Source: an uncultured Candidatus Saccharibacteria bacterium
GTDB taxonomy: Bacteria > Patescibacteriota > Minisyncoccia > Phycocordibacterales > DATDWN01
NCBI GenBank assembly: GCA_964552275.1
Contig: CAZKFS010000001.1
Coordinates: 1-35,433 of the forward strand
Direction of reading: 5' to 3'
DNA length: 35,433 nt
The notes under the pieces were generated by a model. That model searched no databases, was not told where the DNA came from, and saw only the letters and a list, made by a program, of their open reading frames with translations. A program made the position numbers and the translations under genes. Positions 1-35,433 of the stretch are shown piece by piece. Every line of letters starts with the position of its first letter. Within the stretch, counting starts at the first letter, position 1.

Positions 1-551
1 GATATGCTTAACTTTCTTTGAAAAAACTTATCAGAATTAAATCCTATAACAATTGAGTTTGAACATTGACCATGTTCTCCTGCGCATTCGGATTGATAGT
101 CTTCCAGAATTTTATCACCAGAAATTATAACTTCCCTAAAATACATGTCGGAATAAGAATGTGATGACCTCCATTTTTCAATTGTTTGTGTACCGACTCC
201 CGGCCCAAAATCATGGATTGTAAAAAATAAATCTTTATTATTATATGTTTTGTTATTTACAGATAAAATTACTCGACTTTCTGGGTTCTTATAAGTTTGT
301 AACAACCATTCTTGCGGATACTTAAACTCAAACCCATACTGTTCATTTCTATATGTCTTCCAATCAGCTGTTCCATCCACTACCTCAGTTTTAACTTCAC
401 TTACCACCTCCTCTCCCCTGATTTGGAAGTACCAGACGCAAAAAGCTGAGATGAGAAGTAGAGTAAATACGGAAATGAAAATAAATATAAACTTGTGGTT
501 GTGGTTTTTTGGTTCTTGAACTAAAGGAGTTGGGTTTTGCTCTGGATTCAT
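1..551 (-). CDS. hypothetical membrane-anchored protein; C-terminus cut by the window edge
   Basis: My own minus-strand translation from the ATG at 549-551 gives MNPEQNPTPLVQEPKNHNHKFIFIFISVFTLLLISAFCVWYFQIRGEE..., one N-terminal TM helix followed by a soluble domain. The frame stays open to position 1. It is absent from the supplied track because it runs off the edge. Confidence 0.5.
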   Translation of the reverse strand, partial: MNPEQNPTPLVQEPKNHNHKFIFIFISVFTLLLISAFCVWYFQIRGEEVVSEVKTEVVDGTADWKTYRNEQYGFEFKYPQEWLLQTYKNPESRVILSVNNKTYNNKDLFFTIHDFGPGVGTQTIEKWRSSHSYSDMYFREVIISGDKILEDYQSECAGEHGQCSNSIVIGFNSDKFFQRKLSI

Positions 552-579
552 TTAATTTAATTATATTCCTAATTTTAAT

Positions 580-617
580 AAAACAAAACCCTTAACTTAA
601 TAAGGGTTTTGTTTTTT
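580..617. terminator. bidirectional-looking intrinsic terminator hairpin
   Basis: aaaacaaaaccctta / taagggttttgtttt stem with flanking A and T runs. It lies just 3' of the 659-1873 gene. Confidence 0.6.
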
Positions 618-658
618 AATTTTCAAATTCGAAACTAGGAGTTCGCCAAATTTGGAAG

Positions 659-1873
659 TTATTGTTGGTTCATGGAGGCTCGGGTGCGCACTCCGACTAA
701 CCCATACCCCGTAGTCGCCTCAGTTCCAGAACAAATGCCCATCTTTGCACATTGGTATTTTCTAACAGCTGCTTTTGTTAAAGTTCCAAAGTATCCTGTG
801 TTGCTTCCTGCTGAAAGATAGCCTTTTGCTATTAGGAAATTCTGAAGAGAAATAATATCTGATCCTCTCGCACCCATATACACAGTTCTAGTAAGAGCAA
901 TACTTCCTCCAGCAACTGGACTAGGTGTTGGTGTTACCACGTTAACTGGTGTAGGGCTGGGTGCTACAGCTATTCCACCACTCAGGGTAGCTCTGGTTCT
1001 AGCGCCAACCAAACCATACCCCGTAGTCGCCTCACTTCCAGAACAAACAGCTATTTTGTCACATTGATATCTTCTAACTGCAGATTGAGTGAGAGGGCCA
1101 AAGTATCCTGTGTTACTACCATACGTTAAATATCCACTATCGATAAGAAAGTTTTGCAAACTTACAACATCAGAACCCTTACTACCAATATACACTGTTC
1201 TAGATAAACTAACTGACCTTACTGAAGTTCCAGGTGTTGTTGGTTGTGGTGTTAGAACATTGACCGGTGTAGGCGATGGGGTTGGTGTTAAGACGTTAAC
1301 TGGTGTAGGTGATGGAGTAGGTACTGGTGTTGGTGTAACTGTCACTGCACCAGTTATACTGAAACTTGCTGAGCTAGCTGAAGTTAGAACTTCTGCTCCA
1401 GCACTAGCTACGTTTGTATCAGTTGTTCTCCCTGAAACAGCATCAAAAGATAGACTTGGTGTTCCCCCACTCACTGCTTGAAAAGTGATTGAGAGTAGTG
1501 TTCCTGCACCTGTGTAGTGTTGGCCTCCAGCTACAACCTGAGAAAATGTTATTAATCCAGCTGCATTATCTACCGTGTTAGTAAGTGTTGTTGGCATTAG
1601 AGAACCTGGGGTCACTTGTACTCCTGACATGTTTGGGTTTGAATCCACAACCTGCAAAACTCCTGGAGTAAATCTCAAATATCTCAAATCAACTCCGTCA
1701 ATCTGAGCACCAGATGTATTCAACATCACATTTACTGTAAAGGTGGAACCTGAGGAGTATGTTCCAGAAGAAGGACTTATTGATAGTGTTGCAGCACTAG
1801 CTGTAGAAGTTACAAATAAAAGTGCCGCCACTATATAAAATTTAGTCATTTTTGTTTTAATTTTTATTTTCAT
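659..1873 (-). CDS. secreted cohesin-like domain protein with PT linkers and two peptidoglycan-binding (PG_binding_1-like) repeats
   Basis: Signal peptide MTKFYIVAALLFVTSTASA. Cohesin-like module ATLSISPSSGTYSSGSTFTVNVMLNTSGAQIDGVDLRYLRFTPGVLQVVD. Two repeats of GSKGSDVVSLQNFLIDSGYL..GYFGPLTQSAVRRYQ type. Confidence 0.7.
   Translation of the reverse strand: MKIKIKTKMTKFYIVAALLFVTSTASAATLSISPSSGTYSSGSTFTVNVMLNTSGAQIDGVDLRYLRFTPGVLQVVDSNPNMSGVQVTPGSLMPTTLTNTVDNAAGLITFSQVVAGGQHYTGAGTLLSITFQAVSGGTPSLSFDAVSGRTTDTNVASAGAEVLTSASSASFSITGAVTVTPTPVPTPSPTPVNVLTPTPSPTPVNVLTPQPTTPGTSVRSVSLSRTVYIGSKGSDVVSLQNFLIDSGYLTYGSNTGYFGPLTQSAVRRYQCDKIAVCSGSEATTGYGLVGARTRATLSGGIAVAPSPTPVNVVTPTPSPVAGGSIALTRTVYMGARGSDIISLQNFLIAKGYLSAGSNTGYFGTLTKAAVRKYQCAKMGICSGTEATTGYGLVGVRTRASMNQQ
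1248..1319. repeat. 2 x 36-nt tandem repeat encoding the Pro/Thr linker (TPTPSPTPVNVL x2)
   Basis: ggtgttagaacattgaccggtgtaggcgatggggtt is followed by ggtgttaagacgttaactggtgtaggtgatggagta. A third diverged copy lies near 921-957. Confidence 0.8.
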
Positions 1874-1899
1874 ATTTTTATTATAAATTTAATTATACA

Positions 1900-3171
1900 C
1901 TACTGGCCTATTTGCAACCAATTGTTTGATAAGTAAGCAAAATCTAATGAGTTAACAGCACCGTCTTTATTTATATCAGTAAGAGTATTATTTGTTAACC
2001 AATTTAGATTCATATTTGAGAAATCCAGAGAGTTTATTATTTGATCAGCGTTAAAATCCCCTGCTGGAAGATTTGGTGTTGTTGCAACAAGTAATGAGCT
2101 GGACAAAGTATCTACACTCAAAATTCTTCTGGATAGATAACCGCTGATAACAGGGCGTATAGTTATAACACCAGGCAAGCCAGAAGGTATAGTTACAGTT
2201 ACTTGTCCACTAATGTTTGTACTTATAGGAATTTGTCCCAACAAACTATAATCCGAGTTATTAAGATATTGAACTACTCCAGATACATTTCTCTTTGAAG
2301 CACTAGCTCCTTCCAAAAGTAATACTATTTGTCTTTGAATAACAGCTGGGGCACTTGTGTTAAAGACCTGATTGGCAGATGTCGATAGATTCCCGGCAGA
2401 ATCTTTTGATTTAACTCTATAGTTGTATGTACTACCTGGTGATAACCCAGACAAAACAACTGAGTGACTCGTCACTGGAGAAGTATTTAGAGTTGTGGAT
2501 TGTCCATAAGCGGTAGTTAGACCATAGTCCACCTGTGTATCGCTTGCTTCGTTTGTTGTCCAACTTATATTTGCGCTATTTGTAGTTACCCCAGTAGTTA
2601 GTATGGATGAAATTGTTGGGGCTGTTGTATCAACTGGCACCGCAGTCAAAGTGTAAGTTCCGTTTGTTATAGAAGAAAGCAAATCACTTCCGAGACCAGC
2701 AACATTTGTATCAGTACCACTACCAGAAGTGAAGTCGAAAGTTACGTTGGCAGTTCCAGCAGAAATTGCACGAAAAGTAATCGTTGCAAAAGTTCCAGAA
2801 CCGTTATATATATTTCCTGGGTCGGCTAATTGTGAAAGCTGTATTGAACCACCAACATTGTCTACTGAATTTAATGTTGTCACAGACATAAGAGACCCCA
2901 TAGTGATTTGAACACCTGATGTATTACTATCAGCATCGACAACTTGAAGCAGTGCAGGGTTAAAACGTAATCGGTTTATATCAACACCGTACGTTGCTTG
3001 TCCTGAGGCATTCAAAAGTATGTTAACTGTAAAGGTGTTCCCTACGGAAACTGACGAAGATGAAGGTGATAAGGTTAAAGTCGCTGCATAACTAAGACTC
3101 GGAACAACACATAAAAACAAAACTATGGCTATTAATGATTTTTTATACATAATTTTTATCATTTGATTCAT
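1900..3171 (-). CDS. secreted cohesin-FN3-dockerin protein (putative adaptor scaffoldin)
   Basis: Signal peptide MYKKSLIAIVLFLCVVPSLSYA; the start could be 3171, 3162 or 3150, and the track start at 3255 overlaps the upstream gene. It has a cohesin-like module and an FN3 (ISWTTNEASDTQVDYGLTTAYG...YNYRVKSKDSAGN). The C-terminal dockerin-like pair is DFNADQIINSLDF / DINKDGAVNSLDF. Confidence 0.7.
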   Translation of the reverse strand: MNQMIKIMYKKSLIAIVLFLCVVPSLSYAATLTLSPSSSSVSVGNTFTVNILLNASGQATYGVDINRLRFNPALLQVVDADSNTSGVQITMGSLMSVTTLNSVDNVGGSIQLSQLADPGNIYNGSGTFATITFRAISAGTANVTFDFTSGSGTDTNVAGLGSDLLSSITNGTYTLTAVPVDTTAPTISSILTTGVTTNSANISWTTNEASDTQVDYGLTTAYGQSTTLNTSPVTSHSVVLSGLSPGSTYNYRVKSKDSAGNLSTSANQVFNTSAPAVIQRQIVLLLEGASASKRNVSGVVQYLNNSDYSLLGQIPISTNISGQVTVTIPSGLPGVITIRPVISGYLSRRILSVDTLSSSLLVATTPNLPAGDFNADQIINSLDFSNMNLNWLTNNTLTDINKDGAVNSLDFAYLSNNWLQIGQ

Positions 3172-3217
3172 TGTACCAAATACAAACACTGTTCGATACA
3201 AGTATATCCCCACCCCC

Positions 3218-4975
3218 CTACCATGTTCTCCCCCACTGTGACGACAAGGTAGCAAAGTCCAGAGAGTTAACTAGAGAGTCACGGTTCAGGTCAGATATGG
3301 TGTTAGAGGTAAACCAGTGAGAGTTCATGACGGAGTAGTCTAGAGAGTTAACTATACGATCTAGGTTTAGATCTCCTGCAAGTGGTGTAGGTGTTGGAGT
3401 CGGAGTGGGTGTAGGAGTTGGAGATGGAGATGGTGATGAACTACCTGTTAGTGTAGTAAAGGTTTGGTTGTTAGAGTAGGATATGTTGTTTGAAGCATCT
3501 CTAGCTTGGGCACGGTAGTTGTATACAGTGTTAGGTGTTAGTCCAGTTAGAGTTACAGAGTGTGAGACACTACCTGTAGATGACAGTGTACCTCCGTATC
3601 CTGTGGTGAGACCGTACTGTACAGAAGAGTTTGATATTTCGTTTGTTGTGAAGGTGATTGTTGCTCCACTGGAGGTTATGTTTGATATGGATACAGAAGA
3701 GATGGTTGGTGCTGTGTTGTCTATTACTGCTTCTGATGCTCCTGGTCGTACTAGGAGTGAGGATATATTTTGGGGTGGGTTTATCAGAGACGCGAAGTTA
3801 CGGATGTAGGCGACGAAGTCTCGGTCATTACCACGAGTATATAGGTCAGTTGATGTGTTGTATTCAAGGAAGAAACTTTCTATTGAGTTAGGTGGCGTAG
3901 ACCTTGGATCAACTGATATCTGAAGTTTGTCATAAATCTGTACTGGCTCATTATCCTCATCTGCTATCCAGGCACTCACAAGGTCATAATCATTAGCTCT
4001 CTGATCTATTAGATACCAAAAACGCACCCATTTATTTGGCTTGATTATGAAATCATTTAACTGTGGTGACAAATTTTCTGAATAAGTAACATTTGGTCCC
4101 GCATAGCTTCCATCAGTCTTTGTCCAATCTGGGTCACCTCCAACTTTAGTGTAAGATCTTGATTTAAATGTAGACACGGAAGTACTTTGACTAAAACCAG
4201 GTACAACGTTTCCAGTAATAGGTGAATGGCCTGAGAATACTGTATTCGGCTCAAGCCAAATACCATTTGATATAAAGTTGAAAGTCTTGTGATTTTTAAG
4301 CCCAGAATTTAAATATGAGTCAGTCCAATATCCATCCCAAGTAAACAAGTATACGTTCCCATCTGAAGTACCCAAAGGTAGGTAAGTAAGATAAGGAACT
4401 GTGTTTACAGAAATAGCCACATGAGTACCTGCGTTATGACTTGTAGCTGCCGTACCATACTGACCTCTCTTAACATAGAGAACACCAGTAGTCCTATCAT
4501 AACCCTTTAATGGACCATTTCCATCTGGATCAAAAATCACCATTTTTTCAGAATTAACTAAAAGAGTTCTACCGTTGACCTGATACGTTGTCTTATCTGG
4601 TTGTATCAACAAAACTTCTGTTGTGGCATCAATTGGATTTATTAAGGTACCGGAATTATTCGCCCCTACTGGAGAAAAAGCTGGGATAACAATCTTCGTC
4701 GCATCTTGCTTATGCGGATCTGTATCAGAACTAGGTAGATAGCTAACCCATGGATTACCAGTCTCACCTCTTCCATAACCACCATCCTTTCTATCATAAA
4801 GTTGTTTCTCATAGTGAGGGGAAGTTATCGGGGCACCAGCTTTAGGCCTTAAGCTATAACCTTTCCAAAAATCACCCCTAGAGACAAGAGAATCAAAGTA
4901 ATCATGTTCTCCTGCAGCGAAAGTCAAAAATGGAATAAATAAAATAAAAAATAAAAAATATAGTATTTTTTTCAT
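3218..4975 (-). CDS. secreted protein: unassigned ~400-aa N-terminal domain + FN3 + (PT)n linker + dockerin-like C-terminus
   Basis: Signal peptide MKKILYFLFFILFIPFLTFA. FN3 (ITFTTNEISNSSVQYGLTTGYG...YNYRAQARDASNN). SPSPSPTPTPTPTPTPTP linker. DLNLDRIVNSLDY / DLNRDSLVNSLDF repeats. Confidence 0.7.
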   Translation of the reverse strand: MKKILYFLFFILFIPFLTFAAGEHDYFDSLVSRGDFWKGYSLRPKAGAPITSPHYEKQLYDRKDGGYGRGETGNPWVSYLPSSDTDPHKQDATKIVIPAFSPVGANNSGTLINPIDATTEVLLIQPDKTTYQVNGRTLLVNSEKMVIFDPDGNGPLKGYDRTTGVLYVKRGQYGTAATSHNAGTHVAISVNTVPYLTYLPLGTSDGNVYLFTWDGYWTDSYLNSGLKNHKTFNFISNGIWLEPNTVFSGHSPITGNVVPGFSQSTSVSTFKSRSYTKVGGDPDWTKTDGSYAGPNVTYSENLSPQLNDFIIKPNKWVRFWYLIDQRANDYDLVSAWIADEDNEPVQIYDKLQISVDPRSTPPNSIESFFLEYNTSTDLYTRGNDRDFVAYIRNFASLINPPQNISSLLVRPGASEAVIDNTAPTISSVSISNITSSGATITFTTNEISNSSVQYGLTTGYGGTLSSTGSVSHSVTLTGLTPNTVYNYRAQARDASNNISYSNNQTFTTLTGSSSPSPSPTPTPTPTPTPTPLAGDLNLDRIVNSLDYSVMNSHWFTSNTISDLNRDSLVNSLDFATLSSQWGRTW

Positions 4976-4995
4976 AGAATTCTTTTGTAAAATAT

Positions 4996-6372
4996 TTATA
5001 TATTTATATTATACTCCTTTTCTCTATCTGGGTATATAGCATCAACATCTAGCTCGTCACGAATCCTTTGAGCCAGAAAAATGGAAGATTTGGGTTCTCC
5101 CATAACCACAAACACTTTTTTCAGTTTATCAGCACTATCTGCAACCATATCTAGAATGCCATCGGAGTCTTTGTGCGAAGAATAACCAGAAATCATCTCT
5201 ATACGAGCACGAATAGGAACCATGGATCCCTTTATTTCTACAGCCTTTGGTTTATCTTGTATCCTTCTACCCAGTGTTCCTATAGCTTGATAGCCCATAA
5301 GAAGAATCGTACTTTTTGGATCAGGCAGGAAATTTATCTCATGCCAGACCACCCTACCCCCAGAAGACATCCCTGAGCCAGCTATTATAATCTTTGGATT
5401 TGGAGTTTTTATTATTTCTTGAGAATCTCTAGACCCGTGAGTAATATTCAACTTAGGAAAATTAAATATATTATCACCCTTCTTTATCTCTGATTGAACC
5501 CCAGAATTAAAGTCTTGTTTTGCACGAGAATATATCTCTGTTACTTTTAAACCAAGTGGTGAATCAAGAAAAACTGGCACAGATGGTATTTTCTTGTCCT
5601 CTATAAGATTATTCAACTCATACAAAATTACTTGGGTTCGTTCTATAGAAAAAGCAGGTATCACCAAGGCACCTTCATTTTTTATGGTTTCTGTAACTAT
5701 TTGCCTAAATCTTTCATCTCTCTCGTCTTTTGGTTCATGGTTTCTATCTCCATAAACACTGTCTATTATCATATAGTCAGCATCTGTTATTTTTTCCGTA
5801 TCTTTTAAAAGTGGAGCTGGTGAATTGCCGGAATCACCAGTAAAAACAATTTTCTTGCCTTTATGTTTAAACTCATACATTGAAGATCCTAAAATATGTC
5901 CTGCATCTTTTAGGTAAACAGAAAACTCATCGTTTATTTTTGTTTCCTGGTGATATGGAATTGTTTTCCATAAGGAAATAGTTCTATCAAAATCACTCTT
6001 GTCATACAATGGAGTCTGGTGAACACCATCTTTAACTTCTCTTTCTTTCATACTCATGACTTTTAAAGCGTCTAGGAGCATGACTTGGGCAAGTTCTTTT
6101 GTTTCAGGTGTTGAATAAATAATTCCACTAAAACCCTCTTTGACCAACTTACAAGCTCTACCTATGTGGTCCATGTGGGCATGAGTAACAAAAAGAAAAT
6201 CCACGGTTTTAACATCATAAGAAAACGGTTTTCTGTTTTCTTCATCAGAATCTGTTGTGCCTTGTAATAAACCACAGTCTACAAGTATTTTTGTATTAGT
6301 AGATTCAAGTAAAAAATTTGCCCCAGTTACCGTGCCAACACCACCATAAAAAGTTATCTGTAATTTATCCAT
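4996..6372 (-). CDS. metallo-beta-lactamase / beta-CASP family ribonuclease (RNase J/CPSF-like)
   Basis: The HxHxDH motif (VTHAHMDHIGR), the 458-aa length and the C-terminal RNA-metabolising MBL-like tail (SGYSSHKD) support the call. Confidence 0.75.
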   Translation of the reverse strand: MDKLQITFYGGVGTVTGANFLLESTNTKILVDCGLLQGTTDSDEENRKPFSYDVKTVDFLFVTHAHMDHIGRACKLVKEGFSGIIYSTPETKELAQVMLLDALKVMSMKEREVKDGVHQTPLYDKSDFDRTISLWKTIPYHQETKINDEFSVYLKDAGHILGSSMYEFKHKGKKIVFTGDSGNSPAPLLKDTEKITDADYMIIDSVYGDRNHEPKDERDERFRQIVTETIKNEGALVIPAFSIERTQVILYELNNLIEDKKIPSVPVFLDSPLGLKVTEIYSRAKQDFNSGVQSEIKKGDNIFNFPKLNITHGSRDSQEIIKTPNPKIIIAGSGMSSGGRVVWHEINFLPDPKSTILLMGYQAIGTLGRRIQDKPKAVEIKGSMVPIRARIEMISGYSSHKDSDGILDMVADSADKLKKVFVVMGEPKSSIFLAQRIRDELDVDAIYPDREKEYNINI

Positions 6373-6379
6373 ATTAAGT

Positions 6380-6787
6380 CTAGATTTTATTCATATTTCT
6401 TGATAAATGTTTAGCATAAACTGACCCAATAATTGCTCCACATATATCGAGCAATAAATCAGACGTTGTATCTGTAACATAGACGACTCCATCTGAAAAA
6501 GAAGTGACCCCTATAACAAGTTCGTAAATTTCCCATAAAACACCAATAAACAGAATGCTTATGAGAGTTATAGATACCATCTTCGAAAGACTTAGATCTT
6601 TTGTTTTATGGTAAAAATACCAAACCAAAACTGTAGCCATACCCACACAAACACCAGCACTAAAATGCATGAGCATGTCATACCACCAAATAGTCCAATA
6701 AAAATAGAATTTGTTAGCAATATAATCTAAAAAGCCTATTATGGCCAAAAGTATAAAAGTCCTTTTGAAAAGTGGGGTACTTAACAT
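6380..6787 (-). CDS. small 4-TM membrane protein, possibly VanZ-like
   Basis: 135 aa with four hydrophobic segments. It shows an H..(E)..D..D..G..G pattern (MLMHFSAG, WEIYE, SDLLLDICGAIIG). The family assignment is weak. Confidence 0.55.
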   Translation of the reverse strand: MLSTPLFKRTFILLAIIGFLDYIANKFYFYWTIWWYDMLMHFSAGVCVGMATVLVWYFYHKTKDLSLSKMVSITLISILFIGVLWEIYELVIGVTSFSDGVVYVTDTTSDLLLDICGAIIGSVYAKHLSRNMNKI

Positions 6788-6799
6788 GATCTAATTGTA

Positions 6800-6971
6800 A
6801 CAAAATAAAATTAAAATACCCACGCGCTAGCGTGAGTCTCTTAATAGGGCTACCTTTTGATATTCCCCTACTAATGAAGTAAGGTGGGTGCCCTCACTTA
6901 CGGTCCAAGGACCATAAAAATATTGAGCTCCCTGAAAAATTCTTAGGTAGAAAATATCAAACGTAACCCTA
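6800..6971 (-). promoter_or_regulatory. structured 5' leader (riboswitch/attenuator candidate) upstream of the membrane protein gene
   Basis: Long-range helices: 6963-6971 pairs with 6845-6853 (9 bp including one G-U), and 6953-6961 pairs with 6856-6864 (9 bp perfect). They enclose about 90 nt with internal hairpins. A cacgc-gcta-gcgtg hairpin (6821-6834) plus a U-rich tract follows on the minus strand, immediately before the start codon. Confidence 0.5.
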
Positions 6972-6976
6972 AACCA

Positions 6977-7004
6977 ATTATACTTCTCTAGAAATCACCG
7001 ACAA
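6977..7004 (-). promoter_or_regulatory. sigma70-like promoter TTGTCG-16-TATAAT
   Basis: On the minus strand the -35 is at 6999-7004 and the -10 at 6977-6982. This places the TSS at the first helix of the leader. Confidence 0.5.
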
Positions 7005-7081
7005 CTTGTATTTTTTTATAAATAGCGCGTAGTTATTAAAATCTCCTTCTCCTCATGTCTCTAAAAAGAAATTTTTATAAT

Positions 7082-7687
7082 TTACTCTAGCAATCCATCT
7101 AGGTTTACATCATAAAGTATCTGATCCTGAATAAGTCTGTAGTTTATTATTTCTCCATCTTCAAACCAATGCTTTATTTCCATTTCTGCTTCTTTTACTG
7201 AGCCTGATGCGTGAACTAGATTTCTGACAGATCTTTTGTCGGTATCAGATATAGCATATGAATCTATAACAAAATCACCTCGTATAGTACCAACATCTGA
7301 GGAACGTGGCTCTGTTCCTCCTGTTATCTTGCGACCTATTTCCACAACATGCACACCTTCCCAAACCATAGCCACCACAGGACCTGAAGTCATGAACCTT
7401 TTTAAATTCTCCAAAACAACCCTGGTTACTTCTAGAGGATCCATAGTCCATGGTGTTTCACCCTTTTTTACATAACTAGCAATTGTTTTTTCTCCCGTAA
7501 TCCTCCTCCATTCAGGATCAAGGGTATAATGCTTCTCAATATGCTCTGCAGTTGGAACAAGCATCTTCATACCAACAAGTTTCAGACCAGCACGCTCATA
7601 TCTTTTTATTATCTCTCCTATTAGAGTCCTCTGTATTCCATCTGGTTTTATCAAGATAAGTGTTCTTTCTTTTTTTGGGTGTGACAT
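7082..7687 (-). CDS. ndk: nucleoside diphosphate kinase, long form
   Basis: ERTLILIKPDGIQR, FMTSGPVVAMVWEG, GTIRGDF and NLVHASGS (catalytic His) motifs. At 201 aa it is longer than usual, with an internal insertion and a C-terminal tail. Confidence 0.85.
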   Translation of the reverse strand: MSHPKKERTLILIKPDGIQRTLIGEIIKRYERAGLKLVGMKMLVPTAEHIEKHYTLDPEWRRITGEKTIASYVKKGETPWTMDPLEVTRVVLENLKRFMTSGPVVAMVWEGVHVVEIGRKITGGTEPRSSDVGTIRGDFVIDSYAISDTDKRSVRNLVHASGSVKEAEMEIKHWFEDGEIINYRLIQDQILYDVNLDGLLE

Positions 7688-7690
7688 GTT

Positions 7691-8458
7691 TTATTTGGTT
7701 AATATTATAGGATCACCATCTGTTATGACTATTGTGTGTTCAAAGTGAGCTGAGTTTGAACCATCTTTGGTTTTATAGGTATAACCATCAGAACCAAGAA
7801 CTATGTCGTCTGTGCCTAAAGTTATCATGGGCTCAATAGCTATAACCATACCAGGAACAAGTTTTTCTCCTCTTCCTGGCTTTCCTGTGTTGGGAACAAA
7901 AGGATCTTCGTGAACTTTATAACCAACACCATGTCCCGCGAGTCCATCACAAAGCCCATAACCCAGAGGTCTCACGAAAGACTCTATCGCATGACCAATA
8001 TCACCAACATTTCCTCCACCCTTGGCTTGCTTTATACCTAAATACAATGCCTCCTCACAATGTTTTAGTAACTTGGCATTTTCAGGAGAAATTTTTCCCA
8101 CAGGGACAGTTACAGCCCCGTCAGTGATCAAACCTCCATGAGTTAGACCTAGGTCTACAGTAACAATATCACCTTCTTGTAAAATCCTTGGTTTCTCGTT
8201 TGGAATACCATGAACTATTTCGTTGTTTATGGAAACACATAATGCAGAAGGAAAAGGTCTTTTGGCTCCACGTGGTCTGTAATTGAGAAAAGCAGGAATA
8301 TCACCGCCATCACTTATCATTTTCCTAGCATGGTCTTCTAGTAAACCCGTAGAGACTCCTGGAGCAACTTTTTTTGCTACTTCACGCAAAATATGAGCGT
8401 GGCGTTTACCACCCTCTTTCATTATCTCTATCTCCTCTTTTGTCTTTAGCTTTATCAT
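7691..8458 (-). CDS. map: type I methionine aminopeptidase
   Basis: 255 aa with metal-ligand motifs of the GDIVTVDLG, HGVG and IEPM type. Its position after adk is canonical. Confidence 0.9.
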   Translation of the reverse strand: MIKLKTKEEIEIMKEGGKRHAHILREVAKKVAPGVSTGLLEDHARKMISDGGDIPAFLNYRPRGAKRPFPSALCVSINNEIVHGIPNEKPRILQEGDIVTVDLGLTHGGLITDGAVTVPVGKISPENAKLLKHCEEALYLGIKQAKGGGNVGDIGHAIESFVRPLGYGLCDGLAGHGVGYKVHEDPFVPNTGKPGRGEKLVPGMVIAIEPMITLGTDDIVLGSDGYTYKTKDGSNSAHFEHTIVITDGDPIILTK

Positions 8459-8471
8459 TGAATTTACCCTA

Positions 8472-9065
8472 TCACCAACCTAGTCTTTGAACAATATCTG
8501 CATGAACTTCTTCTATGGTTCTTTCTCCAGGAATGTCTATGAGATCAACCTCTGTACTGTTTTTAAAATACTCGATAGCCGGCACCACATCTTTATCAAA
8601 CCAATCCAGTCTCTTCTTTACCTTGTCTGTATCGACATCGTCAAAACGGCCACGCTCGCCCAATCTTTTTTCTGACCACTCTCTGGAAACATCCATATAT
8701 ACAACAGTTACTTTTGGTCTGTTGTAAAACTTCATCGCAGAGACAAAAGATATTGCTTCTGATAAAGACCTCGGTGTTCCATCGGCAATAAGATGCTCTG
8801 TTCCTTTGAAGGACTCAACAAGCAAATGTGACCACATCCAGATGGCCAGAAAATCTGGTTGACGTTCACCTGACTCGTAAATAGTTTTTGCTAGTTTGGC
8901 TGAATAACTTTCTTGTTTTATAAACTCTCGAAACCTTTGCCCTGTTTCTAAATAAAAAATTTCTGAAGATTTATCTTTTTCTTCTAAAAGAGAGTGTAGT
9001 AGTTTTATTTGTGTTCCCTTTCCACATCCAGACCGTTCTATGAATACTAAAGTTTGTGGAGACAT
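8472..9065 (-). CDS. adk: adenylate kinase (short, no zinc lid)
   Basis: P-loop ERSGCGKGTQ, DGTPRS, and the R..D..RL tail. I chose the start at MSPQTLVF (ATG 9063-9065), because the 26 residues upstream in the track look non-coding. Confidence 0.8.
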   Translation of the reverse strand: MSPQTLVFIERSGCGKGTQIKLLHSLLEEKDKSSEIFYLETGQRFREFIKQESYSAKLAKTIYESGERQPDFLAIWMWSHLLVESFKGTEHLIADGTPRSLSEAISFVSAMKFYNRPKVTVVYMDVSREWSEKRLGERGRFDDVDTDKVKKRLDWFDKDVVPAIEYFKNSTEVDLIDIPGERTIEEVHADIVQRLGW

Positions 9066-9144
9066 AATTGGTTTAGATAATACAAAGATTAAGAATGTAT
9101 AATTAACCTTGATTATAACAAGATTATTACTTTTAACCAGCACT

Positions 9145-9172
9145 TTGTTGCACTACATGAATCTGCTAGAAT
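9145..9172 (+). promoter_or_regulatory. promoter TTGTTG-16-(TGc)TAGAAT for the plus-strand cassette gene
   Basis: Extended -10 tgcTAGAAT at 9164-9172. AGGAGGAGG follows at 9179-9187. Confidence 0.45.
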
Positions 9173-9241
9173 CAAACTAGGAGGAGGTGTTGTCTGTCTA
9201 TTTGCGACAAAAACCCACCTGTTGGCCGGTTTTTTGAATCG

Positions 9242-9892
9242 TTGGCTCATGCGATACTGGGAGGTGAACTAACAAGAGATGAGTGGGGAGATATCTGCCT
9301 TTGGAGACAACACACCTCCATTGAGGTCAAAGGCTCTGGGAGTCAGTGTGGCCATGGTTTTCGGTTGAACACAAAACAAATAGGAGACTACCAGAGAATC
9401 CCCAACAAAGTGTGGTACATGTTTTTTGCTTACAGAAACAAAAGCATCAGAAACAAAAGGAGTGGAAAAAGGAGGACACAATTTTCGTACCACAACACGC
9501 CTGTGTCTATAAACCGCTACTTGGCCAGCTCCGTCGAATGGTGTTTGTTGGTAGATCTTTCCATTGTAACTGAGTGGGAGAAGACTATACCATACTCATA
9601 CAAATCAGTGGTTGGTAACTATGGAATGGAGACTGTTGATGTAAAGCGTAAGCACATGGAGCATTTCTCTAATGGAGGCCTGGCTACTGGCCTCTCGGAT
9701 TTAGGTCTAAACCCCCAAGAATTCGATGTATTGCATGGAGAGGTAGAAACCACCATCAAAGTCAAACCTGATCTTTCAAAAGAATACAGAGTTGTGTTGC
9801 CAATCACCACAATTCTCCCCTCTTGTGAGACAAACTCTCTCCGACGAAGAATGTCGCGGAGAGGATTCAAACTAAACAAGAGAGCCTTGTGA
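9242..9892 (+). CDS. hypothetical protein with a PD-(D/E)XK nuclease-like motif; opposite strand, G+C-rich insert
   Basis: WGDICLWRQHTSIEVKGSG....FRLNTKQ matches the D-x(10)-E-x-K ... Q signature of VRR-NUC/YraN-type nucleases. There is no in-frame ATG or GTG. The start is TTG 9242 (track) or CTG 9194, which sits 6 nt after AGGAGGAGG. The frame is open from 9170. Confidence 0.5.
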   Translation: MAHAILGGELTRDEWGDICLWRQHTSIEVKGSGSQCGHGFRLNTKQIGDYQRIPNKVWYMFFAYRNKSIRNKRSGKRRTQFSYHNTPVSINRYLASSVEWCLLVDLSIVTEWEKTIPYSYKSVVGNYGMETVDVKRKHMEHFSNGGLATGLSDLGLNPQEFDVLHGEVETTIKVKPDLSKEYRVVLPITTILPSCETNSLRRRMSRRGFKLNKRAL

Positions 9893-9935
9893 CCGTCGTT
9901 CGCTAGTAGCGGAAGGCGGTTTTCTTTTTATTTTT
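9892..9935 (+). terminator. intrinsic terminator of the plus-strand cassette gene
   Basis: accg..cgcta-g-tagcg..cggt composite stem followed by ttttctttttattttt. Confidence 0.6.
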
Positions 9936-9973
9936 AAGACTTAGAGAAATATTTGAGGGGTTAAACTCTTACA

Positions 9974-10032
9974 ATTTGGATGAAATCCGACGTTGAGAAT
10001 TTGAAAATATGAGTTCGCCAAATTTAGGAGTT
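9974..10032 (-). repeat. secY 3'-flank repeat element (two modules shared with the fusA 3' flank)
   Basis: atttggatgaaatccgacgttgagaa (9974-9999) resembles 27131-27157. gagttcgccaaatttaggagtt (10011-10032) resembles 639-660, 14721-14739 and 27223-27233. Confidence 0.7.
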
Positions 10033-11304
10033 TTAGTATTCTCGTATGGAGACCTGAGCGTCGATTTTCTTGATAAGATCAATTACCACAGAAACCACGA
10101 TAAGTAGAGCTGTACCACCAACAGATAGAGCTGTTATTCCAGTGATTCCTCTCATGATAAGAGGTAGAACTGCGATAAAACCTAGAAACATTGCTCCAAC
10201 TAGTGTAAGACGAGTCAGTATACGAGCAATATGATCTGAAGTTGATTTACCAGGACGAACACCGGGAATAAAAGCTCCGTTCTTCTGTAAGTTCGTTGAG
10301 ATCTGATCTGGATCAAACGTAACTGCTGTATAGAAGTAAGTGAATATAAACACCAACAAGAAGTAAGCTATCGCGTAGAACCAACTGTTAGCCAAAATAT
10401 CAAGAATAGTTCCTGAAACCGACTGAATCATTGTGTTACTAGAGTTCTGTAAAAACTGCAACAACATCTGAGGAAAAAGAAGTATAGATAGAGCAAATAT
10501 TATAGGAATAACTCCAGCCTGATTTATTCTAAGTGGTAGATATGTAGATGTTCCACCGTAAACACGGTTACCTCTAACCTGTTTTGCATATGTTACAGGA
10601 ATAGGTCTTTCTGCTTCGGTTATAACAACGACAGCAACAATAACCACAACTGCTACCACCGCAAAAACCAAATAAACAGGAATCTGTGAAGGGTCTAGTG
10701 AATACCAAAGTTGACCAAGTTGTGTTGGCAAAACAGCGACGATACCAGCAAATATAATAAGTGACAAACCATTTCCTATACCATATTCTGAAACAAGCTC
10801 ACCAATCCACATTAGGAGCACAGATCCAGCTGTGATTACCAATAGGTTGGTTATCAAGGCAAAAGGTGTAAGACCTGTAATAACTTGTTGTGTTTCAAGA
10901 ATTTTTATAAAACTGAAAGATTGTAGTAATGCTAGAGGAACAGATAGTATTCTTCCGTATTGAGAAAACTTTCTTCTTCCAGCCTCCCCTTCTTCTTGAT
11001 ACATCTCCTTTAGTCTAGAAGACATGATTGTAGAAAGTTGCATTATGATAGAAGCGGTAATATATGGACCAACTCCAAGCATAACAATAGATAGCTGTGC
11101 CAAACCTCCTCCAGAGAAGATGTTCAGCAGACCAAAAAACTCACTGCTTCCAAAAAATTGGGCAAGTTTATCATGATCCACTCCAGGGATAAATACATGA
11201 GAAAGAACGCGGAACAAAACTAGCGCAAAAAGTGTAAAAAATATCCGCTTTCTCAATACTTTATCTTGGAAAACGAGTTTGATTTTATTAAGAAATTCTT
11301 TCAT
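10033..11304 (-). CDS. secY: preprotein translocase subunit SecY
   Basis: 423-aa polytopic membrane protein in the canonical position after rplO. Confidence 0.95.
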   Translation of the reverse strand: MKEFLNKIKLVFQDKVLRKRIFFTLFALVLFRVLSHVFIPGVDHDKLAQFFGSSEFFGLLNIFSGGGLAQLSIVMLGVGPYITASIIMQLSTIMSSRLKEMYQEEGEAGRRKFSQYGRILSVPLALLQSFSFIKILETQQVITGLTPFALITNLLVITAGSVLLMWIGELVSEYGIGNGLSLIIFAGIVAVLPTQLGQLWYSLDPSQIPVYLVFAVVAVVVIVAVVVITEAERPIPVTYAKQVRGNRVYGGTSTYLPLRINQAGVIPIIFALSILLFPQMLLQFLQNSSNTMIQSVSGTILDILANSWFYAIAYFLLVFIFTYFYTAVTFDPDQISTNLQKNGAFIPGVRPGKSTSDHIARILTRLTLVGAMFLGFIAVLPLIMRGITGITALSVGGTALLIVVSVVIDLIKKIDAQVSIREY

Positions 11305-11310
11305 GGTATT

Positions 11311-11751
11311 TTATTTTACTGAACCTCCAGCCTTCTCTATTGCAACCTTGGCTGAACCTGAGACTTGGCAATTCTCAAAGCTAAGTTTCTTGTCGAGTTC
11401 TCCAGTGCCCAAAATCTTTACCTTTGGAAGTGAACCTTTGAACATTTTAACAACGTTGTGCTTTACCAAAGTCTCTGGTGATACAACATCTCCATTTTTA
11501 CAAAGTTTATTCAAAGTACCAATATTTACAACAACAGCTTTTGTTTGGATACTTGTGTTTATGTTTTTGCCTCTTCCTCGTAGTTTAGGAATTCTCTTTA
11601 TGAAATCTCTAATCTCTGGTCTCTTCTTGTGTCCAGCACGAGCGTTTTGACCTTTTGTTCCACGTCCAGCAGTCTTGCCACGTGTTCCTCCACGTCCTAC
11701 TTGTTTTGATTTCTTATTTGGATTAGCTCTTTTTAGGTTGTGTGTTTGCAT
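11311..11751 (-). CDS. rplO: 50S ribosomal protein L15
   Basis: GRGGTRGKTAGRGTKGQNARAG motif. It lies directly after rpsE with no L30 gene between them. Confidence 0.95.
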   Translation of the reverse strand: MQTHNLKRANPNKKSKQVGRGGTRGKTAGRGTKGQNARAGHKKRPEIRDFIKRIPKLRGRGKNINTSIQTKAVVVNIGTLNKLCKNGDVVSPETLVKHNVVKMFKGSLPKVKILGTGELDKKLSFENCQVSGSAKVAIEKAGGSVK

Positions 11752-11752
11752 G

Positions 11753-12334
11753 TTATTTTCTTAGTTTCAACTGACCCAAAGCCTTCACTGCAGCCTTTGC
11801 ATTGTTTACTTTGTTTTTACTTCGAGAAAAGATTTTTGAACTAACTTCGTTGATTCCTGCAAATTCTAAAACTGTTCGAACAGATGAACCTGCTAGAATA
11901 CCCTTACCAGGTGCTCTCATGATAAGAACTCTTGAACTTGAATACTTTGCATCAACTTCGTGAGGAATAGAACCAGTCTTTGTTAGGTTTACTTTGATCA
12001 TGTTTTTCTTGGCATCTCTAACTGCTTTATCGATAGCAACCGGTGTGTCACCTGCTTTACCAAGACCCACTCCAACACGACCCTTTCTATCACCTATAAC
12101 AATACCAACTGAAAAACTAAATCTTCTTCCTCCAGTTACCACACGAGTAACACGTCTGATACTAACTATTTTTTGATCGAACTCAGGTCTAACACGAGCC
12201 TCTCTTCTTGGTGCTGATTTTCTAGAATTCTTTTTGAATTCTCTTGGAGAATGCTGAGCAGGAGAATCTGAAACAGCAGGTGTTGCCACACCTCCCTCAA
12301 CCTTTATTTCTTCTGTAATTATTTCTGGTTCCAT
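11753..12334 (-). CDS. rpsE: 30S ribosomal protein S5 (N-terminal extension)
   Basis: RRVTRVVTGGRRFSFSVGIVIGDRKGRVGVGLGKA motif. Confidence 0.95.
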   Translation of the reverse strand: MEPEIITEEIKVEGGVATPAVSDSPAQHSPREFKKNSRKSAPRREARVRPEFDQKIVSIRRVTRVVTGGRRFSFSVGIVIGDRKGRVGVGLGKAGDTPVAIDKAVRDAKKNMIKVNLTKTGSIPHEVDAKYSSSRVLIMRAPGKGILAGSSVRTVLEFAGINEVSSKIFSRSKNKVNNAKAAVKALGQLKLRK

Positions 12335-12343
12335 AATATTTTA

Positions 12344-12694
12344 TTAAAATTGTAGACCTCCTTCTCTGGCAGAATCTGCTAGAGCCTTAACGCAACCTGT
12401 GTAAATAAACCCTCCTCGGTCAAAAACTACTTTACTTACTTTTAGAGCTTTGCCTTTCTCTGCTATGGTTTTACCAACCAATCCTGCTTTTTCCATCATG
12501 GTCTTGCCTTTAACATCTCTAGAGTGCACGCCGATTATAGTCACACCTGTATCGTCGTTAATAAGCTGTGCTGAAATATGTTTGTTTGATTTGTATACAG
12601 AGAGACGAGGTCTTTCATTAGTACCAGAAATCTGTGTGCGAATTTTCGCATGTCTTCTAGTTCTTTTTTGTATTTTTGCGTTTAATGATTTCAT
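12344..12694 (-). CDS. rplR: 50S ribosomal protein L18
   Basis: RLSVYKSNKHISAQLI ... DRGGFIYTGCVKALADSAREGGLQF. Confidence 0.95.
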   Translation of the reverse strand: MKSLNAKIQKRTRRHAKIRTQISGTNERPRLSVYKSNKHISAQLINDDTGVTIIGVHSRDVKGKTMMEKAGLVGKTIAEKGKALKVSKVVFDRGGFIYTGCVKALADSAREGGLQF

Positions 12695-12707
12695 CTTTTT
12701 TGAAATT

Positions 12708-13241
12708 TTATGCGGTCTTCTTACCTTGTTTTCTCTTTATAACCTCACCTTCGTATCTAATACCTTTTCCTTTGTATGGTTCTGGTTTCTTTAGAGATCT
12801 TACTTTGGCAACGAAATCTCCCACAACTTCTTTATCCATTCCTGTAACAGTAATAACGTTTTTCTCTGCAGTAACTTTCAAAATTTCTGGAATAGGAACA
12901 TTTACTGGATGAGAGAAACCTAGTGCAAGAACCAAGTTTGTTCCCTTTACTTCTGATTTGTAACCAATACCTTCGATAATTAGTTTTCTAACGAAAGGAG
13001 TAGTTGCACCAGCTGTCATGTTCATAATATGAGAAGCGTATGTTCCCCAAAGAGCTTTGTTTTCTAGAGTCTCTCTCTTTGGTGTAAGAGTGATTTCTCC
13101 TGGAGCAATATTGATAACAATATCCTCTTTAAACTTTTTTGAAAGAGTTCCTAGTGGTCCTTTCACAGTCAAAAGGCCGTTCAAAAGTGTTACTTCTGTC
13201 TTTGCTGGGATTGCTATTACTTTTTTACCGATTCGTGACAT
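12708..13241 (-). CDS. rplF: 50S ribosomal protein L6
   Basis: MSRIGKKVIAIP...KGPLGTL start and spc-operon position. Confidence 0.95.
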   Translation of the reverse strand: MSRIGKKVIAIPAKTEVTLLNGLLTVKGPLGTLSKKFKEDIVINIAPGEITLTPKRETLENKALWGTYASHIMNMTAGATTPFVRKLIIEGIGYKSEVKGTNLVLALGFSHPVNVPIPEILKVTAEKNVITVTGMDKEVVGDFVAKVRSLKKPEPYKGKGIRYEGEVIKRKQGKKTA

Positions 13242-13259
13242 TTTATTATTTAAAATTTA

Positions 13260-13649
13260 TTACCATATTTTGAACATAGCTTCTCCTCCCACTTTTGCCT
13301 CCTTTGCCATCTTGTCAGTCATAATACCCTTTGGAGTTGAAAGTATGAGAGAACCAACACCGTTCTTAACTTTTCTGATATCTTTTGTTTTGTTGTAAAT
13401 TCTTTTTGAAGTCTTTGAAACTCTCTCTACACCAGAAATACGAGATGCACCATCATCATAGATCAAACCAACCTCAATCCACTTTGCTATTTTCTTTCCT
13501 TTCTTTCCAAAAGATTTTATAAATCCTTCTTTCAAAAGAACATCTAGAATAGCGAGCTTTAGCTTTGAATGAGGAAAAACTACTGACTCTTTCTTTGAAT
13601 CAGAAGCATTCTTCATTCTTATAATCATGTCTGCGATTGGGTCTGTCAT
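13260..13649 (-). CDS. rpsH: 30S ribosomal protein S8
   Basis: MTDPIADMIIRMKNA start and spc-operon position. Confidence 0.95.
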   Translation of the reverse strand: MTDPIADMIIRMKNASDSKKESVVFPHSKLKLAILDVLLKEGFIKSFGKKGKKIAKWIEVGLIYDDGASRISGVERVSKTSKRIYNKTKDIRKVKNGVGSLILSTPKGIMTDKMAKEAKVGGEAMFKIW

Positions 13650-13724
13650 GTATTTTATATTATATCTGGGTAGTTTCTCTTCCCTAGTGGGTCAAGACTT
13701 GCCTAGTCAACTTGTCCAATCTAC

Positions 13725-13843
13725 CAGGATTTTTGTTCGAGTTCAAGGCTCGAGGTTTTGTTTCTGACCAAGCTGTACATTTAGTACTACGCGTGGAGGA
13801 AACAAAACCGAGAACGAAGAAATCGGACAAAAAGACGGTAGAT
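13725..13843 (-). repeat. ~120-nt intergenic element abutting the rpsN stop; homologous to 22088-22208
   Basis: Aligned by eye to the rpsJ 3' flank: shared aggatttttgtt, gaccaa, tgtaca..gtac, aaaaccgagaac and acaaaaagac blocks. Internal perfect 11-bp stem ggttttgtttc (13754-13764) / gaaacaaaacc (13799-13809). Confidence 0.75.
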
Positions 13844-14029
13844 TTACCAGGAGGACTTTTTCACGCCTGGAATTTTTCCCTCATTGGCAAGTTCACGGAA
13901 GCAGATTCTGCACAAAGCAAAGTCTCTCATAAATGCTCTTCCGCGTCCACATCTAAAGCATCGATTAGTAGCCCGAGTTGAGAATTTCGGTTTTTTTGCT
14001 GCTCTTGCTTTTACTGATGTTTTTGCCAT
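13844..14029 (-). CDS. rpsN: 30S ribosomal protein S14, zinc-binding type Z
   Basis: 61 aa with CFRCGR...CRIC two CxxC pairs. Position between L5 and S8. Confidence 0.95.
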
Positions 14030-14034
14030 AAATT

Positions 14035-14094
14035 AAGGAATGCAATGACTATAATTTATGAGCATGTCGGACTACTGTCCGACGGCCATTCCTT
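14035..14094 (-). promoter_or_regulatory. structured rpsN 5' leader hairpin ending 5 nt before the start codon
   Basis: Outer stem aaggaatg (14035-14042) / cattcctt (14087-14094). Inner stem gtcggac (14066-14072) / gtccgac (14077-14083). Confidence 0.45.
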
Positions 14095-14130
14095 ATAATC
14101 AAATAAAAAAGCTCTTTTGAAGCTGGGGTA

Positions 14131-14159
14131 ATACTAGCAATTATGGTTTAAAAAGTCAA
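14131..14159 (-). promoter_or_regulatory. promoter module copy 1: TTGACT-17-(TGc)TAGTAT, upstream of rpsN
   Basis: Minus strand ttgactttttaaaccataattgctagtat. It resembles the modules at 21450-21478 and 22620-22648 beyond the hexamers. Confidence 0.6.
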
Positions 14160-14172
14160 CGTATACGACGAT

Positions 14173-14199
14173 GCCCGGGATCCTCTCGGTATCCCGGGC
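14173..14199 (-). other. perfect 9-bp GC-rich inverted repeat 3' of the orphan ORF (possible terminator, no U tract)
   Basis: gcccgggat - 9 nt - atcccgggc, starting 14 nt after the ORF stop codon. Confidence 0.5.
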
Positions 14200-14212
14200 A
14201 CAGGTCAGGTGG

Positions 14213-14575
14213 TCAGCACGTACCCCAGGTGAAGACTGTGGCAGACTCCAGATCGGAGTAGGTCCTCTGAATCGAGAACCTCTTTCCGAGCCTCACGACC
14301 CTCAAGACCACCGATGAATTACTATCGATGCTCTGAAGGAGGAAATCGGCGAGTTTCACCTGGGCGGCGAGCGAAAACTCGCCGAAGGTGTCATGAATAT
14401 CCTTCCTGGTTGTCTGGAAGGTGACATAGTTCTCACCCACCCTGATGTAGGTGTGGTAGAGTCTAGACCTACTTGTGAGATCCAGACCATTCAACTCCTC
14501 ATGGACAATGTAAAGCGGGTTCCTATGGTCCTCATGTCGAACCACAGGAAGAACGACTTCTCTTACTTTTTCCAT
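14213..14575 (-). CDS. orphan hypothetical protein (120 aa) in a G+C-rich insert between rplE and rpsN
   Basis: ATG at 14573-14575 is preceded by AGGTGG with a 5-nt spacer, so the track's longer start at 14638 is less likely. I recognise no family motif. I counted 33/60 G+C in 14221-14280. Confidence 0.6.
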   Translation of the reverse strand: MEKVREVVLPVVRHEDHRNPLYIVHEELNGLDLTSRSRLYHTYIRVGENYVTFQTTRKDIHDTFGEFSLAAQVKLADFLLQSIDSNSSVVLRVVRLGKRFSIQRTYSDLESATVFTWGTC

Positions 14576-14652
14576 TTTGACCACCTGTTTTGCAGAACTT
14601 ATGGCACGTCGCAGCCATTTGTCTGCGAAAAAGAACATGCGACGTTTCTATA

Positions 14653-14681
14653 ATTATACCATATATTACATAAAAATACAA
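14653..14681 (-). promoter_or_regulatory. promoter TTGTAT-17-(TGg)TATAAT for the orphan ORF
   Basis: Minus strand ttgtatttttatgtaatatatggtataat, immediately downstream of the rplE terminator. Confidence 0.55.
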
Positions 14682-14682
14682 G

Positions 14683-14717
14683 ATAATAAAAACCCTTGTT
14701 TAAAGGGTTTTTATTAT
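14683..14717. terminator. intrinsic terminator after rplE
   Basis: ataataaaaaccctt - loop - aagggtttttattat. Confidence 0.7.
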
Positions 14718-14743
14718 CTTTTCGCCAAACTTGGAAGTTGTAG

Positions 14744-15346
14744 CTATTTCTTTGGAGCTCGAGACCCGCCTTTTTTGTTTGCATCCGCCTTAGGCTTTGC
14801 CTCTTTTGTTTCTACTTTTTTAAATGGGAATCCTAGATGTGTTAGGAAAGCTTTTGTCTCCTTTGGATCTTTTATGTTAGTTACAACTGCAACTGAAAGT
14901 CCGAAAACATCTTTCAAGTCCTCGTCAGATGATTCTGGGAAGATTGTGTTTTCTTTGATACCTAGAGTATAGTTCCCCATCTCATCGATACCGCTCGCAG
15001 AAATACCACGGAAGTCTTTTGTTCTAGGAAGAGCTATGTTAACTAGTCTGTCTAGGAAATCATACATTCTCTGTCCTCTAAGAGTTATTTGCATTCCAAC
15101 TGGATCTCCTTCTCGAACTTTGAAAGCTGCGATAGAAATCTTTGCACCTTTTCTAGCTGGCTTTTGTCCTGTGATTTTTGAAAGTCTGTCTGCAACAAGC
15201 TCTATCTTCTTTTTGTCTTTGATTGATCCGATACCAGAAGCTATCACCACTTTCATTATCTTTGGTGCTTGCATCGCGTTTTTGTAGCCAAACTCACCTT
15301 TTAGAGCTTCGAATGACTTTGCTGTTTTTGATTTAATAGTTTCCAT
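14744..15346 (-). CDS. rplE: 50S ribosomal protein L5 (Lys-rich C-terminal tail)
   Basis: KGEFGYKNAMQAPKIMKVVIASGIG motif and spc-operon position. Confidence 0.95.
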   Translation of the reverse strand: METIKSKTAKSFEALKGEFGYKNAMQAPKIMKVVIASGIGSIKDKKKIELVADRLSKITGQKPARKGAKISIAAFKVREGDPVGMQITLRGQRMYDFLDRLVNIALPRTKDFRGISASGIDEMGNYTLGIKENTIFPESSDEDLKDVFGLSVAVVTNIKDPKETKAFLTHLGFPFKKVETKEAKPKADANKKGGSRAPKK

Positions 15347-15370
15347 AACTTTCGTAGCTTACGCCTAATA

Positions 15371-15619
15371 TTAATTTGCCTTCGCCTTTTTCTTGGTTTT
15401 CTTCTCTGATAATTTAACGTTTGATACGTGGATAGGCATTGTCTTGTCGATTATCTGACCCTTTTCTCCACTCTTTCGAGGTTTCTGGTGTACCTTTAAA
15501 ACATTGACCCCAGAAACAATCACTTTGTTTTCTTTTGGTAATGACTTAACAACAGTGCCTGTTTTGCCCTTATCCTTACCTGAGAGAACTATTACTTTGT
15601 CGTCTTTTTTTACATGCAT
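15371..15619 (-). CDS. rplX: 50S ribosomal protein L24
   Basis: MHVKKDDKVIVLSGKDKGKTGTV (KOW motif). Confidence 0.95.
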   Translation of the reverse strand: MHVKKDDKVIVLSGKDKGKTGTVVKSLPKENKVIVSGVNVLKVHQKPRKSGEKGQIIDKTMPIHVSNVKLSEKKTKKKAKAN

Positions 15620-15636
15620 AATATTGAAATTAAGTT

Positions 15637-16014
15637 TTATACAACCTCAGGTGCTAGAGAAATAATCTTTTGATAACCAGCATCACCGATTTCTCGTGGG
15701 ATTGGACCGAATACACGACCTGCTACTGGCTCTTTCTTCTTTGCATCTTTCATAACAATAACAACTGCGTTCTCATCAAATCTTATGTATGATCCGTCTT
15801 TTCTTCTGAAAGGAGCTTTTTGTCTAACAACGATAGCGTAAAGTACGTCTTTCTTCTTTGTTGTTTTTCTTGGTTCAGCTTTTTGTACAGAGATAACCAC
15901 TAGTTCGCCGATAGATGCGTATCTCTTCTTTGAACTTCCAAGCACTTTGAAAACTCGTCCGATCTTTCCTCCGGAGTTGTCAGCTATTTTGACGATTGAT
16001 TGTGGTTGGACCAT
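15637..16014 (-). CDS. rplN: 50S ribosomal protein L14
   Basis: VKIADNSGGK motif and position. Confidence 0.95.
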   Translation of the reverse strand: MVQPQSIVKIADNSGGKIGRVFKVLGSSKKRYASIGELVVISVQKAEPRKTTKKKDVLYAIVVRQKAPFRRKDGSYIRFDENAVVIVMKDAKKKEPVAGRVFGPIPREIGDAGYQKIISLAPEVV

Positions 16015-16028
16015 GGTAGTTTGTTAAA

Positions 16029-16292
16029 TTAAATTACTCTGAATTTCTTATCTTTTGATATTGGAGCACATTCTTCTATAGTGACCTTGTCCCCTACTTT
16101 CTTTGTGTTTCCAGCATCATGCGCTTTAAACTTTTTGTTTACAGTAGTGTATTTACCATACTTTGGGTGTTTTACAAAGCGGCTCACTTCAACAACAACT
16201 GTGTCCTTCATTTTGTCAGATACTACAGTTCCAACAACTTTTCTAGAAGTTTTTGCTGTGACTTGTTCTTTTGTTGTTTTTGTTTTTGCCAT
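16029..16292 (-). CDS. rpsQ: 30S ribosomal protein S17
   Basis: VVGTVVSDKMKDTVVVEVSRFVKHPKYGKY. Confidence 0.95.
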   Translation of the reverse strand: MAKTKTTKEQVTAKTSRKVVGTVVSDKMKDTVVVEVSRFVKHPKYGKYTTVNKKFKAHDAGNTKKVGDKVTIEECAPISKDKKFRVI

Positions 16293-16303
16293 GTTTTTTA
16301 AAA

Positions 16304-16486
16304 TTACTTAGTTTTTGTTTTCATTACTGTAAGAATTCTCGCGATATCTTTCTTCAAGCTCTTACCCTCTTTTACGTTTCTTGTATTACTTCCTGCAACT
16401 GAAAAGCGGAAATTCCTCAAAGCCAATCGCTTCTCTCCAAGCATTGTGACCAACTCTTTTGTGCTTTTGTTTAATATTTCTTTCAT
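16304..16486 (-). CDS. rpmC: 50S ribosomal protein L29
   Basis: 60 aa with STKELVTMLGEKRLALRNFRF. Position between L16 and S17. Confidence 0.9.
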   Translation of the reverse strand: MKEILNKSTKELVTMLGEKRLALRNFRFSVAGSNTRNVKEGKSLKKDIARILTVMKTKTK

Positions 16487-16492
16487 GGCTTT

Positions 16493-16918
16493 TTAGTTAT
16501 GAGTAGCTGAGATTATTTTCGTATTCAAAGGAAGTTTTGTTCCAGCTTTTCTTAGAGCTTCTCTTGCTACAGCATCTGTAACACCATCAACTTCAAAAAT
16601 CACTCTTCCTGGTTTTACTGGAGCACAGTATCCAAACAAATCCCCCTTACCCTTTCCAAGCTTTACTTCCGCAGGTTTCTTTGTAAGTGGCATGTCTGGG
16701 AAAATTCTAATCCAAACCTTTCCTGTCTTACCAACAGCTCGAGACAAAGCTTTTCTAGCCGCCTCTATTTGGTTAGACATTATACGAGCAGGAGTTATAG
16801 CCTTTAGACCATGTGAACCAAAAGCCACTGTTGTACCACGAGAAGCAACACCAACCTTGTTAGCGTTTTTTCTCATTGTGTGCCATTTTCTATATTTTAC
16901 TTTTTTAGGTAACAACAT
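16493..16918 (-). CDS. rplP: 50S ribosomal protein L16
   Basis: MLLPKKVKYRKWH...FGSHGLKA. Confidence 0.95.
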   Translation of the reverse strand: MLLPKKVKYRKWHTMRKNANKVGVASRGTTVAFGSHGLKAITPARIMSNQIEAARKALSRAVGKTGKVWIRIFPDMPLTKKPAEVKLGKGKGDLFGYCAPVKPGRVIFEVDGVTDAVAREALRKAGTKLPLNTKIISATHN

Positions 16919-16932
16919 GGTAGTTAATTAAA

Positions 16933-17589
16933 TTATTTTGAGAATATTTCTCCTTTGTATATCCAAACTTTTATTCCCAATCCTCCGTATGGAAGTCTTG
17001 CCTCAAATTTTGCAAAATCAACATCTGCTCGGAAAGTCTGAAGAGGGATTCTTCCTCTCTTTATTTTCTCTTGGCGAGCCATTGAAGCACCTCCAAGTCT
17101 TCCTGACAACTCTATCTTTACACCCAAAACATCTCTGTTTGCCATAACCTTCTCAACCATTTGCTTTGTTACACGTCTGAAAGGAAGTCTTTTTTCCAAA
17201 CCATCTGCAACCATTTGAGCAACTATCATAGCGTTTGATTCTGGAGATTTAACTTCTTTTATATCAACTTTTACTTCACCACCAGCTGAAAGTTTCTTCT
17301 TTGATAGAAAAGCCAAGATATCATTCTTTAACTTCACTGCGCCATCACCAGATCGTCCAATGATCATACCTGGTCTTGATGTCTCAATAATAATTCGAAG
17401 AACCTTCTCTCCTCTTTCCATCTCTATGTTACTTATGTATAGGCCTCGAAGTTTCTTCTCTAGGTGTTCTCTCAAAAGAACGTCGCTCTTTAGAAACTCT
17501 TTGTATTTACCTTTTACTCCAAACCATCGAGACTTCCAGTCTCTGATAATTCCTAGTCTATGTGAATATGGGTGTACTGTATGAGTCAT
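16933..17589 (-). CDS. rpsC: 30S ribosomal protein S3
   Basis: HPYSHRLGIIRDWKSRWF and a KH domain. S10-operon position. Confidence 0.95.
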   Translation of the reverse strand: MTHTVHPYSHRLGIIRDWKSRWFGVKGKYKEFLKSDVLLREHLEKKLRGLYISNIEMERGEKVLRIIIETSRPGMIIGRSGDGAVKLKNDILAFLSKKKLSAGGEVKVDIKEVKSPESNAMIVAQMVADGLEKRLPFRRVTKQMVEKVMANRDVLGVKIELSGRLGGASMARQEKIKRGRIPLQTFRADVDFAKFEARLPYGGLGIKVWIYKGEIFSK

Positions 17590-17590
17590 A

Positions 17591-18022
17591 TTATTTTGTG
17601 ATTTTCTTAGCTCTTGGTTTTTTTACAGATTTAGCTTCTGCAACTTCTGTAGCTTTAACCTCTTTTACAATCTTTACTTTCTTCTTTGAATCAGCCTCAC
17701 CAAGCTCAACAAAAATAGCTGATGTTCTCTTTCGTATTGGATGAGCAGAACCACGAGCAGCTGGCATTCGTCTGTACATTATTTTTCCACCATCTACTTT
17801 TATAGTTTTAACTATAAGGTTTTCTGTTGGAATATCTTGAGCCTTTGCGTTTGCAAGAGCTGACATAATAAGAGTCTTGATAGGAAGAGAAGCTTTCTTT
17901 GCAACGAAATCTAGGTTTACCAAAACCTCAGAAACTTTCTTTCCTCTCACAGCATTTGCAACCAATCGCATTTTGCGAGGAGCTTGTCTGAAATTTGATA
18001 ATGTTGCTTTTGCTGTTGCCAT
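17591..18022 (-). CDS. rplV: 50S ribosomal protein L22 (Lys-rich C-terminal extension)
   Basis: FRQAPRKMRLVANAVRGKKVSEVLVNLDF. Confidence 0.95.
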   Translation of the reverse strand: MATAKATLSNFRQAPRKMRLVANAVRGKKVSEVLVNLDFVAKKASLPIKTLIMSALANAKAQDIPTENLIVKTIKVDGGKIMYRRMPAARGSAHPIRKRTSAIFVELGEADSKKKVKIVKEVKATEVAEAKSVKKPRAKKITK

Positions 18023-18031
18023 ATAAATATA

Positions 18032-18379
18032 TTATTTCTTCTTAGCGTCAGTTGTAGCGGCCTTTGCAGATTGAGCAGCAGCTATCTCACCCTCTTTCTT
18101 CTTCTGCTCTAGCTCCTTCTGCATTTTACCTCCGTGTTTTATGAACTTTTTAGTAGGAGAAAACTCGCCTAGTCTGTGACCCACCATATCTTCATTTACG
18201 GAAACTTCAATATGAACCTTGCCGTTATGAACACCAAAAATAAAACCTACCATCTCAGGAGAGATCACGCATGCACGAGACCAAGTCTTAATAACCCCAG
18301 TTTCACTGGATTTTTTACCCTCAATTTTCTTGAGTAGTCTCTCGTCTACGTATGGACCTTTTTTAGATGATCTTGTCAT
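18032..18379 (-). CDS. rpsS: 30S ribosomal protein S19 (C-terminal extension)
   Basis: [29 protein letters not shown]. Confidence 0.95.
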
Positions 18380-18475
18380 TTTAATTTGTTGAAAACAAAA
18401 ACCACATTGTTAGTGGTACTGACTAGCTAATACCTCAAACAGAATGTATAAGACGTGTAGTCTTACGTGGCGTCT

Positions 18476-18504
18476 ATACTATACAAAATGCCTCAGAATG
18501 TCAA
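18476..18504 (-). promoter_or_regulatory. promoter TTGACA-17-TAGTAT upstream of rpsS
   Basis: Minus strand ttgacattctgaggcattttgtatagtat. It lies directly downstream of the UUCG-loop terminator of the RNA candidate. Confidence 0.55.
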
Positions 18505-18520
18505 CACATTTAATCAATGT

Positions 18521-18748
18521 AAGGAAAAGGCCTCCCGAAGGAGGCCGTGTTGGAGGGAGAGGGCCTAGAGCACCCCTGCGCCATGGGTGGTAGTCGCCCA
18601 AGGTAACTAGTATTTACCGGATTTTCGCAGTGCCCCAATCGACACAAGGACCATAGTTTTTCACTCTTTCATCAAACGAGTTGCAACTCGCTGAATCCCC
18701 AAGCGTTGCGGTCTGGTCCAAGGATGTTGCCACCACCTCTCCCCCAAA
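18521..18748 (-). ncRNA. unclassified G+C-rich structured RNA candidate (~225 nt) between rplB and rpsS
   Basis: No ORF longer than about 24 codons on either strand. Closing helix gggagagg (18555-18562) pairs with cctctccc (18736-18743). Second helix GGUGG/CCACC. Internal hairpins include CGAGU-UGCA-ACUCG. The minus-strand 3' end is GGCCUCC-UUCG-GGAGGCC plus UUUUCCUU (18521-18546). I counted 41/60 G+C in 18541-18600. Class unknown. Confidence 0.5.
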
Positions 18749-18785
18749 ATAAGACTATACTTTTTAATACATAAGTCAATTAAAC

Positions 18786-18816
18786 AAAAACACCGTTCGA
18801 GTTCGAACGGTGTTTT
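18786..18816. terminator. strong bidirectional terminator directly after the rplB stop
   Basis: aaaaacaccgttcga-gt-tcgaacggtgttttt, a perfect 11-bp stem with flanking A and T runs. Confidence 0.8.
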
Positions 18817-18821
18817 TGTTT

Positions 18822-19664
18822 TTACTTCTTTTTACCTACCTTCCTTCTACTTACGATGAATTTATTTGAATATTTCTTTGGAGTTCTAGATTTCTGTCCC
18901 TTACCTGTTGGTTTACCGTACACAGAGATAGCTCTCTTGCGTCCTCGGCCTTGTCTACCCTCTCCACCTCCGTATGGGTGATCAACTGGGTTTTGAGCAG
19001 TACCTCGAACTGTAGGGCGAATACCCAACCATCGTGATCGTCCAGCTTTTCCTAGGTTTACTAGTCTGTTTTCATTGTTTGAAACTTCTCCAACAGATGC
19101 CCATGCAGTGTCTTTTACTTTTCTAACTTCTGTTGAAGGAAGTTTGATATCCACGTAACCAGCGTCCTTTGCAATAACTTCTACGAAGTTTCCAGCTGAA
19201 CGAGCTAGTTTTGCTCCACCTTGTGGCTTAACCTCTACGTTGTAAACAAAAGTTCCAATAGTTATATTTTTAAGAGGTAATCTGTTTCCAGATTTTATTT
19301 CTGCTGTTTCAGATGTGATGAGTGTATCTCCAACTCTGACAGATGATGGTAGAAGAACATATCTCTTTGCACCGTCTCTGTACTGAGCAAGACCAATAAA
19401 TCCTGATCGGTTTGGATCGTATTCTACTGTTTTTATAGTATAAGGAACGTTTATTTTGTCGTATTTGAAATCAATCTCTCTAAACAGTCTTTTTGCTCCA
19501 CCTCCTTTGTGTCTAGTAGTTATTTTACCATGGTGGTTTCGGCCCATCTTTCTTCTAAAACCGTGAGTTAGTGACTTCACTGGTTCTGTAGCTGTAACAA
19601 AGTCACCAAAAGAGATGGTTGTCATTCCTCTACGACTTTTTGATGTTGGTTTATATCTCTTCAT
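18822..19664 (-). CDS. rplB: 50S ribosomal protein L2
   Basis: 280 aa with GGGAKRLFREIDF and HPYGGGEGR motifs. Confidence 0.95.
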   Translation of the reverse strand: MKRYKPTSKSRRGMTTISFGDFVTATEPVKSLTHGFRRKMGRNHHGKITTRHKGGGAKRLFREIDFKYDKINVPYTIKTVEYDPNRSGFIGLAQYRDGAKRYVLLPSSVRVGDTLITSETAEIKSGNRLPLKNITIGTFVYNVEVKPQGGAKLARSAGNFVEVIAKDAGYVDIKLPSTEVRKVKDTAWASVGEVSNNENRLVNLGKAGRSRWLGIRPTVRGTAQNPVDHPYGGGEGRQGRGRKRAISVYGKPTGKGQKSRTPKKYSNKFIVSRRKVGKKK

Positions 19665-19674
19665 GGTAATTTTA

Positions 19675-19956
19675 TTATATGTTCTCTATTTGAGTCCCCT
19701 TTTTAAGATATATGTAGGCTTTCTTATATCCTGATTTTTTACCGACTTTTCCTCTAACAAAAACTTTCTTTGCATGAATAGTAACTGTACTTATCTTGAT
19801 TGGGTTGATTTTGTATTTCTCGATAAAAGCTTTCTCGATTAGAACTTTTGTTGATTTTGGATCAACTTCAAATACGTAAACTGAAGACTCTGCAGTACGA
19901 GTTGCCTTCTCTGTGATGTGTGGACTTATTAAAACTGAGTTAAGATCTTTTTTCAT
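19675..19956 (-). CDS. rplW: 50S ribosomal protein L23
   Basis: ISPHITEKATRTAE.. and position between L4 and L2. Confidence 0.9.
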   Translation of the reverse strand: MKKDLNSVLISPHITEKATRTAESSVYVFEVDPKSTKVLIEKAFIEKYKINPIKISTVTIHAKKVFVRGKVGKKSGYKKAYIYLKKGTQIENI

Positions 19957-19980
19957 AGCTGTCGTAGCTTGCGCCTAATG

Positions 19981-20685
19981 TTAATTTGCCTTCGGCGCTT
20001 CCACCTTCTTATTTGATAATTTTTCTCCTATTTTTTGACTGATCTGAGGAATACCTTTCTCTGGATTAGAAATAACTACATACTTGTATTTCATTAGGTG
20101 AACTGGACTGATGTTTCTTATTTCATCAACGATCAAGTTGTTGAAGTTAGCAAAACTTTTTTCTGTATTAGCATCTTTTGAAGACAAAGCAACATATGCT
20201 GAGTTTCTTTTCTTTGAAAGAAGATCTTTGAATCCTGAAACTTTTGAAAGTGAAGATAGAACCTCTCTAGCGCCTTTTGTTTTGATAGCTTTCAAAGACA
20301 TATCATCCACAAACAGAACATGACCATTCTTGAATTTATCAGAAAGAATAGTGTAAAGAGCTTTTGCCTTCATTTTCTTATTTATTTTTCTATCAAAATT
20401 CTTGTCACTTCTAGGACCATGAGTAACACCTCCGTGTCTCCATATAGGTGAACGTGTAGAACCGTGTCGAGCACGACCAGTTCCCTTTTGTTGCCAAGGT
20501 TTCTTACCTCCTCCACTTACCTCACCTCTGTTTTTTGTGTGAGCAACGTTTGGACGAGCAATTGATTCCATAGAAACAACAACTTGGTGAACCAAGTCAG
20601 CATTCCACTTCAAACCAAAAACTGACTCTGGCAAAGCCACTTTTCCTGATTCCTTTCCTTTTTGATTGTATACTACAGCTTCCAT
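19981..20685 (-). CDS. rplD: 50S ribosomal protein L4
   Basis: SGGGKKPWQQKGTGRARHGSTRSPIWRHGG motif. Confidence 0.95.
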   Translation of the reverse strand: MEAVVYNQKGKESGKVALPESVFGLKWNADLVHQVVVSMESIARPNVAHTKNRGEVSGGGKKPWQQKGTGRARHGSTRSPIWRHGGVTHGPRSDKNFDRKINKKMKAKALYTILSDKFKNGHVLFVDDMSLKAIKTKGAREVLSSLSKVSGFKDLLSKKRNSAYVALSSKDANTEKSFANFNNLIVDEIRNISPVHLMKYKYVVISNPEKGIPQISQKIGEKLSNKKVEAPKAN

Positions 20686-20695
20686 ATTTTTATTA

Positions 20696-21307
20696 TTATC
20701 CGTTTAGTTCAACTAGAGTTCCTCGTCTTCCAGATATAGCACCTCGTACAAAAATCTCTCCAGTTTCTGGTTTAACAGAAACAACAGTTAGACCTTTAGT
20801 TGTGATCCTATCACCACCCATTCTTCCGGCCATTCTCTTGCCTTTTGCAACACGACCTCCATCTCTACCTCCTCCACCAATAGAACCTGGCTCACGCTCT
20901 GAGTGCTTCTGTCCGTGTGAACGAGGTCCACCTTTGAATCCATGTCTTTTGACAGTACCTTGAAAGCCCTTACCTTTTGATAGTGAAGATGCAGTTATCA
21001 TATCTCCAGCTGAAAATGTAGAAAGATCAATACTATCTCCAACTTTAAATGCAGGTTCGCCCTCTGTTCTAAATTCTCTGAGGTACATGTAGTTACCACC
21101 CTTCATCTGACCTTTCTGCGCCTTGTTAATATTTTTCTCTGCTCTCTCTCCAAAACCAACTTGAACAGCATTGTAACCATCTGTAGAAACAGTTTTGATA
21201 GCAGTAACAACCATAGGTCCAGCTTTTATAGCTGTGACAGGATGAACAACCCCTTTGTCGTCAAAGATTTGGGTCATATTTAGTTTTGTTCCTAAAATAA
21301 ATTTCAT
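20696..21307 (-). CDS. rplC: 50S ribosomal protein L3
   Basis: I chose the start at MKFILGTKLNMTQIFD (ATG 21305-21307). The 23 residues upstream in the track are probably leader read-through. FKGGPRSHGQ motif. Confidence 0.9.
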   Translation of the reverse strand: MKFILGTKLNMTQIFDDKGVVHPVTAIKAGPMVVTAIKTVSTDGYNAVQVGFGERAEKNINKAQKGQMKGGNYMYLREFRTEGEPAFKVGDSIDLSTFSAGDMITASSLSKGKGFQGTVKRHGFKGGPRSHGQKHSEREPGSIGGGGRDGGRVAKGKRMAGRMGGDRITTKGLTVVSVKPETGEIFVRGAISGRRGTLVELNG

Positions 21308-21391
21308 ATTATTTTGATTTCTTGGAAACATTTTTCGGACAGTAATGAGAAAAGTGTTTTTCCCAACATTGCCCATCGCTAGTCTCCTGAA

Positions 21392-21425
21392 TCCGCCTCT
21401 TCGGCGGACCCGCCGACGAGGCGGG
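21392..21425 (-). promoter_or_regulatory. two tandem GC-rich hairpins in the rplC 5' leader
   Basis: tccgcc-tcttc-ggcgga (21392-21408) and cccgcc-gacga-ggcggg (21409-21425), each a 6-bp stem with a 5-nt loop. Confidence 0.45.
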
Positions 21426-21449
21426 AAAGTCCATTTGAAAGACTTGACT

Positions 21450-21478
21450 ACATTAGCAGATATCGGTTTTTAATTCAA
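21450..21478 (-). promoter_or_regulatory. promoter module copy 2: TTGAAT-17-(TGc)TAATGT, upstream of rplC
   Basis: Minus strand ttgaattaaaaaccgatatctgctaatgt, similar to copies 1 and 3. Confidence 0.55.
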
Positions 21479-21545
21479 GTCCTTTTAAAATAAATAAAAA
21501 AAACCGTGAATCAGGCAGAAGCCAACCCATAGGTTTTGTGTGGTC

Positions 21546-21579
21546 CCGCGGGCTGGTGGGGTGCTCCCACCGCCCGCGG
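21546..21579 (-). other. 14-bp GC-rich hairpin 3' of the secreted-protein ORF (terminator-like, no U tract)
   Basis: ccgcgggc(t)ggtggg - gtgct - cccaccgcccgcgg. Confidence 0.5.
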
Positions 21580-21610
21580 TCATATGTGTTCTCGGTGGGG
21601 ACTTGAAGGA

Positions 21611-21970
21611 TCAGCCCACCGCGAACGAGCCCGTCGTGTTCGAGGTGCCAATCGCACCAACCCAGGCCGGCGCCGAGGAGTGTTGTCTGTCTCCCAGGCC
21701 GACGGTGTTGTTGGGGCGTATCGACATGTCGGCGATGGTGTCGACTTCCGGAAGGGCGTCCTCGTAGGTGTTGATCGAGTGTTGAACAGTAAATCCTGGC
21801 ATGACGACTTCCATCAAGGAGGGTTCCACCTGGACATCCTCCTCGATCATCGTCACGCTGCCGACCGCGATGGTGACGATGTTGTGCTTGTTGTCATCGA
21901 CCTTCTGGACCGGTGACGACGGAAGGAGCAGCGCGAACACCGCCCCGAGTAGAACCAAGAGCTTCCTCAT
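21611..21970 (-). CDS. small secreted hypothetical protein (119 aa) in a high-G+C insert between rpsJ and rplC
   Basis: AGGAGG lies 4 nt upstream of the ATG. Signal peptide MRKLLVLLGAVFALLLPSS. Third codon positions are visibly G/C-rich. I counted 43/60 G+C in 21541-21600 (3' hairpin region just outside the ORF) and 41/60 in 21661-21720 (inside the ORF). Confidence 0.65.
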   Translation of the reverse strand: MRKLLVLLGAVFALLLPSSPVQKVDDNKHNIVTIAVGSVTMIEEDVQVEPSLMEVVMPGFTVQHSINTYEDALPEVDTIADMSIRPNNTVGLGDRQHSSAPAWVGAIGTSNTTGSFAVG

Positions 21971-22051
21971 GAGTCCTCCTAATAGTTAGAACGAATGGTC
22001 ACCAGACCACCCTATTTCCTATGGTATAACAACAAATATTTAAGTGCAAAC

Positions 22052-22077
22052 AAAAAACCACCTCTCGGTGGTTTTTT
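22052..22077. terminator. terminator aaaaaaccacc-tctc-ggtggtttttt
   Basis: Same hairpin family as 23022-23047 and 34410-35. It lies after the rpsJ 3' element. Confidence 0.75.
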
Positions 22078-22087
22078 GTTTATTTCT

Positions 22088-22208
22088 GAGGATTTTTGTT
22101 GAAGTTCGAAGTTCGCAGTTTTTATGTACGACCAAAATGTACAAAAGTACATTGCGGGAGTAGATAAAACCGAGAACAAAGAAATTCTACAAAAAGACCG
22201 GAAATAAC
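22088..22208 (-). repeat. ~120-nt intergenic element abutting the rpsJ stop; homologous to 13725-13843
   Basis: See the 13725-13843 feature. Inner perfect hairpin aatgtac-aaaa-gtacatt (22136-22153). Outer stem gtttttat / ataaaac at the position equivalent to the 11-bp stem of the other copy. Confidence 0.75.
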
Positions 22209-22598
22209 TTAGATGATTTTTACGTCGATATTAACCCCTGACGGAAGTGACATGTTTGTCAGAGCTTCCATTATCTTTGGTGTAGGGTTTAGGATATCGA
22301 TTACTCTTTTGTGAGTTCTCATTTCAAACTGCTCACGAGCATTTTTGAAAACGAAAGCAGATCGGTTTACTGTATATTTCTTTATTTCTGTAGGAAGAGG
22401 AATAGGTCCTTCTACTTTTGCATCATATCGAAGAGCTGTATCTATAATCTGCTTTACAGACAAATCAAGAATCTTGTATTCATAAGCACGAACGCGAATT
22501 CTGAGCTTTGAAATAACATCTGATTTAGCTGCCTTTGGAGCAGCTTTTGCTGTAGTCTTTTTTACAGATGCCTTTTTAGTTGTTTCCTTTGCAGTCAT
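22209..22598 (-). CDS. rpsJ: 30S ribosomal protein S10 (about 30-aa Lys/Ala-rich N-terminal extension)
   Basis: LRIRVRAYEYKILDLSVKQIIDTA core and position ahead of rplC. Confidence 0.95.
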   Translation of the reverse strand: MTAKETTKKASVKKTTAKAAPKAAKSDVISKLRIRVRAYEYKILDLSVKQIIDTALRYDAKVEGPIPLPTEIKKYTVNRSAFVFKNAREQFEMRTHKRVIDILNPTPKIMEALTNMSLPSGVNIDVKII

Positions 22599-22619
22599 GT
22601 CAATTTAGTTGTACCCCAG

Positions 22620-22648
22620 ATACTAGCAGATAATGGTTTTTTGTTCAA
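22620..22648 (-). promoter_or_regulatory. promoter module copy 3: TTGAAC-17-(TGc)TAGTAT, upstream of rpsJ
   Basis: Minus strand ttgaacaaaaaaccattatctgctagtat. Confidence 0.6.
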
Positions 22649-22678
22649 GGGGTGTGAACATTTTAATTCAATCTTATC

Positions 22679-22706
22679 TTGACAAAATGCAAACAACTGT
22701 TATAAT
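22679..22706 (+). promoter_or_regulatory. near-consensus promoter TTGACA-16-(TGt)TATAAT
   Basis: ttgacaaaatgcaaacaactgttataat. GGGAG follows at 22714-22718 and the ATG at 22726. Confidence 0.7.
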
Positions 22707-22725
22707 GTAATTAGGGAGTTGAAAA

Positions 22726-22926
22726 ATGTTAATCTGGATTTTGAGCACTGGGCTAACAGTACTACTGACCATATTCGGCACCATTTTCGTCGGGTCGGTA
22801 GTCGTCTGTACCGCATTGATGGGTGGAGACAAGAGAAATTCTGTGTACTCTTACTCACTTCAATCTCTGCTCGTTTCTTTGCTAATACTAATAGGACTCC
22901 TCGCACTCAAGGCAAAATTCGCTTGA
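22726..22926 (+). CDS. 66-aa two-TM hydrophobic peptide, antisense to the operon direction
   Basis: MLIWILSTGLTVLLTIFGTIFVGSVVVCTAL-MGGDKRNSVYSYSLQ-SLLVSLLILIGLLALKAKFA. It is the only one of three overlapping ORFs that has an SD plus an ATG. Confidence 0.6.
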   Translation: MLIWILSTGLTVLLTIFGTIFVGSVVVCTALMGGDKRNSVYSYSLQSLLVSLLILIGLLALKAKFA

Positions 22927-22978
22927 TGGTGGGTGGCCCTAAAAAGGATGTCCGCTAGAATTAACGAGTTCATCACGA

Positions 22979-23004
22979 GGGCTGCTCCGGCAGTCCTTTC
23001 TTTT
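22979..23004 (+). terminator. terminator of the small peptide transcript
   Basis: gggctgc-tccg-gcagtcc stem followed by tttctttt. Confidence 0.5.
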
Positions 23005-23021
23005 ATGTAAAATATCATTTC

Positions 23022-23047
23022 AAAAAACCACCTTTCGGTGGTTTTTT
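23022..23047. terminator. terminator aaaaaaccacc-tttc-ggtggtttttt after tuf
   Basis: Perfect 5-bp GC core extended by A/T runs. Confidence 0.75.
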
Positions 23048-23090
23048 GAAAACTTTTTAAAGTTAAGAATTCTTCTTGAAAGGGCTGTGA

Positions 23091-24296
23091 CTAAGCAATA
23101 ATCTTAGTAACAACTCCAGCTCCAACAGTCTTACCTCCCTCTCGAATAGCAAACTTAGTATTATCCTCTAGAGCAACTGGTGCTACTAGTTTAACTTTGA
23201 ATGTAACTTGATCTCCTGGCATAACCATTTCTACTCCCTCATTTAGAGTCACATCTCCTGTAACGTCTGTAGTTCGGATATAGAATTGTGGTTTGTAACC
23301 AGAGAAGAATGGTGTGTGTCTTCCCCCTTCTTCTTTCTTCAAGATGTAAACCTCAGCTGTAAACTCTGTGTGTGGAGTCACTGACTTTGGTTTTGAAAGA
23401 ACCTGACCTCGGTGAATTTCTTCTTTCTTTGCACCTCTAAGTAGGATTCCGGCGTTATCTCCAGCCTCTCCTTGGTTTAGAGATTTGTTGAACATTTCGA
23501 TACCAGTAACTGTGTATTTCTGTGTATCCTTTAGACCAACACATTCGATTTCTTCACCTACTTTCACGATTCCTCTCTCGATTCTTCCTGTTACCACTGT
23601 TCCTCTTCCTTCAATTGAGAAAATGTCTTCAACTGGCATAAGGAATGGCTTATCAAGATCTCTTTCTGGAACTGGGAAGTATGTATCTAGAGCTGTTGCA
23701 AGATCTAGAACTTTCTTTGCCCACTCGTCATCGTTGTTAGCTGATTCAAGAGCTTTCAATCCTGATCCTCTAATAATAGGTGCGCCTGCTCCGTCGAAAC
23801 CTTGTTTTGTAAGGAGTTCTCGAACTTCCTCCTCAACTAGATCGATAAGCTCTGCATCTGGCACCATGTCACATTTGTTTAGGAAAACAATGATCTTTGG
23901 TACTCCAACTTGTTTAGCAAGTAGAACATGCTCTCTTGTTTGAGGCATCACACCGTCTGTAGCTGCTACCACTAGCACTGCACCGTCCATTTGAGCGGCA
24001 CCAGTAATCATGTTTTTGATGTAGTCAGCGTGTCCAGGAGCATCTACGTGAGCATAGTGTCTTGTAGGTGTCTCGTATTCGTTGTGAGAAAGAGCAATAG
24101 TAATTCCTCTTGCTTTTTCCTCTGGAGCAGAGTCGATTTCACCAACTCCTTTTAGTTTAGCTCCGTAACCATTTCCCTGTCGTGAAAGAACAGTCAAAAT
24201 AGCTGCTGTTAATGTTGTCTTACCATGGTCAACGTGACCGATAGTTCCCACATTCATGTGTGGCTTACTTCGATCGAATTGTGCTGATTCTGCCAT
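23091..24296 (-). CDS. tuf: elongation factor Tu
   Basis: [22 protein letters not shown] motifs; 401 aa. Confidence 0.97.
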
Positions 24297-24462
24297 ATTG
24301 TTTTTTATTATTATATTAGTAAATAAAAACTAAGCCATTTTGGAAACTCCAAAAACTCAATGCTCGAGAAACCTGAATTTCGAGAACTTCCAATAGGAAA
24401 AATCGCGCTTAAGCGACAAACAACATGTTATTAAAATAAAAACAAATAGTCAAGCAAAACCC

Positions 24463-24762
24463 CTAAGAAACTGGCATATATAGATCTTCTCTCAATTTTC
24501 TCATCTCATCTTTTATCAACAACTCCAATGTAGGGATTTTTGTCCTCAAAAACAACATCACATCCTGTACTGTGGTCGCATCTTTGTCCAATATACCATC
24601 TAGTTCGTCCTCCTCTTTATCAGACAAGAAATCCAGAGACCTGACTAGGATCGCTTGGTATAGCATAGTGCCCAGACGGTCCATTATCTCAAACCTCTTC
24701 TTCTCCGGAAGAGATTCCAGGCCCCAATCTTTTATTAGATCTTTTGATAAAATGTCGTTCAT
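24463..24762 (-). CDS. small acidic helical hypothetical protein (99 aa)
   Basis: ORF track. It starts 5 nt after the upstream 756-aa gene and has native AT-rich composition. I recognise no motif with certainty. Confidence 0.6.
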   Translation of the reverse strand: MNDILSKDLIKDWGLESLPEKKRFEIMDRLGTMLYQAILVRSLDFLSDKEEDELDGILDKDATTVQDVMLFLRTKIPTLELLIKDEMRKLREDLYMPVS

Positions 24763-24767
24763 AATAT

Positions 24768-27038
24768 TTAGACTTTTTTATTTATCCTATCTAATTCCCT
24801 TACAGCTAACTTAAAAGCCTCCTCTTCATCTGTTCCCAAGAACCATGAACCCTTGAACTCTGGCTTTACTGACAACTTTCCACCCACAGGGCCTCCTCCT
24901 ATCTCTCTACCATTCAAAACTATTCTAAAAGCATCAGAGTCTCTAATAACTTTTATTTCACCAGACTCGTACGGTATTCTATGAAAAACTTCACTCTTCA
25001 TAAAATCACCTTCTTCACTATGCATTATTCCAGAAAACTTCTTTATATTTCCAGTAGAAACATCATATAAAACATCTTTACTACCATCCAATTTTTCATA
25101 TACAACGTTTCCTTCTTCGGTAACAACCAAACTCTCCCCTTTAAAACCGACACCACTCAATTTTTTGGCTGGGTTATAAAAACCAAAAGTCTCAGCCAAA
25201 TATTCTGTTGGAATATCTATAATGTTGGTTTTTATTTTTTCAGGAATATTATTCGCAGAACCATAATTCTGCTTAATCTTTTCCTTGAGCTCATCTAGAG
25301 TTTTTATAAAACCTTTGGGAGAAACCTCTACTCTGTTTTCTGTTTTTTTAGTTTCAGCACTGTCTTTCAGTTCTACATCAGAAACTGCAGTTCCTTTGCC
25401 CGACAACCCATCCAGCATATTCAAATCTGGTGAGCCAGCATTATTTGGAGTCAAACCAAGAATAGCTGTAACTGCAAGTATATGAGCAGTTCTTGGAATA
25501 AGAGACAGTTTTTTAAAACTTTTTGCTATAATCCTCTGCTCAACTGGTTTTCTCTGCTCAAGCATCTCTTTTTCCAAAATATTGCGCTCTTCTTCAACCT
25601 CTTCCAGAAGTTTGACGTTCACCTCATAAGTTTCCATGTTGCTAAGTCCGATCAAAGATCCTGGTTGATTGTCCTCCCTAAATCTAGTCTCTGTAGGTAG
25701 TTTGTGTATACCCAAAGCTTTTATCTTTGCTTGGTGAGCTTCTCTGTACTTTGTCTCAGCGAGATCTATCTCTTTATTAAAAATTTCCAAAGAAACTGGT
25801 TTTGTTACACCCAAATCTGAAAAGATTCTACCTATAACATTTTGTCTTTCACGAATTTTATTTCTATGTTGAAAATATTGACTTACATATTCTGTACGAG
25901 CCTCAACCAGCCTAGCCTCTACAGCTTCTAAGGCATCCTCAGCCTTACTCTCTACAACTTCATCTGTGACGACAGCTTCTTTTTTTTCTGTGACAAAATC
26001 ATCAACCTTACTCTCCACAACTTTCTCACCATTTTTTTTCTTTAATTCTACTTTTTCTTCTTCTCGTAACTCAGTCTCCAACCTTAGTACTTCGGCTTCG
26101 TCTCTATATTTTTCTGCAACCGCAATACGATCCCTGAGCTCAGCTATTCTACCTGTATATTTTGGTTTAGTAGGTTCATTATCTTCCTCAGGCTTTGCTT
26201 CTTTTTTAGAAGAACCTTCCTGTTCCGCTAAACGCAATTCATTTTCCAAGCGTAAAACTTCTTCTTCATCATCTTTTGCCTCTGCTTTTTTAATTAGCTT
26301 TCTGAGCCCTACTACTCTATCTGTCTTTTCTGGTTTATCCAAAGAAACTTCAGGTGAAACTTCATCATCTTCCACTGGAAAATCTTCAGCAACTACTTCA
26401 TCTTGATGAGTATCTTCAAAACCCAAAATTTCCAATAATTCTTCATAATCTCCTCTTATCTTCGAAAGAGCTCCCTTCTTTTTTGATAACTTATCTATGA
26501 TCATTCTTGCTTCATCTTTAGTTTCTGCATGTGTTAAATCCCACTTAGCATCCCTGAGAGAAGTCTTTATAGAGTGGTTACCTTCAGTGCTTATGAGTCC
26601 ATTCAGATAGTTGATCGCTCCTTTTCTAGCTTTTGGTGACAAGTCTAAAACTTTAAAGTCTGACTCGACTTTTTCTGGTTCTGGTATTTTTTCTGGTTGC
26701 ACTTCAACAACTGGGGCTGGTTCACCAACCTCTTCCTCACTAATAAAATCACCAGACTCTTCTGCTGTTACGGGTTCTTCAGATTTTTTATCATCATCAA
26801 ATGATAATATTTTGTCTCCATCTTCAGCATCAAACTCACTTAAATAATCTTCTTCATCATCTATAATTACTCCATCCCTATCAACTCTCTCCATAATTCT
26901 AATAGGCACGTGACGACCACCTTCTCTTTGAGAGTCTAAAATGGAATGTCTGTTGTGTTCTGGCACAACATATTCAGGATTTATTTGTCCGTATTGAACT
27001 CTTCTTTCTTTTCCCCCAGATTCAATAGTAGTGTGCAT
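24768..27038 (-). CDS. large acidic coiled-coil protein with one TM segment (756 aa), unknown function
   Basis: Very high E/D/K content. Internal repeat EVLRLENELR / EVLRLETELR. Hydrophobic segment AHILAVTAILGLT. The C-terminal ~200 aa are less biased. Confidence 0.65.
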   Translation of the reverse strand: MHTTIESGGKERRVQYGQINPEYVVPEHNRHSILDSQREGGRHVPIRIMERVDRDGVIIDDEEDYLSEFDAEDGDKILSFDDDKKSEEPVTAEESGDFISEEEVGEPAPVVEVQPEKIPEPEKVESDFKVLDLSPKARKGAINYLNGLISTEGNHSIKTSLRDAKWDLTHAETKDEARMIIDKLSKKKGALSKIRGDYEELLEILGFEDTHQDEVVAEDFPVEDDEVSPEVSLDKPEKTDRVVGLRKLIKKAEAKDDEEEVLRLENELRLAEQEGSSKKEAKPEEDNEPTKPKYTGRIAELRDRIAVAEKYRDEAEVLRLETELREEEKVELKKKNGEKVVESKVDDFVTEKKEAVVTDEVVESKAEDALEAVEARLVEARTEYVSQYFQHRNKIRERQNVIGRIFSDLGVTKPVSLEIFNKEIDLAETKYREAHQAKIKALGIHKLPTETRFREDNQPGSLIGLSNMETYEVNVKLLEEVEEERNILEKEMLEQRKPVEQRIIAKSFKKLSLIPRTAHILAVTAILGLTPNNAGSPDLNMLDGLSGKGTAVSDVELKDSAETKKTENRVEVSPKGFIKTLDELKEKIKQNYGSANNIPEKIKTNIIDIPTEYLAETFGFYNPAKKLSGVGFKGESLVVTEEGNVVYEKLDGSKDVLYDVSTGNIKKFSGIMHSEEGDFMKSEVFHRIPYESGEIKVIRDSDAFRIVLNGREIGGGPVGGKLSVKPEFKGSWFLGTDEEEAFKLAVRELDRINKKV

Positions 27039-27159
27039 ATGAATATATTGTATCGCTTTTAAAAATACTGCGCAATAAAAAATTGCTAGGTTAAAACAAA
27101 ATTGTCACCAGAACCACCAAAGAAAGTAATTTGATTGGATGAAATGCGACGTGAGAAAA

Positions 27160-27208
27160 CAAAAAACACCCGGAGGTGTACATGTAGTACATTGACGGGT
27201 GTTTTTTG
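27160..27208. terminator. terminator after fusA with a TGTAC-core inner hairpin
   Basis: acacccg (27166-27172) / cgggtgt (27196-27202) encloses gtgtacatgtagtacat and is flanked by A and T runs. Confidence 0.7.
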
Positions 27209-27237
27209 TTTTGGGAACGAGTAGTTCGCCAATAAAA

Positions 27238-29379
27238 TTACTTTCTTGATTCCACTATTGTTTTCTCAATATTTGGTGGCACCACCTCATAATGATCAAA
27301 CTCCATCATTATACTTCCTCTTCCTTGAGTCATTGATCTTATATCTGTTGTATAACCAAACATTTCAGATAGTGGAACTTTTGCGTGAATAACTCGGAGC
27401 ATTCCTCTCTCATCCATACCTTCTATTTGACCACGTTTACCAGAAAGTGAACCTGTTATATCTCCCATGAACTGTTCTGGCATTATAGCTTCAACTTTCA
27501 TAATAGGCTCTAGAATAACTGGCTTTGCTCTCTTGGCTGCGTCTTGGAAAGCTTGCGATGCTGCGATTTTATAAGCGATTTCAGATGAGTCCACGTCGTG
27601 ATAAGAACCAAAAGTAAGTTCACAAGAAATATTTACCATTTTGTATCCAGCGACTATACCTCTATCCATTGCTTCGTGAACACCTTTTTCAACTGCAGGA
27701 ATAAACTCTTGTGGAATAACACCTCCTTTGATTGAATCGATGAATTCGAAGTCTTCATATCGATGAACGTTCTTTGGAATTTTTGCACCTTCTTCCAATT
27801 TCTCTAGAGGTTTGATAGTAAGCTTTACGTGACCGTACTGACCCTTACCTCCAGTTTGTTTTATGTATTTGTGTTCAGCGTCAGCAGATGCCAAGATAGT
27901 TTCTCTGTATGCTACTTGTGGTTTACCGACATTTACTTCCACACCGAACTCTCTTTTCATACGATCCACCATGATTTCAAGATGTAGTTCTCCCATTCCA
28001 GAAATAATACTTTCACCGGTATCAGTGTTTGATGAAATAATGAAAGTTGGATCCTCATCAGAAAGTTTTTTCATGGCCATACCCATTTTCTCTTGGTCAG
28101 CTTTTGTTTTTGGTTCTATTCTTAGAGACACCACTGGATCAACGAACTTGATAGGGTCAAGCAAAATAGGGTTACTCTCATCACAAAATGTATGTGATGT
28201 TTTTGCAGACTTTAGTCCCACAGCTGCTGCTATTTCTCCAGCAAAAACTTTCTTTACCTCTTCACGTTTGTCAGCCTGAAGTCTTACTATACGTCCCAGT
28301 CTTTCTTTTTCACCTGTTGTTGAGTTATATATATATGAACCAGCTTCTATTGTTCCAGAGTAAACTCTAAAGAATGTTAGCTGTCCCACGAATGGATCGT
28401 TTTGAAGTTTGAAAGCAAGAGCAGAAAAAGGCTCAGTATCAGAAGCTTTTCTATAAATTTCTTCGTTTGTTTTTGGATCAAGTCCGTGAACTGGAGGAAT
28501 ATCTAGTGGAGATGGTAGATAATCAACCACGCCATCTAGAACCAACTGAACACCTTTGTTTTTCAAAGCTGAACCAGCAAATACTGGGATGATTTTTACA
28601 GCGAGAGAAGCGGCTCTCAAAGTTGCTTTCAAAACATCGTATGATGGCTCTTTGCCTTCTAGATAACCCGCCATCAAAGCATCGTCTTGCTCAACGATTT
28701 TCTCCACAAGTTCTGCTCGATATTTCTTGGCCTCATCCAAATATTCTGCAGGTATTTCCTCTTCACGAATACTCATACCCATATTTCCTTCGAAATAAAA
28801 GGCTTTCATTTTCATTAGATCGATAACTCCTTCGAACTTATCTTCTAGTCCCATTGGGATTTGCACACGAACTGCATTTTTATTTAGTCGGTCTAGAATA
28901 GATGCGTATGAACGCTCAAAAGATGCTCCTGTTCTATCTAGTTTGTTGATAAAACAAATTCTTGGAACATTTCCATCGTCTGCGTATCTCCAGTTTGTTT
29001 CTGATTGAGGTTCTACACCAGCAACTCCATCGAAAACCACAACCGCACCGTCCAAAACTCTAAGAGATCTTTTCACTTCAGCTGTAAAGTCGATGTGACC
29101 AGGAGTATCGATAACGTTGAAACGATATTCTGGTTTTTGGCCTCTTGGCATATATGTAGGGTTCCAGAAACATGTAATAGCCGCTGCTGTAATAGTGATA
29201 CCACGTTCTCGCTCTTGCTCCATCCAGTCTGTAACTGTTGCACCGTCATGCACCTCACCTATTTTGTGAGTCATTCCTGTGTAGAACAAAACGCGCTCTG
29301 ATGTTGTTGTTTTACCAGCATCAATGTGAGCTATAATACCGAAGTTTCTAACCTTATCTAATGTATAATCGCGGTTCAT
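27238..29379 (-). CDS. fusA: elongation factor G
   Basis: [23 protein letters not shown] motifs; 713 aa. Confidence 0.97.
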
Positions 29380-29545
29380 AAATAATTGATAATTTCTATT
29401 AAGTTAAATAAAAAAGCCCTTAGGCGTCAAGGAAAACTATATACCAAAAGCCCTTTTTGAGCAATGACTATATAATCAATATCTAAGGTGTCAGAAATCA
29501 CCAAACTCGTCGAATCCACAACTTTTTTCATCACCAGCAAGATAC

Positions 29546-32287
29546 CTATTTCTTGTACTTCTTCAAAATGTTAGCTTCGATTTCTGCCCTATCCCCTCCA
29601 TAAGTCATATAGGAAAGTTGTTTTAAGTTTTCAATAATAGCAGGGTTGCCTTTTGGTGCTGGTTCAGCTTTCATATTAAATGCTTTTGCTGGTCTTCCAC
29701 CTACGAGCATTTTTACAATAGCATTGTAGTTATCAATACTCATTATATCTTTAGCGGTAAATACGGGACTGAACTGTTTCTCTAAATACTCAGCATCTTC
29801 TGCTCCAACTCGGTAAGAAATAATAGAGCCCACGTTACCAAACACAGCATCTCGAATGTCATCTTGCAATTGAGCGATAAACTGATGCGCAATATTTAGA
29901 GATAGTTTATATTTTCTAGCTTCAGACAAAATAGTGGCTATAGAATTTGTGGTTATATTTTGAAACTCATCTATATATAGATAAAATGGCGGGAAATCCT
30001 TACCTATTGAATCCACTCTAGAAAGAGCTGCCATCAAAATCTTTCCTACTAGGATAAGACCTATAAGGTTGGCGTTAATATCTCCCAATCTTCCTTTAGA
30101 TAGATTGACCAGAAGAATCTTCTTTTCATCCATTATTTGTCGGAAATTGAAAGATGATTTTTCTTGAGCAATAATAGGTCGCATAATATCGTTAGCCAAA
30201 AACACATCAAATTTTGAAGTTATATATGGAACAATGTTAGCAAGTGACGCCTCCCCTCCAGCTTTTTCTGCAACCTCTGTCCAGAACTGATAAACAACAG
30301 GGTTTTTACATTTCGACAACTTCATCATTCTGAATTCTTTATTTGTCATCACCCTAGAAACATCGAGAAGAGTGCACCCTGAATCTGGATCTTCTATTAC
30401 AAGCATTGTCGCATTACGAAAATACTGTTCAAACATTGGCCCTAGAGATTCTGGCACACCACCATAAAGTTTTTGGAATATGCTAAACAATTCATTGACC
30501 ACAAAAGTTTTTTGTTCTGGGAATCTTGGATCGTACTCCAGCATATTAAGAGCCATCGGTCTGTCTGTATAACTAGGATCAAAATATATAACATCTGTTA
30601 ACCTCTCCTGTGGAATATTCGAGAGTATATCCAAAACATCAGAACCATGAGGATCGATAAAACAAGCACCGAGTCCCGCCTTTATATCCTGAACTATCAT
30701 GTTTTTTAGCAAAGTTGTTTTACCTGTACCAGTTTGTCCGATAGTGTAGGTGTGTCTGAGTCTGTCTTCGTCCTGCATATATATAGGTGTATCGACATTA
30801 CGATAAGAATTCACCCCAAGTCTAGTGCCAGATCCCACCATATCAGATGGGGCTGGCGCAGAAACAGATTGTGTTTGTTTTAGTTGAGGTGTCGGTGAAA
30901 GTGCTGTTGTGTGGAAATGAATCAGGGTTGTAAATTCATGGAGGTTGAGTGGCAAAACCTTTGCGGAATCATAAGTTCTAAAAGAAAAATCTCTTAGCAT
31001 TTTATTTAGAGCACTCTTCTCTAACCTTCTAGGTCTTAGGCCTGTTGAAGCAGAATCAGTGAACTGATTGAAGCTTGATTCCAAACTGGTGAGTATCCTC
31101 TCTGCATCAGGGCGACTTTGTGCCGATGCAACCAGACGAATATTTGTAGCAACAATAGTACTGGATATTTTTTGTTTTATTTTTTGTATTGCCTCACTAT
31201 CGATAGGCTTTTTCTCCTCATCTGGTTTTGGAGCTGATTTAAAGAGAGAAGACAAAGTTTTGCCCAGTTCTCCACCAAAAGTCTCTGGAATATCTATGGC
31301 CTCCTTTGTTGGTATACCTTTTTCTATTTTTTCAATAGCGTATTCATATTTTTTATTATAATAATCACCTCTTGGAGAGAAAATTATTTGAATACCGGCT
31401 CCCTCCCCCTCTTTTTGTATTTTAGAAAAACTATTCAATATAACGTTGAGTGGATCATGATCAAAAGACTCATATGTTTTTATTTGATAGATAGGATTGT
31501 TACTAGATTCTAGATATGAACCTATAGAAACTCCGTCACTGTTAAAAATATTGTAGTCCGAAGTAGTTTCAGTTAACTTGGCGTTGTGAAAAACTGATAT
31601 CATCTGTCTCTCAAACAAATCTTTGTGTAGGTTAGGTACGGCAACATAGAAAACAAACTGGTCGCTTCCGTTTGGGTTAGCGATCTCGAGAACAATATAA
31701 TTCTCTCTATAATTCTTCGTACTATCTTTTGACACAACCGAAAGCATGCCGGCCAAAAACTGCTCCATACTCGAAACCACCTCCTTTAGACTCTTTGTTT
31801 TTTCTTGACCTTTGTCTTCAGGCAAAATCACCTCGTACAATGCCATGTCGAGACCCATGAATTCCTTACTCCTCACATCAATATCTTTACCCTTATAACC
31901 ATTTTTTAAGTATTGAACTAAGAATCTATGAAAATCGTCTTCTAGGTGAGGATCTTTGAAACCGGATATAACTGACATTGTGTTTTTTATACCATTTTCG
32001 TTTAGAACAACGAGAAGTTCTGTCATCTTTTTATCGTGAGTTTCTGGAGCAAGGTTTAATATAATAGTCTCAGCGTCATGTTTAGCTATTGCATAAGTCT
32101 CATCTAAAACCTCCTTTGGTAACACATCCCTATAACGAGATATTTCTTCTCCTACAACTTGATCAAGTTTTACATCAAAACTCTTTTCTCTATACTCTGC
32201 TTCTTTTTGGGAAATCTTTTCTCTCAGAAAAGCGATTTCTTGTTCTGGGCTAGTAAACTGAGGTAGTGTCTCTGCATTTTTTTCCAT
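29546..32287 (-). CDS. TraD/VirD4 (type IV coupling protein)-like or HerA/FtsK-superfamily P-loop ATPase with a large unassigned N-terminal domain
   Basis: Walker A GQTGTGKTT, then FIDPHGSD. Walker B LYIDEFQN. ARKYKLSLNIAHQFIAQL. No obvious TM helix in the first ~480 aa. Confidence 0.65.
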   Translation of the reverse strand: MEKNAETLPQFTSPEQEIAFLREKISQKEAEYREKSFDVKLDQVVGEEISRYRDVLPKEVLDETYAIAKHDAETIILNLAPETHDKKMTELLVVLNENGIKNTMSVISGFKDPHLEDDFHRFLVQYLKNGYKGKDIDVRSKEFMGLDMALYEVILPEDKGQEKTKSLKEVVSSMEQFLAGMLSVVSKDSTKNYRENYIVLEIANPNGSDQFVFYVAVPNLHKDLFERQMISVFHNAKLTETTSDYNIFNSDGVSIGSYLESSNNPIYQIKTYESFDHDPLNVILNSFSKIQKEGEGAGIQIIFSPRGDYYNKKYEYAIEKIEKGIPTKEAIDIPETFGGELGKTLSSLFKSAPKPDEEKKPIDSEAIQKIKQKISSTIVATNIRLVASAQSRPDAERILTSLESSFNQFTDSASTGLRPRRLEKSALNKMLRDFSFRTYDSAKVLPLNLHEFTTLIHFHTTALSPTPQLKQTQSVSAPAPSDMVGSGTRLGVNSYRNVDTPIYMQDEDRLRHTYTIGQTGTGKTTLLKNMIVQDIKAGLGACFIDPHGSDVLDILSNIPQERLTDVIYFDPSYTDRPMALNMLEYDPRFPEQKTFVVNELFSIFQKLYGGVPESLGPMFEQYFRNATMLVIEDPDSGCTLLDVSRVMTNKEFRMMKLSKCKNPVVYQFWTEVAEKAGGEASLANIVPYITSKFDVFLANDIMRPIIAQEKSSFNFRQIMDEKKILLVNLSKGRLGDINANLIGLILVGKILMAALSRVDSIGKDFPPFYLYIDEFQNITTNSIATILSEARKYKLSLNIAHQFIAQLQDDIRDAVFGNVGSIISYRVGAEDAEYLEKQFSPVFTAKDIMSIDNYNAIVKMLVGGRPAKAFNMKAEPAPKGNPAIIENLKQLSYMTYGGDRAEIEANILKKYKK

Positions 32288-32331
32288 GAGTTTATTATAT
32301 ACGATTGATTAAACAGTGGCTATTTATATAT

Positions 32332-32374
32332 TGTTATATTCACTTTGCATGGTAACAAAAATCCCCTTTCGGGG
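32332..32374. repeat. 43-nt perfect direct repeat, copy 1
   Basis: tgttatattcactttgcatggtaacaaaaatcccctttcgggg is identical to 32430-32472. Confidence 0.9.
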
Positions 32375-32429
32375 GAAATTCGTCCCGGAAGAAAAATTAA
32401 TGAAGTAATTTTTCTTACCGACCAAGCAC

Positions 32430-32472
32430 TGTTATATTCACTTTGCATGGTAACAAAAATCCCCTTTCGGGG
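32430..32472. repeat. 43-nt perfect direct repeat, copy 2 (forms the left arm of the rpsG hairpin)
   Basis: Compared character by character with 32332-32374. Confidence 0.9.
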
Positions 32473-32494
32473 ATTTTTGTTACCATGCAAAGTG
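32439..32494 (-). terminator. perfect 26-bp hairpin incorporating the last four codons and the stop codon of rpsG
   Basis: cactttgcatggtaacaaaaatcccc - tttc - ggggatttttgttaccatgcaaagtg. On the RNA the loop is GAAA. Confidence 0.7.
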
Positions 32495-32956
32495 AGCGAA
32501 GGCCTTGTTTGCCTCAGCCATCTTGTGAGTATCCTCTCTTTTCTTTACTGCCTTACCCTCGTTTTTAGCTGCTAGGATGATTTCATCTGCAAGTCTAGAA
32601 GCCATAGGAGCGCCTTTGCCTTCTCTGGCAGCCTCAATAATCCACTTCATAGACAAGAAAGATCTTCTCTCTGGTCTAACCTCTCTAGGAATCTGATAGT
32701 TAGCACCTCCAACTCTTCGTGATCGAACTTCTGTAATAGGACCTGTATTTTTCATCGCAGTATCGAAAACCTCCATTGGATCTACTACCGTAGCTCCGCC
32801 TTTTGTCTTAATGATCTCAAGGGCCTCATAAACAATACCTCTAGCTGTCTCCTTTTGACCACGTAGCATTACGTAGTTAATAAATTTACCAATCTTCTCT
32901 GAGTTGAAGACATGATCTGGACCTACTATGTTTCTGTTAGTTACTTTTCTTCGCAT
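32480..32956 (-). CDS. rpsG: 30S ribosomal protein S7
   Basis: MRRKVTNRNIVGPD..., KFINYVMLRGQKETA. Confidence 0.95.
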   Translation of the reverse strand: MRRKVTNRNIVGPDHVFNSEKIGKFINYVMLRGQKETARGIVYEALEIIKTKGGATVVDPMEVFDTAMKNTGPITEVRSRRVGGANYQIPREVRPERRSFLSMKWIIEAAREGKGAPMASRLADEIILAAKNEGKAVKKREDTHKMAEANKAFAHFAW

Positions 32957-33035
32957 TTGTTTTTATTCTTTATTCTAAATTATGATTTCCTTTGCCTGAG
33001 GACTACCTCATGCATAAGTGTTCGCTTACGCTCCC

Positions 33036-33452
33036 TTACTTACCTGCCTTAGGACGCTTTGCTCCGTATCTTGATCTACCCTTCATTCTCTTCTCCACTC
33101 CAGTAGCATCGAGCATACCTCTAACGACTGTATATCTAACTCCAACGTCCTTTACCTTACCCCCTCGAAGCAATACCACTGAGTGCTCCTGAAGGTTGTG
33201 TCCCATTCCTGGAATATAAGCTGTTACCTCTAGACCGTTTGTAAGACGAACACGAGCAATCTTTCGAATAGCTGAGTTAGGCTTCTTTGGAGTCTTTGTT
33301 GTAACCTTTGTACAAACCCCTCTTTTGAACGGAGCTGGGTAAAGTACAGGTCTGTTAGTAAGAGTATTGAATCCACGAGTAAGAGCCACAGCTTTAGGCT
33401 TTGTTTTTATACTCTTTCGCTTTCGTCTTATTAACTGATTGATTGTTGACAT
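33036..33452 (-). CDS. rpsL: 30S ribosomal protein S12
   Basis: I chose the start at [14 protein letters not shown] (ATG 33450-33452). [15 protein letters not shown] motif. Confidence 0.95.
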
Positions 33453-33515
33453 TGCAGGGTTTACTCTAATATATCTTATTAAAAAACACAAGTGACTGAC
33501 TCATAGTAACAAAAA

Positions 33516-34121
33516 TTATCTCAGCAAGCCTGTTATTAGGTCAAACTCTATGTATACCAAAGGAACTATATACTGCCAGAGGAAAAAGATGAAAAACAAT
33601 AACAAGAAGAAGCCGTTTCTTTCTAGAAAATCCCTCGTACCAGATAAACTATTTGGAAATACAGAAAACAGGATTTTTGAACCATCTAGAGGTGGTATTG
33701 GGATGAGATTAAACGTAGCTAGAACCAGATTGATCAATACTATATATATGAAAGACTCAGCTAGTGACACAAACAAACCAAATCTGAGCATCAAACCAAA
33801 AACTACAGCTATAAATATGTTGGATAGTGGTCCAGCTAGGGCAACCATCGCCTCTCCCCACCTCTGATTCCGGAGATTATATGGATTAAATGGAACAGGT
33901 TTAGCCCAACCTATTATCATAGGAGAACCGGATATAAAAAGCAGCCCGGGTATAACAATAGATCCCATCAAATCAATATGGGGCATTGGATTTAAGGTGA
34001 GTCTTCCAGAAAACTTGGCTGTATTGTCCCCTTGCAGATAAGCCGCATAGCCATGTGAAACCTCATGGATTATGACCGAAAAAATGAAAATTATTATGTT
34101 AAAAATGAAATCTATTTGCAT
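33516..34121 (-). CDS. M50-family (site-2 protease-like) membrane metalloprotease
   Basis: HEVSHGY HExxH motif inside a TM helix, NLIPIPPLDGSK motif, multiple TM segments. Confidence 0.8.
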   Translation of the reverse strand: MQIDFIFNIIIFIFSVIIHEVSHGYAAYLQGDNTAKFSGRLTLNPMPHIDLMGSIVIPGLLFISGSPMIIGWAKPVPFNPYNLRNQRWGEAMVALAGPLSNIFIAVVFGLMLRFGLFVSLAESFIYIVLINLVLATFNLIPIPPLDGSKILFSVFPNSLSGTRDFLERNGFFLLLFFIFFLWQYIVPLVYIEFDLITGLLR

Positions 34122-34162
34122 ATTATTGCTTTTATGTTAACATAACCAAGCAATAAAAACAT

Positions 34163-34405
34163 ATGGCAAAGACATGCGAAATTACAGGTAAATCATCTCA
34201 AATGGGGGGCGGATACTCTAACCGAACTCGTGCGACTCAGTTCAACCCAATTGGCATGAAGAGAAGATATGTAAATCTCCAAAAAAAGAGAATCTATATT
34301 CCTGAACTTAAAAAATCAGTGACTCTAACTCTTTCTACAGACGCAATCAAAACTATTCAAAAGAACGGGGCGTACGCCACCCTCAAAAAAGCCGGATTGA
34401 TATAA
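34163..34405 (+). CDS. rpmB: 50S ribosomal protein L28
   Basis: MAKTCEITGKSSQMGGGYSNRTRAT...; 80 aa. Confidence 0.9.
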   Translation: MAKTCEITGKSSQMGGGYSNRTRATQFNPIGMKRRYVNLQKKRIYIPELKKSVTLTLSTDAIKTIQKNGAYATLKKAGLI

Positions 34406-34409
34406 GTTT

Positions 34410-34435
34410 AAAAAACCACCAAATGGTGGTTTTTT
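34410..34435. terminator. bidirectional terminator aaaaaaccacc-aaat-ggtggtttttt between convergent genes
   Basis: It sits between the rpmB stop and overlaps the stop codon of the ComEC-like gene. Confidence 0.75.
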
Positions 34436-35342
34436 AAGTTTTACAACCAACTACAGCTTCTTTAAGATTTTCATTTTTCAAAACAAACTCTTTGCCATCA
34501 GACTGAAAGACTATCCTGCCATTGTTACAAGTATTTATAGTTTTAATTTTTAACTTCTCCATTGTATCCAAAACCTCTTTGTGCGGATGACCATAACTGT
34601 TGTTTTGACCAGAAGAAACAACTGTCCATTTTGGAGAAACTTTTGAAACATACTCTTCTACACTACTAGTACGAGAACCATGGTGTCCGGCTTTCAAAAT
34701 ATCACTTTTCAAATAATCTCCGTCTATCTCCAGCAAATACTGTTCTATGTTTGATATAGAATCTCCTTGCAGGAGAACACTAGTATCTCCATATACAAGT
34801 TTCATAACTATTGACCCTGCGTTAGAACTAACTTCTGAAACATTTCTATCTGGAAAAAGTATCTGCAGATATGCTCCCCCACCCAAATCAATCACCTGAC
34901 CTCGTCTAGCTAGAATTTTGGTGATTTTCTTATCAACTATCTCTTTTTGAAAAACATCATAAGCAGAGTTGTCATTTATTGTTCCAGGTTCAAGTACCAC
35001 ATCAGTAGAATATTTTTTCATAAAAGGAATAAAACCTTCGTAGTGATCTCTGTCTGGGTTTGTCACAACAATCATATCTACATGTCTGTCATACCAAGGC
35101 AAGACTTGTGAAATTTCCTTCATCAAATTTTTATTTGGACCACCATCTATCAAAACCTGCACACCCGTTGGCGACTCAATAAAAAGCGAGTCTCCTTGTC
35201 CAATATCAAGCACAGCAAAAGTAAGTAGATTGCCTCGATTTTCATGAAAAACAACTGACCAAATAACACAGCTGACCATAATAAGAAACAACAATATATA
35301 CCAACGTAAATAAGTCCTCACATGGGAGAAAAACCTCTGCAT
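34434..35342 (-). CDS. ComEC/Rec2-type metallo-beta-lactamase domain protein with an N-terminal TM anchor
   Basis: I chose the start at MQRFFSHVRTYLRWYILLFLIMVSCVIWSV (ATG 35340-35342). LDIGQGDSLFIE, VVTNPDRDHYEG, AGHHGSRTS, SYGHPH motifs. The multi-TM ComEC channel domain is absent. Confidence 0.7.
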   Translation of the reverse strand: MQRFFSHVRTYLRWYILLFLIMVSCVIWSVVFHENRGNLLTFAVLDIGQGDSLFIESPTGVQVLIDGGPNKNLMKEISQVLPWYDRHVDMIVVTNPDRDHYEGFIPFMKKYSTDVVLEPGTINDNSAYDVFQKEIVDKKITKILARRGQVIDLGGGAYLQILFPDRNVSEVSSNAGSIVMKLVYGDTSVLLQGDSISNIEQYLLEIDGDYLKSDILKAGHHGSRTSSVEEYVSKVSPKWTVVSSGQNNSYGHPHKEVLDTMEKLKIKTINTCNNGRIVFQSDGKEFVLKNENLKEAVVGCKT

Positions 35343-35433
35343 ATGGTATATTATACATATTAGAACTTTGAAAATCTCTTTCTCCTCATAACTTTTCTGG
35401 AGCACGGATATTTTTCTGCTGAAAAATTCCTCG

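What the first reader, a model, noticed from the sequence alone, without database searches (positions are those of the whole stretch)
32332..32494. Perfect 26-bp hairpin built from the rpsG coding end, plus a perfect 43-nt duplication of its other arm
The last four S7 codons (H-F-A-W), the TAA stop and 11 nt of 3' UTR (32469-32494) pair perfectly with 32439-32464. This gives 26 bp with a GAAA loop on the RNA.
The distal arm and its flank (43 nt, 32430-32472) are repeated with 100% identity 98 nt further along the transcript (32332-32374). In that copy only the short CCCC-GAAA-GGGG hairpin is retained.
The 56-nt spacer contains another perfect 10-bp hairpin, agaaaaatta/taatttttct (32390-32415).
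On the mRNA the rpsG end can therefore pair with either copy. These mutually exclusive structures sit between rpsG and the unusual ATPase gene, so this could be an attenuator controlling read-through or a translational coupling device.
The perfect identity indicates a very recent duplication or ongoing conversion, perhaps a scar of the ATPase insertion.
Basis: seen in the sequence. Interest (0 to 1): 0.6.

Follow-up and report, generated by a model that had tools for sequence, protein, structure and literature searches.

The report
rpsG terminator hairpin with duplicated arm
The long perfect hairpin at the end of the ribosomal protein S7 gene is this lineage's normal transcription stop signal, and the perfect second copy of one arm is most likely a scar left where an ATPase gene moved in next to it, not a regulatory switch.

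Summary
There is a 27-bp perfect hairpin (32438-32464 with 32469-32495), a 43-nt perfect direct repeat (32332-32374 = 32430-32472) and an 11-bp hairpin in the 55-nt spacer.

It is probably not an assembly artefact. A second public assembly is identical across it. Logan k=31 contigs from several sequencing runs stop and start exactly where a true repeat predicts.

The hairpin is the intrinsic terminator of rpsL-rpsG. The genome has 41 perfect hairpins of at least 14 bp, nearly all of this A-run/GC-core/T-run form. In 12 related lineages the rpsG terminator also uses the last S7 codons and the stop codon as its lower stem, with compensated synonymous changes.

The spacer hairpin is a conserved structured module that follows this terminator in 8 lineages.

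The second repeat copy is found only in this species. It lies exactly where homology to relatives ends and a relocated TraG-like ATPase gene, with its own promoter, begins. It keeps a weak terminator.

The two pairings are nearly isoenergetic, but the competing arm is transcribed 98 nt after the terminator. The attenuator reading is therefore not supported.

The parts
32480..32956 (-). rpsG (ribosomal protein S7, 158 aa). Its last 13 coding nt plus TAA form part of the hairpin's 5' arm.
   Evidence: ORF list. Pfam Ribosomal_S7, E = 9e-55.
32469..32495 (-). Arm A: the 5' arm of terminator T1 on the RNA (UCACUUUGCAUGGUAACAAAAAUCCCC). It comprises the CDS end, the stop codon and 11 nt.
   Evidence: Inverted repeat I2, 27 nt, 100% complementary. 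Folded in the MFE structure.
32438..32464 (-). Arm A'1: the 3' arm of T1 (GGGGAUUUUUGUUACCAUGCAAAGUGA). The loop GAAA lies at 32465-32468. The core AAAAAUCCCC-GAAA-GGGGAUUUUU is an A-tract/U-tract intrinsic terminator.
   Evidence: core -15.8, full stem -46.6 kcal/mol. Same architecture as almost all of the genome's 41 perfect hairpins. Conserved in 12 relatives.
32430..32472 (-). X1: the ancestral copy of the 43-nt repeat. On the RNA it reads CCCC-GAAA-A'-AUAUAACA. It is contiguous with the spacer, as in relatives.
   Evidence: Direct repeat D1. The contiguous block of terminator 3' arm, flank and spacer hairpin is present in G017, G016 and L068-L073.
32375..32429 (-). Spacer Y: a conserved structured hairpin. 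Stem 32406-32416 with 32389-32399; basal UCGG/CCGG at 32418-32421 with 32385-32388.
   Evidence: I11; -14.2 kcal/mol. In an 8-lineage alignment 97.7% of cells are paired and 4 pairs are compensated. It precedes the 3' half of the genome's multi-copy ~125-nt repeat in 5 relatives.
32332..32374 (-). X2: the derived second copy of the 43-nt repeat. It keeps only a 4-5-bp CCCC-GAAA-GGGG hairpin followed by AUUUUUG, which is a weak terminator (T2, about 32352-32377).
   Evidence: Flagged as terminator-like at 32377-32362. Hairpin energy -8.1 kcal/mol. Absent from all relatives.
32294..32322 (-). The ATPase gene's own sigma-70-type promoter, TAGCCA-17-TATAAT, immediately 3' of X2.
   Evidence: The -10 region and leader are homologous to the upstream regions of ATPase orthologues at other loci.
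29546..32287 (-). 913-aa TraG-D_C / DUF8128 ATPase gene, relocated into the rpsG-fusA gap in this species.
   Evidence: Pfam. Orthologues in 11 closest species have neither rpsG nor fusA within 1.5 kb.
29436..29463 (-). fusA's own promoter (TTGCTC-16-TATAGT). It marks the right-hand limit of the variable gap.
   Evidence: Sequence. The same motif lies upstream of fusA in relatives with 78-186-nt gaps.

Best explanation
The 27-bp hairpin is the Rho-independent terminator (T1) of the rpsL-rpsG unit in a Candidatus Zambryskibacteria (Parcubacteria/CPR) genome. Its core is an A-tract/GC/GNRA-loop/GC/U-tract terminator. Its lower stem is formed by the last S7 codons plus the stop codon, pairing with a conserved non-coding complement (TTACCATGCAAAGT...).

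This design is inherited within the genus. The non-coding arm is kept matched to the coding arm, either by selection or by replication template switching that perfects quasi-palindromes.

The 55-nt spacer is a conserved structured hairpin that ancestrally follows T1.

The second 43-nt copy (X2) is a species-specific junction duplication. It arose when the TraG-like ATPase cassette, with its own promoter, replaced the ancestral sequence downstream of the spacer. Most likely this was a templated insertion or template switch that copied from the nearby hairpin tip.

X2 retains only a weak terminator. At most it acts as a back-up stop in front of the ATPase promoter.

Shown: the anatomy, the conservation, the uniqueness of X2 and its position at the junction. 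Inferred: termination activity, the template-switch origin and any back-up role.
For: - The genome holds 41 perfect hairpins of at least 14 bp, nearly all of this form. In 16 of them an ORF stop lies inside the stem. The rpsG hairpin is the second longest.
- In 12 of 13 related lineages with a hairpin after rpsG, the stem includes at least 9 nt of CDS plus stop (14 or more in 11 of them).
- Whole-hairpin alignment of 6 genomes: 93.7% of cells paired, 8 compensated pairs, 0 of 500 shuffles as good.
- CDS-overlap stem in 12 lineages: 76.9% paired against 23-38% when the partner is slid. His CAC/CAT is matched by G/A and Ala GCA/GCT by T/A.
- The next genes have their own promoters.
- The spacer hairpin is conserved and compensated in 8 lineages and always contiguous with T1.
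- No relative has a second A' copy.
- After the spacer, relatives carry the 3' half of the ~125-nt repeat or the fusA promoter. The window instead carries X2 and the ATPase promoter.
- ATPase orthologues lie at other loci.
- A parallel exists in the same genome: a 45-nt perfect, terminator-bearing direct repeat flanks a 137-aa cargo gene on contig C2.
- Template switching is documented to create and maintain perfect hairpins (PMC8794818).
Against: - Termination is therefore inferred from sequence alone.
- Covariation in the CDS-overlap stem is modest: 2 compensated pairs, and 227 of 500 shuffles reach that count. Two lineages carry uncompensated synonymous changes.
- The ATPase cassette lies after X2, not between the repeats, so the C2 parallel is imperfect. 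No clear microhomology was found at either X2 boundary.
- In G016 a complete terminator resembling other species' rpsG terminator also follows the spacer hairpin. A terminator after the spacer may therefore be favoured and not a pure accident.
- 43 of 43 identity only bounds the age loosely.
Confidence: 0.6

Rival explanations
1. X2 is a selected fail-safe terminator. T1's 5' arm starts inside the CDS, so a ribosome terminating at UAA covers it and can block hairpin formation when transcription and translation are tightly coupled. T2, 98 nt further on and out of the ribosome's reach, would then stop the polymerases that escape. This would insulate the ATPase promoter.
For: - X2 keeps exactly the minimal terminator, CCCC-GAAA-GGGG plus U5, and is flagged as terminator-like.
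- In E. coli, terminators a few bp after a stop codon are almost fully repressed by translating ribosomes (PMC4824070).
- G016 also has a terminator after the spacer hairpin.
Against: - T2 is weak: -8.1 kcal/mol with a 4-bp stem.
- The other relatives examined manage without a T1 copy after the spacer.
- The copied 27-nt arm and 8-nt flank are not needed for a terminator.
Confidence: 0.15
2. The rpsG end pairs alternately with A'1 or A'2, and the choice controls read-through into the ATPase gene or mRNA stability. It would be an attenuator-like riboregulator.
For: The two conformers are nearly isoenergetic: ensemble -98.9 against -98.2 kcal/mol, ratio about 3:1.
Against: - A'2 is made 98 nt after T1's U-tract, so it cannot compete during the termination decision.
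- There is no leader peptide, aptamer or Rfam hit.
- X2 is not conserved in any relative.
- The ATPase has its own promoter.
- Exchange between two 27-bp helices without a toehold is kinetically slow.
Confidence: 0.06
3. A:A'2 recreates the outer helix of the genome's ~125-nt stop-codon-hugging repeat. That repeat has an outer stem starting at the stop codon, enclosing an inner hairpin. After the ATPase cassette removed the element's 3' half, the duplication restored a closing strand. X-Y-X would then be a functional variant of that element.
For: - Canonical copies pair the gene end with a strand about 110 nt downstream. The copy after fusA uses AGA-AAG-TAA in its outer stem.
- The spacer hairpin sits where the element's inner hairpin sits, in front of the element's 3' half, in 5 relatives.
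- A:A'2 spans 102 nt.
Against: - The profile of the repeat family gives no hit in 29380-32500.
- The function of the family is unknown.
- The adjacent A'1 will win kinetically.
- X2 starts inside the hairpin tip, which looks like a breakpoint and not a designed strand.
Confidence: 0.08
4. The duplication is an assembly or scaffolding artefact, or a chimera of two strain variants.
For: - This is a metagenome-assembled genome.
- The same assembly contains one clear scaffolding artefact: a 55-nt duplication flanking a 100-N gap on contig C6.
- Palindromes can confuse assemblers.
Against: - There are no Ns in this region.
- An identical sequence occurs in a second assembly on a 167-kb contig.
- Logan k=31 contig ends in at least 5 runs match the two-context prediction exactly, and the hairpin alone causes no break.
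Confidence: 0.04

Closest known systems
Rho-independent (intrinsic) bidirectional-type terminators with paired A- and U-tracts
   Same: GC core, GNRA tetraloop and a U-run after the core. It lies at the end of a transcription unit, and the next genes have their own promoters. About 40 hairpins in the same genome share the architecture.
   Different: The stem is far longer (27 bp, perfect). It extends 16 nt into the CDS and stop codon, and this coding overlap is conserved across a genus.
Quasi-palindrome template-switch mutation (Ripley/Lovett model; Monttinen and Loytynoja 2022, PMC8794818)
   Same: It creates reverse-complement copies of flanking sequence and perfects existing stems in single events. 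That would explain why the non-coding arm tracks synonymous changes in the coding arm. It would also explain why the outer 7 bp are perfect only in this species.
   Different: This is inferred only; no ancestral reconstruction was done. The direct (not inverted) 43-nt copy needs a further, longer-range switch or a templated insertion.
Tandem or clustered terminators (for example PMC8355165) and ribosome interference with stop-proximal terminators (PMC4824070)
   Same: Three successive hairpins follow the stop codon: T1, the spacer hairpin and T2. The first begins inside the ribosome footprint.
   Different: The second terminator here is a truncated exact copy of the first, found in one species only. 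No activity data exist.
Transcription attenuators (trp-type, T-box, riboswitch expression platforms)
   Same: Mutually exclusive helices that share one strand and have similar stability.
   Different: The competitor lies downstream of the terminator, not upstream. There is no sensor and no conservation, and the regulated gene has its own promoter.
REP/BIME/REPIN-like and 'stop-codon-hugging' hairpin repeat families noted earlier in Patescibacteria by this scan
   Same: The window genome carries at least 15 copies of a 121-128-nt repeat that starts at stop codons. The spacer hairpin occupies the position of that repeat's inner hairpin.
   Different: The finding itself (T1 and X2) is single-copy in the genome and is not detected by the family profile.

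Membership tests
Intrinsic (Rho-independent) terminator | Stable GC-containing stem with a 3-8-nt loop | tested here: met
   The core AAAAAUCCCC-GAAA-GGGGAUUUUU folds at -15.8 kcal/mol and the full stem at -46.6.
Intrinsic (Rho-independent) terminator | U-tract directly 3' of the GC core | tested here: met
   GGGG is followed by AUUUUUG. The U-run also pairs with the A-run, as in almost all of the genome's 41 perfect hairpins of at least 14 bp.
Intrinsic (Rho-independent) terminator | Placed at the end of a transcription unit, with downstream genes separately promoted | tested here: met
   ATPase promoter TAGCCA-17-TATAAT. The fusA promoter is conserved in relatives.
Intrinsic (Rho-independent) terminator | RNA 3' ends map to the U-tract | not testable with these tools
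Transcription attenuator / riboregulator | The alternative helix can form before the terminator decision, so the competitor lies upstream of or within the terminator | tested here: not met
   A'2 (32340-32366) lies 98 nt downstream of A'1 on the transcript.
Transcription attenuator / riboregulator | A sensor: leader peptide, aptamer, or tRNA- or protein-binding element | tested here: not met
   No Rfam family reaches its gathering score. Only sub-threshold matches, far below each family's gathering score, appear at E up to 10.
Transcription attenuator / riboregulator | Both alternative structures conserved in relatives | tested here: not met
   There is no second A' copy in any of the related loci examined.
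Mobile-element insertion with target-site duplication (X as the duplication, spacer as the element) | The sequence between the repeats is absent from empty sites in relatives | tested here: not met
   The spacer hairpin is contiguous with the terminator in 8 lineages that lack X2.
The genome's 121-128-nt stop-codon repeat family | Match to the family sequence profile | tested here: not met
   nhmmer finds at least 15 copies in the genome but none in 29380-32500 at E up to 1.
The genome's 121-128-nt stop-codon repeat family | Positional homology of the spacer hairpin to the family's inner hairpin | tested here: inconclusive
   In G017, L068, L072 and L073 (degenerate in L070) the spacer hairpin is followed by the family's 3' half, TTTTATACGCGACCTT plus the closing strand. 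The shared basal motif TGGTC(C/G)GT...TCCGG was judged by eye only.

The most novel reading that the evidence does not exclude
Terminator palindromes in these ultra-small genomes may be active recombinogenic sites. Replication template switching at the hairpin would keep the non-coding arm matched to the coding arm, which would explain perfect 20-30-bp stems that track synonymous changes. Longer-range switches from the hairpin tip would capture or relocate gene cassettes and leave duplicated terminator pieces such as X2. This would make the terminators themselves the cause of the cargo hot spots between ribosomal-protein units.
Probability: 0.15. Interest if true: 0.55.

Novelty: new member of a known kind. 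Interest (0 to 1): 0.28.

Why it matters
In itself this is an ordinary terminator plus a rearrangement scar, so it does not reveal a new regulatory device.

It is useful in three ways:
- It dates and delimits the relocation of the TraG-like ATPase gene into the normally invariant rpsG-fusA junction.
- It shows that in a CPR genus the S7 gene's last codons are under a dual constraint, coding and terminator stem.
- It gives a clean natural example for asking whether perfect long terminator palindromes are maintained by selection or by template-switch mutation, and whether they seed the gene-cargo hot spots inside ribosomal-protein clusters.

Tried and rejected
- Rfam, at gathering scores on the window plus 13 related loci and at permissive E-values on 32200-32600 and on a relative's element, gave nothing credible.
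- A loose spacer-hairpin pattern searched in 250 order-level genomes gave chance-level hits only, about as many as the reversed control. This was a poor use of the budget, because the draw left out the genus itself.
- The sequence profile of the ~125-nt repeat family does not hit the finding. I therefore do not file the spacer as a family member.
- The target-site-duplication model was rejected because the spacer is ancestral next to the terminator.
- I looked for direct repeats bounding the ATPase cassette. There is no further copy of the 27-mer within 3 mismatches in the window.
- An artefact from the palindrome alone was rejected by the k=31 graph simulation.
- A promoter role for the flank and spacer was considered. 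The -10-like hexamers are not conserved across the 8 lineages (alignment, judged by eye).

Full report
**Anatomy**

All genes in this stretch lie on the minus strand. They are rpsL 33491-33036, rpsG 32956-32480, a 913-aa TraG-D_C/DUF8128 ATPase 32287-29546, and fusA 29379-27238.

Read along the transcript, the region runs in this order:
- rpsG ends ...GCU CAC UUU GCA UGG UAA.
- Arm A (UCACUUUGCAUGGUAACAAAAAUCCCC), loop GAAA, arm A'1 (GGGGAUUUUUGUUACCAUGCAAAGUGA), flank AUAUAACA.
- A 55-nt spacer, Y, with its own hairpin.
- CCCC-GAAA-A'2-AUAUAACA, which is the second copy, X2.
- 44 nt carrying a TAGCCA-17-TATAAT promoter, then the ATPase start codon.

The stem is 27 bp, not 26. The spacer is 55 nt. 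Its hairpin is 11 bp. Shuffles give no match to the 27-mer. The fold has z = -10.4. The element is unique in the 642-kb, 37.5% G+C genome.

**Real or artefact**

- A second public assembly (GCA_021733565.1, a 167-kb contig) is identical over the 6954 nt it shares with the window, including X-Y-X.
- Logan contigs (k=31) from four runs that carry rpsG all end 37 nt after the stop.
- Logan contigs from three runs that carry the ATPase gene all begin at TTTTTGTTACC....
- A k=31 de Bruijn simulation of the window sequence reproduces exactly these ends. They are the points where the 43-mer gains a second predecessor and a second successor.
- With the duplication removed, the graph has no break. The hairpin alone cannot explain the ends.

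The same assembly does contain one scaffolding artefact: a 55-nt duplication around 100 Ns on contig C6. The site studied here contains no Ns. I put the artefact reading at about 4%.

**What the hairpin is**

The genome contains 41 perfect hairpins with stems of at least 14 bp. Nearly all have the form A-run, GC core, short loop, GC core, T-run, and sit at gene ends. In 16 of them an ORF stop lies inside the stem. The rpsG hairpin is the second longest and has the deepest coding overlap among those of terminator form. The ATPase gene and fusA have their own promoters, and the fusA promoter is conserved in relatives whose rpsG-fusA gap is only 78-186 nt. The hairpin is therefore the intrinsic terminator, T1, of rpsL-rpsG.

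The coding overlap is inherited and is not a peculiarity of this genome.
- In 12 of 13 related lineages with a hairpin after rpsG, the predicted stem includes at least 9 nt of CDS plus stop, and 14 or more in 11 of them.
- The terminator core has diverged completely between species, yet it stays palindromic. In the 6-genome alignment 93.7% of cells are paired, 8 pairs are compensated and 0 of 500 shuffles do as well.
- The non-coding complement TTACCATGCAAA(A/G)T is conserved.
- Within the overlap, His CAC/CAT is matched by G/A and Ala GCA/GCT by T/A. Two lineages carry uncompensated synonymous changes. Overall 76.9% of cells are paired, against 23-38% for slid controls. This covariation is real but modest.
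- The outermost 7 bp (UCACUUU/AAAGUGA) are perfect only in this species.

This pattern fits selection for pairing. It fits equally the documented ability of replication template switching to create and repair perfect stems (PMC8794818). I cannot separate the two.

**What the spacer is**

The spacer hairpin has homologues only within this genus-level group, Candidatus Zambryskibacteria by the record titles. These are two species genomes and six metagenome contigs, two of them identical here. An order-wide pattern search gave only chance-level hits.

In every case but one the block of terminator 3' arm, flank and spacer hairpin is contiguous and directly follows rpsG. The exception is G016, where the block lies about 1.7 kb downstream, behind a decayed arm copy. 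The hairpin is 97.7% paired across 8 lineages, with 4 compensated pairs and an invariant basal U-G.

In five lineages it is followed by the 3' half (TTTTATACGCGACCTT plus a closing strand) of a 121-128-nt structured repeat. In the others:
- L069 and L071 have the fusA promoter directly after it.
- G016 has a complete terminator after it.

That repeat has these properties:
- It starts at stop codons.
- It has at least 15 copies in this genome, three of them full-length in the window.
- It matches no Rfam family.

The spacer therefore sits where that repeat's inner hairpin sits. However, the family profile does not detect it, so I leave membership open.

**What the second copy is**

No relative has a second A' copy. 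In the window, similarity to relatives ends a few bases after the spacer hairpin (...CCGGGACGAATTT). X2 begins there, four bases before the loop, and it is followed at once by the ATPase gene's native promoter region. That promoter region is recognisably homologous to the upstream regions of ATPase orthologues, which lie at other, varied loci in the 11 closest species.

The rpsG-fusA gap is hypervariable in the genus, from 78 nt to more than 4.5 kb with different cargo. This agrees with earlier notes that gaps between ribosomal-protein units are cargo hot spots.

X2 is therefore best read as a junction duplication made when the ATPase cassette replaced the ancestral downstream sequence. A templated insertion or template switch starting at the tip of the nearby hairpin would produce exactly a copy that begins near the loop. 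This step is inference. A partial parallel exists on contig C2, where a 45-nt perfect, terminator-bearing direct repeat flanks a 137-aa cargo gene.

**Does the alternative pairing matter?**

Ensembles constrained to A:A'1 and to A:A'2 differ by only 0.7 kcal/mol.

Kinetically A'1 is adjacent and is made first. A'2 appears 98 nt after T1's U-tract, so it cannot influence T1. There is no sensor and no conservation. X2 keeps a minimal terminator (-8.1 kcal/mol, flagged). T1's 5' arm lies within the footprint of a ribosome stopped at UAA, and stop-proximal terminators are repressed by ribosomes in E. coli (PMC4824070). A fail-safe role for X2 is therefore conceivable, at about 15%. One other lineage, G016, also has a terminator after the spacer.

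**Verdict**

The scar reading is supported and the attenuator reading is not.

This is a new member of a known kind: an unusually long, CDS-embedded intrinsic terminator with a rearrangement scar. Interest is low to moderate. The wider questions deserve more attention than this locus alone. They are how perfect terminator palindromes are maintained, and whether they seed cargo hot spots.

Noticed in passing
window 27133-27238, 13725-13836, 22083-22199 (minus strand); partial copies at 621-658 and 9966-10011; also own-genome contigs C7, C17, C31, C8, C40, C2, C46, C35, C3, C27: A 121-128-nt structured repeat with at least 15 copies in the 642-kb genome. It starts at or overlaps stop codons; the fusA copy uses AGA-AAG-TAA in its outer stem. 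It has conserved single-stranded joints (CAATCTCATCGTCTAAAAT and TTTTATACGCGACCTTG, or a second subtype) and an inner hairpin in which 14 of 17 pairs are compensated. No Rfam match. In most genus relatives a copy directly follows the rpsG stop.
   Followed up: partly
own genome C2:17175-17219 and 17723-17767: A perfect 45-nt direct repeat that contains a terminator (GGAGCC..GGCTCC..GAGGCTTTTTTGTTT). It flanks a promoter plus a 137-aa membrane-protein gene. This looks like a cargo insertion that duplicated the upstream gene's terminator.
   Followed up: partly
own genome C6:23672-23881: A 55-nt exact duplication on both sides of a run of 100 N, inside a DNA polymerase III gamma/tau-like ORF. 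This is an unmerged scaffold overlap, that is, an assembly artefact.
   Followed up: yes
own genome C8:18272-18313, C22:9527-9569, C37:2691-2731, C10:1070-1104: A second hairpin family with a constant stem, AAACGGCTCA(N3-5)TGAGCCGTTT, and variable flanks. Two copies overlap ORF ends by 23-27 nt.
   Followed up: no
relatives L030, L034, L035, L039, L040 (about 150-250 nt after the rpsG stop): A conserved promoter-like module, CCTTG(C/T)...GGGGGGG(G)TAAAAT, with a long G-run just before the -10 box. It precedes different cargo genes in the rpsG-fusA gap.
   Followed up: no
relatives L032, L033, L037, L040, L042, L045 (between cargo and fusA, on the opposite strand): Repeated ORFs of about 70-100 aa, on the strand opposite rpsG/fusA, appear to share a loose motif by eye (for example ...G.F.L.PP...H..SG..V.V..I...). 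L032 has several copies. This may be a small-protein family linked to this hot spot.
   Followed up: no
loci L005-L012, L015 (3' flanks of ATPase orthologues in relatives): In most relatives the ATPase orthologue is followed immediately by sequence that is strikingly G+C-rich and looks foreign. Its upstream neighbour differs between species (by eye AlkD-like, HhH-GPD-like, DgkA-like; not checked by search). The ATPase gene itself seems to sit next to variable DNA and to change location often.
   Followed up: no
locus L029 (G016), about 1.6-1.85 kb downstream of rpsG: A decayed second copy of the rpsG-complementary arm (TTGCTATGAAAAAT) lies in front of the spacer-hairpin homologue. It is followed by a complete terminator nearly identical to the rpsG terminator of other species (AAAAGGCCCTTCGGGGCTTTTTT). 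About 1.7 kb of cargo appears to have been inserted between rpsG and its old terminator arm.
   Followed up: partly
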